This document shows positions 1 to 64,000 of a stretch of DNA of 64,000 nucleotides, piece by piece (position 1 is the first letter of the stretch; each line of letters starts with the position of its first letter). The stretch comes from Alphaproteobacteria bacterium (GTDB lineage Bacteria; Pseudomonadota; Alphaproteobacteria; MPNO01; UBA830), in assembly GCA_965243135.1 (NCBI GenBank), contig OZ251539.1, positions 1,216,001-1,280,000 of the forward strand, written 5' to 3'. The position numbers were made by a program, and so were the translations under genes. A model generated the notes under the pieces. The model did not search any database. It saw nothing but the letters and a program-made list of their open reading frames with translations, and was not told the DNA's origin.

Positions 1-1026
1 TCCGTTTCCGGCACCTGATAAGGACGCTGCACGAGCGCACCGGGCAGCGGGCGGTCGTTCTGGTGGACGAGTACGACAAGCCGATCCTGGACGCGCTCGG
101 CGACCGGGAACTGGCGCTGGCCAACCGCGACTTCCTGCGCAGCCTGTACGGCGTGATCAAGGCTTGCGACGAGCAGCTCCGTTTCGTTTTCCTGACGGGG
201 GTGAGCAAGTTATCGGGCCTGTTCTCGGGCCTGAACAACCTGAACGACATCACGCTGGACGAGCGCTACGGCGCCATATGCGGCTACACCGACGACGAGC
301 TGGACGCGGTGTTCGCCCCGGAACTCGACGGCCTGGACCGGGACGAGGTCCGCCGCTGGTACAACGGCTACAACTGGCTCGGACCGGAGAGGGTCTACAA
401 CCCGCACGACATCCTGCTGCTGTTCGACAAGCGCAGATTCCGCCCGTACTGGTTCCAGAGCGGCACGCCGACCTTCCTCGCCGATCTTCTGGCGCGGCGC
501 CGGGTCTCGGCGCCGGCTCTGGAGGGCATATTCGCGAACGACGACCTGCTGTCGGCCATCGACATCGACCGCATCCCCGTCGAAACGCTGTTGTTCCAGA
601 CCGGTTATCTGACCATCGCCGACGAGAATCTGGACGAGGACGCGCCCCTCTACCGGCTGGACTACCCGAACCAGGAGGTGAAGCGCAGCCTGAACGCGCT
701 CCTGCTGGAGACGATGGCACCGGACATCGCGGTCGCGGCGGAGAGCCGGAAGCTGCGTTGCCTGATGCGCGCGAACGACTTCGCAGGCGTCGAACGGCTG
801 TTCCGGGCGTTCCTGGCGAGCATTCCGAACGAGTGGTACGCGAACACGGGCCTGGCGGGGGCGCACTACGCGAGCGTGTTCTACTCTCATTTCGTGGCGG
901 CGGGGATGGACGTCCGCGCCGAGGAGAGCACGGCGCGCGGCCGTTCGGACCTGGCGGTCCTGTACGACGGCGGCGTCTACCTGTTCGAGTTCAAGGTCGT
1001 GGACGGGAAGCCGGAAGGCCGGGCGC

Positions 1027-3267
1027 CTTTCATCCCCCCATTGTCGAGTCCTTGAGCATGTCGTTGTTCCGTAGCGCCTTGTATATTTGAACGTAGGCCT
1101 TGAGGTAGCCGTAGCCCTGCCAGATGGTCCCGGGCAAGGGCTGGCGTTTGGAGGGGATGAAGCCCGCGAGCCGTCCCACGTCGACCACGAAGGTCTGGAC
1201 GTCGAGGTTTTCGGGCGGCGACCTGCTCTTGACCATGCCTCGTTCGGCAAGGTAAAGCACCGCAATTTCATCTTCGTCCGCGACTTCGGCGGCGGGGGCG
1301 TCCGGCCTGTCCCGCGCCATGCGCTGGAAGTCGAAGACCCGGCATGCGGTAATGGCGTCGAAAGCAAGGCACTTTCGGAGGTCGTCGGCATCGTCGAACT
1401 GCCGGTCTTCGATGCCCATGCCGGACTTGAGGGCCTTGAAGTATTCTTCGATCGTCCAGCGCCGTTCGTACCACTTTACGACGCGCACCGCGTCGTCTTT
1501 CTCGGGTTTGCCCTCCGTCGTGAGCAACAGCCAGTCGAGGCCTTGCGGTCCTGCGACCGACACGGCGAGCATGGAGAGAGGCGCGTCGCCGGTCCTGTCG
1601 CCGGGCGGCACGAGCCGGACGCGGGCGGCGCGGATGTCAAGCGTCACCTCGCGTTTCTTGCGCGCCCGCTTGCCGCCGCAGGCGGCGAGGTTCAGCGACC
1701 TCCGGGTCAGCACCGGCTGTTCCGCCATGTGGTTCCAAAGCCCTTTTTTGCTGCCATCTTCGCACAGCACGCGCCGCCGCTTCGAGCGGCAGGCGCGCAC
1801 CACCAGGCCGGCACCCGCCGCGACCGCCCTCGACAGCAGTTCCATCCCCTTCCCGGTCGCACACGGTGATGACCTGCGTGTCGGGGCAGGCGCGCGCGAT
1901 TTCCTGCGCCTTGTCGAAGTGGCCAGCGGACGCTCTCGCTTTCGTCCTTGTCGTCGCGCATGGTGGCGTCGATCTCGAAGACCCCGAGCGGGCGTCTTGA
2001 GGTCGCAAGTCCGAAGTGGGCGGCGATGCCTTTGGTTCCCGACCCGCCGCCGCCGAGCGGCACCAGGTGGCTTGCAGGCCGTTGTAATTCAGCATCGTCG
2101 TGTCCTGGACCGCTAGAACCACGCGCTCCTTGCGGCAGCGCTCGACCATGCATTCCTTGTGCGACTCGAGAACGTGCTCCATGCTCACCCTCGGATTCGA
2201 CAGCAGCCGGTAGGCTGCTTTCTGATCTTCCTTGTCCGGGAAGATCACCGGTACCGGTTCGCCGGGCCGTGCCTCCCATGCGCGCCCCATTCGTACCACC
2301 GCGAATGCGTCCGTCCGGGTGCGTTCCGCGTCCCATTCCGCCCAATCGTCGGACGGAGGTGCCTCCGGGGCGAGGCCGAGCATCCGTTCCGGTTCCCGGC
2401 GCAGCCGCTCTTTCCAGTCGGCGGCCAGCGGCTTCGACCGACCGTGCGACGCCCCTCTCCATGGCGCCTGGCGGCAACCCCGACGTCGGCCTGCCGCAAC
2501 GCTCCCATCCTGCCGCGCGATAGCAAGCGCCGGAATGGTCGGGAGAGACGTAAGTGTAGGCCGGACGCACGCCGTAGGCGGCTTCCCAATCGCCGGGCAG
2601 TCGCGTCGCCGCGAGGTCGAGAACGTGCGACGCAAGCCCGCGCACGCGCACCCCCGGCAACAGCAGAAACCGGTTATTGTTGACCATCCGTTGCAGGTTG
2701 GCGACCCGTGCGTCCGCCGACCAGCCGACGAACTCATCGCGCGCTTTCTGGTGCCAACTGGCGGCGCAGAAAGCGATGCCGCCCAGTCGGCCATGACGGG
2801 ACGACACGATCCAGTAACACCTTTGCGCGCCCGGCGGACGCATCCATCGCTGCGGATGATGGGTTGCCATCATCGAGCGCCACCGCTCCTTGTCGGCGCT
2901 CCCAGAAACCGGTTCCAGCGCGACTTCTCCGACCTCCGCCAGACTGCAGCGAAGCGACAGGTTCGGAAAATTCCGGGCCGGCGCCTTCTGCGGCAGGCGC
3001 TCCTGCGGCGGCGGCAAGGCGATCCCGAGTTTCTCGGCGAGCTTCGGCAGGATCCGTCGCGCCGAGGCGAGGCAAAGTTCGCCCTTCTCATTGCGCCAGT
3101 TCTCGCGCTCGCACAGCCCGTGGGCCAACTGACGCCGGGTGCGACCACCCTCGGCGACTGCCGCTCGGAACCACTCGATACTGTCCGCATGGAAACGGTG
3201 AAGTCCAACTTGCATACGCCGAAAGTAGCGTCACCGATTCATGGAATCAACTATTATTTGACGAAAG
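1027..3267 (-). mobile_element. IS4-family (IS50/Tn5-like) insertion sequence, 2241 bp
   Basis: Ends CTTTCATC (1027) and GACGAAAG (3267) are inverted repeats with 1 mismatch; 9-bp target duplication GCCGGGCGC at 1018-1026 and 3268-3276. Confidence 0.9.
1030..3215 (-). pseudogene. DUF4338 (DruA-like) domain fused to Tn5-like DDE transposase, several frameshifts
   Basis: N-term NNNRFLLLPGVRVRGLASHVL...GACYRAAGW (DUF4338); then AAYRLLSNP...LAVQDTTMLNY, VCDREGD, WYERRWTIEEYFKALKSG spread over three ORFs (1707-3215, 1637-2794, 1030-1845). Confidence 0.85.
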
Positions 3268-3920
3268 GCCGGGCGCTGGCGCAGATTCGGGAGCGCGGCT
3301 ATGCGGACAAGTACCGGCGTCCGGGCGTTCCGGTCCACCTGATCGGGATCGAGTTCGGCCGGGAGAAGCGCAACATCGTCGGGTTCGAGTTCGAAACCGT
3401 CTGAAGCCGGGAGCCGTCGACGTCCCGTTCGGACATTTCGGCAGGTGCCGCCTCCGCGAAAGGTGCCGGTAGGTCGCGTCGCAGGCCGCCATGCTCCTCG
3501 TTGAGGACGGCCGTTGTTTCCGCCGGGTCGCCGCCTTGCCTTGTGCGCCGGCGGCTTGACGGGACGCGCTGCCGAGGCGTGGCGCGGGAACCTCGGTCCA
3601 GCGTTCGGCCGAGCGAGGCGGCCCCGCTTCCTCGAGCGAAGAATCCTCCAAGTCCGCCGCAGAGGTTCGTTCGCGGCCGCCGCCTGCGGCAACCGAATCG
3701 GTTCGCGAAAGTCCGAGGAAATGCAGCGCAACGGAAAAACGCGGAAACGCGAAGGTAGCGTCTGCGTGGGAGCGCTTTGGAATCGTCAGGCTCGCGGTTG
3801 GATCCGTTGCGCGAACTTCTGTATCCGTGACGTCCCCTCGGCCCGGTCAAACTGCAACCTCGGCGGCCACGCACGGCAAGAGAAGGGCGTGCTCCGATGA
3901 TCGGGAAGCGCGAGTTGGCC

Positions 3921-5114
3921 ATGCGTCACAGACATCCTGCCGTGCTGGTTTTCGGAGGCTTTCTGGCGCTTGCCGTCGCTATCGGCATCGGGCGCTTCGC
4001 CTATACGCCCATCCTGCCCTACATGGTGGAAGGTTTGGGGATCAGCAAATCCGAGGCCGGCCTTCTCGCATCGGCGAATTTCCTCGGATATCTCTTGGGT
4101 GCCCTGGGCGCGGCGAAAGCGGCGGTGCCGGGCAGTCGACGATTCTGGTTGCTGAGCGCGCTGGCGACGAGCGCGGTCACGACCATGGCCATGGCGCTGA
4201 CGGAGGCGATCCACCTGTTCCTGGTATTTCGCTTCGCCGCAGGCGTTGCGAGCGCGTTGGTCATGGTATTCGGTTCCGCGTTGATCCTGGATCGGTTGCC
4301 GGCCCGGCCCGAGCGGGCGGCCGGGCTTTATGCAGGCGTCGGCTTCGGCATCGCCATCTCGGCCCTGACGGTTTCCGGGGTCGCCTCGAACGACGGCGAC
4401 TGGCAGCCTCCATGGGTGGTGAACGGCATCGTCTCGGCATGCGCCGTCGCCGCGATTTTCTGTCTGATACCTCGGCAGGAGGAAATGCCTCCGCCGTTGC
4501 CGGAAAAGCCGACCGCGGAAGGAGACGGCGCGATCCGGCAACTCGTCATTGCCTATGGCCTGTTCGGTTTTGGCTACGTCGTCACCGCGACGTTCGTGTC
4601 CGACATGATGCGCGAAAATTCGCTCCTGCGGCCGGCGGAACACATGGTGTGGCTTTGCGTCGGGTTGGCGGCCGTGCCCTCGGTGGCGTTGTGGATGCGG
4701 GCCGGCCGGCGATGGGGCAGCGGCCGGTCTTTCGCCGTCGCTTGCCTGTTGGAGGCGGTAGGCGTCGCCCTCAGCGCATTCGGCGACGACCCCTGGCTTC
4801 TCTTGGCGGCGGCAGGCCTTCTTGGCGGCACCTTCATGGGGATTACCGCGCTTGGCCTCGTCCAGGCGCGCCTGTTGTCCGCGGGCGATTCGCGCCGGGT
4901 TCTCGCATTGATGACCGCTTCGTTCGGGATTGGCCAGATGGTCGGTCCGCTTTTCGGAGGGGTGGCTTACGACCTGCTGGGCAGCTATGCGCCGCCGTCG
5001 CTGGTCGCCGCCGCGGCCCTTGTCGCGGCCGCCATTCTCGCTATCCGCTTACCGTTGCCTGGCAGTCGGCGGATCGCCGGGATTCGGCGGACATCTTCCG
5101 GATCTCGACAATAA
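3921..5114 (+). CDS. YbfB/YjiJ-family MFS transporter
   Basis: GIGRFAYTPILPYM...GLLASANFLGYLLG N-terminal motif, about 12 hydrophobic segments, FGIGQMVGP. Confidence 0.88.
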   Translation: MRHRHPAVLVFGGFLALAVAIGIGRFAYTPILPYMVEGLGISKSEAGLLASANFLGYLLGALGAAKAAVPGSRRFWLLSALATSAVTTMAMALTEAIHLFLVFRFAAGVASALVMVFGSALILDRLPARPERAAGLYAGVGFGIAISALTVSGVASNDGDWQPPWVVNGIVSACAVAAIFCLIPRQEEMPPPLPEKPTAEGDGAIRQLVIAYGLFGFGYVVTATFVSDMMRENSLLRPAEHMVWLCVGLAAVPSVALWMRAGRRWGSGRSFAVACLLEAVGVALSAFGDDPWLLLAAAGLLGGTFMGITALGLVQARLLSAGDSRRVLALMTASFGIGQMVGPLFGGVAYDLLGSYAPPSLVAAAALVAAAILAIRLPLPGSRRIAGIRRTSSGSRQ

Positions 5115-5820
5115 CCGCCGCTCGAACTGTCCTCGGAATCGGGTCGCGCCGCGGTCGCCGGACAAACGGGCCGACGGAGGCGATGCCAAAGCCCGCCCGC
5201 GCGTTCGACGCAAAAGGAGACCCGGGTCGTTCCATGCGAAACGGTCGGGCAGAGACTCGAGGCTGAAGCCCTGACGGCTCCATCGAACTTTGTAGCGCGA
5301 CGCGGCGGATTCTCAGGCGGGCGTCCAGTCGCGACGAAACGTCGATAAGCGGTCAGGCGGCGCGGATAAACAAAACGGAGATTGTCCACTGCCCCCATGC
5401 CCGAAAGCAATCGCCGCCTGACCGACCAAAACCATTACCCGATCCGTACCATGGAGTAAAACGGCGAAGCGACCGCCGGGATCCGGAAACGGCTTGGGCT
5501 CGGCGGAGAGGGGGCGAACGAGCGCTGCCGTGCGCCAGGGGACTTCCTCGGAAGGCGGGACGAAGCGAAATGCGGCGCAGGACCGGGAGGTCGGCGGCGG
5601 GCTGTTGCGCCCGGCGGCGCTGCATGGAGCGCAACTCGCGCGTCCGGAGCGGCCGCGCCCGAGCGGGTGTCCTGCATCGATTCCAAAGCCTTCCGGGCGG
5701 CGGTTGCGCCCGACGATTTCAGGCCGCGCGGCCGCGAACTCGCGACGCGGTCCGAACTGCCTTCGCGCCGACGTTCTGCGGTGCGCAAGCGCGGCAACGG
5801 TTCCTTGTCGGAACGGCAAT

Positions 5821-6000
5821 TCAGGCAAACGGAAGAGTTCTGCCGATTCCACGGATCTTGGCTTTGTCCAGCATCGCCGCTCCGAGCGCGATGTCGCTGA
5901 GGCTGAGCCCGCGATGCCAGAACAGGTTCGTCTCGTCGCCGCTTTCGCGCCCCGGCTTCATGTCGGCGACGATTTCCCCCATTTCGGCGTCGCTGCGGAT
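5821..6000 (-). pseudogene. C-terminal fragment of ornithine cyclodeaminase/mu-crystallin family gene
   Basis: AEMGEIVA..KPGRESGDETNLFWHRGLSLSDIALG..ML.KA matches the family C-terminus; N-terminal part absent. Confidence 0.65.
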
Positions 6001-6421
6001 TTGTCGCGAAGCCGACTCGGTGCGCGTATCCCTTTGCATGTTCGTCCGCTATGCCGCACGGCACTGCGAGGCGCGGCGGAAACTCTTCTCTGCGGATTGC
6101 AAGACCGGCGACGTCGGAGGAAGCGGTCGCCATCGCGCTCGGCGACGAAACGGTCGTCCACGGTTTTGTCGATGAAGGAACTTGCGACCGTCGTTCGCGA
6201 AAGGTGCCGGACGCGGCACGGTCTCGGGTTTGAAGCTGCGCTTGCAACGCGGCCAGCGCGACGGATCGGCATTCCCGCGCCATATCGGGCGCGGCCGGAA
6301 ACCAAACACGCAACTCCACTACAAAAAGCGCCGAAATGCGCAATATAACCGGTACTTCATCGGCAGTCGGTTTTCGAAGATTACGATCCGCCCGGAATAT
6401 TCCATTCTTCTTCTTCGTTCG

Positions 6422-7072
6422 TCAACAGCGTTCGTATCCATTCTTTCTGAACCTTTTCAGCGCGTCGATCCGTTTTGCGGCGTCCCTGCTAACCCTCTTG
6501 TAGTGTTGAATCGCAGGGTCGGTGAACATATCGTAGAACTCCTTGGAATCCCGAGTCCAGTCGATTTCGTCCCATACCTGGTTCAAGGTGTAATTGAGAC
6601 GAATCTGGCCAGTTCCAAGATTTTCTATTCGATACGCATCATAGGGAAGCATGATAAAAGGCGCGACATATTCCAAATCTCGTTTGCCGCCCCGTTCGAA
6701 CGATTTGTTATGTCCAAACTCGGCAATCAGAAAAATCCCATTGTCGTTCGCCAGAAATTTGAGCAGGTTTCCTACTGCGCAAAATCCACCGTCGGAAAAT
6801 TTTCTGGAATCCAAATCTTTGGTTTTGACGTCTATGCCGACGAGCATGTCGTCTTTTTGAAAACCGAAGTCGAAAATTGTCCTTCTTCCGGGTCGAGAGA
6901 GGGGCTCATATTCAAGTTCCATGCAAATTCGCTTCCAATTGTCGGCAATCCTTTCCTCGATCATTGCGCCAAACGCTCGAGAATCTTCGCGTTCCGATAC
7001 GCTCGAACGCAGTTCGTCGAAAACGGAATGGAATTGCCGTTTGACGGGATACTTTCTTCATGTCCATTGCCG

Positions 7073-7076
<4 letters not shown>
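6422..7076 (-). pseudogene. Orphan PD-(D/E)XK restriction-endonuclease-like gene, apparent frameshift near 5' end
   Basis: Low GC; SRAFGAMIEE...RRTIFDFGF...GIDVKTK catalytic-type motif; ATG at 7076 overlaps the uvrA stop (ATGA) but is one base out of frame with the body (ORF 6422-6964 plus open upstream frame). Confidence 0.6.
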
Positions 7077-10009
<2,933 letters not shown>

Positions 10010-10348
10010 CGGTGCCGCTGAGCGTTCTTCGGAGCGATGGATTCCAGCGATTTTTTAACGTTGCGTCTCGTTGCCCATGAACCACAACATGTTGACCAAA
10101 CCGCTCGGCAGGATTATGAACCCAGCGGACGGTGCTGCGCAAGCGGGATCGGCGGGAAAATGCAGCCGTTTTTCGGAACCGGCCGACCGGGCGGATTCCG
10201 GCCGGAAGGACGTCGTCCCCGGCTGTCCTTCGCCTTGACTCGCCGGCCGGCCTGCAATGCCCTCGCGACGGAGATATAAGCTGGCTCCTGCAACCTTGAA
10301 GCGCAACAATCGCCCGTGCGTTTGGAGAACTCGCCAGGAGAAGCGGTC

Positions 10349-11323
10349 ATGAAGAAACTCGCCATTCTCGACGATTATCAGGGCGTCGCCATGGAGATGG
10401 CCGACTGGTCGCCGTTGCGGAACGACGTGGAAATCGCGGTTTTCCGCGATCATCTGTCGGACGAGGACGCAGTGGCCGAACGCCTGCGGGATTTCGAGAT
10501 CGTCATGGCGATGCGGGAGCGAACGCCGTTTCCCCGTTCCCTTTTCGAGAAGTTGCCCCGACTCGAGCTTCTCGTCAGCAGCGGGATGAGGAATCTGTCG
10601 ATCGATCTCGAAGCCGCCGCCGACAACGGGGTGGTCTGCGCCGGCACGCCGTCGTTGGGCTATCCGACCGCCGAGTTGACGTGGGGACTGATTCACGCGC
10701 TGGCGCGGCACGTGGCGCTGGAGGATCGCGAAACCAGGGCCGGCGCATGGCAGAAGACGGTCGGAATCGGTCTGCGGGACAAGGTGCTCGGCGTGATGGG
10801 ACTCGGGCGCATCGGCATGGACGTCGCCCGCGTCGGCGCCGCCTTCGGCATGCGGGTGATCGCCTGGTCGCAGAATTTGACGCAGGAACGCTGCGACGAG
10901 GCCGGGGCGCGGTTGGCGAGCCGGGAGGAAATTCTCCGGACCTCGGATTTCCTGACGATCCATCTTCTGCTGAGCGACCGCACCCGGGGCCTGCTGCAGC
11001 GCGAAGATCTCGCTCTGATGAAATCGACCGCGTATCTCGTCAACACCTCCCGCGGTCCGATCGTGAACGAAGCGGCTCTGATCGAAGCGCTGCGGGACGA
11101 TCGCATCGCCGGCGCGGGGCTGGACGTCTTCGATACGGAACCGTTGCCGTCCGATCATCCGTTCCGGAATTTGCCGAATACCGTGATCACCCCGCATCTG
11201 GGCTACGTGACCGAGGAGAACTATCGGAACTGGTACGGCGGAACGGTCGAGAACGTCCGGTCATGGCTCGAGGGCGAGACGGTCAACGAAATGGCCAGCC
11301 GGAACCCTGCGAAACCCGGTTGA
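10349..11323 (+). CDS. D-2-hydroxyacid dehydrogenase family protein
   Basis: MKKLAILDDYQ, GLGRIG, NTSRG, AGLDVF, TPHLGY; AGGAG RBS upstream. Confidence 0.92.
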   Translation: MKKLAILDDYQGVAMEMADWSPLRNDVEIAVFRDHLSDEDAVAERLRDFEIVMAMRERTPFPRSLFEKLPRLELLVSSGMRNLSIDLEAAADNGVVCAGTPSLGYPTAELTWGLIHALARHVALEDRETRAGAWQKTVGIGLRDKVLGVMGLGRIGMDVARVGAAFGMRVIAWSQNLTQERCDEAGARLASREEILRTSDFLTIHLLLSDRTRGLLQREDLALMKSTAYLVNTSRGPIVNEAALIEALRDDRIAGAGLDVFDTEPLPSDHPFRNLPNTVITPHLGYVTEENYRNWYGGTVENVRSWLEGETVNEMASRNPAKPG

Positions 11324-11434
11324 CGCGGTCCTCCGGAGTTATCCACGCCGATTCGCTTTCCGATTCGCGATCCGCATGGTGACGCCGTCAGGTTCCGGTA
11401 TTATGGCCGAACCGAGTCGGCGGGAGAGCGAGTC

Positions 11435-11950
11435 ATGGCGGGCAGCGTGAACAAGGTGATTTTGATCGGAAACCTGGGGCGCGACCCCGAGGTGCGGCAT
11501 ATGAGAGACGGCAATCCCATGGTCAATCTGTCGGTCGCCACGTCCGAATCGTGGCGCGACAAGGCGACGGGCGAACGCCGCGACAAGACGGAATGGCATC
11601 GCGTCGTCATTTTCAACGATCGGCTTGCCGAAGTCGCGCAGAAGTATCTCCAGAAGGGGTCCAAAATCTATCTGGAAGGCCAGCTCCAGACCAGAAAATG
11701 GACGGACGACCAGAACATGGAGAGATATTCGACCGAAGTCGTGCTCAACCGCTTTCGCGGCGAACTGACGATGCTCGATTCCCGAAACGGAGGCGCCGGC
11801 GGCCGGCCGGGCGGCGACGGGGGCGGATCCTACGATAACGGCGGCGGTCCGCCCGCAGGCGATTCGTACGACGGCAGCGGCGGCGGATCCGGCGATTCGT
11901 TCGGCGGCGGAGGAGCCTCCGGCGACCTGGACGACGAGATTCCGTTCTGA
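11435..11950 (+). CDS. ssb: Single-stranded DNA-binding protein
   Basis: [19 protein letters not shown]...TEWHRV, Gly-rich tail, DDEIPF C-terminus. Confidence 0.98.
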
Positions 11951-11984
11951 CCGGCGTTTCCGCTCGAGCACGGAGGCCGAACGG

Positions 11985-12224
11985 ATGACGCTGCTTCGAA
12001 GGGCGATATTCATGGCTGCGCGCCGGATGGTGTCCGACCCGGTCGTTCAGGCGAAGGCGCGGGAACTAGCGCGCGACGAGATCGCGCCGCGCGTCGGCAA
12101 GGCGAAAGCGAAGGCCGGACATACGATGCGCGAACTCCGGGACGTTGCCGCCGAGACGTCGCCGGTCGAGAAACCCGGAGCGTTTTTCAAGGCCGCGCGC
12201 GACCGTCTCCGGAACGACGGGTAA
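11985..12224 (+). CDS. Small hypothetical protein (79 aa)
   Basis: GGAGG RBS, plausible codon usage, lies between ssb and gyrA. Confidence 0.55.
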   Translation: MTLLRRAIFMAARRMVSDPVVQAKARELARDEIAPRVGKAKAKAGHTMRELRDVAAETSPVEKPGAFFKAARDRLRNDG

Positions 12225-12395
12225 CCCGCCGCCGGCTCGTTCGAAGCGGGAAGCTCCCGCGTCGGCGGCCGGGCGCGGATCCGCCTCGGCGGACTGCGGT
12301 TTCGAGCTTGCCCGAAGCGTCCGATTCCGCTAAGTTCGCCGCGCTTCCGCGAACTGGCCCCGAGGGTCGTTAACCCCCATCCATGAAAGCTCTTT

Positions 12396-15107
12396 TTGTT
12401 GGCTGACAGCCCCGAGTTTCCGCCGCTTCCCGATATCGAACAGGTTTCCATCGAAGACGAGATGCGCAAGTCGTATCTCGACTACGCGATGAGCGTGATC
12501 GTGAGCCGGGCCCTCCCCGACGTCCGCGACGGACTCAAACCCGTGCATCGCCGCATCCTCCACGTCATGAACGAAGAGGGCTACGACTGGAACCGGGCGT
12601 ATCGCAAGTCGGCGCGCGTCGTCGGCGACGTGATGGGCAAGTACCATCCGCACGGCGACCAGGCGATATACGACGCCATGGTCCGCATGGCGCAGGATTT
12701 CTCCATGCGCCTGCCGTTGATCGACGGACAGGGAAACTTCGGGTCGATGGACGGCGATCCGCCCGCAGCCATGCGATACACCGAGGTTCGACTCCAGCGG
12801 GCGGCTCGCGAACTGTTGGACGACATCGACAAGGAAACGGTCGACTTCCAGCCGAACTACGACGAGACCTCGAAGGAGCCGGTGGTTCTTCCGGCGAAGT
12901 TTCCCAATCTCCTGGTGAACGGCGCCGGCGGCATCGCGGTCGGAATGGCGACCAACATCCCGCCGCACAATCTCGGCGAAGTGATCGACGCCTGCTGCGC
13001 GTTGATCGACAACCCCGACATCTCGTTGAACGAGCTGATCGGCATCGTTCCCGGTCCCGACTTTCCGACCGGCGGGAGCGTCATGGGCCGCCGGGGCATC
13101 ACGTCCGCCTACCATCACGGCCGCGGGTCGGTGGTGATGCGGGGACGCACCGGCGTCGAGGAAATACGCAACAACCGCGAAGCCATAATCGTTACCGAAA
13201 TTCCCTACCAGGTGAACAAGGCGCGCATGATCGAGCGCATCGCGGAACTGGTTCGCGAGAAGAAGATCGAAGGGATTTCGGATCTGCGCGACGAATCGGA
13301 CAGGGACGGCGTGCGGGTCGTGATCGAGCTGAAGCGCGGCGCGATCGCCGACATCGTGCTCAACCAGCTCTACCGGTACTCCTCGCTGCAGACGAGCTTC
13401 GGCATAAACATGCTCGCTCTCGACGAGGGCCGTCCCGGACTTCTCGATCTCAAGCGGATCCTCGAGGCCTTCATCGGCTTCCGCGAGGAGGTCATTCGCC
13501 GCCGCACCGAGTACGACCTCGGGAAGGCGCGCACTCGAGCCCACGTCCTCGTCGGCCTTGCGATCGCCGTCGCGAACATCGACGAAGTCATCGCCCTGAT
13601 CCGCCGCGCGAAGGATCCCAACGAGGCGCGCGCGGAACTCATGGAACGGGACTGGCCCGCGGCGGACGTCGCGCCGCTGATCGAGCTGATCGACGATCCG
13701 GGGCATCGCGTCGTCGACGGGCGTTACAAGCTGTCGGAGGCGCAAGCGCGCGCCATTCTGGAATTGCGGCTGCAACGGCTGACTGGCCTCGAACGGGAAA
13801 AGATCGCCGAAGAGCTGAACGATCTGGCGAAGGAGATAGAGCTTTATCTTTCGATTCTGCGCTCGCGAGAGAAGGTGCTCGCCATCGCGAGGGAGGAACT
13901 GCAGGCCGTGAAGGAGAAGTTCGCGACGCCGCGCCGCACGCTGATCGAGGATGCCGAGTTCGAGACCGATATCGAGGATCTGATTCAGCGCGAAGAAATG
14001 GTGGTTACGGTGAGCCACACCGGATACATCAAGCGCGTGCGCCTTTCCACGTACCGGGCGCAGCGGCGCGGCGGAAAAGGCCGGGCCGGCATGTCGACGC
14101 GCGACGAAGACTTCGTCACCAAGGTGTTCGTCTGCAGCACCCATACGCCGGTCCTGTTCTTTTCGTCGCGCGGAATGGTCTACCGGTTGAAGGTGTTTCG
14201 GCTGCCCGAGGGCGAGCCGCAATGGCGCGGCAAGGCGCTGGTGAACCTTCTGCCGCTCGACGCGGGCGAGGTCATAACGACCGTTTTGCCCCTGCCCGAA
14301 GACGAGGAAACCGGAGAAGACCAGTTCATCATGTTCGCGACGGAGAGCGGCAACGTGCGCCGGAACCGGATGTCCGATTTCACGAGCATCAGGGCGAGCG
14401 GCAAGATCGCGATGAAGCTGGATTCGGGCGACAAGCTGATCGGGGTCGACACCTGCGGCGCGGACGACGACATTCTGCTGGCGGCCAACAACGGCAAGTG
14501 CATTCGTTTTCCTGTCGCCGACACGCGGATATTCAGCAGCCGCAATTCCACCGGCGTGCGCGGGATCAGGCTCGGCGAAGACGACCGGGTGGTGTCGTTG
14601 ACGGTTCTGGACCATACCCGGCTGGACGTCGAAACCCGGGACGCGTATCTGCGCGCGGCCAGGGCGCGCCAGCGAAACGGCGCGGAGGAGCCGGAGGAAA
14701 CGGACGCCGCCGGCGAAGACATCGCGCAGGAGGAATTCCAGCGTCTCGCCGAGGCCGAGCAGTTCATTCTGACCGTGACGGAGAACGGCTTCGGCAAGCG
14801 GACTTCGGCCTACGAGTACCGAACGACCCACAGGGGCGGGCGGGGTCTCGTCAATATCGCTACGGAAGGACGCAACGGGGAGGTCGTCGCGTCCTTCCCG
14901 GTCGCTCCGATGGACCAGATCATGCTGGTGACGAACGGCGGCAAGATCATCCGAAGTCCAGTGGGCGATATCCGCATCGCCGGGCGGGCGACCCAGGGCG
15001 TGAACCTTTTCCGGACGGCGGACGGGGAAAAGGTCGTTTCGGCGGCGCACGTGGAGGAAGGCAACGGGGAAGATGGCAACGGGGAGCGGACGGAGGAGGC
15101 TTCCTGA
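12396..15107 (+). CDS. gyrA: DNA gyrase subunit A
   Basis: [30 protein letters not shown], GyrA-box QRRGGKG; start uncertain (TTG). Confidence 0.97.
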
Positions 15108-15381
15108 AGCGCGCCTTCGGACAGCGTTCCCGAGAATGTCCGGGAGGATTCGAACATCGTTTCCCCTCAACGGATCCGAGCGCCGAAAATACCGTAAAGC
15201 GGCACGGCGTTTCTTTCCATCGCATGGACAGCAACCGCTACGGATGACGAAAACGGGCGAGGCGACGCAGAAGGCGCTGGTCACCGACGGGTGCAGGTCC
15301 GATATCGCCAAACCGGAAAATCTAGAAAGTTTACCCGCCTGCGCCGCCCTGGAGGCTGACGTTACCGTGCATCGCCCGAGG

Positions 15382-15411
15382 TTGCCGGCCTTTTCGGCGC
15401 GCTGGTATAGT
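15382..15411 (+). promoter_or_regulatory. Putative sigma70 promoter upstream of defence island
   Basis: TTGCCG-N18-TATAGT with TGn extended -10. Confidence 0.35.
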
Positions 15412-15801
15412 GCTGCCGGATCATGAGGAAGGATGGCGCGATGAGGTCGGAGGATCCGAGAGTGCTCGACATCGGCGTTGGGGCGATGCTCGCCCAGGGC
15501 CGGAGGAGTCGCGCCGGATGCTCGCGCCCGTCACGAAATTCTCGGTCGGCTTCGGGACGGCCCGAAAGAAAAACGCGAGGTTGGCGCGCCACGGCAGTTG
15601 TTCGCCGCCGCGCTCGCCCGGCGAAACATGCGGAAGGGCCGCCCCCTCCAGAGACGTCCGGCGCCGCCTCGCGGTTGCGTCTTCGGAAGACCGCAGCGAA
15701 GCAGGCAGCCGACCGGACGCCGCCAGCGCAGCGGCCGGTCGACGCTGCGGCGTAAGGCGCCTCTTTCCTCGCGAACGACACGGTTTGCCCGCCGCAAAAG
15801 C

Positions 15802-18036
15802 ATGAACAAAGCGCAATTCTCCGTCGACGCCGCACTCGTCCGCGAACTGGGCGAACGCTTGGTAGGCCGGGACCATATCGCGCTGGCCGAACTGGCGAAG
15901 AACGCTTACGACGCCGATGCTGCCAATTGCAGCATCCGCATATTCGACGACTATATCGAGATTGCCGACGACGGCCATGGCATGTCGGAGGCGGTATTCT
16001 TGGATCATTGGATGCGTATCGGCACGACCCACAAGGCCGACCGGCAGTTTTCCGAAAAGTTTAGGCGACCCCTTGCGGGGTCCAAGGGAATCGGACGCTT
16101 GTCCGTCCAGTTTCTCGCAGAAGAGATGGAACTCTACAGCACGTCGCCGGAGCGTCCGAACTCGGCGCTCTATGCGATCGTCGACTGGCGCGGCATCGAA
16201 CAAGGGAAAGACCTCGCTACGTTCAATGTCGATTGGGACTTCATTTCCGACGTGCCGGACTATGCGGCCGGCAGCCTGACGGGAACCCTGATCCGTCTCA
16301 AGAACCTGAAGACGGAATGGACCGCAGAAACGCTTCGAAGCCTCGGCGGGGAAATCTGGACTCTCCGGTCGCCGTTCGGGCGTCGATCCCGCGCCGGCAG
16401 CGCAGAAGAATTCGTCATCGATCTGGACGCGCCGAAAATCGCCGGCGCACGGGAAGCGTTCGACGCAGCGCAGACAGCTCTTTTCGACAACTGGCGCGCC
16501 CGCATCAAGGGCAACCTTACGCGGGGCCGACGAGGCGAACCGGCGCTCGTCTCCCTCGAATTCAGGCCGGGCTATCCCGACGGTTCGAGCGATGCCGAGG
16601 ATTTTTCGGAGACCGTGCCGCTGCCCGTTCGCACCGGCCCCGATGCCCCGGAACCGTTCGTCGACGAAGCTTCCTTCGAGATTCTTGTCTTCAGGACCGA
16701 GGGTCGGCAAGCTGGCGGCCTCTCCGTCCGGAACGTAAGAGACTATCTTGCAAAGTTCGGCAATGTCTCCTTATACGATGCCGGCTTTCGACTTCCCTAC
16801 TACGGCGGCAGCAATGAAACGGGCGGGCAGGACTGGCTGGGCGTGGCGGTCGACCAGGCGCGGCGGCTGAACGTTTCGAAACTGTTGCCTGACCGCCTGC
16901 AAGCTTCCAGCCGCTACATGCAGGATCTGCCGGCGCCCGGGCGGATCTTCGGCGCTGTCCATGTGAACACTGGCCACGAAGCGGCAGCGGCGCGCGCCGA
17001 GGGCGCCCTCCGACTGCAGATTCAACCGGGCCGGGATCGGCTTCACAACAATGCCGCCTTCGTTCAGTTGCGCGACCTCGTCCGTTTCTCGCTCGACCTC
17101 TACGCATTCCGATACCGGCAACTCTCGCTCCGCGCGGCCGAAAGAGAGATGCCGAAGGAACCGCCGTCGCGCACGATCGACCGTTCGCTCGCCACTATCG
17201 AACGCAACAGGGACGACATCCCCACGACCGTCTACCGTGAAGTCCGCGAAGACGTCCTCGGCGCGAAGAAAGCGGCCGCTGCCGCGGAACGGACGTTCGA
17301 AGAACGTATCGCGGCACTGGCGCCATTGGCCACCGCAGGCATGACGGCGCTGGCGCTTAACCACGAACTTGCCCGCGAAACCCGCTTCATGCAGGCTGCC
17401 TCCGACCGTCTCCGCCAGATGGCGGAGGCCCGTTCGCTGCCTGAACTGAAAGATATGGCCGACCAGTTCGACGAGCTGCGCGGTCGACTCGCGTCGATCC
17501 AGGCTCTTTTCGCTCCGCTGCTTTCCGAAGCGGATTCAGCGCCGACCGAGCGTCTGCGGGCGCTTCCGGTGATCCAACAAATCGTCGGCTCCATGCGTCC
17601 CCTTCTGCCGGGTGTCGAAGTCGATTTCACAGGCGTGCTTGGCACACTGCGGTTTCCGGTCGGATCGTTCGCCGAATGGAGCGCGATCATTCAGAATGCT
17701 CTCGCAAACGCTTGGAATGCAACGTTGGACTCCTCGCGCCGAATTATTTCATTCGACAGCGGCCGTGATCGCAGCGGACGGGACCGGCTTTTGATCAGCG
17801 ACACGGGGGGCGGCTTGGCGATGCCGCTGTCGGCATCGGACGTTTTGTTCGAGCCGTTCGAGCGCCGCTTCGAGATTAGCGACGACAACCGTTCGATCGC
17901 TATCGGCGGGCAGGGACTCGGCTTGACGCTCATTCGCATGCTGTCCGCTCGCATCGGCGCGCGAGCCCGTTTCGTGAAACCGTTGGAAAATTTCTCGACA
18001 TCGTTGGAGATCTCGTGGATGGGGGTTAAGGAATGA
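15802..18036 (+). CDS. GHKL (MORC/HATPase_c_3-type) ATPase fused to C-terminal histidine kinase
   Basis: N-term ELAKNAYDADA, DDGHGM, GSKGIGRL; C-term H-box ALNHEL, N-box NALANA, SDTGGG, FEPFER, GGQGLGL. Confidence 0.88.
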   Translation: MNKAQFSVDAALVRELGERLVGRDHIALAELAKNAYDADAANCSIRIFDDYIEIADDGHGMSEAVFLDHWMRIGTTHKADRQFSEKFRRPLAGSKGIGRLSVQFLAEEMELYSTSPERPNSALYAIVDWRGIEQGKDLATFNVDWDFISDVPDYAAGSLTGTLIRLKNLKTEWTAETLRSLGGEIWTLRSPFGRRSRAGSAEEFVIDLDAPKIAGAREAFDAAQTALFDNWRARIKGNLTRGRRGEPALVSLEFRPGYPDGSSDAEDFSETVPLPVRTGPDAPEPFVDEASFEILVFRTEGRQAGGLSVRNVRDYLAKFGNVSLYDAGFRLPYYGGSNETGGQDWLGVAVDQARRLNVSKLLPDRLQASSRYMQDLPAPGRIFGAVHVNTGHEAAAARAEGALRLQIQPGRDRLHNNAAFVQLRDLVRFSLDLYAFRYRQLSLRAAEREMPKEPPSRTIDRSLATIERNRDDIPTTVYREVREDVLGAKKAAAAAERTFEERIAALAPLATAGMTALALNHELARETRFMQAASDRLRQMAEARSLPELKDMADQFDELRGRLASIQALFAPLLSEADSAPTERLRALPVIQQIVGSMRPLLPGVEVDFTGVLGTLRFPVGSFAEWSAIIQNALANAWNATLDSSRRIISFDSGRDRSGRDRLLISDTGGGLAMPLSASDVLFEPFERRFEISDDNRSIAIGGQGLGLTLIRMLSARIGARARFVKPLENFSTSLEISWMGVKE

Positions 18037-19319
18037 AAGTTCTTGTTTGCGACGACTTGTCGGAAGACAAGGATGATTTCGGTGAAGCGATTCGGGAAGC
18101 CGATCCCAATATAGAAGTAGAGCGCTTGCACGGCACCACGTTGCCGGAAGAGCTGGACCGTTTGTTTAAGAACGTTTCAAGCATTCTGAAAGCGCCTGAT
18201 CGGCCGTCGCCGCATCCGACGAAATTCGATGAAAGTTACGACCTTGTATTTCTCGACAACAATCTGGCTTATTTGAATATTGTCGGTGCGAGGCTGACGG
18301 GCGAGGCTGTCGCCGGGTACATCAGGGCGTTTTCGTCCTCCTGTTACGTCGTGTCGCTAAACAAAAATCCCGATGTGGACTTCGACTTGCGCTACTTGAT
18401 GGGCGATTACGAGACCCGGGCGGATTTGGCGTTGAACACCGATCATCTTTCCAATCGGGCGCTGTGGACGCACAGAAAGCAAGAAGCGACAGACGGTTTT
18501 CTGCCGTCGTATTGGCCCTGCCTGAACGAAATCGGGCGGAAACGCCGCCTCCAGATAGGTTTTGTTTTGGAAAACCTGAACCGGCCTGTTCTGGAGGTAT
18601 TCCAATTCGATGAAAATGCGGTAGAAATGCTGTCCAGACATGCGAAAGGGACGCTTTTCCAATCTCCGAGCGCGAACGCTTCCGCTGTCGAAGATTCCAA
18701 TTTTGACAAAGCGACGTTTATGGATTTATTTTCCGCCTCAAGGCGTTTCCTTCCTGTTCCGAAAGAAAGGGAATGCATAAGGGCGGCGGCCGAGAAGAAT
18801 TCTCAAAATGCGAAACGGATCGTCGCCCGCGTGGTTGCGGCGACAATCGATCACTGGTTCCGCCGCGATGTCCTCGGCCCACAGGAAGTTCTCGTGGACA
18901 TGGCTCATTTGCTGCCGCGCATGCCGTTTCTCTTGGGCACGGGAGCAAGCGACGTCGACCGCTGGAACGCCGCGCTCGAAGCCGATGATCCACTGTCCGC
19001 TCTGGATCGCGCCTTGGTCGAAAAGCACCTATGGGGGAGCCTTTTTCCTCATGATATTTGGATCCCATCTCCTTGTTTCTGGTGGAACAGGCTTCAAGAC
19101 AACGAAGAGCTGAACGAGTTTTTCTTTCAGGAAGACACGAACTGGGCTTCCGTTGTTTTTTGCGAGGATAAATCCGAATTCGTTCCACGACCCGACGACG
19201 ATCAATCGCCGCCGTTCGAATTTGCCGCCGAATACGAAAGCGGCGCATGGAACCGGCGTTTCGTAAATTCCATCGAAGGATTTAGATATGGTCCGAAAAG
19301 TCGCTTTGCTGCTCCGTGA
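18033..19319 (+). CDS. Receiver (REC)-domain protein with large unknown C-terminal region
   Basis: MKVLVCDD...YDLVFLDNNL...GEAVAGYIR; ATGA overlap with kinase stop. Confidence 0.75.
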   Translation: MKVLVCDDLSEDKDDFGEAIREADPNIEVERLHGTTLPEELDRLFKNVSSILKAPDRPSPHPTKFDESYDLVFLDNNLAYLNIVGARLTGEAVAGYIRAFSSSCYVVSLNKNPDVDFDLRYLMGDYETRADLALNTDHLSNRALWTHRKQEATDGFLPSYWPCLNEIGRKRRLQIGFVLENLNRPVLEVFQFDENAVEMLSRHAKGTLFQSPSANASAVEDSNFDKATFMDLFSASRRFLPVPKERECIRAAAEKNSQNAKRIVARVVAATIDHWFRRDVLGPQEVLVDMAHLLPRMPFLLGTGASDVDRWNAALEADDPLSALDRALVEKHLWGSLFPHDIWIPSPCFWWNRLQDNEELNEFFFQEDTNWASVVFCEDKSEFVPRPDDDQSPPFEFAAEYESGAWNRRFVNSIEGFRYGPKSRFAAP

Positions 19320-19356
19320 TTTTTGTATTCGACGAAGCAATATTGGCCGCATTAAA

Positions 19357-19974
19357 ATGGATTACATGGAACTTATGCGCGGCTATGCGATCACCGGGGT
19401 GCGCGATTGGAAATCAAAAGCGCCCGAATCCATAAGGAAAAACGCTTTGGAGTGCTTAGCGCACAGGTATCTGGCGGAGGAGGAACAATATATTGACAAC
19501 ATCTTGCGGCAAGAGAAATCTAGCCCCTCGCCGAGATTCATTCCGATGCCGCGACCGGGTTTCAGAAGATCGACAAAAAAGCGTTTTCAATGGACGTTCT
19601 TTGCGCCCGTCGGATTGGATGATATAATGAGTTTTGAGTTGTTGATTTTGTACGAAAAAAGGCAATGTCTTGCGTTTCGTTTGGAACCAGGACATCCTGA
19701 AAGCAGATCGCATAATTATACGCATATTCAATTCAACCAAGATTTGTACAAAAAGAGAATTCAAGTCGCAGGAATCCCGCCTTTCATTTCTGACAGCTTT
19801 CCAGCCTTTCCGTTGCCGGGTTCGGATGCCATCTCGTTGTTTTTTGCTATGATTGTTGCCGTTCACGGATACCAAGGAACCCTCAACATAATACAGCGTG
19901 TGTTTCAGGCGGGCAGTGGTTCAGAGAAAGTTAGTAAGTATTTGATACATTTAAGAAATCTGTTAAGAGTCTAA
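19357..19974 (+). CDS. Hypothetical protein (low GC, HxxxH motif)
   Basis: FRLEPGHPESRSHNYTHIQF...SFPAFPLP; true start may be GTG 19316 (GTGA overlap) with a 1-nt slip in AAAA at about 19355. Confidence 0.65.
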   Translation: MDYMELMRGYAITGVRDWKSKAPESIRKNALECLAHRYLAEEEQYIDNILRQEKSSPSPRFIPMPRPGFRRSTKKRFQWTFFAPVGLDDIMSFELLILYEKRQCLAFRLEPGHPESRSHNYTHIQFNQDLYKKRIQVAGIPPFISDSFPAFPLPGSDAISLFFAMIVAVHGYQGTLNIIQRVFQAGSGSEKVSKYLIHLRNLLRV

Positions 19975-21402
19975 TGGAACGGTAGCTAAAAATCGTCGGT
20001 AGCAGCGTATGTATCCGCCCTTGATCTTTGGCGCTATGCCTACCAACGCCCGTTCCAGCCCTCCGTCCTTCAACCTCCCGTACAACTCGTCGACGTCATC
20101 GTCCGGTGCGAAGATTGCATAGACGCCGTGCGAAGGGATCGCCCCCGACCTGTCCACCGCAAGCCGGGGAACCTTGGCGAGTTCCGGAAGAACGAGCTTC
20201 GGCCGTGCCCAGTCGACAGCGAGCGTTCGGTCGATCGTCCGGTACCAGGCCGCTCCGTTTCTGACGATCGAGCGATTTTCGAGTTTGGTTTTGAAGCGCT
20301 CCAGGCGAGCGGCCAGCAATGGAAAACGGTCGAGGTCTATCAGCCTTCCGTCGTCGTCGTGCATGGCGACGACGCGGCGTCCGCGCCACGTCACACGCCC
20401 CTCCGAGATTTCCGAGCCGTCGATCCACGGGCGAAGAAGTTCCTGTTCGACGTCGTTCTCCTCGGGTCGGAGGACGAACGCGGGCGTATGGCCCAGCGCC
20501 GGTCCGACCCGAATCAGGCAGTTCGCGTCCGCCAGCGTCCGGCGCCTCGCGCCCGCAGAGGCCTTTCGCTTTTCCGCTCTCTTGGATGCGACCAGAATCG
20601 ACGGATAGGCGTCCACGCCGGTTGCAAAGGCTTCCGCCGCGTCGATCGATCTCTCGGAGATTATCTTCAAACGCGGCGTCCATTTGTCGCGGAAGGCTTG
20701 ACCAAAGGCCATGAAACGCCAGCGGTCGGAACACAGAAATCCGCACCGCCCGCCGACCTCCAGAAAATCCAGCGCCATGTCGAGAAAGGGCAGGAAGAGA
20801 TCGCCGCCCGTCACTTTGCCGGGCAGACGCGCGGCATAGCGGGATTTGAGCGGTTCCGGGATCTTTGACCAACGAATGTAGGGCGGATTCCCGACTGCAT
20901 GCGTAAAATTCCAGTTCCCGGGTTCAGCCATGAGAAAATCTTCGTCGGCAATCCAGGCGTTGACGCAGGCGGTCGCCGTCCGGTGGTGCAAACCGGACTT
21001 CAGGAGCGTTTTCCAGACGCGCATTCGCGCTTCGCCCGCGGCGGCGGGGTGGATCTCGAAAGCGCTGATCCTATCGACGAGCTGCGCCGCCTTCGGATCG
21101 ATGTCTCGCCTCCTGAACGAAGCGATCAGGCGCTCTGCCGCAGCGACGAGGAACGCGCCGTTCCCCGCGGCCGGCTCCAAAAGGCGAGTTTCGGCGAGAT
21201 CGGCGCCGCTCGTCCACCCCACGGCGTCGAGAATCTCGTTCACGATTTCCGGTTTCGTGTAAACCCCGCATCGCGCATGGAGTTCCTGCACGGCGCGGTC
21301 GACGACCGGTTCCCTGCTTCTCTCCTTTCGCGGGCTCGTATCGTCCCCGGAGGCCGGAACGGCCGCCGTTCCCGGTGCCGCCAGGCTCCCGCCGTCGCCC
21401 AT
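19963..21402 (-). CDS. N6-adenine DNA methyltransferase (gamma class, TaqI/Eco57I-like)
   Basis: GVYTKPEIV, motif I LLEPAAGNGAF, motif IV VGNPPY, GDLFLPF; start uncertain. Confidence 0.88.
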   Translation of the reverse strand: MGDGGSLAAPGTAAVPASGDDTSPRKERSREPVVDRAVQELHARCGVYTKPEIVNEILDAVGWTSGADLAETRLLEPAAGNGAFLVAAAERLIASFRRRDIDPKAAQLVDRISAFEIHPAAAGEARMRVWKTLLKSGLHHRTATACVNAWIADEDFLMAEPGNWNFTHAVGNPPYIRWSKIPEPLKSRYAARLPGKVTGGDLFLPFLDMALDFLEVGGRCGFLCSDRWRFMAFGQAFRDKWTPRLKIISERSIDAAEAFATGVDAYPSILVASKRAEKRKASAGARRRTLADANCLIRVGPALGHTPAFVLRPEENDVEQELLRPWIDGSEISEGRVTWRGRRVVAMHDDDGRLIDLDRFPLLAARLERFKTKLENRSIVRNGAAWYRTIDRTLAVDWARPKLVLPELAKVPRLAVDRSGAIPSHGVYAIFAPDDDVDELYGRLKDGGLERALVGIAPKIKGGYIRCYRRFLATVPLDS

Positions 21403-21439
21403 GCGCCGGGGCGCGGTTTGCGATATGATGCCGTTCGTA

Positions 21440-22588
21440 ATGATTGTCGCAGGCCTCTTTGCCGGAATAGGAGGTTTCGAACACGCCTTCGCCCAAGCGG
21501 GGTTCGAAACCCGTTTGCTCGCCGAGATCGATCACGCGGCGCGGGCGATCCTAGAGGAACGCTTTCCGGGGATCCAGATCGGAAAGGACGTGGCACGCTT
21601 GACGGAGCTCCCGCACGGCACGGAGATCGTAACCGCCGGATTTCCTTGCCAGAACCTGAGCATGGCGGGCGACAAGTCCGGCATCGACGGCGACAAGTCT
21701 TCCGCCGTGAAAGCGATTTTTCCGCTGATAGAGCGGGCGAACGTCGGCACCGTCGTTATAGAGAACGTTTACTTCATGCTGCAGCTCAAATCCGGCGATG
21801 CCATGCGCTGGCTGGTCGAGCAGTTCGAGAAGCTGGAGTTCAAGTGGGCGTACCGCGTCCTGGATACCATGGGCTTCGGACTACCGCAGCGCCGCCGTCG
21901 CGTGTACATGGTGGCCAGTCGGGAGATCGACCCCCGGAGCGTGCTATTTGCGGATGACGCTCACGCCTCCGTGGCCGAGAATTACGATCTGAGAAAGCCC
22001 TTGGGATTCTATTGGACCGAAGGGCGATCCGGCGTCGGCTTCGTGTCGGACGCCATCCCGCCGATCAAGGCCGGCTCGTCGTTGGGAATTCCGTCGCCGC
22101 CCGCCGCGCTTTTTCCTGACGGCGAGGTCCTGATGCCCGACATCGCCGCTTGCGAACGCCTCCAGGGATTTCCGGAAGGATGGACCTTTCCCGCCGAAGA
22201 CAGGGGTACGAGAGGCGTCCGTTGGCGCTTGATCGGCAACGCTGTTTCCGTACCGGTCGCGCAATGGATCGCCGGGCGCCTCAGAGAACCCGGAACGCCT
22301 CGGGAGTTCGACGTCTTCGAACTCGGCGACGGCGACCGCTGGCCGGCTTCCGGCTGGAACGTCGGAGACGGTCGGATCGGCGCAATCGCCTCGGACAAGC
22401 CGTTCGACGCCCGCCCGCCGTCGATCGCGACATTCCGGGATGCGTCCTGGTCGAGGTTGTCCGACCGTGCATTGAACGGCTTTATCGGACGCGCCGTCGA
22501 GGGAGGCCTGAGAATGCCGCCGGGTTTTCTCGAAGCTCTTCGCTCGGCGGATCGCAGACCCCCAAGCCGCCAAAGGACGCGCAGGTAA
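21440..22588 (+). CDS. dcm: DNA (cytosine-5)-methyltransferase
   Basis: LFAGIGG, GFPCQ, ENV, PQRRRRVY, ERLQGFP, IGNAV. Confidence 0.93.
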   Translation: MIVAGLFAGIGGFEHAFAQAGFETRLLAEIDHAARAILEERFPGIQIGKDVARLTELPHGTEIVTAGFPCQNLSMAGDKSGIDGDKSSAVKAIFPLIERANVGTVVIENVYFMLQLKSGDAMRWLVEQFEKLEFKWAYRVLDTMGFGLPQRRRRVYMVASREIDPRSVLFADDAHASVAENYDLRKPLGFYWTEGRSGVGFVSDAIPPIKAGSSLGIPSPPAALFPDGEVLMPDIAACERLQGFPEGWTFPAEDRGTRGVRWRLIGNAVSVPVAQWIAGRLREPGTPREFDVFELGDGDRWPASGWNVGDGRIGAIASDKPFDARPPSIATFRDASWSRLSDRALNGFIGRAVEGGLRMPPGFLEALRSADRRPPSRQRTRR

Positions 22589-22660
22589 CCGGCATCGCGA
22601 GCCCGAACCGCTGCCGCGCAATCATGTCGAAGGTTTGGCGGAAGGATACGAAGCTGACAT
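22585..22660 (+). pseudogene. Very-short-patch repair endonuclease (vsr) N-terminal relic
   Basis: VTGIASPNRCRAIMSKVWRKDTKL resembles the Vsr N-terminus (MxDIVSPEKRSxxMSRIRxKDTKPE) and starts on the dcm stop. Confidence 0.55.
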
Positions 22661-22679
22661 GCGACGCCCTTCGACGAGC

Positions 22680-22810
22680 TACCGCTGCTGTCTGCAAAAG
22701 CTCCCCGGCGCGCGATACTTCGTCCGGGTCGCCGACGGCGAACCCCTCGCCGTCCTCGACTTCGGCGCCGCAACCTGGAAGATCGCGCATCAGGACAAGA
22801 TCGTCGGAAC
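22680..22810 (+). pseudogene. DUF4338 fragment (likely IS relic)
   Basis: QKLPGARYFVRVADGEPLAVLDFGAATWKIAHQDKIVG resembles DUF4338 GAQxRY...LGFGAAAWKxAPRDxFIGW. Confidence 0.5.
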
Positions 22811-23333
22811 CGCCGCCTTGCCGCCGACGGTCACCGAGGCCTGCCTTGGGTTCGGAACCTCGCGTCCCTCGCTCTGGTGACGACCGCCCGATGACGGGAA
22901 GCGCCGCTACGCATCGGTTCTTCTCAAGACGTTCTGCAAGACTCCGCGCTTCGAAGGAACCCACGCCGCCAGCAAGGCAGGGCCGCGAAGCGCCCGGGAC
23001 GCACCGTTCAACTGGCTGAAGCCCCTGCGCCGGGATCGGAGGCGGATCCTCAACAACGTCACCCCACAACCGAACGCTTACTGAAGCACAGGCCGCGCTT
23101 GTACCTGCGAAAAACTTGAGCTTGCGTTCGAAATCCTTCAACGCCGATCTTGTCGTCGGCGCGGGGACGACGAGATTATCGTTGACGCTGCCACGCAGGA
23201 CGGCGTCGTTGGCGGGACGCGCCATCGTTGCCTGCAATCTTGGAGAGAGGTTTGCACGCCTGCAAAAGAGGCTTGAAATCCGGGTCGCACCGGATTACTG
23301 TACGCCGCGATGGCCTGTCCTTGGCGGGTTTTG

Positions 23334-23346
23334 TAATAATTTGATT
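23334..23346 (-). promoter_or_regulatory. IHF-consensus site upstream of coaD
   Basis: Reverse complement AATCAAATTATTA fits WATCAANNNNTTR. Confidence 0.35.
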
Positions 23347-23428
23347 TAATTGCAAAATTCTGCGATTCAACCAAGCGAGATGCGCGGGTTGGGCTCTCCC
23401 GGACGGCGACACTGGCATGGAAGGCACG

Positions 23429-23956
23429 ATGGCTGGCAAACGGGTGGGAATTTATCCAGGCACTTTCGATCCGGTCACTTACGGGCATATCGACATAATC
23501 GGCCGGGCCGCGAAGCTGCTGGACAGAGTTGTGGTCGCCGTGGCCATCAATACGGGCAAGGCCCCGATATTCGGAATCGAGGAACGGATGGAGGTCGCTC
23601 GCGAAGAGATCTCCCATCTGCCGGACGACGTCGCGCAGCGGATCGAAGTGATGCAGGTGGAAGGTTTGCTCATCGAGTTCGCGCACAAGGTGGGAGCCAA
23701 CATAATCATTCGCGGCTTGCGGGCCGTTTCGGACTTCGACTACGAGTTCCAGATGGCGAGCATGAACGCGAAGATGGCGCCCGACGTGGAAACGGTCTGC
23801 CTCATGGCTTCGGACAAATTCCAGTTCATAGCGTCGAGCCTGGTCAAGGAGATCGCCAAGCTGAACGGCGACGTGAGCCCGTTCGTGTCGCCGCGAATCG
23901 CCGACCGGCTGGCGAAACGTTTCCATGACCAGCAGAACGCCGCGCAGCGCGGTTGA
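23429..23956 (+). CDS. coaD: Phosphopantetheine adenylyltransferase
   Basis: IYPGTFDPVTYGHIDII, IRGLRAVSDFDYEFQMA, SSLVKEIA. Confidence 0.97.
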   Translation: MAGKRVGIYPGTFDPVTYGHIDIIGRAAKLLDRVVVAVAINTGKAPIFGIEERMEVAREEISHLPDDVAQRIEVMQVEGLLIEFAHKVGANIIIRGLRAVSDFDYEFQMASMNAKMAPDVETVCLMASDKFQFIASSLVKEIAKLNGDVSPFVSPRIADRLAKRFHDQQNAAQRG

Positions 23957-23991
23957 CCGTCGCGCGTCACCTTCCTATTTTCCGCCCGGTG

Positions 23992-24067
23992 GCGCCCATA
24001 GCTCAGGTGGTAGAGCAACTGACTTTTAATCAGTGGGTCCCAGGTTCGAGTCCTGGTGGGCGCACCA
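23992..24067 (+). tRNA. tRNA-Lys (anticodon TTT)
   Basis: Acceptor stem GCGCCCA/TGGGCGC, anticodon arm ACTGA-CTTTTAA-TCAGT, GGTTCGAGTCC T-arm, encoded CCA; 76 nt. Confidence 0.97.
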
Positions 24068-24150
24068 GTCCGCGATCGGCGCTGCCCCGAACGCCGAAGC
24101 CTCGGCGCCTCGCCGGGCGGACCGAGCGGCCTGGATGAGGATCGCGAGGC

Positions 24151-24723
24151 ATGCAGCGCAAAGGCAATCTCCGTTACGTCTTTGGTTTCGCCGCCGCCGC
24201 CGTTTTTTCCCCTTCCGCGAACGCCGAACAGGTATTCGTCAAAGCCGCGGCGCCGCTGGACGAACCGAGAGGTCTCTGTCTCGACATTCCCGGACATCGC
24301 AGTCGCGTAAACGTCGACGCTCCCCTTGTCGTCCATACATGCAAGTGGGGGCTTTGGAATTTCGACGAACGGTTCGACGGCGACGCGCTGGCGAAAGGCG
24401 AACTGCGCATGCCCGAATACGGGTTGTGCGCCGGCGTCCGCGCGCCTGTCGAGGGAACGGAGATCCAGCTGGCCGACTGCGACGGAACGGCGCTCCGGCG
24501 CTGGACGTTCGCGGACAAGCGGCTGCGCCTTGCCGCCGCGCCGGACATGTGCCTCACGGTCGGGCCCGAGCCGTCGCAACTGACGCCGGGCGGGCGGCGG
24601 CTGCCTTCCCGGCACGTCGCCAGATCGCTCGCGCTCGAAGCGTGCAGTGATTCGGCGAAAACGCGGCAAACCTGGGAAACCGTCGCGCCGGACAGGGAAG
24701 GCGGGACGAGAAGGAGCGAGTGA
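24151..24723 (+). CDS. Secreted ricin-type beta-trefoil lectin-like protein
   Basis: Signal peptide (..SANA|EQ), LDEPRGLCLDIPG, repeated Cys motifs (HTCK, LADCD, MCLTV, EACSD) with Trp. Confidence 0.7.
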   Translation: MQRKGNLRYVFGFAAAAVFSPSANAEQVFVKAAAPLDEPRGLCLDIPGHRSRVNVDAPLVVHTCKWGLWNFDERFDGDALAKGELRMPEYGLCAGVRAPVEGTEIQLADCDGTALRRWTFADKRLRLAAAPDMCLTVGPEPSQLTPGGRRLPSRHVARSLALEACSDSAKTRQTWETVAPDREGGTRRSE

Positions 24724-24822
24724 CGCGCGGCCGCGCGCCGCTTCGCTTTCCTCGGGCGCGCCCGCGCCGCCGGTTCGGCGGCCGGCAGGCGACGGCGCCC
24801 GGAACGAGGGGTGCGCCGCCCG

Positions 24823-25770
24823 TCAGGCGGTCTTTCCCACGGGCCAGGGCTTGTCGTCGACGACGGAGCGCCGCGCCGTCACTTCGTCGCCCACGTTGAC
24901 GACCATCAGGTCATGGCCGATTTCCGCCGGGCCGTCGTAGTTCTCCCTGATCTGCGCGAGAGCCGGTTCGATCAACTCGTCGTTGTTGTACATGTGGTAG
25001 ATCACGCCCAGCTTGGGCCGGGTCGCGGCGAAGACTTCTCCGACCTCGCGCGGGGAGGTGTGATAGACCTCGGCGATCTTCTTCGCGATTTCCAGCGGCC
25101 GTCCCGATCTCGCGGCGTAAAGCTCGGCCGGCGGAAACGCTTCGTGGATGATCAGGTCGGCGTTGCGTCCGTGCTCGATCAGCGAGTCGCATTTCTTCGT
25201 GTCGGCGGAGAAGACCACGACCCTGTCGCGGTATTCGATCTTCATCGCAAAGGTATTCTGCGGCTCGGTATGCACGACCTTGAAGGCGGTGATGCGCGCG
25301 CCGCCCTCGTCCAGCGTGTCGTAGATCGGCCCGTCCCGGTCGTATTCGGCGCACTCGATTTCGTGCCCGCCCGGCGGCAGGGCGTCGAGGCGGGTTTCGA
25401 CGTCCCACCGGTAGATGCCGCGAAGCCGGTCGACGATGCCGTCGGTGCCCGGCGGTCCCCAGACCTTCAGGGGCGTTCGCCGGCCGTAGGTCCAGCCGCC
25501 GATCCAGAAGTGATCGAGGCCGCCGATGTGATCGACGTGGTGATGGGTCAGGAAAACCTTGTCGACCCGATCGTAGGGGACTTCGAGGGAGGAGAAGTTC
25601 TGCGGCGCGCCGGGGCCGCAGTCGAGCAGGAACTTTTCCCGTCCCGCTTCGACGAACATGCAGGCGCCGGCCTGTCCGCGTCTCGGAAACGGCGTGCCCG
25701 TGCCGAGCAGCGTCACCCGGATTTCGTCGTCGGCCAGGGGTTCGCCCGGGCGGAAGGTCGATTCCGTCAT
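24823..25770 (-). CDS. MBL-fold metallo-hydrolase (RNase Z/AtsA-like)
   Basis: TLLGTGTP, LLDCGPG, THHHVDHIGG, FSADT, IHEA, HTSP. Confidence 0.88.
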   Translation of the reverse strand: MTESTFRPGEPLADDEIRVTLLGTGTPFPRRGQAGACMFVEAGREKFLLDCGPGAPQNFSSLEVPYDRVDKVFLTHHHVDHIGGLDHFWIGGWTYGRRTPLKVWGPPGTDGIVDRLRGIYRWDVETRLDALPPGGHEIECAEYDRDGPIYDTLDEGGARITAFKVVHTEPQNTFAMKIEYRDRVVVFSADTKKCDSLIEHGRNADLIIHEAFPPAELYAARSGRPLEIAKKIAEVYHTSPREVGEVFAATRPKLGVIYHMYNNDELIEPALAQIRENYDGPAEIGHDLMVVNVGDEVTARRSVVDDKPWPVGKTA

Positions 25771-26309
25771 GACCGTTCCTTTGGGCGCAGCGCCTTCACG
25801 CCGTTGCGTTCGGGGTCGTAGCGGTAGCGCAGAGTCTTGTCGAGATCGCAGCCGGTCACGCGCACCAGCCGGGTCTCGAGCGGCCGGTCGAGCGAATGTA
25901 TGACGCCTTCGTTGTACACCCGAGCCCTGCCTTCTTCGAGCCGGTACTCGCTGTGCGCGACGAGTTCCGCATGGCCTTCGCGGGAACCGTCGTCGACGCG
26001 CTTCCATTCGGTCATGTCGACGAAATTCATCGCCATGCCGTAGACCACCCAGGACGGGCCGTGACAGTGCGGCGTATTCGACGAAGGGCCGCGGTTGGTA
26101 TGGGCGAGAACTCTGAACCCGAAATCCGGATCCTCGTAGAGGCATTCCGACCCGGATTTCTTGTCGGGCCCGAGATGGGCAGCGACGAACTCCTTGTCCG
26201 CGAGCAGCGTTTCGAGACGGCGCGCGACCGCTTCGCGTCCGCGGGGGCCTGAATCTTCGGCCAGCGCCGTCCGGGCTTCGTCCCGGAATCTTTCGAGAGC
26301 CGGATTCAT
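25767..26309 (-). CDS. Cupin-fold (cysteine-dioxygenase-like) hypothetical protein
   Basis: LYEDPDFGF, PHCHGPSWVVYG, GVIHS; stop overlaps hydrolase start. Confidence 0.75.
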   Translation of the reverse strand: MNPALERFRDEARTALAEDSGPRGREAVARRLETLLADKEFVAAHLGPDKKSGSECLYEDPDFGFRVLAHTNRGPSSNTPHCHGPSWVVYGMAMNFVDMTEWKRVDDGSREGHAELVAHSEYRLEEGRARVYNEGVIHSLDRPLETRLVRVTGCDLDKTLRYRYDPERNGVKALRPKERS

Positions 26310-26797
26310 TGCGCGTCTCCTCCCAGTGCGCCGACATTGCAACATCGGCGGCAGCGTCGCAACCTCGGGCTTCCTCCGCGCCCGGATCTCGGGCGCGGTC
26401 CAGTCCCCGTACAATGCGGTTTCGACGCCCGGAAGAACGACGAGGACGACCGCCCGCATGCGGCGGACGCGGCGCGATTCGCCGTCGTTCGGCGGCCCAC
26501 GGCGTTGCCGCCCGGCGGCGAAGCGGCCGCCGTCGCGGAAATCGTCAGAAGCCGGGAAGAAGCGCGCCGAATCCGCCGAGCGGCGCGCCGCCGCGAATCG
26601 CCAACAGGAGGCCCGGCGAACGCCCGGAGCCGGTCGCCGGCGGGGAAACCCCGAGGCGGACCGTCAAAGGCGGCGCGGTCGGCGACGCGACGGCGACTCG
26701 CCGAACATGCCCGCTTTCGGCAGATGCCGGCGCGTCGGCGGGGTACGAAATCCGCCTTCGGAACGATAGACTGCGGGCGGCCAAATGGAGAGGCATC

Positions 26798-27238
26798 ATG
26801 GACATCGACCGTCAAGCGATCGCGGATTGGTTTTCCAGCTGGGACAAGCTGGTGGACGGAGTGGATTTCGTTCCGGCGCGGGAGTTGTTCGATCCGGAAG
26901 TGGTCGGTTTCGGGACGCGCATGGACATCGTGAGCGGAATCGACAATCTCGAGACGGCCCAGTGGCGCCGCGTCTGGCCGACGATCGAAGGATTCCGCTT
27001 CGATCTCTCGACGCTCCATTGCATGGTTTCGCCCGACCGGTTGCAGGCCGTCGGCATCGCGTTGTGGCGGTCGAAGGGCTTCCACGAGGACGGAAGCGCC
27101 TTCGAACGTCCCGGGCGGGCGACCGTCGCGTTCCGTCGCGAATCGGCGGACGATCCCTGGCGCGCGGTTCACACGCATATTTCCCTCAACCCAGGAACCC
27201 CGCAGAGATCCTGGAGGGACCGGCGGCCGGCGAGCTGA
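26798..27238 (+). CDS. SnoaL/NTF2-like domain protein
   Basis: 146 aa; ELFDPEVVGFGT, WxSxG, GRATVAF, WRAVHTHIS; GGAGAGG RBS. Confidence 0.8.
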   Translation: MDIDRQAIADWFSSWDKLVDGVDFVPARELFDPEVVGFGTRMDIVSGIDNLETAQWRRVWPTIEGFRFDLSTLHCMVSPDRLQAVGIALWRSKGFHEDGSAFERPGRATVAFRRESADDPWRAVHTHISLNPGTPQRSWRDRRPAS

Positions 27239-27289
27239 CCGGCCGGGTTTCGGGACGGCGGCGGCCGTCGAAAAGGGAGGCGACGCCGA

Positions 27290-28156
27290 TCAGAGCTTGC
27301 CCTTCCAAGGAATCAGGCGCGCTTCGAGCTTTCGCATGACCATTTCGATCGCATAGCCGATGATGCCGATGATGACGATGCCGATCACCACCGTGTCGGT
27401 CTGAAGGAAGTTTTTCGCGATCATGATCATGGAGCCGACGCCGCGGTCCGCGGCGACCAGCTCCGCCGCGACGACCGTGCCCCAGCATACGCCCATGGAG
27501 GTTCGGAGGCCGGTGAAAATTTCCGGCAGCGCGTTCGGCAGGATGACGTGCCGCAGCACCTGGATTTTCGTCGCGCCGAGCGAGTAGGCCGCGTGCACCT
27601 TCGAGACGTTGACCCCCGAAACCCCGGCGCGGGCGGCGATGGTCATGATGAAGAGCGCCGCGAGAAACAGAAGGAAGATTTTCGCGAACTCGTCGATGCC
27701 GAACCAGAGGATGATGAGCGGAATGAGCGCGAGCGGCGGGATCGGGCGCAGGAATTCGACCACCGGGTCGAACAGGCCGCGCGCGGTCGACGAGAGGCCC
27801 ATCGCGAAGCCCAACGGAATGCCGAGGACCGCGCCGTAGAAGACGCCCGACAGGACGCGGTAGATGCTGATCGCGACGTGATCCCAGAGCTCTATGTTCC
27901 GGAAGCCTTCCGTCCAGAGCAGATTCGCCCGCGAAAACACGGCGTCGAAGGACGGCCAGTAGATCGGTTTGATCCATCCGAAGCTCGTCGCCGCCCACCA
28001 CATGACGAGCAGCGCGACCGCCATGAGGATTCCCCAGGCGCGGCCGGAGTTGACGGCGGACGAGTCGCCGAATTTCACGGTCTTCTGGCGCGTGAAGCTG
28101 TTGTCGGCCAGTCCGAGCCAGATGGCGAGCTTCGACGGGTTCTTTTCGTTCGACAC
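27290..28156 (-). CDS. tauC: Taurine/sulfonate ABC transporter permease
   Basis: EFLRPIPPLALIPLIILWFGIDE, EAA-like loop, GTVVAAELVAA. Confidence 0.85.
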   Translation of the reverse strand: MSNEKNPSKLAIWLGLADNSFTRQKTVKFGDSSAVNSGRAWGILMAVALLVMWWAATSFGWIKPIYWPSFDAVFSRANLLWTEGFRNIELWDHVAISIYRVLSGVFYGAVLGIPLGFAMGLSSTARGLFDPVVEFLRPIPPLALIPLIILWFGIDEFAKIFLLFLAALFIMTIAARAGVSGVNVSKVHAAYSLGATKIQVLRHVILPNALPEIFTGLRTSMGVCWGTVVAAELVAADRGVGSMIMIAKNFLQTDTVVIGIVIIGIIGYAIEMVMRKLEARLIPWKGKL

Positions 28157-28170
28157 GGCCTGTTCCTCCC

Positions 28171-29037
28171 TTACTCGCTCGCGCGTCCCATGATTTCTTC
28201 CTCCATGCCCCAGATCATGGAGAGTATTTCTTCCCGATACTTCGTGAAGTCCGGGGACGCCTTGATGTTGCGGGGATCCTCCTCGAGGCCGAGGTCCGCG
28301 AACGGCAGCCGGTACTCCTTTTCGATGCGCCCCGGGCGCGGCGCCATGACCACCAGCCGTTCTCCCAGAAAGAGGGCTTCCTCGACGGAATGGGTGATGA
28401 GGACGATGGTTTTCCGGGTTTCCTTCCAGAGCTTGAGGATGAGTCCCTGCATCTTTTCGCGGGTCAGCGCGTCGAGGGCGCCGAGGGGTTCGTCCATGAG
28501 GATGACGTCGGGGTCGTTCGCCAGGCACCGCGCCAACGCCACGCGCTGCTGCATGCCGCCGGAGAGCTGGTAGACCGGCTTGTTCGCGAAGTCCTGCAGC
28601 CCGACCGACTCCAGAAGGCGGGCGACGGCCTTCGCGGTTTCGCTCCGGGGCTTCTTCGCCATGTCCGGTCCGAACGAGATGTTCTTCTCGACGGTCATCC
28701 ATTCGAACAGCGCGCCTTTCTGAAAGACCATGCCGCGGTCGGCCCCGGGCCCCGTGACCCGGGCCTCGGCCGCCGTTCGGGGCTGGACCGAGGTGACCGT
28801 GCCCACCTGGCCGGGGCCGGTGATCGGCTGGTCTTCGAGCCGGACCTCGCCCGAGGTCGGGGCCAGAAAGCCGGCGACGATGTTGAGCAGCGTCGTCTTG
28901 CCGCATCCCGACGGGCCCAGAATCGTCATGATCTCGCCGGGTTCCAGTTCGAGCGAGACGTTCTGCAGCGCATGGATGGGGGCGCTGTCCGGAACGGTGA
29001 AGACCATCGAGACGTCGTCGACCACAAGTCTTTTCAT
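28171..29037 (-). CDS. tauB: Taurine/sulfonate ABC transporter ATP-binding protein
   Basis: GPSGCGKTT, LSGGMQQRV, LMDEPLGALDALTRE. Confidence 0.88.
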   Translation of the reverse strand: MKRLVVDDVSMVFTVPDSAPIHALQNVSLELEPGEIMTILGPSGCGKTTLLNIVAGFLAPTSGEVRLEDQPITGPGQVGTVTSVQPRTAAEARVTGPGADRGMVFQKGALFEWMTVEKNISFGPDMAKKPRSETAKAVARLLESVGLQDFANKPVYQLSGGMQQRVALARCLANDPDVILMDEPLGALDALTREKMQGLILKLWKETRKTIVLITHSVEEALFLGERLVVMAPRPGRIEKEYRLPFADLGLEEDPRNIKASPDFTKYREEILSMIWGMEEEIMGRASE

Positions 29038-29067
29038 CGGCGGATCCTCCGGCCGGTTCGCGGAAGA

Positions 29068-29096
29068 CGGCGGAAAGGCCGGAGGCCTTTCCGCCG
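29068..29096 (-). terminator. 13-bp stem-loop between binding-protein gene and tauB
   Basis: CGGCGGAAAGGCC-GGA-GGCCTTTCCGCCG perfect stem; no long U-tract, so possibly an mRNA stabiliser. Confidence 0.6.
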
Positions 29097-29101
29097 GACT
29101 C

Positions 29102-30088
29102 CTACTTCACGAATTTGTCGGTAATCGCCGCGTCGTAGCTGTCGAGCGCCTTGTCCATCTGCTTCTGGGCGACGAAGAAGTCGGCGACGCTCTTCGAGAA
29201 CTTCTGGACGGTTCCGCCCAGCCAGGCCGGCGACGCCTGATCGGCCTTCGACGGGAACGAGAACATCGAAAGCAGCTTCTCGGCTCCCGCGTTGTCCATG
29301 CCGGCGGCCTTGGCGATCTTCGGCAGGGCGGCCTTCATGTCGGCGGCGTAGGCGGCGTTCGCCTTGTCCGTCACGTCGATGAATTTCTGGACCAGGTCGG
29401 GCCGCTCGGCCGCGAACTTTCCGGTCACCGAAATCACGTCGAAGACGCGGATGCCGATCGCTTCCTGTTCCTTGGCCGTCATCAGCAGCGAACCCGACTC
29501 CAGCATGCGGAGCACCGGGCCGCCGAAGGCGCATCCCATGACGATGTCGCCGCGGGCGAAGGCGACGGCGGCGTCGGCGCCGTTCATCTGCACCATGTCG
29601 ACCTTCGCGGCGTCGACGCCCAGATGATCGAGCATCCGCAGCAGCTTGTAGTGGGTGACGTTGCCGATGGGGGTTCCGATCTTCTTGCCTTCCAGTTCCT
29701 TGGCGTTGGCCTTGGTGATGCCGGAGGCCTTGCTGACGACGCAGTTGTCGGCTTCGGCGTAAGACACGGCGACGCCGACCATCTTCAGGTCGAGGCCGCT
29801 GGACACCGCGACGATGTAGGGAACCAGTCCCTGGCTGTAGGCGATATGCACGTTGCCCGACGCCATCGCCTGCGACATTTCGTTGCCGTTGCCGAAAGCG
29901 CGCCAGTTGACCTTGACGCCCATTTCCTTGTCGTAGGTTTTTTCGAGCTGCGCCACCTGGTTGGCGGTCGGCCATTCCAGGAAGTACGCGACGGTGATTT
30001 CGTCCTGCGCGCGGGCCGCGCCCGCGGCGAGACAAGCCGACAGCGCGGCGAAGGCCGCGCCCTTTGCGATCCGGTTGACGATGTGCAT
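29102..30088 (-). CDS. tauA: Taurine-type ABC transporter substrate-binding protein (copy A)
   Basis: Signal peptide, VAYFLEWPT, YSQGLVP, FDVISV. Confidence 0.82.
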   Translation of the reverse strand: MHIVNRIAKGAAFAALSACLAAGAARAQDEITVAYFLEWPTANQVAQLEKTYDKEMGVKVNWRAFGNGNEMSQAMASGNVHIAYSQGLVPYIVAVSSGLDLKMVGVAVSYAEADNCVVSKASGITKANAKELEGKKIGTPIGNVTHYKLLRMLDHLGVDAAKVDMVQMNGADAAVAFARGDIVMGCAFGGPVLRMLESGSLLMTAKEQEAIGIRVFDVISVTGKFAAERPDLVQKFIDVTDKANAAYAADMKAALPKIAKAAGMDNAGAEKLLSMFSFPSKADQASPAWLGGTVQKFSKSVADFFVAQKQMDKALDSYDAAITDKFVK

Positions 30089-30341
30089 TTCGATGTTCTC
30101 CCCTGAATCTTGCGGAAACGTCGTTTATCCGCCGAGTGCCCCGTTCATCCGCCGGCGCCGCGCGGGAACGCCGCCCGAAAGCTTCGACCGCGTCCGCCGT
30201 CGACCCCGGCGGCTTTCATAATATCGGTCCCGCCGCCATACGCAAGAAATTCCGATTTCGCCTGCGGCGTTCGCCGGGCGGCGCTCCGGAGGTCCGCGAA
30301 CCGAAGAAAACGGAAGTGCATTCGCGCTTTCCTCCAGATCC

Positions 30342-31322
30342 CTACTTCACGAATTCGGCGGTAATCGCCGCGTCGTAGCTGTCGAGCGCCTTGTCCAGTT
30401 GTTTCCGGTCGACGAAGAAGTCGGCGACGTCCTTGGAGAACGTCTGCACGGTTCCGCCCAGCCAGGCCGGCGACGCCTGCTCCGCTTTCGACGGGAACCT
30501 GGACGTCGAAATCAGCTCTTCGGCTCCCGTCTCGTCCATTCCCGCGGCCCGGGCGATCTTCGGAAGCAGGCCCTTCTTGTCGGCGGCGTAGGCGGCGTTC
30601 GCCTTCTCCGTCACGTCGACGAATTTCCGGACCAGGTCCGGACGTTCGGCGGCGAACCGCCCGGTCACCGAAATCACGTCGAAGACGCGGATGCCGATCG
30701 CTTCCTGTTCGGCGGCCGTCATCAGGGGCGAGCCCAACTCCAGCATGCGCAGCAACGGGCCGGCGAAAGCGCATCCCATGACGATGTCCCCGCGGGCGAA
30801 AGCGACCGCCGCTTCGGCGGGGTTCATCTGCACCAGGTCGACCCTGGCGGCGTCGACGCCCAGGTGGTCCAGCATCCGCAAGAGCTTGTAATGGGTGACG
30901 TTGCCGATGGGAGTCCCGACCTTCTTGCCTTCCAGTTCCCTGGCGTTGGCCTTGGCGATGCCGGAAGCCTTGCTGACGACGCAGTTGTCGGATTCCGCGT
31001 AGGAGGCGGCGACGCCGACCGCCTTCAGGTCAAGGCCATTGGACACGGCGACGATGAAGGGAACGATGCCCTGGCTGTAGGCGATCTGCACGTCGCCGGA
31101 CGCCATCGCCTGCGACATTTCGTTGCCGTTGCCGAACGCGCGCCAGTTGACCTTGACGCCCATTTCCCGGTCGTAGGTTTTGTCGGCCTGGGCCGCCAGG
31201 TTGGGGGTGGGCCATTCCAGGAAGTACGCGACGGTGATTTCGTCCTGCGCGCGCGCCAGGCCCGCGGCGAGGCAAACGGCGGCAAAGACCGCGCAGAGGC
31301 GGCCGAGAACGGAAACTTGCAT
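30342..31322 (-). CDS. tauA: Taurine-type ABC transporter substrate-binding protein (copy B)
   Basis: Close tandem paralog of 29102-30088 with its own signal peptide. Confidence 0.8.
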   Translation of the reverse strand: MQVSVLGRLCAVFAAVCLAAGLARAQDEITVAYFLEWPTPNLAAQADKTYDREMGVKVNWRAFGNGNEMSQAMASGDVQIAYSQGIVPFIVAVSNGLDLKAVGVAASYAESDNCVVSKASGIAKANARELEGKKVGTPIGNVTHYKLLRMLDHLGVDAARVDLVQMNPAEAAVAFARGDIVMGCAFAGPLLRMLELGSPLMTAAEQEAIGIRVFDVISVTGRFAAERPDLVRKFVDVTEKANAAYAADKKGLLPKIARAAGMDETGAEELISTSRFPSKAEQASPAWLGGTVQTFSKDVADFFVDRKQLDKALDSYDAAITAEFVK

Positions 31323-31431
31323 GGCGTTTTCCGCGCGTCGAAAGACAGCATTATGCGCCGCCCGGCCTCCGGTCCGCAAGGTCGACGCCATGCGGCGTTC
31401 GCCGCGAAGAGAGGCCGGCGGCGCGCCGCCG

Positions 31432-32517
31432 TCAGAACAGGTGTCCGCTCTTCTCCGCCTTCACTGCGAGATAGCGTTCGTTGTGCCGGTTCGAAGGAAA
31501 GGCGTGGCCGACGCGCTCCACGACCTCGACGCCGCACTCCTCGAGCTGGGCGATCTTGCGGGGGTTGTTGGTCAGGAGCCTGACTTTCGAGAACCCGAGC
31601 TGGCGAAGCATTTCCGCGGCGGCGGCGAAGACGCGCTCGTCGTCCTCGAAACCGAGGCGGCGGTTGGCCTCCACGGTGTCGAAGCCCTGGTCCTGCAGCG
31701 CGTAGGCGCGGAGCTTGTTGATCAGCCCGATGCCGCGGCCCTCCTGCGCAAGGTAGAGCAGGACGCCGGCGCCTTCGGCGGAAATTCGTTCGATCGCGCC
31801 GCGCAACTGCTCGCCGCAGTCGCATTTGAGGGAACCCAGCAGATCCCCGGTGAAGCACTCCGAATGGAGGCGCACCAGCGCCGGAGGGAGCGGATCGCCG
31901 ATGACGACGGCCAGATGCTCGACTCCGCCGTCGGCCGGGCGGAAGGCCATGACCCGCGCGTTCTCGGCGTCGGCGAGCGGGATCCGCGCGCCGGCGACGC
32001 GTCCCAGGGTCGAGGCCGTCCGGAGATCGTAGTCGGCGACGTCGCGCGCGGCGAAGGTCGCGACGTCGGGACGCGAGCCGATCCTGACCAGGGGCACGCT
32101 CGCGCAAAGCGCGGAAGGCAGCAGGCGGGCGACCTTCGCCAGTTTCACGCTCGCCGCCGCGGCGTCCGGGACCGGGTCGCGCCTGGCGTGAAACGGTCCC
32201 CTCATGGGGTCGGCGAGGTCGAATTGCGGGTCGGCGAGCCGGCGGATTTGTTCGGCCGTCAGCCAGTCCGGGTAGGGAACGCGGACGACCTCGGGCGTGT
32301 ACTGCCGGATCTTGAGGGTTTCCGCGCGGCGGACGGTCAGCACGACGTCGATTTCGTCCCCGAGCTTCCGCATCTCGTCCACGGCTTCCGCCGTCGCCAT
32401 TTCCGTCGCGAGCGCGAGGACGGCGCGGTCGCTGTCGTCGAGCGCGAAGACGGGCCGTCCGCATCGCAACTCGAACGCCGCCCGTTCGACCTGCGCCATG
32501 GGCGACGCGGGATTCAT
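31432..32517 (-). CDS. ribA: GTP cyclohydrolase II with degenerate RibB-like N-terminus
   Basis: RLHSECFTGDLLGSLKCDCG, QEGRGIGLINKLRAY, LLTNNPRK. Confidence 0.93.
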   Translation of the reverse strand: MNPASPMAQVERAAFELRCGRPVFALDDSDRAVLALATEMATAEAVDEMRKLGDEIDVVLTVRRAETLKIRQYTPEVVRVPYPDWLTAEQIRRLADPQFDLADPMRGPFHARRDPVPDAAAASVKLAKVARLLPSALCASVPLVRIGSRPDVATFAARDVADYDLRTASTLGRVAGARIPLADAENARVMAFRPADGGVEHLAVVIGDPLPPALVRLHSECFTGDLLGSLKCDCGEQLRGAIERISAEGAGVLLYLAQEGRGIGLINKLRAYALQDQGFDTVEANRRLGFEDDERVFAAAAEMLRQLGFSKVRLLTNNPRKIAQLEECGVEVVERVGHAFPSNRHNERYLAVKAEKSGHLF

Positions 32518-33962
32518 CCCTGCGCCCACGGCCGGGCGAACGGGTCGACCGGCGTTCTGCCGGCGTGCCTGCGTTGGCTGAGGCGCTTCAAGATTCTTGC
32601 CTGACGTTCGACCTGGAGCCGTCGCCCGCCCATTCGCCGAAGCTTTCCGGCGAAAGGGCGGGCGGCGGCAAGAATTACCACAGACCGCGCGGCCGAGAAA
32701 CGGAGTCCGCGGTCCGGCGGCGGCCGGGCGTCGCGCTTCCCGCGGCGAGCCGCCGTCCTTTTTCCGGCCGACCGTTCGGCGCGTCCGGCGTCGCCGAGCG
32801 AACCCGGCGACGCCGGGATTCCCGAATTCCATAAGGTAAAATGGCGGCCGGACGCCGCGGGCAGCGGCGTTCGCGCGCGAAGCGCGCGGGGGCGGGGAGG
32901 GAAAAGACATGGAAATCTCTACGGAGACCAAGTTGGTCAGGCGCGCCGGGTCCGGTCGCAGCGTCGAGGCCGATTTCTGCATCCTCGGCGCGGGCATTTC
33001 CGGGGTCTCGGCGGCGCTGGAGGCCGCGGCTCTGGGCCGCCGCGTGGTTTTGGTGGACGGTTTCCCGGCGCTGGGAGGGCAGGCCGTGAATTCCATCATC
33101 GGGACGTTCTGCGGGCTCTACTCGAACGGCCGGGATTGCTACCGGTTCACCTACGGCGTCGCCGACAGGCTGCTGCGCGACCTCGGCGCGGAGAACGCCC
33201 TCTACTGGCACAGGGGACCGGTTACGACGTTCGTCTACTACGACGAGGTGGCGTTGTCGCGCTGGGTCGAAAAGGCCGTCGTCGGCGCCGGCGTCACCGT
33301 GGTCGTCGGCGCCGTGCTGCTCGGCGCGCATCGCGAGGGGCGGCGAATCGGCCGCCTCGAATTCGCCACGCGCTACGGAAACCTCTCCGTCTCGGCGACC
33401 GGTTACGTCGACGCCAGCGGCGACGCGGCCCTGACGTGGCAGGCGGGGCTCGAATGCCGGGAACCCGCGGAGGGACCGATCTACGGATCGCAGCAGATCG
33501 TGGTGGAGAACGTCCGCGAAGCGCATCAGCCGACAAGGAACGAGGTGATCGAGCGCCTGGAGGAGAAAGCGGAAGCCTACGGGCTGGTCCGGCGCAACGG
33601 ACTCGCATTCGTCTTTCCCGGCAGATCGACGGCGGTGGTCAACATGACGCACGTGGAGACGCCGCTCGATCCGATCGAAGCGTCGCGCAAGGGCATCGAG
33701 GGCAAGGATCAGGCGGACAGGGTGGCCGAATTCCTGCGGCGGGAGTTTCCCCGGGCCTTCGGCGACATCCGGATTCGCAGCTACGGATTTCCGGGCATTC
33801 GGCAGACCCGCTGGATCCGGGCGCGCCACGAACTTACCGTCGAAGAGGTGCGGAACGGCGTCCGTTTCGGGGACTCCATCGCCCGCACGTCGTGGCCGAT
33901 CGAGTTGCACAACAGCGCGGAGGGGGTGGTCTGGGAGGCGTTCGACGACGATCATGTGCACT

Positions 33963-35606
33963 CAGCAATTCCCGCTAAGGCTTGAAACCCTTGGAAAATA
34001 TGGGGTCCGAAAAAAAATTTTCGTAGACTTTTCGAGGCGATTCGGGGCTATTTGTCTTCGAGCGGAGAATTTTTCTCTGGAAAATGGTTCGAAGGCGAGG
34101 CGGGATCGTACCAAAATGGCTAGAATGCCAAGCATGCGCAAGACGCTCAGCGCTCCGGGATTGCTGAAGGCGCTCCGGGGGGTTTTTGACGGCATTGAGG
34201 ATCTGACGGCGAGTCGAGGCGTCGCTCTTTCGGATTGCCTGATGTCGGGGATTGCGGTATTTGGTTTGAAATACAAATCTCTTTTAAAGTTTGATCGCGA
34301 CGCACGTTTTGATGAAACGGTTCGCAATAATCTTGCGACGTTGTACGGGATAGAGAGAGCGCCTTCCGATACCAGGTTGCGCGAGCGTCTGGACGACGTG
34401 GACCCCCATAGTTTACGCCCCGCTTTCACGAAGATGTTCCAGTTGCTTCAGCGTGGAAAGGGTCTGGAAGGTTACACATGTCTAGGCGGGCATTATCTTT
34501 TATCCGTTGACGGAACGGGATATTTTTCATCTCACAAGGTGCACTGTAAAAGCTGCTGTGAAAAGCACCACAGGGACGGAACAATCACGTACTACCATCA
34601 GATGCTAGGGGCAGTTCTCGTACATCCGGAACAAAAGGAAGTTTTCCCTCTTGCGCCGGAGCCGATCACCAAGAAAGATGGAAAGAAGAAAAACGATTGC
34701 GAACGCAACGCGGCGACACGATTGTTGCGCGATGTGCGGCGGGAGCATCCGTTTTTGAAATTGATAGTGGTAGAGGACGGACTTGCCTCGAACGGCCCGC
34801 ATGTCAAGCATCTCAAGGAGTTGAACCTTCGCTTCATACTGGGAGCGAAGCCGGGAGACCATAAATTTTTGTTTGATTTAGTGAACAGGTCACGATCTGT
34901 GAAACGTGCCGAATTCTCCGATGAAGAAGGTATAATGCACGAATTCAGATATCTTAACAAGGCACCACTCAACGACGCGAATTTCGACCTTGAAGTCAAC
35001 TTTGTTGAATACTGGGAAAAGCGCCCCGACGGCAAAAAGCAACGCTTTTCCTGGGTTACAGACCTGCCAGTAGGAGATCACAACCTGATGGAGATAATGC
35101 GTGCCGGGCGTGCGCGTTGGCGTATCGAAAACGAGACCTTCAACACCCTGAAGAACCAAGGTTACAGCTTCGAACACAACTTCGGTCATGGTTACAAGCA
35201 TCTGTCGAATGTTTTTGCTAACTTGATGATGCTGGCTTTCCTGATCGACCAGATTCAGCAGAGATGTTGCAATCTGTTTCAAAGAGCACGGAAGAAAGCC
35301 GAGCGTTCCATCTACCTGTGGGAGAAGTTGAGAGCTATGTTCTTCAACTTTTCACTACCAGGCTGGGAAGCGCTTTATCGTGCTATAGCGTTCGGATACA
35401 AAAAACCGATTCTGGAACCTTACGATACTTCTTGATATAATAAATTTTCGAAGTGTGTAGCAGGTTCTTCAGGGGGAAACATAACCAACGAAAGCTTCGG
35501 TCATTAAGCCGAACGTTAGACGTTCGTCCTGACGGTCGTACCTTCTGCCGAGAAAGTCCTTTACATCTGATTTGGCACGACCACTACAAGTTAGCGGGAA
35601 TTTCTG
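33963..35606 (+). mobile_element. Insertion sequence (DDE transposase, ISNCY/IS4-superfamily-like), 1644 bp
   Basis: 16-bp TIRs CAGCAATTCCCGCTAA / TTAGCGGGAATTTCTG (1 mismatch); 9-bp TSD ATGTGCACT at 33954-33962 and 35607-35615; low GC. Confidence 0.95.
34116..35435 (+). CDS. DDE transposase, intact
   Basis: LSVDGTG, VVEDGL, RARWRIENETFNTLKNQGY.FEHNFGHG. Confidence 0.92.
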   Translation: MARMPSMRKTLSAPGLLKALRGVFDGIEDLTASRGVALSDCLMSGIAVFGLKYKSLLKFDRDARFDETVRNNLATLYGIERAPSDTRLRERLDDVDPHSLRPAFTKMFQLLQRGKGLEGYTCLGGHYLLSVDGTGYFSSHKVHCKSCCEKHHRDGTITYYHQMLGAVLVHPEQKEVFPLAPEPITKKDGKKKNDCERNAATRLLRDVRREHPFLKLIVVEDGLASNGPHVKHLKELNLRFILGAKPGDHKFLFDLVNRSRSVKRAEFSDEEGIMHEFRYLNKAPLNDANFDLEVNFVEYWEKRPDGKKQRFSWVTDLPVGDHNLMEIMRAGRARWRIENETFNTLKNQGYSFEHNFGHGYKHLSNVFANLMMLAFLIDQIQQRCCNLFQRARKKAERSIYLWEKLRAMFFNFSLPGWEALYRAIAFGYKKPILEPYDTS

Positions 35607-36502
35607 ATGTGCACTATGTGCCGTTTTCGAGCATGGCGCCGCCGGAGATCGACAATCTGGTGGCCGCGGGACGCTGCATCGACGCGGATCCCGCGGCGTT
35701 GTCGAGCGTTCGCGTGATGGGGCCGTGCATCGCCATGGGCGCCGCCGCGTCGCACGCTCTCGATCTCGCCGGAAACGGCAGCGTTCATCAGATCGACATT
35801 GCGGCGTTGCAGCGGCGGATCGGGGACAACCTTGAACGAGCGGACCGCCTGGACGAGCGGTCGGAGGCCGTCGGAGAGTGGAATTGAGACTCCGGCGTTC
35901 GGACGCCGCAACCGCCGCCGCGAGAGCCGGCGCAGACGCGCCGCGGCCGCCCGCTCCTTTCGCTGCGCCGGGCGGCGGGTTCGGCTCTCGAGCGTATCGC
36001 TCGCGGGCGCAAGGCGAAATCCCGCGCCTTCGCGCTCGCCCCGAAGCGGGGCGTTCGTTCATCGGCGCGGAGACGCCGCAGGCGGCTCCGCCCGGCTGCG
36101 ACTCCTTGCCTCCGAGGCGCGGGCCCGGTCACGCAGCCGACGGGCCTTTCTTTCCGAAAGGCGCCGGCTTTCGGCGCAACCTCGAAGCGGGGAAACGTCA
36201 GCCGGTTGCGGCCGCCGTTTTCACGGAGTCGCTTCGAGCGGCGCGAATCAGCCGTTCCACGCGGGCCGGGCCGTGACGGCGGGATTGTCCGCGAGACCGC
36301 GGTCGCCGGGTTCGGGCCCGCCCGCCAGGACGAGCAAGGCGAAGGCGATCGCGAGCAGCGCCAACGCGCCCTTCAGGCGGCGAATTTGGTTGGGCGTCTT
36401 TTCCATGCTTCCCAGATGGGAAGCGAAAAGCGGTTTCGCAAGTGGGGGCGCTGCGAAGCGCGTGTTGCGGCCGGGCCGCCGTTGTGGCACCTTACCGCCG
36501 CA

Positions 36503-37525
36503 ATGCAGTTCGATGCGGATATCGTCAAGGAGAAGGCGAAGGCTCTCGGCGCCGATCTGGTCGGCATCGTCGACGCGGATACGCTGAACGCCTTTCCTCC
36601 GGACCCCAAGTGGCCGCAGACGCCGGAACGGATTTCTCCGTTCGTCAAGAGCGTCGTGGTGATCGCCAAGCGGATACCGGTGGGCGCCTTCCGGGCGAAG
36701 TCCAACATACCGGTTCAGTACATGGACATGCTCGTCCTGCGGGCTATGGACAGGGTCGCCTACCGCTTGTCGGAATGGATGGAGGACTGCGGATACCCTT
36801 CATTCGTGACCGCCGCGCAGGAGACCGACTGGTCCTACAAGAAGGCGAGCTACGGGCGACTCAGCACGCGGCATCTCGGGATCGAGGCGGGGCTCGGGAC
36901 GTTCGGGCTCGAAGTCAACATACTCACGCCCGAGTTCGGGCCGCGCATCTATCTCACGGGCATACTGACCGAAGCGAGCCTGGATCCCGACCGGCGGATC
37001 ACCGAACAGGTCTGCATAGGGGAATCCTGCAGCCGTTGCCTCTATTCCTGTCCGCCCGACGCCGTGCGTCACTTCGGCATCGACAAGCGCGCCTGCGCCA
37101 CCGAGGCGCAGGAGTTCGGTTTCTCGACCATTCTCAAGTTCTGGGCGCACTTCATTTCGCAGGACTCCGAAACGCGGCGGGAACTGCTGAAGGACCGGGA
37201 GATTTTCGGTTTCTGGCAGGGGCTTTTGCGGGTCGTCGGCTCGTTCGGCGACTGTCCGAGATGCCTCGCGGTCTGCCCCGTGGGCAACGACTATCACGCC
37301 TACCTCGCGGACATCCAGAAGAGGATTCCGGAGAAGACGGAGGAGAAGGCGGCGAAGGCCAAGGGCTTCAAGGAGGCCCGGAAGAACGGCGATCCGGTCG
37401 AAGGCCTGGACGACTGGAACGTGCGCTGGGTCGGACCCGAAGGATACAAGGGAATCGTCGCCCGCCAGCTCCAGGAATTCAAGAAGATCCAGAAGGAAAA
37501 GGCCGCCGCGGGCGGCGCGGAATAA
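36503..37525 (+). CDS. QueG/reductive-dehalogenase-like 2x[4Fe-4S] protein, paralog 1
   Basis: AKALGADLVGI, RHLGIEAGLGTFG..ILTPEFGPRIYLTGILT, CIGESCSRCLYSCP, CPRCLAVCP; no Tat signal seen. Confidence 0.82.
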   Translation: MQFDADIVKEKAKALGADLVGIVDADTLNAFPPDPKWPQTPERISPFVKSVVVIAKRIPVGAFRAKSNIPVQYMDMLVLRAMDRVAYRLSEWMEDCGYPSFVTAAQETDWSYKKASYGRLSTRHLGIEAGLGTFGLEVNILTPEFGPRIYLTGILTEASLDPDRRITEQVCIGESCSRCLYSCPPDAVRHFGIDKRACATEAQEFGFSTILKFWAHFISQDSETRRELLKDREIFGFWQGLLRVVGSFGDCPRCLAVCPVGNDYHAYLADIQKRIPEKTEEKAAKAKGFKEARKNGDPVEGLDDWNVRWVGPEGYKGIVARQLQEFKKIQKEKAAAGGAE

Positions 37526-37527
37526 CG

Positions 37528-38520
37528 GTGGTTTCGGCATTTCAGACGCCGTTGTCGGCCGGCGACATCAAGCGGAAGGCGAAGGAGTTCGGCAGCGATC
37601 TCGTGGGGATCGCCGACGGCGAGACGCTGGAGCGGCATCGGCCGCCCGGTTTCCCGACCGGCCCGTCGGACGTCACGGAGCACGATTGCGGGAGGATAAT
37701 CGTGCTGGCCAAGCGCTACGGCAGCGGGACGACGCGCATTGCGCGCTGGGACGAACGTCACAAGTACTACAACGACGAACTCACGCTCACGATGCTCGAG
37801 GAGACGTCGCTGCAACTGGTCTACTGGCTGGAGGACAACGGATATCCGGCCATAATCGTTCCGCCTACGCACGTCGATCCGTGGGCTTACAGAAACGATC
37901 CCGGCGAACACCTGACGACGCTGCTCTCGCTCAACCACGCGGCCGTCGAGGCGGGCCTGGGGACGCTCGGCCTGAACCTGCAGTTGCTGACCAGCGAGTA
38001 CGGGCCGCGAGTCATGCTTTCGGCGGTCATGTGCAGCGTCGACTGCGAAACCGACCGACCGGCGGCCGGGGCGTTGTGCCGCGGGCCCGAATGCGGCCGT
38101 TGCCTCAGCGCATGTCCGGGAGACGTGGTCGGCCACTGGAATCGCGACTGGCCGGCTTGCGATCGCTACCGTTCGCCTCACGGTTTCGCGCAGCTGGCCG
38201 ACCATCTCCGCAACATTTTCGACGAACAGGATTCCGCGAGGAAACTCGAACTTCTGCGGTCGGAGGATTCTTTCAATCTCTGGCAGAGCATCCTGCGCGG
38301 CGCGGGCGTCGTCACCGGCTGCAGGCGTTGCCAGGACGTGTGTCCGGTCGGCGAAGACTACGCGCGCCTGCTGGAAGACGCCCTCGAAGCGATACCGGAA
38401 GACACGCCCGCCAAGGCGGCGCGGCTCGACGCGTTCCGGACGAGCGAAAAAGCCGGTTCGATGCCGGCGGCGTTCGAGGCGCAGCGCCGCTGGATCGGCG
38501 ACTACGCGCCCGACGAATGA
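37528..38520 (+). CDS. QueG/reductive-dehalogenase-like 2x[4Fe-4S] protein, paralog 2
   Basis: AKEFGSDLVGIA, HAAVEAGLGTLG..LLTSEYGPRVML, CRGPECGRCLSACP, CRRCQDVCP. Confidence 0.82.
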   Translation: MVSAFQTPLSAGDIKRKAKEFGSDLVGIADGETLERHRPPGFPTGPSDVTEHDCGRIIVLAKRYGSGTTRIARWDERHKYYNDELTLTMLEETSLQLVYWLEDNGYPAIIVPPTHVDPWAYRNDPGEHLTTLLSLNHAAVEAGLGTLGLNLQLLTSEYGPRVMLSAVMCSVDCETDRPAAGALCRGPECGRCLSACPGDVVGHWNRDWPACDRYRSPHGFAQLADHLRNIFDEQDSARKLELLRSEDSFNLWQSILRGAGVVTGCRRCQDVCPVGEDYARLLEDALEAIPEDTPAKAARLDAFRTSEKAGSMPAAFEAQRRWIGDYAPDE

Positions 38521-39824
38521 CGCGCGAGCATCTGCCGTTGGGGCTGCCCGGCTCCCGCGAGGAGATCGAGCGGATCCAGCGCGTTCGCAAGGCGGCCGCT
38601 TTCGAGAATGCGAAGCGCGCGAAGTTCTGGAAGGGCAAGCTGGACGGCATCGATCCCCGCAAGCTCGACGATCCGGAGACGTGGAGGAAGATTCCGATCC
38701 TCGACAAGGAACAACTCCGCCAACTGACGACGCAGGCGTTCTACGAGGATTTCTGCATCGCCCGGCGCGAGGACATTTGCGAGTACTGGCGGTCGGGAGG
38801 AAGCACGGGGAAACCGCTCTTCTATCCCAAGACCTACGACGACATCCGGTACAACATGGTGGGCTTCACGCGGACCTTCGAATGCTCCGGGACGCTGCCG
38901 GGAAATCTCGCCCACGTATCGTTTCCGCTCGGAATTCATCCCGCCGGCCACATGTGGGCGCGCGCCGCGCGCATCATGGGCATCGGGACGGTCTGGAGCG
39001 GGGCCGGCGTTTCGCTGCCGTCCGCCGTTCAACTGGAATTGATCCGGAGCATGCGGCCGACCGTCTGGATGGGCATGTCCAGCTACGGGCTCCATCTCGC
39101 CAATCTCGCAGCCGCCGAAGGCGCCGGGCTTTCGGGCGGTTCGGTCGATCGCATTCTCTGCACCGCCGAACCCGTTTCGGCGGCCAAGCGCGCAAAACTC
39201 GAAAGGGACTGGGGCGCCCGCGTGTACGACAACTTCGGCCTGACCGAGTGCAGCATGATAGGGGCGGAGAGCGAGGCGCGAGACGGTTTCCACGTCTGGA
39301 CGGATCTCGCCTACATCGAGGTGCTGGACGAGGAGACCCTGAAGCCGGCGGAGGAGGGCGAACCCGGCCTATTGGTCGTGACGCCGCTCTTCAGCAACAA
39401 CGGCGCCGCGTTTCTGCGCTGGAACTCGGGCGACATCGTGACCTGGAAACGGGAAGGGGCGACCGGTTCGGACTTCGCGGTATTTCCCGTGATACGGCAT
39501 GCGCACAGGACGGCGGGCTTCTTCAAGATTCGCGGCGTGAACATAAACCATCAGGAGTTCGAGGACTTCATGTTCGGGATCTCGGAGGTCAACGACTTCA
39601 AGGCGGAACTCGTCACCGCGCCGGACGGAACCGACCGGTTCGCCCTGTCTCTCGAGGTTCGACCGGACGCGGGGGTCCAAGCCGCCGTCGCCGACCGGGT
39701 GACGCGGCGGATCAGGGAAACGTTCGAGGTGAGGCCCGACGTGGCCTTGCTCGAAGCGGGCGCGCTCGCGAGGGAATTCGAAGGCAGCATAAAGGCGCTG
39801 CGGTTTTCCGACAGGCGCGAGTGA
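38517..39824 (+). CDS. Phenylacetate-CoA ligase (PaaK) family AMP-forming ligase
   Basis: SGGSTGKP, YDNFGLTE, LRWNSGD, FKIRGVNI; ATGA overlap with upstream gene. Confidence 0.85.
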   Translation: MTREHLPLGLPGSREEIERIQRVRKAAAFENAKRAKFWKGKLDGIDPRKLDDPETWRKIPILDKEQLRQLTTQAFYEDFCIARREDICEYWRSGGSTGKPLFYPKTYDDIRYNMVGFTRTFECSGTLPGNLAHVSFPLGIHPAGHMWARAARIMGIGTVWSGAGVSLPSAVQLELIRSMRPTVWMGMSSYGLHLANLAAAEGAGLSGGSVDRILCTAEPVSAAKRAKLERDWGARVYDNFGLTECSMIGAESEARDGFHVWTDLAYIEVLDEETLKPAEEGEPGLLVVTPLFSNNGAAFLRWNSGDIVTWKREGATGSDFAVFPVIRHAHRTAGFFKIRGVNINHQEFEDFMFGISEVNDFKAELVTAPDGTDRFALSLEVRPDAGVQAAVADRVTRRIRETFEVRPDVALLEAGALAREFEGSIKALRFSDRRE

Positions 39825-40007
39825 GGCGACGGGCGTGGCCTTCGAGCCGGAAGCCCGGCCTTCCATGGAAGGAACGGCCGCCCGGCGGCGACGCGGCCGG
39901 GAGGGGCTCCCGACGGGCGAGCGGCGCAACGCCGCCCGTCGGCATTCCGAATCGTTCACGGGAGCGAATCGATTCGGAAATTTGCGCGTCGCTCGGCCGT
40001 TATCCTG

Positions 40008-40117
40008 TAACCACTTGATACGGCACGCTTAATCTCCCCGAAAGCGATTCGGCGATTCTGTCCGCAATCGTAAAAAATGTTATATTCTCCTTGTAGGGCA
40101 CTACATGTGGTGTCCTA
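40008..40117. promoter_or_regulatory. AT-rich element with IHF-consensus site and NrdR-box-like palindrome
   Basis: TAACCACTTGATA (rc TATCAAGTGGTTA) at 40008-40020; TAGGGCACTACATGTGGTGTCCTA at 40094-40117. Confidence 0.45.
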
Positions 40118-40338
40118 TGCCGCTTTGCGGTTTTCTCCCTTGCCGCGAAGCAGGTTGCGCCGCAAAGGAAATTTTTTGGTTGTCCCATAAAGCCTCCTTG
40201 GTATTCCTTTGCGCTTGGCGGAGCCGTTAAAGTCGGCGCAGGCGTTGGCTCCGCCCTTTTCTTGCAGTCCGCGGACGATGGCGCCCCTCGCGGCGAACGA
40301 CCGCGATTTTCGGTTCGGGCGACAGCGTTGCGCCGCGA

Positions 40339-40767
40339 TCATGCGCCGAAATTCAGACCCGCCGCTTCGATGCCCGCCATGGCGGCCGCCTCGTCGTTGT
40401 CCGAGGTATCGCCGCTGATTCCGACGGCGCCGACGATTTCGTCGCCGTCCTTGATCAGCACGCCGCCGGGAACCGGCACCAACCGCCCGCCGGAAGCGCC
40501 GACAAGCGCCACGCCGAAGTGCGGCCTTTCGAGGACCCTTTCGTTGAGCGCCCTCGAAGAGAGTCCCATGCCGACCGCGCCGAACGCCTTGCCGATCGCG
40601 ATCTGGGGCCTGAGCGCGGCGCCCGGCCCGTCTTCCCGAGCGAAGGACTTCAGGTTGCCGCCATCGTCGAGAACGGCGACGGTCAACGGTTTGAGGTTCA
40701 TTTCGCGTCCCTTTTCGAGCGCTTTCGCGACTACGACATTGGCTTGTTCGAGCGTGAGCCTCGACAT
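40339..40767 (-). CDS. GlcG/HbpS-family heme-binding protein
   Basis: LTLEQAN..., VAVLDDGGNL, PVPGGVLI..IVGAVGISGDTSDNDE; GAGAGG RBS. Confidence 0.9.
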   Translation of the reverse strand: MSRLTLEQANVVVAKALEKGREMNLKPLTVAVLDDGGNLKSFAREDGPGAALRPQIAIGKAFGAVGMGLSSRALNERVLERPHFGVALVGASGGRLVPVPGGVLIKDGDEIVGAVGISGDTSDNDEAAAMAGIEAAGLNFGA

Positions 40768-41019
40768 TCCTCTCTCCCCGGTTTGCGTTCGACAAGCTTA
40801 CGCGATTATCCGAACCGACGAAACCAGCGAAGCCTTCGGACGCCGAGCGCGGCGAAGCGGTTCTCCGCAGGCGCGGAAGGAGTTTCGACGCTACAGGAAA
40901 CGCGCAGATTCCTCGCCGCGCGCAAGGCGGCGCACCGGCGGCGGCCCTCGACGAGGCGCTTGCCGTCCCGAACCTGCGACGGCCTTTCGCGAAGACAGCT
41001 GCCCAAACGCCGTTCGGCT

Positions 41020-42509
41020 TCAGGCGGTCTCGAACCCGACGACGTTGCGCTCCTCGCGGCTGAACTCCACCAGGTGGACCGAACGTCCGAGGCGGCGGTA
41101 CTTGTCCGCATATCCCTTCTCCCGCAGCTGCGCGAGCGCGGTCCCCTCCCGTCCGCGCTCCACCACCTTGAACTCGAACAGGTAGACGCGCCCGCCGGCG
41201 CGGATCGCCATGTCGGCGCGCCCCCGGCTGCCGCTTCCTCGGCGACCGGCTCGAGGCCCTCCATCAGGAAGCAGCTGGACGCTCGCGTAGTGGGCCTCGT
41301 ACACCGGGCTGCTCGCGTACCACTGGTGCGGGATGGCGGCGAAGACGCCGCGGAACAGGGTTTCGAGACGCTCGAAGTCGTTCGCCTCCAGCAGTTCGCC
41401 CAGCCGCAGGTTCTCCGTCTCCTCGCGAGCCTCGTCCGGGAGCAGTTCTTCCAGCAGGGCCTCGCCCAGGCTCTGGCGCACCTCGAGGTTCGGGTAGCCC
41501 AGCCGGTAGCGCCCGTCCTCCTCGCCGACGATGGTGAGGTAGCCGGTCTGGAACAGAAGCGCCTCGACCGACATCCTGTCCACGTCGAAGGTCGAGAGCA
41601 GGCTCTCGCTGCCGATCATGCCGTCCAGGCGGGGAGTGGGCAGGTTGCGGCGCGCCAGCGTCTCGACCAGGAAGGTCGGCGTGCCGCTCTGGAACCAGTA
41701 GTTGCCGAACTTCCGTTTGTCGAACAGCAGCAGGAGGCCGAACGGGTTGTAGACCTTGTCCGCGCCGAGCCAGTTGTAGCCGTTGTACCAGCGGCGGATT
41801 TCGTCCCGGTCCAGGCCCTCGATCTCCGGGGCGAAGACCGCGTCCAGCTCCGCTTCGGTGTAACCGCAGATATCGCCGTAGCGTTCGTCCAGCGTGATGT
41901 CGTTCAGGTTGTTCAGGCCCGAGAACAGGCCCGATAACTTGCTCACCCCCGTCAGGAAAACGAAACGGAGCTGCTCGTCGCAGTCCTTGATCATCGCGTA
42001 GAAGCCGCGCAGGAAGTCGCGGTTGGCCAGCGCCAGTTCCCGATCGCCGAGCGCGTCCAGGATCGGCTTGTCGTATTCGTCCACCAGCACGACCGCCCGC
42101 TGCCCGGTGCGCTCGTGCAGCGTCAGGCGCCGGAAACGGACCGCCGCCCCGGCGGGGCCCGGTTCGAGGCCGGCCAGCCGCTCCGTCTCCTCCAACTGGT
42201 CTTCCACGTTTCCCCGAACGAGGTCCGGGGAGTCGAAATTGCCCCCGCCGAAGCTGATCCGCACGACGGCGCGTCGACCAGTCCCACTTGCCGTGCACGG
42301 CGAGGCCCTGGAACAACTCCTCGCTTCCCTCGAACAGCTTCTGCAGCGTGTCCACCAGCAGGGTCTTGCCGAACCGGCGCGGACGCGACAGGAAATAGTA
42401 CTTGCCCCTCTCGACGAAGGCGGCGCACATGGTCCGTCTTGTCGACGTAGTAGCAGTCCATCCCCCGGATCTCCCGGAGGGAGGAAAAGCCGAGCATGCG
42501 CTTCGTCAT
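41020..42509 (-). pseudogene. AAA-ATPase-like + PD-(D/E)XK nuclease, copy 2 (multiple frameshifts)
   Basis: MTKRML.., [26 protein letters not shown] split across frames. Confidence 0.88.
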
Positions 42510-42515
42510 TCCAAG

Positions 42516-42544
42516 AGAGTAGGCCGCCGCACCGGAGCCGTCAA
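42516..42544 (-). promoter_or_regulatory. Sigma70-type promoter of copy 2
   Basis: TTGACG-N17-TACTCT-N6-ATG. Confidence 0.75.
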
Positions 42545-43076
42545 GGATGAGGCGGGTTGCGAAGCGAAGCGCCACGGCGATTCCCGCCAGGGCGGCGGAC
42601 CTTCGCGGGAGGCCTGGCGCGCAGTCGGCGGCGGACAGGGCGTCACGGCGCATCTCCCGCGTCGAGGCCGGCCCGTGGCGCGTTCCTTTCGCCGCAGGGG
42701 CGGCGTCCGGGCACGGCCAAAGGCGGCGTCCGCGAAAACGGCGGTTCCGAAAGTTCGTAGTTCGCCGCGCCCGGGGCAATGGCTCGCGTTGCGCGAGCGC
42801 TGCCGACGGGCGAGAGGCCGTCGTTCCGCAGGAATCTTCCCCGCCGAAACGAATTTTCTCGTCCTCTCGAGCCTTACCTCTCGGGGCCGGCTTCGGCATC
42901 GTCGAACGGTCGCCAGCCCGCGAAGCCTGCCGGGAACGGCGCGCGAGCGCCTGCAGGGAGACGCCGCCGGCCCCGAGTTCCCGGCGGCCTCCGGGGCGTC
43001 CCGTCAAGCCGCAGGCGCGCGAGGCGACGAACCGGCTGCCGAAATGTCCGAACAGGACCTCGTCCGGCTTCAGGTT

Positions 43077-44612
43077 TCAGGCGGTCTCGAAATCGAACCC
43101 GACGACGTTGCGCTCCTCGCGGCTGAACTCCACCCCGATCAGGTGGACCGAACGCCCGAGGTGGCGGTATTTGTCCGCGTAACCCTTCTCCCGCAGCTGC
43201 GCGAGCGCGGTCCCCTCTCGCCCGCGCTCCACCACCTTGAACTCGAACAGGTAGACGCGCCCGCCCGCGCGGATCGCCATGTCGGCGCGCCCCCGGCTGC
43301 CGCTGTCCTCGGCCACCGGCTCGAAGCCCTCCATCAGGAAGCAGCTGTGGATGACGCTCGCGTAGTGGGCCTCGTACTTCGCGACGGGGCTGGTCGCGTA
43401 CCACTGGTGCGGGATGGCGGCGAAGACGCCGCGGAACAGGGTCCCGAGGCGCTCGAAGTCGTTCGCTTCCAGCAGTTCGCCCAGCCGCAGGCGCTGCGTC
43501 TTCTTGCGGGCCTCGACCGGGAGCAGTTCTCCCAGCAGGGCCTCGCCCAGGCTCCGGCGCACCTCGAGGTTCGGGTAGTCCAGCCGGTAGCGCCCGTCCT
43601 CCTCGCCAGCGATGGTCAGGTAGCCGGTCTGGAACAGAAGCGCCTCGACCGAGATATTGTCCACGTCGAAGGTCGAGAGCAGGCTCTCGCTGCCGATCAT
43701 GCCGTCCAGGTCGGGAGTGGGCAGGTCGCGGCGCGCCAGCGTCTCGACCAGGAAGGTCGGCGTGCCGCTATGGAACCAGTAGTTGCCGAACTTGCGTTTG
43801 TCGAACAGCAGCAGGAGGCCGAACGGGTTGTAGATCCTCTCCGGTCCGAGCCAGTTGTAGCCGTTGTACCAGCGGCGGACCTCGTCCCGGTCCAGGCCCT
43901 CGAGTTCCGGGGCGAAGACCGCATCCAGTTCGTCGTCCGTGTAACCGCAGATATCGCCGTAGCGCTCGTCCAGCGTGATGTCGTTCAGGTTGTTCAGGCC
44001 CGAGAACAGGCCTGCCTTCGAGAACTTGCTCACCCCCGTCAGGAAAACGAAACGGAGATGCTCGTCGCAGTCCTTGACCGCCCCGTACAGGCTGCGCAGG
44101 AAGTCGCGGTTGGCCCGCGCCAGTTCCCGGTCGCCGAGCGCGTCCAGGATCGGCTTGTCGTATTCGTCGACCAGCACGACCGCCCGCTGCCCGGTGCGCT
44201 CGTGCAGGGCTTCGATCAATTCCCCGAAACGGTTCGATGCCTCGACGGGATCCGGTTCGAGGCCGGCGCGCCTCTCCGCCGCCGCCAGCTGCCTTTCCAC
44301 GGTTATCCGAACCCCGTCCGGGACGACGAAATTGCCCCTGCCGAAGCTGAGCCGCACGACCGGATGGCGCGCCGACCAGTCCCACCTGCCGTGCACGGAG
44401 AGGCCCCGGAACAACTCTTCGCTTCCCTCGAACAGCTTCTGCAGCGTGTCCACCAGGAGGGTCTTGCCGAACCGGCGCGGACGCGACAGGAAGTAGTACT
44501 TGCCCCTCTCGACGAGGCGGCGCACATGGTCCGTCTTGTCGACGTAGTAGCAGTTCATCCCCCGGATCTCCCGGAGGGAGGAAAAGCCGATCGGAAGCAT
44601 GCGTTTCGTCAT
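43077..44612 (-). CDS. AAA-ATPase-like + PD-(D/E)XK nuclease, copy 3 (intact, 511 aa)
   Basis: Walker A RPRRFGKT, Walker B VLVDEYD, GRADM...YLFEFK, ALAQL. Confidence 0.92.
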   Translation of the reverse strand: MTKRMLPIGFSSLREIRGMNCYYVDKTDHVRRLVERGKYYFLSRPRRFGKTLLVDTLQKLFEGSEELFRGLSVHGRWDWSARHPVVRLSFGRGNFVVPDGVRITVERQLAAAERRAGLEPDPVEASNRFGELIEALHERTGQRAVVLVDEYDKPILDALGDRELARANRDFLRSLYGAVKDCDEHLRFVFLTGVSKFSKAGLFSGLNNLNDITLDERYGDICGYTDDELDAVFAPELEGLDRDEVRRWYNGYNWLGPERIYNPFGLLLLFDKRKFGNYWFHSGTPTFLVETLARRDLPTPDLDGMIGSESLLSTFDVDNISVEALLFQTGYLTIAGEEDGRYRLDYPNLEVRRSLGEALLGELLPVEARKKTQRLRLGELLEANDFERLGTLFRGVFAAIPHQWYATSPVAKYEAHYASVIHSCFLMEGFEPVAEDSGSRGRADMAIRAGGRVYLFEFKVVERGREGTALAQLREKGYADKYRHLGRSVHLIGVEFSREERNVVGFDFETA

Positions 44613-44618
44613 TCGAAA

Positions 44619-44647
44619 AGAGTAGGCCGCCGCGCCGGAACCGTCAA
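44619..44647 (-). promoter_or_regulatory. Sigma70-type promoter of copy 3
   Basis: TTGACG-N17-TACTCT-N6-ATG. Confidence 0.75.
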
Positions 44648-44749
44648 GAAGTCGGCGGCCGCGAGGCGCCGCGGCGATTCCCGCCAGGGCGGCGTTCTTT
44701 CCGAAGGCGGCTGTCGAAAGTCCGAACAGGACGTCGACGGCTCCCGGCT

Positions 44750-46282
44750 TCAGACGGTCTCGAACCTGAAATCCACGATATTGCGTTCTTCCCGGCCGAA
44801 CTCCACCCCGATCAGGTGAATCTGCATGCCCGGACGCCGGTACTTGTCCGCGTAACCGCGTTCTCGAATCTGCGCCAGCGCCCGGCCTTCCGGCTTCCCG
44901 TCCGCGACCTTGAACTCGAACAGGTAGACGCCGCCGTCGTACAGGACCGTCAGGCGGCCGCGCGCCGTGCTCTCCTCCGCGCGGACGTCCATCCCCGCCG
45001 CCGCGATGTGCGAGTAGAACACGCTCGCATAGTGGTCCTCGTAGCCCGCCATGCCCGTGTTCGCGTACCACTCGTTCGGGATGCTCGCCAGGAACGCCCG
45101 GAATCGCCGCTCAAGGCCCGCGAAGTCGTTCGTCCGCATCAGGCGGCGCAGGCTCTCCGCCGCGACCGTAGCGTCCGGCGCCATCGCCTCCAGCAGGAGT
45201 GCGTTCAGGCTGCGCTTCACCTCATGGTTCGGGTAGTCCAGCCGGTAGAGGGGCGCGTCCTCGTCCGGCTCTTCGCCGACGATGGTCAGGTAGCCGGTCT
45301 GGAACAGCAGCGCCTCGACGGGGATGCGGTCGATGTCGATGGCCGACAGCAGGTCGTCGTCCGCGAACATGCCCTCCAGGGCCGGCGCCGAGACCCGGCA
45401 CCGCGCCAGAAGGTCGACGAGGAAAGTCGGCGTGCCGCTCTGGAACCAGTACGGGCGGAATCTGCGCTTGTCGAACAGCAGCAGGATGTCGTGCGGATTG
45501 TAGACCCTTTCCGGTCCGAGCCAGTTGTAGCCGTTGTACCAGCGGCGGACCTCGTCCCGGTCCAGGCCGTCGAGTTCCGGGGCGAACACCGCGTCCAGTT
45601 CATCGTCGGTGTAGCCGCATATGGCGCCGTAGCGCTCGTCCAGCGTGATGTCGTTCAGGTTGTTCAGGCCCGAGAAAATGCCCGCCTGCGAGAACTTGCT
45701 CACCCCCGTCAGGAAAACGAAGCGGAGATGCTCGTCGCAGTCCTTGATGACCCCGTACAGGTCCCGCAGGAAGCTGCGGTTGGCCAGCGCCAGTTCCCGG
45801 TCGCCGAGCGCGTCCAGGATCGGCTTGTCGTACTCGTCCACCAGCACGACCGCCTGCTGTCCGGTGCGCTCGTACAGCGTCCGTATCAAGCGCTGGAAAC
45901 GGATCGCCGCCCCGGCGGTGCCCGGTTCGAGGCCGGCCTGTATCTCCGTCTCTTCCAGCTGCGCTTCCACGGTTTCCCGAACGCGGTCGGGGACGACGAA
46001 ATTGCGCCCGCCGAAGCTGAGCCGCACGACCGGGTGGCGCGCCGACCAGTCCCACCTGCCGTGCACGGAGAGGCCCCGGAACAGCTCCTCGCTTCCCTCG
46101 AACAGCTTCTGCAGCGTGTCCACCAGCAAGGTCTTGCCGAACCTGCGCGGACGCGACAGGAAGTAGTACTTGCCCCTCTCGACGAGGCGGCGCGCATGGT
46201 CCGTCTTGTCGACGTAGTAGCAGTTCATCCCCCGGATCTCCCGGAGGGAGGAAAAGCCGATCGGAAGCATGCGTTGCGTCAT
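44750..46282 (-). CDS. AAA-ATPase-like + PD-(D/E)XK nuclease, copy 4 (510 aa)
   Basis: Same motifs; an in-frame 6-nt loss removes the putative catalytic Asp (GRLT versus GRSDLA in copy 1). Confidence 0.88.
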   Translation of the reverse strand: MTQRMLPIGFSSLREIRGMNCYYVDKTDHARRLVERGKYYFLSRPRRFGKTLLVDTLQKLFEGSEELFRGLSVHGRWDWSARHPVVRLSFGGRNFVVPDRVRETVEAQLEETEIQAGLEPGTAGAAIRFQRLIRTLYERTGQQAVVLVDEYDKPILDALGDRELALANRSFLRDLYGVIKDCDEHLRFVFLTGVSKFSQAGIFSGLNNLNDITLDERYGAICGYTDDELDAVFAPELDGLDRDEVRRWYNGYNWLGPERVYNPHDILLLFDKRRFRPYWFQSGTPTFLVDLLARCRVSAPALEGMFADDDLLSAIDIDRIPVEALLFQTGYLTIVGEEPDEDAPLYRLDYPNHEVKRSLNALLLEAMAPDATVAAESLRRLMRTNDFAGLERRFRAFLASIPNEWYANTGMAGYEDHYASVFYSHIAAAGMDVRAEESTARGRLTVLYDGGVYLFEFKVADGKPEGRALAQIRERGYADKYRRPGMQIHLIGVEFGREERNIVDFRFETV

Positions 46283-46288
46283 TCGAAG

Positions 46289-46317
46289 AGGGTAGGCCGC
46301 CGCGCCGGAGCCGTCAA
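46289..46317 (-). promoter_or_regulatory. Sigma70-type promoter of copy 4
   Basis: TTGACG-N17-TACCCT-N6-ATG. Confidence 0.75.
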
Positions 46318-47016
46318 GAAGTCGGCGGTGGCAGGCCTGTCCCGCGCTGCGTCGCACGACAAGCAGCTGGCAGTTTCCACGGCGGTACAGGCGGCCGGCG
46401 AAGAGATGACGCTCTTGCCCGAACGCTTCGTGACTGGCACGCCTCCGCCGTCGGCGCAGGCGGCTCTCCGTCCCCAGTCGACGCCGACAGGCCATGCTTT
46501 GCCCCACGCCCGCGCTCGCTGAATCCTGTACCGGGCGGCGCGAACTACCCGCAGGGCGTCCGGCCACTGGGCACGGATTCTCCGCAGGCGTCCGAGGCGC
46601 AGGGGTTGCAAGGTTGGTCGATCCTCTTCGTCCACCGAGGACGAAGTTCCCGAATGTTGCAGTGAAACGGCGCTCTCCAGCTCTCCGCACTCCGGCCGAA
46701 TCAGGGGAGCGTCAGCCCGGAAAAATGGTGCTGAAATGACACGGGGGATGGCTGTCTGGGTCGGGCCTCGGCATCGTCGAACAATGCCGGCATGGCGGCT
46801 AAAACGATTTCCCGGCCCGTAAAGCCGTCGGGGGACGCCGCCCCGGGCCCGAGTTCCCGGCCGCCTCCTCGGCGGGGCGTCCCGTCAAGCCGCCGGCGTG
46901 CAAGGCGACGAACCGGCTCCCGCCCTCGACGAAGCGCTGGCCGACCCGAATCTGCGACAGCCTTTCGCGGAGTTGGCTGCCGAACTGTCCGAACGGGACG
47001 TCGCACTCGCCCGGCT

Positions 47017-48540
47017 TCAGGCGGCCTCGCAATCGAACCCGACGACGTTGCGCTCCTCGCGGCTGAACTCCACCCCGATCAGGTGGACCGAACGCCCGAG
47101 ATGGCGGTACTTGTCCGCATAGCCCTTCTCCCGCAACTGCGCGAGCGCGACCCCCTCCCGCCCGCGCTCCACCACCTTGAACTCGAACAGGTAGACGCGC
47201 CCGCCGGCGCGGATCGCCATGTCGGCGCGCCCCCGGCTGCCGCTGTCCTCGGCCACCGGCTCGAAGCCCTCCATCAGGAAGCAACTGTGGATGACGCTCG
47301 CGTAGTGGGCCTCGTACACCGGGCTGTTCATGTACCACTGGTGCGGGATGGCGGCGAAAATGCCGCGGAACAGGGTTTCGAGACGCTTGAAGTCGTTCGC
47401 CTCCAGCAATTCGCCCAGCCGCAGGTTCTCCGTTTCCTCGCGGGCCTCGGCCGGGAGCAGTTCTTCCAGCAGGGCCTCGCCCAGGCTCTGGCGCACCTCG
47501 AGGTTCGGGTAGTCCAGTCGGTAGCGCCCGTCCTCCTCGCCCGCGATGGTGAGGTAGCCGGTCTGGAACAGAAGCGCCTGGACCGACATCCTGTCCACGT
47601 CGAAGGCCGAGAGCAGGCTCTCGCTGCCGATCATGCCGTCCAGGCGGGGAGTGGGCAGGTTGCGGCGCGCCAGCGTTTCGATCAGGAAGGTCGGCGTGCC
47701 GCTCTCGAACCAGTAGTTGCCGAACCTGCGCTCGGCGAACAGCAGCAGGAGGCCGAACGGATTGTAGAGCTTCTCCGGCCCGCACCAGTTGTAGCCGTTG
47801 TACCAGCGGCGGACCTTCTCCCGGTCCAGGCCCTCCAGTTCCGGGGCGAACACCGCGTCCAGCTCCGCGTCCGTGCAGCCGCAGATGTCCGAGAACTCCG
47901 GCGCCAGCGTGATGTCGCGCAGGTTGTTCAGGCCAGAGAACAGGCCTGCCAACTTGCTCACCCCCGTCAGGAAAACGAAACGGAGATGCCTGTCGCAGTC
48001 CTTGATAACCCCGTACAGGTCGCGCAGGAAGCCGCGGTTGGCCAGCGCCAGTTCCCGGTCGCCGAGCGCGTCCAGGATCGGTTTGTCGTATTCGTCCACC
48101 AGCACGACCGCCTGCTGTCCGGTGCGCTCGTGCAGCGTCCGTATCATGCGCTGGAAACGGATCGCCGCCCCGGCGGTGCCCGGTTCGAGGCCAGCCTGTA
48201 TCTCCGTCTCTTCCAGCTGCGCTTCCACGGTTTCCCGAACGCGGTCGGGGACGACGAAATTGCGCCCGCCGAAGCTGAGCCGCACGACCGGGTGGCGCGC
48301 CGACCAGTCCCACCTGCCGTGCACGGCGAGGCCCCGGAACAGCTCCTCGCTTCCCTCGAACAGCTCCTGCAGCGTGTCCACCAGGAGGGTCTTGCCGAAC
48401 CGGCGCGGACGCGACAAGAAATAGTAATCGCCCCCTTCGACGAGGCGGCGCACATGGTCCGTCTTGTCGACGTAGTAGCAGTTCCTCGTCCGGATTTTCC
48501 AGAGGGAGGTCATGCCGATCGGAAGCATGCGTTTCGCCAT
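47017..48540 (-). CDS. AAA-ATPase-like + PD-(D/E)XK nuclease, copy 5 (507 aa)
   Basis: Intact ORF with the same motifs. Confidence 0.92.
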   Translation of the reverse strand: MAKRMLPIGMTSLWKIRTRNCYYVDKTDHVRRLVEGGDYYFLSRPRRFGKTLLVDTLQELFEGSEELFRGLAVHGRWDWSARHPVVRLSFGGRNFVVPDRVRETVEAQLEETEIQAGLEPGTAGAAIRFQRMIRTLHERTGQQAVVLVDEYDKPILDALGDRELALANRGFLRDLYGVIKDCDRHLRFVFLTGVSKLAGLFSGLNNLRDITLAPEFSDICGCTDAELDAVFAPELEGLDREKVRRWYNGYNWCGPEKLYNPFGLLLLFAERRFGNYWFESGTPTFLIETLARRNLPTPRLDGMIGSESLLSAFDVDRMSVQALLFQTGYLTIAGEEDGRYRLDYPNLEVRQSLGEALLEELLPAEAREETENLRLGELLEANDFKRLETLFRGIFAAIPHQWYMNSPVYEAHYASVIHSCFLMEGFEPVAEDSGSRGRADMAIRAGGRVYLFEFKVVERGREGVALAQLREKGYADKYRHLGRSVHLIGVEFSREERNVVGFDCEAA

Positions 48541-48546
48541 TCCAAG

Positions 48547-48575
48547 AGAGTAGGCCGCCGCGCCGGAGCCGTCAA
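48547..48575 (-). promoter_or_regulatory. Sigma70-type promoter of copy 5
   Basis: TTGACG-N17-TACTCT-N6-ATG. Confidence 0.75.
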
Positions 48576-48592
48576 GGAAAGCGTCATTAACA

Positions 48593-48725
48593 TGCGTTCG
48601 GTTCGTTCGTCGTCGGCGGGAGCGAGCGCCGATAGCGGTGAGGCGAACGGCTCTCGACGGTGAACGGAGAGCTTACGCAAACGGTTTTTCGCTTCTTGGC
48701 CGGGCGGTTGACGAGGAGGGTCGGC
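48593..48725 (-). repeat. Diverged copy of an internal segment (about 49570-49715) of the type III mod gene
   Basis: Aligns by eye with about 11 substitutions and one ~13-nt deletion. Confidence 0.85.
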
Positions 48726-48793
48726 ACCGATGATCGCGCGCGGCGACAACGAAGCAAGTCGGCAAGACAACGCTGACCGTTCGTCGAGTTGGC

Positions 48794-51344
48794 TCACTTC
48801 ACTTCGCGAATTGCCGTCATCTCGGTATGCGTCGTCGTAACTATCCGGACAGCGATGCGTCCTTTCTTCGGGCGGGAGAACGACGCCGAGCGGAGGGACA
48901 GCATGGCATCCCACAGGGACGGATCGATTCTCTTGCCGAGTCGACGCTTCAGCCTCTTTATCTGGCCGTCCCCGTTCTTGCCGGGAAAGTGGATACGACG
49001 GGCGAAAAACGACTTGCCGTCGTACTCGGTATCGATCATCCAGCAATCGACGTTTTCCGGGCCGCCGTTCCGAACCTGGCCTGTCGCCGGGTCGTAGGTG
49101 TCGTAACCGAGCACCTCGACCACGATTTCGTCGTTGGATTGCTCTTCTATCGCGATATCGGGTTCGCCGATCCGGACGAAGGCGTTATCCTCGCTTCCGT
49201 CCTGGAGGTTGCCTACTTGGAAATCCCGATTCGCCTGCACCTTGAGAATGCTCAGGCGGCCCCGGCGTTCGGTTTCGCGCAACCGCGCGTCCGCCTCGAA
49301 TTCGAAGCCGACGATCGCCAGCCGCCTCACGCTGGGAATGCCCGCCGCCTGCTCGGCCGCATGGTCGATGAGTTCCTTCGACACCGTACGGTCGTCCGGA
49401 GCGATCAGTATGGCCGCCTTGTCGGAGCCGACTCGGGCGAGATGCGTGATCAGCGCCGCATCGTCGGAGGGCGGCCAATCGACGATGTCCTCGACAGGGA
49501 TGCGGTCCCGTTCATCCCGGATGCCGGAGATTTCCAGAGCGTTCAAGATCGCCTTCCGGGCATTTGCGTTGTGTTCCGTTCGTTCGTCGTCGGCGGGAGC
49601 GAGCGCCGACATCGGATCGATATATCGGTGAGGCGAATGACTCTCGACGGTGAACGGCGAGCTCACGCGAACGGTGTTTCGCTTTTTGGCCGGACGGTTG
49701 ACGAGGAGGGTCGGCGGCGCATCCCGATCGTAAGCGAGAATGGCGGCGCTGACGTCAGGCACGCGCTCGTACACGAAACCCTTTGCCGGATCTTCGCCGT
49801 AGCTGTCCGAATCCCTGAAAGACCGGCCGGACAGTTCCGATTCCTTCATGGCGCCGTCCCGCGAGTCCTGCAGCATGAAATAGTCGAAGGTCCCGGTCGC
49901 GATGCGTTGCCGCGCGAGGCTGACAGCGACGGCGGAACAATCCGTAGTGATCCAGCGCCGCCCCCATTTTTCGGCGACGAAAGCGGTCGTTCCGGATCCG
50001 CAGGTGGGATCGAGGACGAGATCGCCCGGATCGGTCGCCATGAGAATGGAGCGTTCGATAACGGATTCGGCGGTCTCTACGACGTAATGCAGATCGTTCG
50101 GCGACATTTGCCGCTGCCACAGGTTGTTGATGCGACGGCCGGGAACTTCCTCTTCGTAACGCTTCCAACCGAGCAGACCCCCAGGGTTCGCCGCGTCTAA
50201 TCGTCCGAGTTCCGCAAGCCGGTCGAGGCCTTCGGGACTGACGCGCCACTGCTCGCCCGGCGGACACGGATAGGTCGTACCGTTCCATGCGTAGGGCTCG
50301 GATCTGCCCGTTGTCGACTCTCCAGGCGAAGCGAGACGCATGCGCCGATATATGCGAGCCCCATCGGGAAGATATCTGTCCGGATCGTCGCGCTCGTCCT
50401 TTGTCAATCCTTGTGACTTACCGTTTTTCAATTCTAGCATCGCATCAAAACTCATATGTTCGATTTTCTCTTTTCTCGTTAGCGGTTCATATAGTTGATG
50501 GTATTTTACATTTGGCTTGTTCTTGGCAAACCAAAGCAAGTAATCGGCAACGCTTGGCAAAGTGTTAGAGGACGTACCGCCGCTCTTGGCAAACGGCACC
50601 GTCGCCACGCGGTTTTCCGATCCGAATACTTCGTCGAGCAGAATCGCCAGCCGGTGGACGTTTTCGGATCCGATCTGGAGGAAGAAACTGCCGGTATCGT
50701 GCAGCAATTCCCGCGCATGGACGGCGATGCGGAAAACGTTGTCGAGATAGGAATGGATGCCGTTCTTGTAGGTGTCCCGGAATGCCTGGATGCTTCCTCT
50801 ATCGTTCGGAACGTCTTCGTTCTTCTCGCCTACCTTGCGGCTGCGGGTGTCCGCCTGCATGTTCGACTTGAAACTGATGCCGTAGGGCGGATCGAAATAG
50901 ATCATCTGCACCTTGCCGGCCATGCTCTCCTTTTGGAGCAACGATGCCATCACGTGGCGGGCTTCGCCCCTGACGATGCGGTTCTGCCAGTTGCCGCGAT
51001 GGGCGTACCATTCGAACGCCGCGTTCTCCGGAAGGTTGTTGAAGTCTTCGAAGAGCGTGGCTTCGGGGGCGCGGGTTCCGAGCGAATCGACGAACGCCGA
51101 CGGATGGATCTTCTCCTGGACGTATAGCGGCGTCGCCGGCGTGCTTACTTCGGTTTCATCGCGGTTCCAGGACAATATAGGAACGCGAATTTTCGGGGGG
51201 GGGGGGGGGGGGCGGTTGATAAGCAATCGGCGCCCGGTCGGCCTCCTCCATGTACCGGCTGGTCTGTTCGGTCGGCGGATTGGTCCGGTCGGCGCCGCCA
51301 TGTCGATAGTGCTTCGGCTTGCTGGGTTTGCGGGAAGACGGCAT
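48794..51344 (-). CDS. mod: Type III R-M methyltransferase (Mod), frameshifted at a poly-C tract
   Basis: YFDPPYGI (motif IV), VLDPTCGSGTT (motif I); N-terminus KHYRHGGADRTNPPTE from ATG 51344 is out of frame with the body at C18. Confidence 0.88.
51195..51212 (+). repeat. G18 homopolymer (C18 on the mod coding strand)
   Basis: Directly visible; the only such long homopolymer noticed in the window. Confidence 0.95.
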
Positions 51345-51348
51345 GGCG

Positions 51349-54216
51349 TCACGCTCCTGCTGCTTCGTCGAGTTTCCGCGCGATGTCGGAGCGATCCTCG
51401 ATGAAAAGATATTCCCACCGCCCGGGGCAGGCCTCCGATCCGTTCACGGCAGGCAACCACCAGTTCAGAACCGCATCCCGTTTCCGTTCCGCGTCCTCGT
51501 CCGTCCGGCCCTTGAACTCGATGACGAGATGGCGGGGGCCGTCCGCCGTCCGCGCCACGAAATCCGGTTCGTAATGACGCCATGCCCCGGCGTTGCGGTC
51601 GAGCCACGGGATCCGCCATCCCAAACGAAAGTTTCGCGCCCAGGCCAGGATGCCGGGATGCCTGTCCAGTTCGACCGCGAGCAGTTGTTCCGGCTCGGAG
51701 TGGCATGCGGCCCGGTTGAGCTCCGAATTTCCTGCGACCTCTTCCGGAGCGACCGGGTAACGGAGCTTCAGGCTGGTTTCGAACGAAACCTCCGAGGTAT
51801 CGATCGCCCTCGGAAGATTCCGTTCCAGTTCGTCGGCGAAAACCGGCCTGATTCGCGGTTTCCCGTCATCCGTTTCCACGCAGGCGCGAGCGATTTCCAA
51901 AGGCACGTTCGCGATATGGGGGGGATGGACGAGCAGTTCGTGGTTCGTGCACGCGACCGAAGGATGATCGAGCCAATCCTCCACGGCCCGAAGCATGGAC
52001 GCGAACAGAACGCGGCGGCGGGCGTCCTTGCGGTTCTCGCAAAAATGGCGAACCGCCTGTCCGGCGATCCGGTAGACGATCGCCTGGCGGCGCTTCGGTA
52101 TCGTCCTGTCGATCGCCTCGCCGCCGACCAGTCCGGCGCTTACGGTTTCCGACGGGACGTGAGCCGCCGTCACTTCGTAAGGACCGACGCGGTCCGGATC
52201 GAGGGCGCACCGCAGATCCGGAGGGTCGAGCGCATAGGCCGCGACATTCGGAAACTCGATTCGGCACGGCTTTTTCCCCGGCACGGTTTCGACCTTCCAG
52301 GTCTGGGCGGGCGGCGCGGGCGGAGGATCTTCCGAACCGAGCATGAAATTGAACGGCACGCCGAAGATGCGGGCGTATTCGGGTTCGAGAAGCTCGTCGC
52401 CGGCGCCCGGAAATCCCGTTCGCCTGAGAGCGCGTCCGGCGACCTGCTCGCAGAGAAGCTGGCTCGTGAAGGCCCGGAACCCGAAGATGTGCGTGACGGT
52501 GCGGACGTCCCAACCCTCGGTCAGCATCGAGACCGAAACGACGCATTTGATGCGTTCGCCGGGACCGCCGGGCCTGCCCACGGTGTTGAACATTCGCCGG
52601 ATGTGGTGGTTCAGCTCCTGTTTCGAGGCGTTTTCGTCCGGCGAGTGAAAATCCTTCTGAATGCCCGCGACGCGATCGGCGCCCCCGCCGTCCTCCGGTT
52701 CTCCCAGACCGGAATGCGCCAGCATCGTCGGCGGATGCGCGACCGGGCCGCTCCCGTCCGGCTTCACGTTGCTGAAGGCGTCGTAGGCGCCCGGATGCCA
52801 GCGGCCCTGGCCGTCCCGGTATCCGGCGATATGCTTGAAGAGGGCGTTGGCGTTGCTGATGGTGTTGGCGACGACGATCATGACCGGCGTCGTCGTTCCC
52901 GGGACGGCCGCGTACGACGCCGCGAGCCGCTCGTAGTCGGCATGCATCGATTCGAGCAGGTTGACGACCTGCGGGTGCATGTCGTCGGACTTCAACGCGT
53001 TCGGCTTCGTGTGCTCGAACGTGTTGCGGTAAACGGGTTCCTCCTTGTCGGTGTCGTCGGAAACCGGAACCCGCGGAATCTTGGTAAGGCCCGCTTCCAC
53101 GGCGTCGATGAGCGGGTAGTCGGTGACCGTCCAGGGAAACAGTTCGTAATCGAGATCGACGGGCCTGCGGATGTACATCGGCGTCGCCGAAAGATCGAAG
53201 ACGCGGCCGAGACGCCCGGTATCCCTCAGCGTTCTCAACCCGTTGAACCAGAGCGCGGCGGCGCGTTCGAAATCCCGCGTGTCTTTGTCGACCTTCTTCC
53301 GCGGCTCGTCCGGGGCGTAGCAGTGATGCGCTTCGTCGTTGAGAACGACGATTTCCTTCGCGCCCCGGTGCGCGCGAAGCAGCCGATCGAGCATCGTCTC
53401 GGGGGTCTCGGTCCAGTGCTCGGGCTCCGCTTCTTGGTGGCCCTTCATCCATCGTTTCGCCGTTCCGCTCGGCAGGTCGTCGGAACCGTCGACGGCCAGG
53501 GCGCTGCGCCGCTGAAACGCCTGGAAATTCAGGACCGTCACATGCATGCGGCTGATCGGGGGCGTTCGGTGCGGGGGCATCAGGGACTTGTAGAGCGCGG
53601 CGCCGCGCGCGGGATCGAGTTCGGAGAGGCGATCTTTCACCGTCAGGTTGGGCACGACGACCAGAAAGTCCGCGCGGCCCTGTCGCCGCAACGTCAGCCA
53701 CAGGATGATCATCGCCATGACGCGGGTCTTGCCGGTGCCGGTCGCCATCTTGACCGCGAGGCGCTCGATGCCTTCGTTGCGTTTCCGATTGACGGCGGTC
53801 AGTTCGTCCCGAATCCTGCGAAAGCCGAGCGTTGCGGGGGCCGCCTCCAGCAGCCAGATCAACGTTTCCACGGCTTCGCGCTGGCAGAAGAACGGACGCG
53901 GCTCGTGGTTCGGGTCGGCCCAGTGTTCGAGCAGCTCCCGGGTGAGCCGCGCAACGCCCGGGTAACCGGCCGCGCGCCAACTTCCTACTTCGTCGCGGAT
54001 CAGGTTGATGCGCGGGTGGGCCCCCACGCCTTCCGCCGACGCGCTGCGAACCGCGCCTGATTTCGGCTTCGGCACGCTCATGTACGCTCCGCTGGGACGG
54101 CGGCCGTCCCGCAGGTCGTTGGTCGCGCGGAATCGTTCGTCCAGACCCCAATGCCGCGCGGGCGACTCGTAGGGCGTGTTCAGGATCGGGTGCCGTTCCG
54201 GGTCGACCGGCTGCAT
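51349..54216 (-). CDS. res: Type III restriction endonuclease subunit (Res)
   Basis: KMATGTGKT, NDEAHHCY, MLTEGWD, EQVAGRALRR, YEPDFV...IEFKG. Confidence 0.93.
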   Translation of the reverse strand: MQPVDPERHPILNTPYESPARHWGLDERFRATNDLRDGRRPSGAYMSVPKPKSGAVRSASAEGVGAHPRINLIRDEVGSWRAAGYPGVARLTRELLEHWADPNHEPRPFFCQREAVETLIWLLEAAPATLGFRRIRDELTAVNRKRNEGIERLAVKMATGTGKTRVMAMIILWLTLRRQGRADFLVVVPNLTVKDRLSELDPARGAALYKSLMPPHRTPPISRMHVTVLNFQAFQRRSALAVDGSDDLPSGTAKRWMKGHQEAEPEHWTETPETMLDRLLRAHRGAKEIVVLNDEAHHCYAPDEPRKKVDKDTRDFERAAALWFNGLRTLRDTGRLGRVFDLSATPMYIRRPVDLDYELFPWTVTDYPLIDAVEAGLTKIPRVPVSDDTDKEEPVYRNTFEHTKPNALKSDDMHPQVVNLLESMHADYERLAASYAAVPGTTTPVMIVVANTISNANALFKHIAGYRDGQGRWHPGAYDAFSNVKPDGSGPVAHPPTMLAHSGLGEPEDGGGADRVAGIQKDFHSPDENASKQELNHHIRRMFNTVGRPGGPGERIKCVVSVSMLTEGWDVRTVTHIFGFRAFTSQLLCEQVAGRALRRTGFPGAGDELLEPEYARIFGVPFNFMLGSEDPPPAPPAQTWKVETVPGKKPCRIEFPNVAAYALDPPDLRCALDPDRVGPYEVTAAHVPSETVSAGLVGGEAIDRTIPKRRQAIVYRIAGQAVRHFCENRKDARRRVLFASMLRAVEDWLDHPSVACTNHELLVHPPHIANVPLEIARACVETDDGKPRIRPVFADELERNLPRAIDTSEVSFETSLKLRYPVAPEEVAGNSELNRAACHSEPEQLLAVELDRHPGILAWARNFRLGWRIPWLDRNAGAWRHYEPDFVARTADGPRHLVIEFKGRTDEDAERKRDAVLNWWLPAVNGSEACPGRWEYLFIEDRSDIARKLDEAAGA

Positions 54217-54473
54217 GGATTGAATTCCAGTGGGTTGGCGGAACCGCCGTTCGGCGGGACAATACCTTTTCGGACTCGAAGCGCAACAGGCCGGGCGCGG
54301 CGGTCGAACGCCGGCTCGCGCCGTCGCGGCGCTGCGAGGGGCGCCTGTCGGCGGAACGGCAGGTCAGGCGCGCCGCGAGGCCCGGCGGCTCCGCGCCGCC
54401 GCATTTGCGTTTGCAAACTATGCGTAAATCGGGCATTTTGCGCGCTGTAAACAGCGACCAAGGAGGCATTCAG

Positions 54474-55214
54474 GTGGAGTACAGGAATCCCAGCGAGGTA
54501 TCGGGCGACTACAGGAACATGCTCATTCGCCTCATGACGCGGCAGATTTACGCCGAGACGGCGACCGCGGAGGTGTTCGGGCGAGCGATTTCCGTGGCGC
54601 CCAACTGGCGCGAGAAGGAACTGGCGGCGGAATTCGCCGCCGAGGAGGCGCGCCACAGCCGCGGGCTTTACGATCTGTTGACCGATCTGGACGAGGATCC
54701 GGAAACGATCATCACGGGCCGTCCCGACGCGGCGCGCTTCTGGGGCGTAGATCTCGACAACTGGCTGGACATCGCGGTGTTCAATTTCACGGTCGACCGC
54801 GCGGGCAGCCATCAGATCATGGAGTACCGGCAGTCGAGCTACGTTCCGTGGGCCGAAAGCCAGGAAGAGGTGCTCGCCGACGAGGAGGACCACTACGACA
54901 ACGGCGTCGAGAATCTCAAGGAGTTCGCGAAGGATCCCGAGCGGCTCGCCGAGTTCCAGACCGTCTTCGACCGGGTGATGCCCAACTGCGTGAAGCGCGC
55001 CTTCGGGCGTCTCGAGGGGCCGGACAACGATTTCTGCCTCGAGCACGGCCTCAAGCGCAACAAGACGGCGGCCATCGTCGACCGCTATCTCGAAGAGATG
55101 CGGGGGCACATGGAAGGCACCGGCCTGAAGTTTCCCGTTCTTCCGGCTTTCGACGCGATCAAATGCGAACTCGCGGACAGCAGCAGGGGAATCCTGGCGT
55201 CGCTGCAACGCTGA
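54474..55214 (+). CDS. PaaA/PaaC-family ferritin-like diiron protein
   Basis: YAE, EEARH, DRAG..Q, SSYVPW, DEEDH; AGGAGG RBS before GTG. Confidence 0.8.
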   Translation: MEYRNPSEVSGDYRNMLIRLMTRQIYAETATAEVFGRAISVAPNWREKELAAEFAAEEARHSRGLYDLLTDLDEDPETIITGRPDAARFWGVDLDNWLDIAVFNFTVDRAGSHQIMEYRQSSYVPWAESQEEVLADEEDHYDNGVENLKEFAKDPERLAEFQTVFDRVMPNCVKRAFGRLEGPDNDFCLEHGLKRNKTAAIVDRYLEEMRGHMEGTGLKFPVLPAFDAIKCELADSSRGILASLQR

Positions 55215-55310
55215 CGCGTTCCGCAAGAAGCCGCAGCCGTTTCCTACCCAAGGCGCCGCGCCGCCCTTTCGTCCGGCGGCGCGGCGCCGCCTCATTCCGG
55301 AAATCCAGAC

Positions 55311-56162
55311 ATGATCACCGAATCCAGCGACGTCATTCTCGGCCACGCGTTCAAGGCCGTGAAGGTCGACATCTCCGACCGCATCCTCACGCTCACTCTC
55401 GCGCGCCCGGAGCGATTGAACACCTTCAACGAAGACATGAAGGAAGATTTCCGCTGGCTCGAGCGCCGCATCGAGGCCAACGACGAGATTCGCGTCGCGG
55501 TCGTCAACGCCGAGGGCGAGATTCGCGTCGCGGTCGTCAACGCCGAGGGCGAGAAGGCGTTCGGCGCGGGGGCCGACGTATCATGGTTCGAGCAGGACTT
55601 TTTGACCGAGCGCTTTCGCATCGAGTACCGCTGGATCCACGATTTTTTCGACCGTCTCGAACGCATCGAAATCCCGGTGATCGCCGCCATCCAGGGCATT
55701 TGCGCCTGCGGCGGGCTGGAACTCGCCATGTCCTGCGATTTCAGGATCGCCACGGAAGACGCGCGGTTCGGCTTCACCGAGGGCAACATCAACCTGATTC
55801 CCGGGTCCGGCGGCTGCTCGCGCCTGGTGCGCATGATCGGGCCGGGCTGGGCGAAGGAACTGGTGTTGGCGGGGGAGTTCATCGACGCGGAAAGGGCGCA
55901 GCAGATCGGCCTCGTCACGCGGGTAGTTCCGCGCGAGCGATTGCAGGCCGAGGCGCGCGCCCTCGCCGAGAAACTCGTCGCGAAGGCGCCTGCCGCGCTG
56001 GGCCTCGCCAAGGCGATCCTGAATACCTGTCAGAACATCGATACGGCGTCGGGGCGCGTGCTCGAGCGGATCGGCCAGTCCGTGCTGATAAGGTCCGAAG
56101 ACCACAAGGAGGGCGTCCGGGCGTTCCGCGAGAAGCGGAAGCCGCAATACTCGGGGCGCTGA
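55311..56162 (+). CDS. Enoyl-CoA hydratase/isomerase family protein
   Basis: AFGAGAD, GGLELAMSCDFRIA, FGFTE...PGSGG, EGVRAFREKRKP. Confidence 0.92.
   Translation: MITESSDVILGHAFKAVKVDISDRILTLTLARPERLNTFNEDMKEDFRWLERRIEANDEIRVAVVNAEGEIRVAVVNAEGEKAFGAGADVSWFEQDFLTERFRIEYRWIHDFFDRLERIEIPVIAAIQGICACGGLELAMSCDFRIATEDARFGFTEGNINLIPGSGGCSRLVRMIGPGWAKELVLAGEFIDAERAQQIGLVTRVVPRERLQAEARALAEKLVAKAPAALGLAKAILNTCQNIDTASGRVLERIGQSVLIRSEDHKEGVRAFREKRKPQYSGR
55484..55554 (+). repeat. Perfect 33-bp in-frame tandem duplication
   Basis: EIRVAVVNAEG occurs twice with identical nucleotides. Confidence 0.95.
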
Positions 56163-56302
56163 GCCGCCGGTTCAGCGGTCGAGGTCGACCTGACCGGCCC
56201 GCAAGGCCCCTCCTGCCGTTTTTGCGGCGGCGCCCAGTTCGGGCAGCGACCACGCAGCTGCGCGCTGGGCGGGGATGCGCCCGAAAAGGGCGGGGCAGGG
56301 GT

Positions 56303-56410
56303 CTTTCAACTCCCCCATTGTCGGGTCTTTGAGCGTGTCGTCGTTCCGCAGGTAGAACGCAAGCCTTGGCCGTAGCCTTGCCGGATGGTCCCGGGCAACG
56401 GTCGGCGTTG
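56303..56410 (-). mobile_element. Terminal relic of the same IS4-family element as 1027-3267
   Basis: CTTTCAACTCCCCCATTGTCGGGTC...GATGGTCCCGGGCAA aligns with 1027-1140. Confidence 0.75.
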
Positions 56411-56982
56411 AGATGGACAGGGCGAAGAGCGGCGCGATCATTGCCAGACGCTGCCCGCGAGGAGACGGCAGCGGCGATGCGAGAGGCGAAAGCTGCCGGC
56501 CGGAAGACCTCCGCGGTCAGTTTTCGAACGGCTTGCACGGCGCGAGCGCCGGCGAGCTTGCGGCGGGCAACGTCCGTGCGAACGAACGATGGAGGTTCCA
56601 GGTTCAGAAGCGCCCGGCCCACGCCGTCTTCCGCGGCTCCGGATGCCTCGCGCGTTAACGGGCCGACGGGTCTCCGCACCGCAACCCGGAAAGCCGCGCG
56701 ACCCGCCGGAGGCCCGAAGCGGTCATCGGCGCTTGGTCAGTTCAAAATATTCTCGGCACGCCTCGAAGGCGAACTGCCAAGACGAGTCCGAAGCGTTATG
56801 ATGCCGCGAGGCGAGCACTTGCCTGAAGGACATCCCGCCGAGGGCGCTCGTCTACCCCTTTCGAACTCAGGAGACAGGTCGTTGTTTGCCCGAAACCGGC
56901 AGATAGTCAGCGCCGTGCGTCTCCGGAAACGGCTTGCGCCGTTTGCGTTTCGCGAAGCCGCAGAGCCGACGGAGATTGCAGC

Positions 56983-58593
56983 ATGAGGATGCGTTCCCGC
57001 GGAATGCTGCGGCTGGTTGCGATCCTCGTCTCGACGGCAGCGGTCGCAGGGGCGGCGGATCGGCTTGCCGCCCAGAAACTTGGCGAACCCGCCGCGAAAC
57101 CCGAAACCGGGATTGCGCTGCTTGACCGCCGCCCGCCGCCGACAACCCAACAGGCACCGGACGATGCGGCAGTTGTCGAGATTGAACGCCGCCTCATCGA
57201 AATTGAACGCCGCTTCATCGAACTCCATAACGAAGACAACGAACTCAGGAAGGAGATTCTCCTGGGCCGCAGCAAATTGGTCGACCGGTGGCTTGACGCA
57301 GTCGCCGTTCTGCTGACCACGTTCGGCGTTATTCTCGCCATTGTCGGTATTATTGCCGGTACTGTCAGCTTCAGGAGATTTCGCGAAATCGAGAGGGAAG
57401 CGAAGGAGAGCGCGAGCGCGGCCCAGCTACAAGCAGAAAAGGCTGCGAGCCTCGCCGACGACATCAAGGCAACGAAACAAGAGACCGACTCCATTCTCGA
57501 TAGCATGGAAACCACTTCGGAATCCGTTGACGACGATCCGGAAAAGGCGGACAAAGCCGCAAGAAGCGTTCAGGAGAATCCGGCGGCGACTTTTGTGGAG
57601 CGGGCGATCGCAAATGCTATCTTGCTTCAGGGATCGGGAAATTTTGAGGCGGCAATCGAAAAATGGCGATCAATTGCCAACCTTTCGGAAGAAACCGATC
57701 AAGGCCTCGCGGCGCGGTCGTGGTTTTCCGTCGGATATCTACGTCAGGAAATGTCCGACACCGAAGCGGCGATAGTGGCCTATGACAAAGCCCTACAAAA
57801 GAACCCTGGTTTTGCCGAAGCCTACAACAACCGCGGCATCGCCATGAGCGATCTGGAACGGCACGAAAATGCCCTCGCGGATTACGGCGAGGCGATCCGA
57901 CTCAGACAGGACTATGCCGAAGCCTACAACAACCGCGGCGTCGCCAAGAACAAGCTGGGACGGCACGAAGATGCCGTGGCGGATTACGACGAGGCGATCC
58001 GGCTCCAGCCGGACGATGCCGCTGCCTACAACAACCGCGGCTACGTCAGGAGCGATCTGGAACAGTACGAAGAGGCCCTCGCGGATTACGGCAAGGCGAT
58101 CCGGCTCAAGCCGGACTATGCCGAAGCCTACAACAACCGCGGCATCGCCAAGAACAAGCTGGGACGGCACGAAGATGCCGTGGCGGATTACGACGAGGCG
58201 ATCCGGCTCAGCCCAGACTATGCCATTGCCTACAACAGCCGCGGCGTTGGCAAGAGCGATCTGGAACGGTACGAAGATGCCCTGACGGATTACGACGAGG
58301 CGATCCGGCTCAAGCCGGACTATGCCGAAGCCTACAACAACCGCGGCAACGCCAAGAGAAATCTGGAACGGTACGAAGATGCCGTGGCGGATTACGACGA
58401 GGCGATCCGGCTCCGGCCGGACTTTATCTTAACATATTACAATCGGGGGCGGACAAATATGAAATTGGGACATGTGAGCAAAGCATGCCAAGACTTCATG
58501 AGAACGCTTGCCATGGCTCAAGAAAAAGGCGACGAAAAACTTGCCAATGCCGCGAAAGAAGCCCTTGGAATATCGCTCGACGGAAACGAATGA
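56983..58593 (+). CDS. Membrane-anchored tetratricopeptide-repeat protein
   Basis: Signal-like N-terminus, one TM helix, coiled coil, 34-aa AEAYNNRG...DYDEAIRL repeats. Confidence 0.9.
   Translation: MRMRSRGMLRLVAILVSTAAVAGAADRLAAQKLGEPAAKPETGIALLDRRPPPTTQQAPDDAAVVEIERRLIEIERRFIELHNEDNELRKEILLGRSKLVDRWLDAVAVLLTTFGVILAIVGIIAGTVSFRRFREIEREAKESASAAQLQAEKAASLADDIKATKQETDSILDSMETTSESVDDDPEKADKAARSVQENPAATFVERAIANAILLQGSGNFEAAIEKWRSIANLSEETDQGLAARSWFSVGYLRQEMSDTEAAIVAYDKALQKNPGFAEAYNNRGIAMSDLERHENALADYGEAIRLRQDYAEAYNNRGVAKNKLGRHEDAVADYDEAIRLQPDDAAAYNNRGYVRSDLEQYEEALADYGKAIRLKPDYAEAYNNRGIAKNKLGRHEDAVADYDEAIRLSPDYAIAYNSRGVGKSDLERYEDALTDYDEAIRLKPDYAEAYNNRGNAKRNLERYEDAVADYDEAIRLRPDFILTYYNRGRTNMKLGHVSKACQDFMRTLAMAQEKGDEKLANAAKEALGISLDGNE
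57811..58422 (+). repeat. Six 102-bp TPR-coding tandem repeats
   Basis: Near-identical nucleotide units with alternating A/B pattern. Confidence 0.9.
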
Positions 58594-59237
58594 TGCACAA
58601 GACCGGCGTTACGGCTCCGGGCGAAATTCGGCAGCGGACTCCGAAAACATCCTTCTCTTTCAACTCAGCAATGCGATGCAGGCGGTCGGAATCGCCCCCG
58701 CGAATGCGCGGTTGCCCGAACGGCTGAAGCGCCTGAACGGAAGGCGATGGCGTTTCGCCGAATGGAGCATGTTCGCTTGAAGAACGAGCGCGAAGCGGCA
58801 CCGGAAGTTTCGGACCGCGGAGACGCGGAGCGCCTCGGAGCTTGCCCGAGTGTCGCTGGCGAAGGAGCGCTTGCAGGTGAAAAAAGTCGGGACAGCTGCC
58901 CCGCAGCCGGATGGTCAATGCCGCAACGGAGCGGAAATCAGGCGCGCCGTCGAAGAGGCGGTCCACCGACGGATGACGGACCCGGAAACCACGTAGCGTG
59001 CTGCGCGCCGTGGGGCTTCTCGTCGGCGACACCCCGCGGCGCGCGGGCATCGTGCCGTTCGGGCGCGCCGAATGCACGAACATGCCGCAATGCTTGTGCG
59101 CTCCTACGCGGCCGGTCCGAGCGTTTGGACGACCGCGGTTCAACGGCAACATCTTCACGCTTCTTGCGCAGGGGAGCGCTTCCTGCACTCCGCCCGGCAG
59201 GTTCGAGGCCGGATGCGAGCCGCCGCCGCTCGCGACA

Positions 59238-59410
59238 CGCGAGGCTCTCGTGAACGCCTTTTGGCCTACGCGATTCGCGGCGCCCTCGTGAACGCGACGG
59301 TCTACGACGACCGCCTGGAGATCGTGTCCTCCGACCTTCCGGCTTCCGGGTTGAGTTCGGAAAACCGTTCGCGCCGCACGATCGCCTGCAGCCGAACCCG
59401 CGGATCGCTG
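59238..59410 (+). pseudogene. Fragment of RecG-C/HATPase_c_4 (AlbA_2-associated) ATP-binding gene
   Basis: REALVNA and ALVNA.VYDDRLEIVS..LP..GLS.E motifs in broken frames. Confidence 0.5.
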
Positions 59411-60360
59411 AGGATGATGGAATGGACTTCCTCTGCGGGGTAGCCCGTCCGGAGGAAAGCCAAGGTAGGCGTTCGCTACCCGGGGGACGAAAAAATTTCG
59501 TCCGGGGACCGTACACGGGATCCTTCACCCCTCGTTTTTGCTTCGAAGCGACCGACGGACGAGGGGCTTTGCCGCCGGCAACGGCCCTCCGGCGGCGGGA
59601 CGAGGCGCGCCAGAAAGCGGAAGCGTCGCGCGGAAGCAAGTCAGCAGGCGACGTTCCGGAAAACGCGGCGGGCAACGAACTGAAACGCCTGAAGTCGGCC
59701 TCTTCGGCGAACGAGCGGGCCGCCCGCGGCGAAGCCGAGGGAGCGCGTCGACGAACGCGGCAACGCCCGCAGCGCGCAACTGCAAGCTTGACAAGTTCGA
59801 GAGCGAGCGCACCCGACGCGCGCAGGAGAGCGGCGCGGAACGAGAAGCCCGGCGGGGCGATAGCCCGGGTCGCCGTCGCGCGGACGCGCGCCGCGTTTGC
59901 CGGGTTCCTGGCCGCTGTCAGCGGCAAGCCTTGCGCGAGAAATGGAGAAAAGGCCACTCGTCGAGTTTCGCGCCGCGGCGTTGTCGCCGGCCCGGCACCG
60001 AGATGATCGCGCGTGCGGAAGCGGGAGGTGCGCCGGCGCCGCGGCCGGTCGCGAACGACGGCGTCGGTACCGGGACTTGCGCCCCGCGCGACCGCGACAG
60101 TCGCTCGACTTCGAGGTCTTGCCGACGGGGAACGGCGTCAGGCGCCCCTTGTTCGCGCCCCGTCCGCCGACATCGTTCGTTCGGCGACGGTTTCCGGCGC
60201 GGCGGTCCGGCGGCCGGCTGTCAGCGCCTTGAGCGCCATCATGTTCTCTTCCTGGCGGCGTTCTTCGGCTGCGCGCCGCTCCTGCGTGGCCGTGCGCTGT
60301 TCTTGCTCGCGTTCGTCGTTGGCGCAAATGCCGTACGCCAACGGCCGCTACGACGGCCGC

Positions 60361-60534
60361 TGCGCGACGCTCTTCGCAGCCGCAGTACGCTGGCCCCGCG
60401 GACGCTTTCCCGCGACTTTTCAGGCGCTTACCGGTCGAGTGCCGCACGAGCGACGAGCGCTGCCGCCTTTGACGAAGCGCAGGCCGAACCCGCGGCGGCG
60501 TTCTTTCGCGGAGGCGGCCGTGACGGGAAGCCGT
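60361..60534. repeat. ~175-bp trailer duplicated at 62241-62417
   Basis: TGCGCGACGCTCTTCGCAGCCGCAGTACG...GTGACGGGAAGCCGT in both places. Confidence 0.9.
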
Positions 60535-62068
60535 TCAGGCGGCCTCGCAGTCGAACCCGACGACGTTGCGCTCCTCGCGGCTGAACTCCACCCCGATCAG
60601 GTGGACCGAACGTCCGAGACGGCGGTACTTGTCCGCATATCCCTTCTCCCGCAACTGCGCGAGCGCGGTCCCCTCCCGCCCGCGCTCCACCACCTTGAAC
60701 TCGAACAGGTAGACGCGCCCGCCGACGCGGATCGCCATGTCGGCGCGCCCCCGGCTGCCGCTGTCCTCGGCGACCGGCTCAAGGCCCTCCATCAGGAAGC
60801 AACTGTGGATGACGCTCGCGTAGTGGGCCTCGTACTTCGCGACGGGGCTGTTCATGTACCACTGGTGCGGGATGGCGGCGAAGACGCCGCGGAACAGGGT
60901 TTCGAGACGCTTGAAGTCGTTCGCCTCCAGCAATTCGCCCAGCCGCAGGTTCTCCGTCTCCTCGCGGGCCTCGGCCGGGAGCAGTTCTTCCAGCAGGGCC
61001 TCGCCCAGGCTCTGGCGCACCTCGAGGTTCGGGTAGTCCAGCCTGTAGCGCCCGTCCTCCTCGCCGGCGATGGTGAGGTAGCCGGTCTGGAACAGAAGCG
61101 CCTGGACCGACATCCTGTCCACGTCGAAGGCCGAGAGCAGGCTCTCGCTGCCGATCATGCCGTCCAGGCGGGGAGTGGGCAGGTTGCGGCGCGCCAGCGT
61201 CTCGATCAGGAAGGTCGGCGTGCCGCTCTCGAACCAGTAGTTGCCGAACCTGCGCTCGGCGAACAGCAGCAGGAGGCCGAACGGATTGTAGAGCTTCTCC
61301 GGCCCGCGCCAGTTGTAGCCGTTGTACCAGCGGCGGATTTCGTCCCGGTCCAGGCCCTCCAGTTCCGGGGCGAAGACCGCGTCCAGTTCCGCGTCCGTGC
61401 AGCCGCAGATGTCCGAGAACTCCGGAGCCAGCGTGATGTCGCGCAGGTTGTTCAGGCCCGAGAACAGGCCTGCCTTCGAGAACTTGCTCACCCCCGTCAG
61501 GAAAACGAAACGGAGATGCTCGTCGCAGTCTTTGATCACCCCGTACAGGTCGCGCAGGAAGCCGCGGTTGGCCAGCGCCAGTTCCCGGTCTCCGAGCGCG
61601 TCCAGAATCGGCTTGTCGTACTCGTCCACCAGCACGACCACGCGCCGCCCGGCGCGCTCGTGCAGTTCGGAGATCAGATGGTGAAGGCGGTCGGAGGCGT
61701 CCGGGTAGCCGCATTGGACGCCGGCGCGCTTTTCGGCGGCGTCGAGCTGCATCATCGCGTTCCTGTGCAGCCGGTCGGGGACGACGAAATTGCGCCCGCC
61801 GAAGCTGAGCCGCACGACGGCGCGTCGACCAGTCCCACTTGTCGTGCACGGCGAGGCCCCGGAACAACTCCTCGCTTCCCTCGAACAGCTTCTGCAGCGT
61901 GTCCACCAGCAGCGTCTTGCCGAACCGGCGCGGACGCGACAGGAAATAATACTGACCACCCTCGACGAGGCGGCGGACATGGTCCGTCTTGTCGACGTAG
62001 TAGCAGTCCATCTCTCCCCGAATTTTCCGGAGGGAAGTCAAGCCGATCGGAAGCATGCGTTTCGTCAT
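60535..62068 (-). pseudogene. AAA-ATPase-like + PD-(D/E)XK nuclease, copy 6 (one frameshift near 61820)
   Basis: N-terminus in ORF 60779-62221, remainder in ORF 60535-61980. Confidence 0.88.
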
Positions 62069-62074
62069 CCGGAG

Positions 62075-62103
62075 AGGGTAAGCCGCCGCGCCGGAGTCGT
62101 CAA
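62075..62103 (-). promoter_or_regulatory. Sigma70-type promoter of copy 6
   Basis: TTGACG-N17-TACCCT-N6-ATG. Confidence 0.75.
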
Positions 62104-62417
62104 GAAGTCGGCAGTTTCCGCGGCGGTACGGGCGGCCGGCGGGGGAAAGCGCGGAGGCGAGCGAACCTGTCGCTCCGCGGAAGTCCTGCCCCGCTAAGGC
62201 GAGCGCGTTCGACACGCTCAACGCACGGCTTGGAGGCCGTTGCGCGACGCTCTTCGCAGCCGCAGTACGCCGGCCCGGACGCCTTCCCGCGACTTTTCAG
62301 GCGCTTACCGATCGAGCGCCGCGCGAGCGACGAGCGCTGCCGCCTTCGACGGAGCGCAGGCCGGACCCGCGTCGCGGACGGCGTTCTTTCGCGGAGGCGG
62401 CCGTGACGGGAAGCCGT

Positions 62418-63953
62418 TCAGGCGGGCTCGCAATCGAAGCCGACGACGTTGCGCTCTTCGCGGCTGAACTCTACCCCGATCAGGTGGACCGAACGTCCGA
62501 GACGGCGATACTTGTCAGCGTAGCCCTTCTCCCGCAACTGCGCGAGCGCGGTCCCCTCCCGCCCGCGCTCCACCACCTTGAACTCGAACAGGTAGACGCG
62601 CCCGCCGGCGCGGATCGCCATGTCGGCGCGCCCCCGGCTGCCGCTGTCCTCGGCCACCGGCTCGAGGCCCTCCATCAGGAAGCAGCTGTGGATGACGCTC
62701 GCGTAGTGGGCCTCGTATTTCGCGACCGGGCTGTTCATGTACCACTGGTGCGGGATGGCGGCGAAGACGCCGCGGAACAGGGTCTCGAGGCGCTCGAAAT
62801 CGTTCGCCTCCAGCAGTTCGCCCAGCTGCAGACGTTCCGTCTTCTTGCGGGCCTCGACCGGGAGCAGTTCTCCCAGCAGGGCCTCGCCCAGGCTCCGGCG
62901 CACCTCGAGGTTCGGGTAGTCCAGCCGGTAGCGCCCCTCCTCCTCGCCGGCGATGGTGAGGTAGCCGGTCTGGAACAGAAGCGCCTCGACCGAGATCCTG
63001 TCCACGTCGAAGGTCGAGAGCAGGCTCTCGCTGCCGGTCATGCCGTCCAGGTCGGGAGTGGGCAGGTCGCGGCGCGCCAGCGTCTCGACCAGGAAGGTCG
63101 GGGTGCCGCTCTGGAACCAGTACGGGCGGAACTCGCGCCGCCGAAACAGCAGCAGGAGGCCGAACGGGTTGTAGACCCTCTCCGGCCCGCGCCAGTTGTA
63201 GCCGTTATACCAGCACCGGACCTCGTCCCGGTCCAGGCCCTCGAGTTCCGGGGCGAAGACCGCGTCCAGTTCCGCGTCCGTATAGCCGCAAATGTCCGAG
63301 AACTCCGGCTCCAGCGTGACGTCGATCAGGTTGTTCAGGCCCGAGAACAGGCCTGCCTGCGAAAACTTGCTCACCCCCGTCAGGAAAACGAAGCGGAGAT
63401 GCCTGTCGCAGTCCTTGATCACCCCGTACAGGTCGCGCAGGAAGCCGCGGTTGGCCAGCGCCAGTTCCCGGTCGCCGAGCGCGTCCAGGATCGGCTTGTC
63501 GTACTCGTCCACCAGAACGACCGCCCGCTGCCCGGTGCGCTCGTGCAGTTCGGAGATCAGATGGTGCAGGCGGTCGGAGGCGTCCGGGTAGCCGCATTGG
63601 ACGCCGGCGCGCTTTTCGGCGGCGTCGAGCTGCATCATCGTGTTCCTGTGCAGCCGGTCGGGGACGACGAAATTGCGCCCGCCGAAACTGAGCCGCACAA
63701 CCGGATGGCGCGCCGACCAGTCCCACTTGCCGTGCACGGCGAGGCCCCGGAACAACTCCTCGCTCCCCTCGAACAACTCCTGCAGCGTGTCCACCAGGAG
63801 GGTCTTGCCGAACCGGCGCGGACGCGACAGGAAATAGTACTTGCCCATCTCGACGAGGCGGCGCACATGGTCCGTTTTGTCGACGTAGTAGCAATCCATC
63901 CCCTGGATCTCCCGGAGGGAGGAAAAGCCGATCGGAAGCATGCGTTTCGTCAT
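62418..63953 (-). CDS. AAA-ATPase-like + PD-(D/E)XK nuclease, copy 7 (intact, 511 aa)
   Basis: Intact ORF with the same motifs. Confidence 0.92.
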   Translation of the reverse strand: MTKRMLPIGFSSLREIQGMDCYYVDKTDHVRRLVEMGKYYFLSRPRRFGKTLLVDTLQELFEGSEELFRGLAVHGKWDWSARHPVVRLSFGGRNFVVPDRLHRNTMMQLDAAEKRAGVQCGYPDASDRLHHLISELHERTGQRAVVLVDEYDKPILDALGDRELALANRGFLRDLYGVIKDCDRHLRFVFLTGVSKFSQAGLFSGLNNLIDVTLEPEFSDICGYTDAELDAVFAPELEGLDRDEVRCWYNGYNWRGPERVYNPFGLLLLFRRREFRPYWFQSGTPTFLVETLARRDLPTPDLDGMTGSESLLSTFDVDRISVEALLFQTGYLTIAGEEEGRYRLDYPNLEVRRSLGEALLGELLPVEARKKTERLQLGELLEANDFERLETLFRGVFAAIPHQWYMNSPVAKYEAHYASVIHSCFLMEGLEPVAEDSGSRGRADMAIRAGGRVYLFEFKVVERGREGTALAQLREKGYADKYRRLGRSVHLIGVEFSREERNVVGFDCEPA

Positions 63954-63959
63954 CCGAAG

Positions 63960-63988
63960 AGGGTAGGCCGCCATGCCGGAGCCGTCAA
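63960..63988 (-). promoter_or_regulatory. Sigma70-type promoter of copy 7
   Basis: TTGACG-N17-TACCCT-N6-ATG. Confidence 0.75.
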
Positions 63989-64000
63989 GAAGTCAGCGGT

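Follow-up and report, generated by a model that had tools for sequence, protein, structure and literature searches.

Introduction

A paraMORC-histidine kinase and a receiver-like protein encoded beside C5 methylases and Vsr have been described, as a computational prediction, by Bellieny-Rabelo et al. 2021 (PMC8011034), and the MORC/paraMORC GHKL ATPases of restriction-modification (R-M) systems, with which the BbrUII/HgiDII type II restriction enzymes (NF050001) belong, were treated by Iyer et al. 2008 (PMC2292703). In the sections of the latter work used here, these ATPases have an N-terminal GHKL domain with intact ATP-binding motifs, are tied to cytosine methylases and Vsr and are sporadic and laterally mobile; the paraMORC families carry a nuclease, a TIR or an uncharacterised domain at the C-terminus of the same chain. 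For the GHKL-nuclease Shedu protein VcSduA, which is of the paraMORC3 type, anti-phage activity has been shown experimentally and the GHKL ATPase is thought to gate the effector nuclease; the part of its description considered here (PMC12137116) presents a one-chain protein that contains a DUF4263 PD-(D/E)xK nuclease and has no methylases, kinase core or receiver. Other systems share different parts with the locus described below. MADS, in the portion of its description compared here, is a multigene defence with methylase, ATPase and kinase-annotated genes, as in our locus, but has eight genes and an OLD-type MAD3-MAD4 ATPase-nuclease. Type IIS R-M systems likewise have two methylases, together with a type IIS endonuclease that our locus lacks. 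In Detocs, a defensive two-component system, His-Asp phosphotransfer switches on an immune effector; Detocs is not known to include methylases, and its sensor and effector differ from ours.

Here we describe a cassette of five genes in the window, a stretch of 64,000 nucleotides from an alphaproteobacterial genome (contig OZ251539.1). The cassette is a variant of the published, computationally predicted kinase/receiver/methylase kind, with an m6A methylase and a small protein, ORF228, added. As far as the published system is set out in the passages compared, its kinase and the GHKL-HK protein of the window both have an N-terminal HATPase_c_3 domain, an H-E H box and a C-terminal HATPase_c domain and are soluble; its partner protein and REC428 of the window are both encoded adjacently downstream and show, beyond a receiver-like N-terminus, no known domain; both kinds of locus are tied to Dcm-type methylases, often with Vsr; and a paraMORC origin is proposed for both. 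Of the features of that system, the HATPase_c_3 and HATPase_c ends, solubility, the adjacent receiver-like gene and the linked C5 methylase were all found in the window. In contrast, the layout given in those passages is DNA methylase, kinase, response regulator and, in some cases, Vsr, and 'Eco57I' does not occur in the portion of the neighbourhood table (Table S2) available for comparison, whereas an Eco57I-type m6A methylase and ORF228 are obligatory in the cassette. GHKL-HK and the cassette also share with the ATPases of PMC2292703 the intact N-terminal GHKL domain, the ties to cytosine methylases and Vsr and the sporadic, mobile distribution, but GHKL-HK has a histidine-kinase core instead of the C-terminal domains given for the paraMORC families.

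An earlier note on this DNA had read the locus as a phosphorelay defence system and had pointed to MORC-type GHKL ATPases and kinase/receiver modules near R-M genes. The latter association is already in print as a prediction, at least in the sections of PMC8011034 cited above, and this published link between MORC-type kinase, receiver, C5 methylase and Vsr weakens the novelty of the interpretation; the five-gene unit, the absence of a characterised match and the intact kinase and receiver residues speak for it. Our literature search yielded neither experimental evidence of defence for the cassette or the PMC8011034 family nor any follow-up work.

Results

Five genes between gyrA and coaD

The cassette lies between gyrA (12396-15107, + strand) and coaD (23417-23956, + strand), and its five genes were recovered at the positions proposed in the earlier note. 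The first, GHKL-HK (15802..18036, +; 744 aa), encodes a double-GHKL protein; its start was placed at ATG 15802, the Met start also used by homologues in 20 loci, although the ORF opens at TTG 15478. An ATGA overlap at 18033-18036 couples it to the gene of the receiver protein REC428 (18033..19319, +; 428 aa). ORF228 follows (19357..19974, +), with 205 aa from its likely start at 19357 rather than from 19288, where the ORF opens, and its end overlaps by 12 nt (19963-19974) the end of the convergent gene for a gamma-class N6-adenine DNA methylase (m6A methylase; 19963..21402, -). The start of this methylase is ATG 21402 or GTG 21291, and homologue alignments begin at residues 15-38. A gap of 37 nt (21403..21439), presumed to be a shared promoter/regulatory region, separates ATG 21402 from ATG 21440 of the divergent gene for a Dcm-type C5-cytosine DNA methylase (dcm; 21440..22588, +), whose ORF opens at 21401 and whose homologues align from residue 13-14; a simple scan of the gap gave no promoter-like match. 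The ATGA coupling, the convergence on an NPPY methylase and the divergent gap of about 37 bp, all noted earlier, hold in these coordinates. Upstream, 694 bp without genes (15108..15801) separate gyrA from the cassette; the longest ORF there had no Pfam match, and no Vsr similarity was found in it. This is the position occupied by vsr in 13 of 23 related loci.

Both methylases carry the catalytic motifs of type II R-M methylases, which confirms the NPPY m6A and divergent dcm pair. The m6A methylase has EPAAGNGAF and GNPPY and matches Pfam Eco57I (PF07669) and PADLOC MTase_II PDLC03313 (5e-87); Dcm has FAGIGG, PCQ and ENV and matches Pfam PF00145 (9.5e-42), TIGR00675 and, over its full length, MTase_II PDLC03324 (1.2e-111). 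The MTase_II models (PADLOC-DB v2.0.0) are generic. The m6A methylase also matched mad2 weakly (1.2e-9), and the other mad models in PADLOC had no match. The earlier view that two methylation chemistries in one module are unusual loses weight, as a pair of m6A and m5C methylases is not exceptional per se: type IIS systems with asymmetric sites have one methylase per strand, sometimes of different chemistries.

The vsr relic that had been suggested after dcm lacks statistical support. The candidate remnant (22567..22653, +), which overlaps the 3' end of dcm, resembles a Vsr N-terminus weakly, at the level of a motif, over some 30 residues (tblastn E 0.49 with a 1.9-kb target); four Vsr proteins gave nothing at E<=0.01 by tblastn in the window, and the translated stretch gave no Pfam Vsr (PF03852) match at E<=1. 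Among the 23 related loci, vsr adjoins the cassette in 14 (intact and 37 nt after dcm in L009), lies nearby beside a second dcm in two more and is absent from seven.

A double-GHKL kinase and an atypical receiver

GHKL-HK comprises an N-terminal MutL/MORC-type GHKL ATPase (HATPase_c_3, PF13589, residues 26-120), a conserved middle region of ~320 aa and a C-terminal kinase core of DHp (H521) and CA (HATPase_c, PF02518, residues 629-724). Judged from the alignment of 20 sequences, the catalytic motifs of both GHKL domains and the H box are intact: E30, N34, D37, D56xGxG60 and G93xxGxG98 are invariant in the N-terminal domain, as are H521-E522, N632/N636, D667xGxG671, F683/F686 and G702GxGLG707 in the kinase core. 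Profile searches against the PDB aligned residues 510-730 to the DHp and CA domains of CpxA, EnvZ and HK853, so that boxes and alignment together describe a canonical histidine kinase core; the N-terminal domain matched MutL, PMS2 and MORC3, and the middle region gave no informative match. The protein has no hydrophobic stretch of membrane-span length, which indicates that it is soluble and agrees with the cytoplasmic double-GHKL protein with intact H, N, G1, F and G2 boxes recognised earlier. Its N-terminal 180 aa scored 85.7 bits with the BbrUII/HgiDII model NF050001 (NCBIfam), against a cutoff of 550 bits and over model positions 2-179 of 659 only, and its N-terminus matched PADLOC REase_II PDLC03419 and PDLC03485.

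The models of the PMC8011034 family did not extend to the cassette. HEF_HK (PF19191) had no match to GHKL-HK even at E<=10 and was absent from the precomputed domains of all 120 kinase relatives listed; a weak match of 17.1 bits on a Paraburkholderia plasmid homologue shows that the model was among those scanned. Response_reg_2 (PF19192), searched without a positive control, had no match to REC428 at E<=10, to any of 38 relatives scanned or, by precomputed domains, to any of 120. The response regulator-like proteins of two plasmid loci of the broader PMC8011034 type had no detectable similarity to REC428.

The receiver acidic residues seen earlier in the 428-aa protein were recovered as D7, D8 and D75, each conserved at >=95% in 119 relatives, and the N-terminus of its AlphaFold2 model (pLDDT 80.7) adopts a receiver fold; Foldseek against the PDB returned receiver domains only (E ~1e-2, probability 0.8-0.99). 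REC428 accordingly combines a receiver fold with the acidic pair and an aspartate at the acceptor position. S108 and K111 are conserved in close relatives, but the canonical Thr/Ser and Lys fall below 95% conservation in the wide family (n=119), which makes the receiver atypical. REC428 had no Pfam match at E<=10, including PF00072 (Response_reg), and in an Atlas search the nearest named cluster carries PF22563 (iREC; score 0.87), a lead only, with a name that denotes an inactive receiver. Neither Pfam nor Foldseek gave a recognisable DNA-binding output domain. The C-terminal domain, for which structure prediction had been proposed, belongs to no known family and had no match among solved structures; its conserved residues are D289, H292, E378, D379 and R409 (n=119 sequences).

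ORF228 is a small soluble protein; among the cassette genes its own evolves fastest and has the lowest GC content (0.447). The HxxxH motif observed earlier, here H119xYxH123xQ125, is invariant in 28 sequences, and R108xE110 and H170-G171 are further invariants of the alignment. Its AlphaFold2 model is confident (pLDDT 90.7) and had no fold match in the PDB (best E 0.27) or BFVD (best E 0.076).

In keeping with the observation that the locus has no recognisable restriction enzyme, none of the cassette genes matched a restriction enzyme model over its full length in Pfam, PADLOC or NCBIfam, and no nuclease or effector domain was recognisable in GHKL-HK, REC428 or ORF228, nor a nuclease in the conserved flanks. 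Pfam, NCBIfam and PADLOC hold no model that names any of these three proteins, and REC428 and ORF228 are unnamed in PHROGs as well; in PADLOC-DB v2.0.0 these two match no family and GHKL-HK matches nothing but REase_II, through its N-terminus. PADLOC gave no match in the cassette to Shedu, Detocs or type IIS systems, and none of the systems characterised in PADLOC, Pfam or NCBIfam was matched in full by the locus as a whole.

A conserved and mobile unit

The co-occurrence on which the earlier reading depends is seen in other genomes. When 23 loci were fetched through relatives of REC428 and the five window proteins were run against them by tblastn, GHKL-HK, ORF228, the m6A methylase and dcm were each found in 22, and the genes missed fall at the ends of contigs (L015, L018). 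In the 21 loci that their contigs cover in full, the gene set is complete without exception, in the order and orientation of the window in 20; in the other (L023) the methylase pair is flipped as a block. The hosts are Alpha- and Gammaproteobacteria, Acidobacteriota and Gemmatimonadota, and an actinobacterial plasmid, from Mycolicibacterium arabiense, holds the five genes in rearranged order (kinase 34% and receiver 25% identical; ORF228 with an hhalign probability of 92%). The stop of the kinase gene overlaps the start of the receiver gene in most loci, the flanks vary and share no nuclease (135 of the 152 flank ORFs scanned with Pfam), and GC content is below that of the flanks for the kinase (22/22 loci), receiver (21/21) and ORF228 (22/22). 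The five genes are one conserved, horizontally spread unit. Distance matrices of kinase, receiver and m6A methylase correlate with one another (r 0.79-0.85), and that of ORF228 with these three (r 0.64-0.78); none of 999 permutations reached the observed r, a correlation that shared ancestry alone could yield. The REC428 profile recovered 639 clusters at 50% identity, and the kinase has at least 799 relatives; almost all of these sequences come from uncultured bacteria.

The receiver gene is interrupted by two different IS elements in two of the 23 loci (L021 and L023), and in L006 and L013 the kinase matches are split over two reading frames, a break that could stem from misassembly of metagenome-assembled genomes; the methylase genes are uninterrupted in 22 of 22. 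Such an asymmetry would be expected if the kinase-receiver half were harmful without methylation. In several loci the cassette lies among toxin-antitoxin and defence genes, for example DarT-Macro, HicB and GmrSD.

Discussion

We consider it somewhat probable that the cassette is a self-contained, horizontally mobile restriction-type system gated by His-to-Asp transfer. Like the earlier note, we infer rather than observe methylation sensing, DNA scanning by the ATPase, phosphotransfer and phage protection. In the marking half, the m6A methylase and Dcm would mark host DNA, and the Vsr present in most relatives would repair T:G mismatches arising from m5C deamination. The attack half would consist of GHKL-HK, REC428 and ORF228, which are probably co-translated. 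GHKL-HK may dimerise on DNA and clamp it through its MutL/MORC-like ATPase and middle region; on DNA without cassette methylation the kinase core would autophosphorylate His521, and REC428 would receive the phosphate on Asp75. This would free the REC428 C-terminal domain as the effector; its conserved D289, H292, E378, D379 and R409 point to a metal-dependent enzyme, most likely a nuclease. ORF228 may be a co-effector or a regulator of the REC428 step. The cassette would in this way protect its host against phage. The fuller version, in which a MORC-like clamp reads a mark of two chemistries, unmarked DNA leads to receiver phosphorylation and release of an effector of new fold, and ORF228 is a second component of new fold, is put forward only tentatively.

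The strict linkage, the mobility, the restriction-enzyme type of the GHKL-HK N-terminus and the disruption of the receiver gene beside intact methylases tip the balance slightly towards restriction. Against it stand the lack of a recognisable nuclease, the atypical receiver, the iREC lead and the absence of HEF_HK or Response_reg matches.

The same phosphorelay could instead serve abortive infection or addiction, with REC428 and ORF228 as a toxin that halts or kills the cell and does not cut selectively. Such a toxin might deplete nucleotides or cofactors or be an indiscriminate nuclease, and the methylases would act as antidote by holding the sensor inactive. Because the REC428 C-terminus and ORF228 have no known fold, a non-nuclease toxin fits the data as well as a nuclease, and both the IS insertions in the receiver gene and the toxin-antitoxin neighbourhoods suit this explanation. 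We nevertheless regard it as unlikely: the sequence does not distinguish it from selective restriction, and the named relatives of the GHKL-HK N-terminus are type II restriction enzymes.

Equally improbable, in our judgement, is a regulatory two-component system in which GHKL-HK and REC428 sense an intracellular cue and control methylase expression or activity, as an epigenetic switch or to steer modification, without restriction. The missing restriction nuclease and the 37-nt divergent control region shared by the methylases agree with such a role, and the Discussion of PMC8011034, in the portion considered, proposes a signalling cascade controlling R-M systems. However, no DNA-binding output domain is recognisable in REC428, the GHKL domain at the kinase N-terminus belongs with those of MutL/MORC proteins and restriction enzymes and is not a ligand sensor, orphan methylases would not require a three-protein module of the kind that is GC-poor, mobile and present in all 21 complete loci, and IS inactivation strikes the receiver gene and not the methylases.

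That the MutL-like ATPase module aids very-short-patch repair of T:G mismatches from deaminated Dcm m5C is highly improbable: MutL stimulates Vsr in E. coli, the GHKL-HK N-terminus aligns with MutL and PMS2 and vsr often adjoins the cassette, but vsr is absent from seven loci and from the window while kinase, receiver and ORF228 are always present, and such a role accounts neither for the kinase core nor for the receiver or the m6A methylase with its strict linkage.

If the cassette is a restriction-type system gated by phosphotransfer, restriction would be run by a phosphorelay in which recognition and cleavage are not directly coupled. The role of sensor would fall to a bacterial protein related to the MORC ATPases of eukaryotes, which work on methylated chromatin. 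In the fuller version, a single machine would join two-component signalling with MORC ATPases and epigenetic self-marking. REC428 and ORF228, whose models are confident and have no known relatives, may hide new enzymatic folds. As the related system of 2021 is only predicted, a result on the cassette would matter for more loci than these, and the fuller version, if true, would provide the first mechanism for the larger related HEF_HK/Response_reg_2 group.

Layout of the cassette in the window

Five genes, treated here as one cassette, lie between gyrA (12396-15107, + strand), the upstream border gene, and coaD (23417-23956, +), the downstream one. The first encodes the 744-aa kinase GHKL-HK (HK; 15802-18036, +); its open reading frame (ORF) begins with a TTG at 15478, and the methionine at 15802 is the start in 20 homologues. 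The gene of the receiver protein REC428 (18033-19319, +) follows in an ATGA overlap with the HK stop, and after it comes ORF228 (+), which opens at 19288, has its likely start, by comparison with relatives, at 19357 and ends at 19974. This end overlaps by 12 nt that of a convergent m6A methylase gene (19963-21402, -), which carries EPAAGNGAF and GNPPY motifs and a Pfam Eco57I domain and whose ATG stands 37 nt from the start of dcm (21440-22588, +), encoding a Dcm-type m5C methylase with FAGIGG, PCQ and ENV motifs. Against a GC content of about 0.64 for the window, REC428 has only 0.53 and ORF228 only 0.45. Direct or inverted repeats linking the two island borders amounted only to chance-level matches of at most 11 nt, no tRNA was found at these borders, and no Rfam family was found within 14500-24000. 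Only one tRNA lies less than 10 kb from the cassette, a tRNA-Lys (anticodon ttt; 23992-24067) directly 3' of coaD, and no repeat joins it to the cassette borders. The interval that separates dcm from coaD (22589-23416, about 830 bp) contains no gene with a family match, its longest ORFs (22150-23019, +; 23138-23926, -) having no match in Pfam or NCBIfam. A 190-aa ORF at 24151-24723, which overlaps other ORFs of comparable length, has weak NCBIfam matches to lectin families (E 8.6e-4, far below the cutoff).

Conserved features of the kinase, receiver and ORF228 proteins

HK contains two Pfam ATPase domains, HATPase_c_3 (residues 26-120) and HATPase_c (residues 629-724). Invariant in an alignment of 20 sequences are the N-terminal nucleotide site (E30, N34, D37, D56xGxG60 and G93xxGxG98), the C-terminal one (N632, N636, D667xGxG671, F683, F686 and G702GxGLG707) and the H box, ALNH521E522. 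The alignment profile matches MutL, PMS2 and MORC3 over positions 21-81 and the DHp and CA domains of CpxA, EnvZ, HK853 and FixL over positions 510-730. The first 180 residues are near the BbrUII/HgiDII restriction enzymes of NCBIfam (85.7 bits versus a cutoff of 550), and HK was the only protein matched in PHROGs, to two families of unknown function. No hydrophobic stretch long enough for a clear membrane span occurs in HK, REC428 or ORF228.

Pfam matched nothing in REC428, even with the threshold relaxed to E<=10. Its AlphaFold2 model (pLDDT 80.7, pTM 0.86) retrieved only receiver domains when searched whole with Foldseek, all on the N-terminal domain (E about 1e-2, probability <=0.99), and the clusters returned by the Atlas search were unnamed, apart from one of iREC (0.87). 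In an alignment of 119 sequences (the query and 118 of the 150 profile hits listed; 370-460 aa, 25-50% identity to the query), D7, D8 and D75 are kept at >=95%, and in the C-terminal part the same holds for D289, H292, E378, D379 and R409. The motifs kept in HK and REC428 make both the kinase and the receiver look functional. The Ser/Thr and Lys typical of receivers fall below 95% across the same sequences. The C-terminal domain had no relative in the whole-model Foldseek search, in the Atlas search with the C-terminal part, which gave nothing usable, or in a PDB profile search with the REC428 alignment, which gave no match at E<=10.

The structure of ORF228 is confidently predicted (pLDDT 90.7). 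Foldseek found nothing at E<=0.001 in the PDB (best E 0.27) or BFVD (best E 0.076), a PDB profile search with the ORF228 alignment gave three matches, all with E>1, and PHROGs gave none. Ubiquitin E2 enzymes recurred for this fold with a probability of 0.04-0.16 and were treated as noise. ORF228 evolves fastest among the cassette genes: its median pairwise identity is 0.34, that of HK 0.56. A predicted complex of REC428 and ORF228 (score 0.10, mark 0.32) argues neither for nor against binding.

Co-occurrence, mobility and inheritance

The earlier note had made its reading depend on the five genes recurring together elsewhere, and they do. A genome scan with the REC428 alignment, using one genome per species, gave 23 loci, all in metagenome-assembled genomes (MAGs), from Alpha- and Gammaproteobacteria, Acidobacteriota and Gemmatimonadota. 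When the five window proteins were searched against these loci with tblastn, all five genes were present in 21 of the 21 fully covered loci, the contigs of the other two (L015 and L018) ending within the cassette; the order and orientation of the window are kept in 20 of the 21. The divergent methylase pair is flipped as one block in L023, and an IS66 element lies between ORF228 and the m6A gene in L010. The same five genes, in rearranged order, occur on the Mycolicibacterium arabiense plasmid pJCM18538 (134-8936), where HK and REC are 34% and 25% identical to those of the window and the ORF228 counterpart was recognised by hhalign (92% probability) via RFE, HxxxHxQ, PAxPLP and AVHG motifs. 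The Dcm of this plasmid, of 554 aa, weakly resembles Vsr over a stretch at the C terminus (E 0.0043), and two small unannotated genes lie 5' of the kinase gene.

The flanks of the related loci are not conserved, and a Pfam scan of 135 of their 152 ORFs (17 were dropped for overlapping the cassette) found no nuclease common to them. The neighbours are housekeeping or other defence genes, including HsdR, EcoRII, XhoI, GmrSD, DarT-Macro, HicB and IS21. A dcm-vsr-EcoRII set, GmrSD, XhoI, DarT-Macro or type I HsdR adjoins the cassette in L001 (3411-6107), L012 (4126-6141 and 14491-16184), L020 (3697-4434 and 13739-15304), L023 (15308-18792), and L002 and L021 (3568-6392); the cassette therefore lies in defence islands in several, but not all, loci. 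All five cassette genes have a lower GC content than their flanks, by a mean of 0.060 for HK, 0.090 for REC, 0.115 for ORF228, 0.038 for the m6A gene and 0.030 for dcm. Pairwise distance matrices over 18 cassettes were strongly correlated for HK and REC (r = 0.85), HK and m6A (r = 0.85) and REC and ORF228 (r = 0.78), the observed value being reached in 0 of 999 permutations in each case, and more weakly for dcm (r = 0.17-0.47). Because shared ancestry alone could yield such correlations, they show no more than that the cassette is inherited as a unit.

A proposed mechanism and its rivals

In our reading, the cassette follows the logic of restriction-modification and its attack half is the unusual part; we infer everything beyond its gene content, conservation and motifs. 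Methylation by both methylases would hold a MORC-like clamp silent, and unmarked DNA would trigger autophosphorylation of HK at His521. The phosphate would then pass to Asp75 of REC428 and activate its C-terminal domain, with ORF228 as a possible partner or regulator of this step. The methylation-sensing phosphorelay defence suggested in the earlier note is supported in part, by the co-occurrence and the intact motifs.

Two REC428 genes are interrupted by different IS elements at different codons, after residues 253 and 272 (L021, 9774-11488; L023, 9801-11439), their transposases being one of DDE_Tnp_1 and one of DDE_Tnp_1_4. Each locus is in a gammaproteobacterial MAG and retains both methylase genes intact. 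No interrupted methylase gene was found in 22 loci. In L006 (8282-8303) and L013 (6959-6966), the HK match is split between two reading frames, which indicates a frameshift that may be real inactivation or a MAG assembly error. Such damage, with the methylases uninterrupted, supports the view that the attack half is the dangerous one. One rival reading is a cell-killing output in place of selective cleavage. Another takes the kinase and receiver as a regulatory two-component system controlling the methylases, and has to be weighed against the same insertions.

A third rival, a helper of Vsr repair, can point to the vsr genes found by tblastn with four Vsr proteins in 16 of the 23 loci, and must be set beside the window, where none was found by tblastn at E<=0.01 or by Pfam at E<=1. 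The gene is divergent and just upstream of HK in 11 loci, co-directional and upstream of HK in two, and 37 nt 3' of dcm in L009; in L001 and L012 it adjoins a second dcm and may therefore belong to another system. The 'vsr relic' of the earlier note comes down to some 30 residues (22567-22653) that resemble Vsr at the level of motifs and gained no statistical support in any of three tests. The observations of that note are sound apart from this relic and the presumed usual adjacency of gyrA and coaD.

The pairing of an m6A with an m5C methylase may have a simple explanation: each enzyme may act on one strand of an asymmetric site, an arrangement used by some type IIS systems.

Comparison with known systems

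Kinases with HATPase_c_3, HEF_HK and HATPase_c domains, adjoining receiver-like Response_reg_2 proteins and linked to C5 methylases, Vsr and type II restriction-modification genes, were described computationally in 2021 (PMC8011034), the authors deriving them from paraMORC proteins (PMC2292703); no follow-up literature on this system was found. The clade of the window falls outside that description. HK and REC428 of the window have no PF19191 or PF19192 match at E<=10. PF19191 was present in the library searched, since it weakly matched a Paraburkholderia plasmid homologue, and it matched none of the 120 HK relatives listed; PF19192, a model with no positive control here, matched none of 38 REC relatives scanned. 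The layout given in PMC8011034 is methylase, HK, RR and optionally Vsr, and 'Eco57I' is absent from the neighbourhood table there, whereas the m6A methylase of the window has an Eco57I domain. The Paraburkholderia plasmid locus (4337-10709) holds an HTH gene, an Eco57I-type methylase and no dcm, together with a kinase with a weak HEF_HK match and two further proteins, of 355 and 225 aa; the smaller has an HxxxHxQ-like string and no significant similarity to ORF228. A comparison by hhalign of the REC428 and ORF228 alignments with partner proteins of Paraburkholderia and Enterobacter plasmid loci, a weak test with single-sequence targets, found no similarity. PADLOC matched the cassette only with generic methylase models and, on HK, an N-terminal REase_II match; membership of MADS, a different system going by its published description, was rejected on these matches.

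The cassette is a variant of a kind of system that has been predicted computationally only, and it is widespread in uncultured bacteria, the REC428 profile finding 639 clusters at 50% identity.
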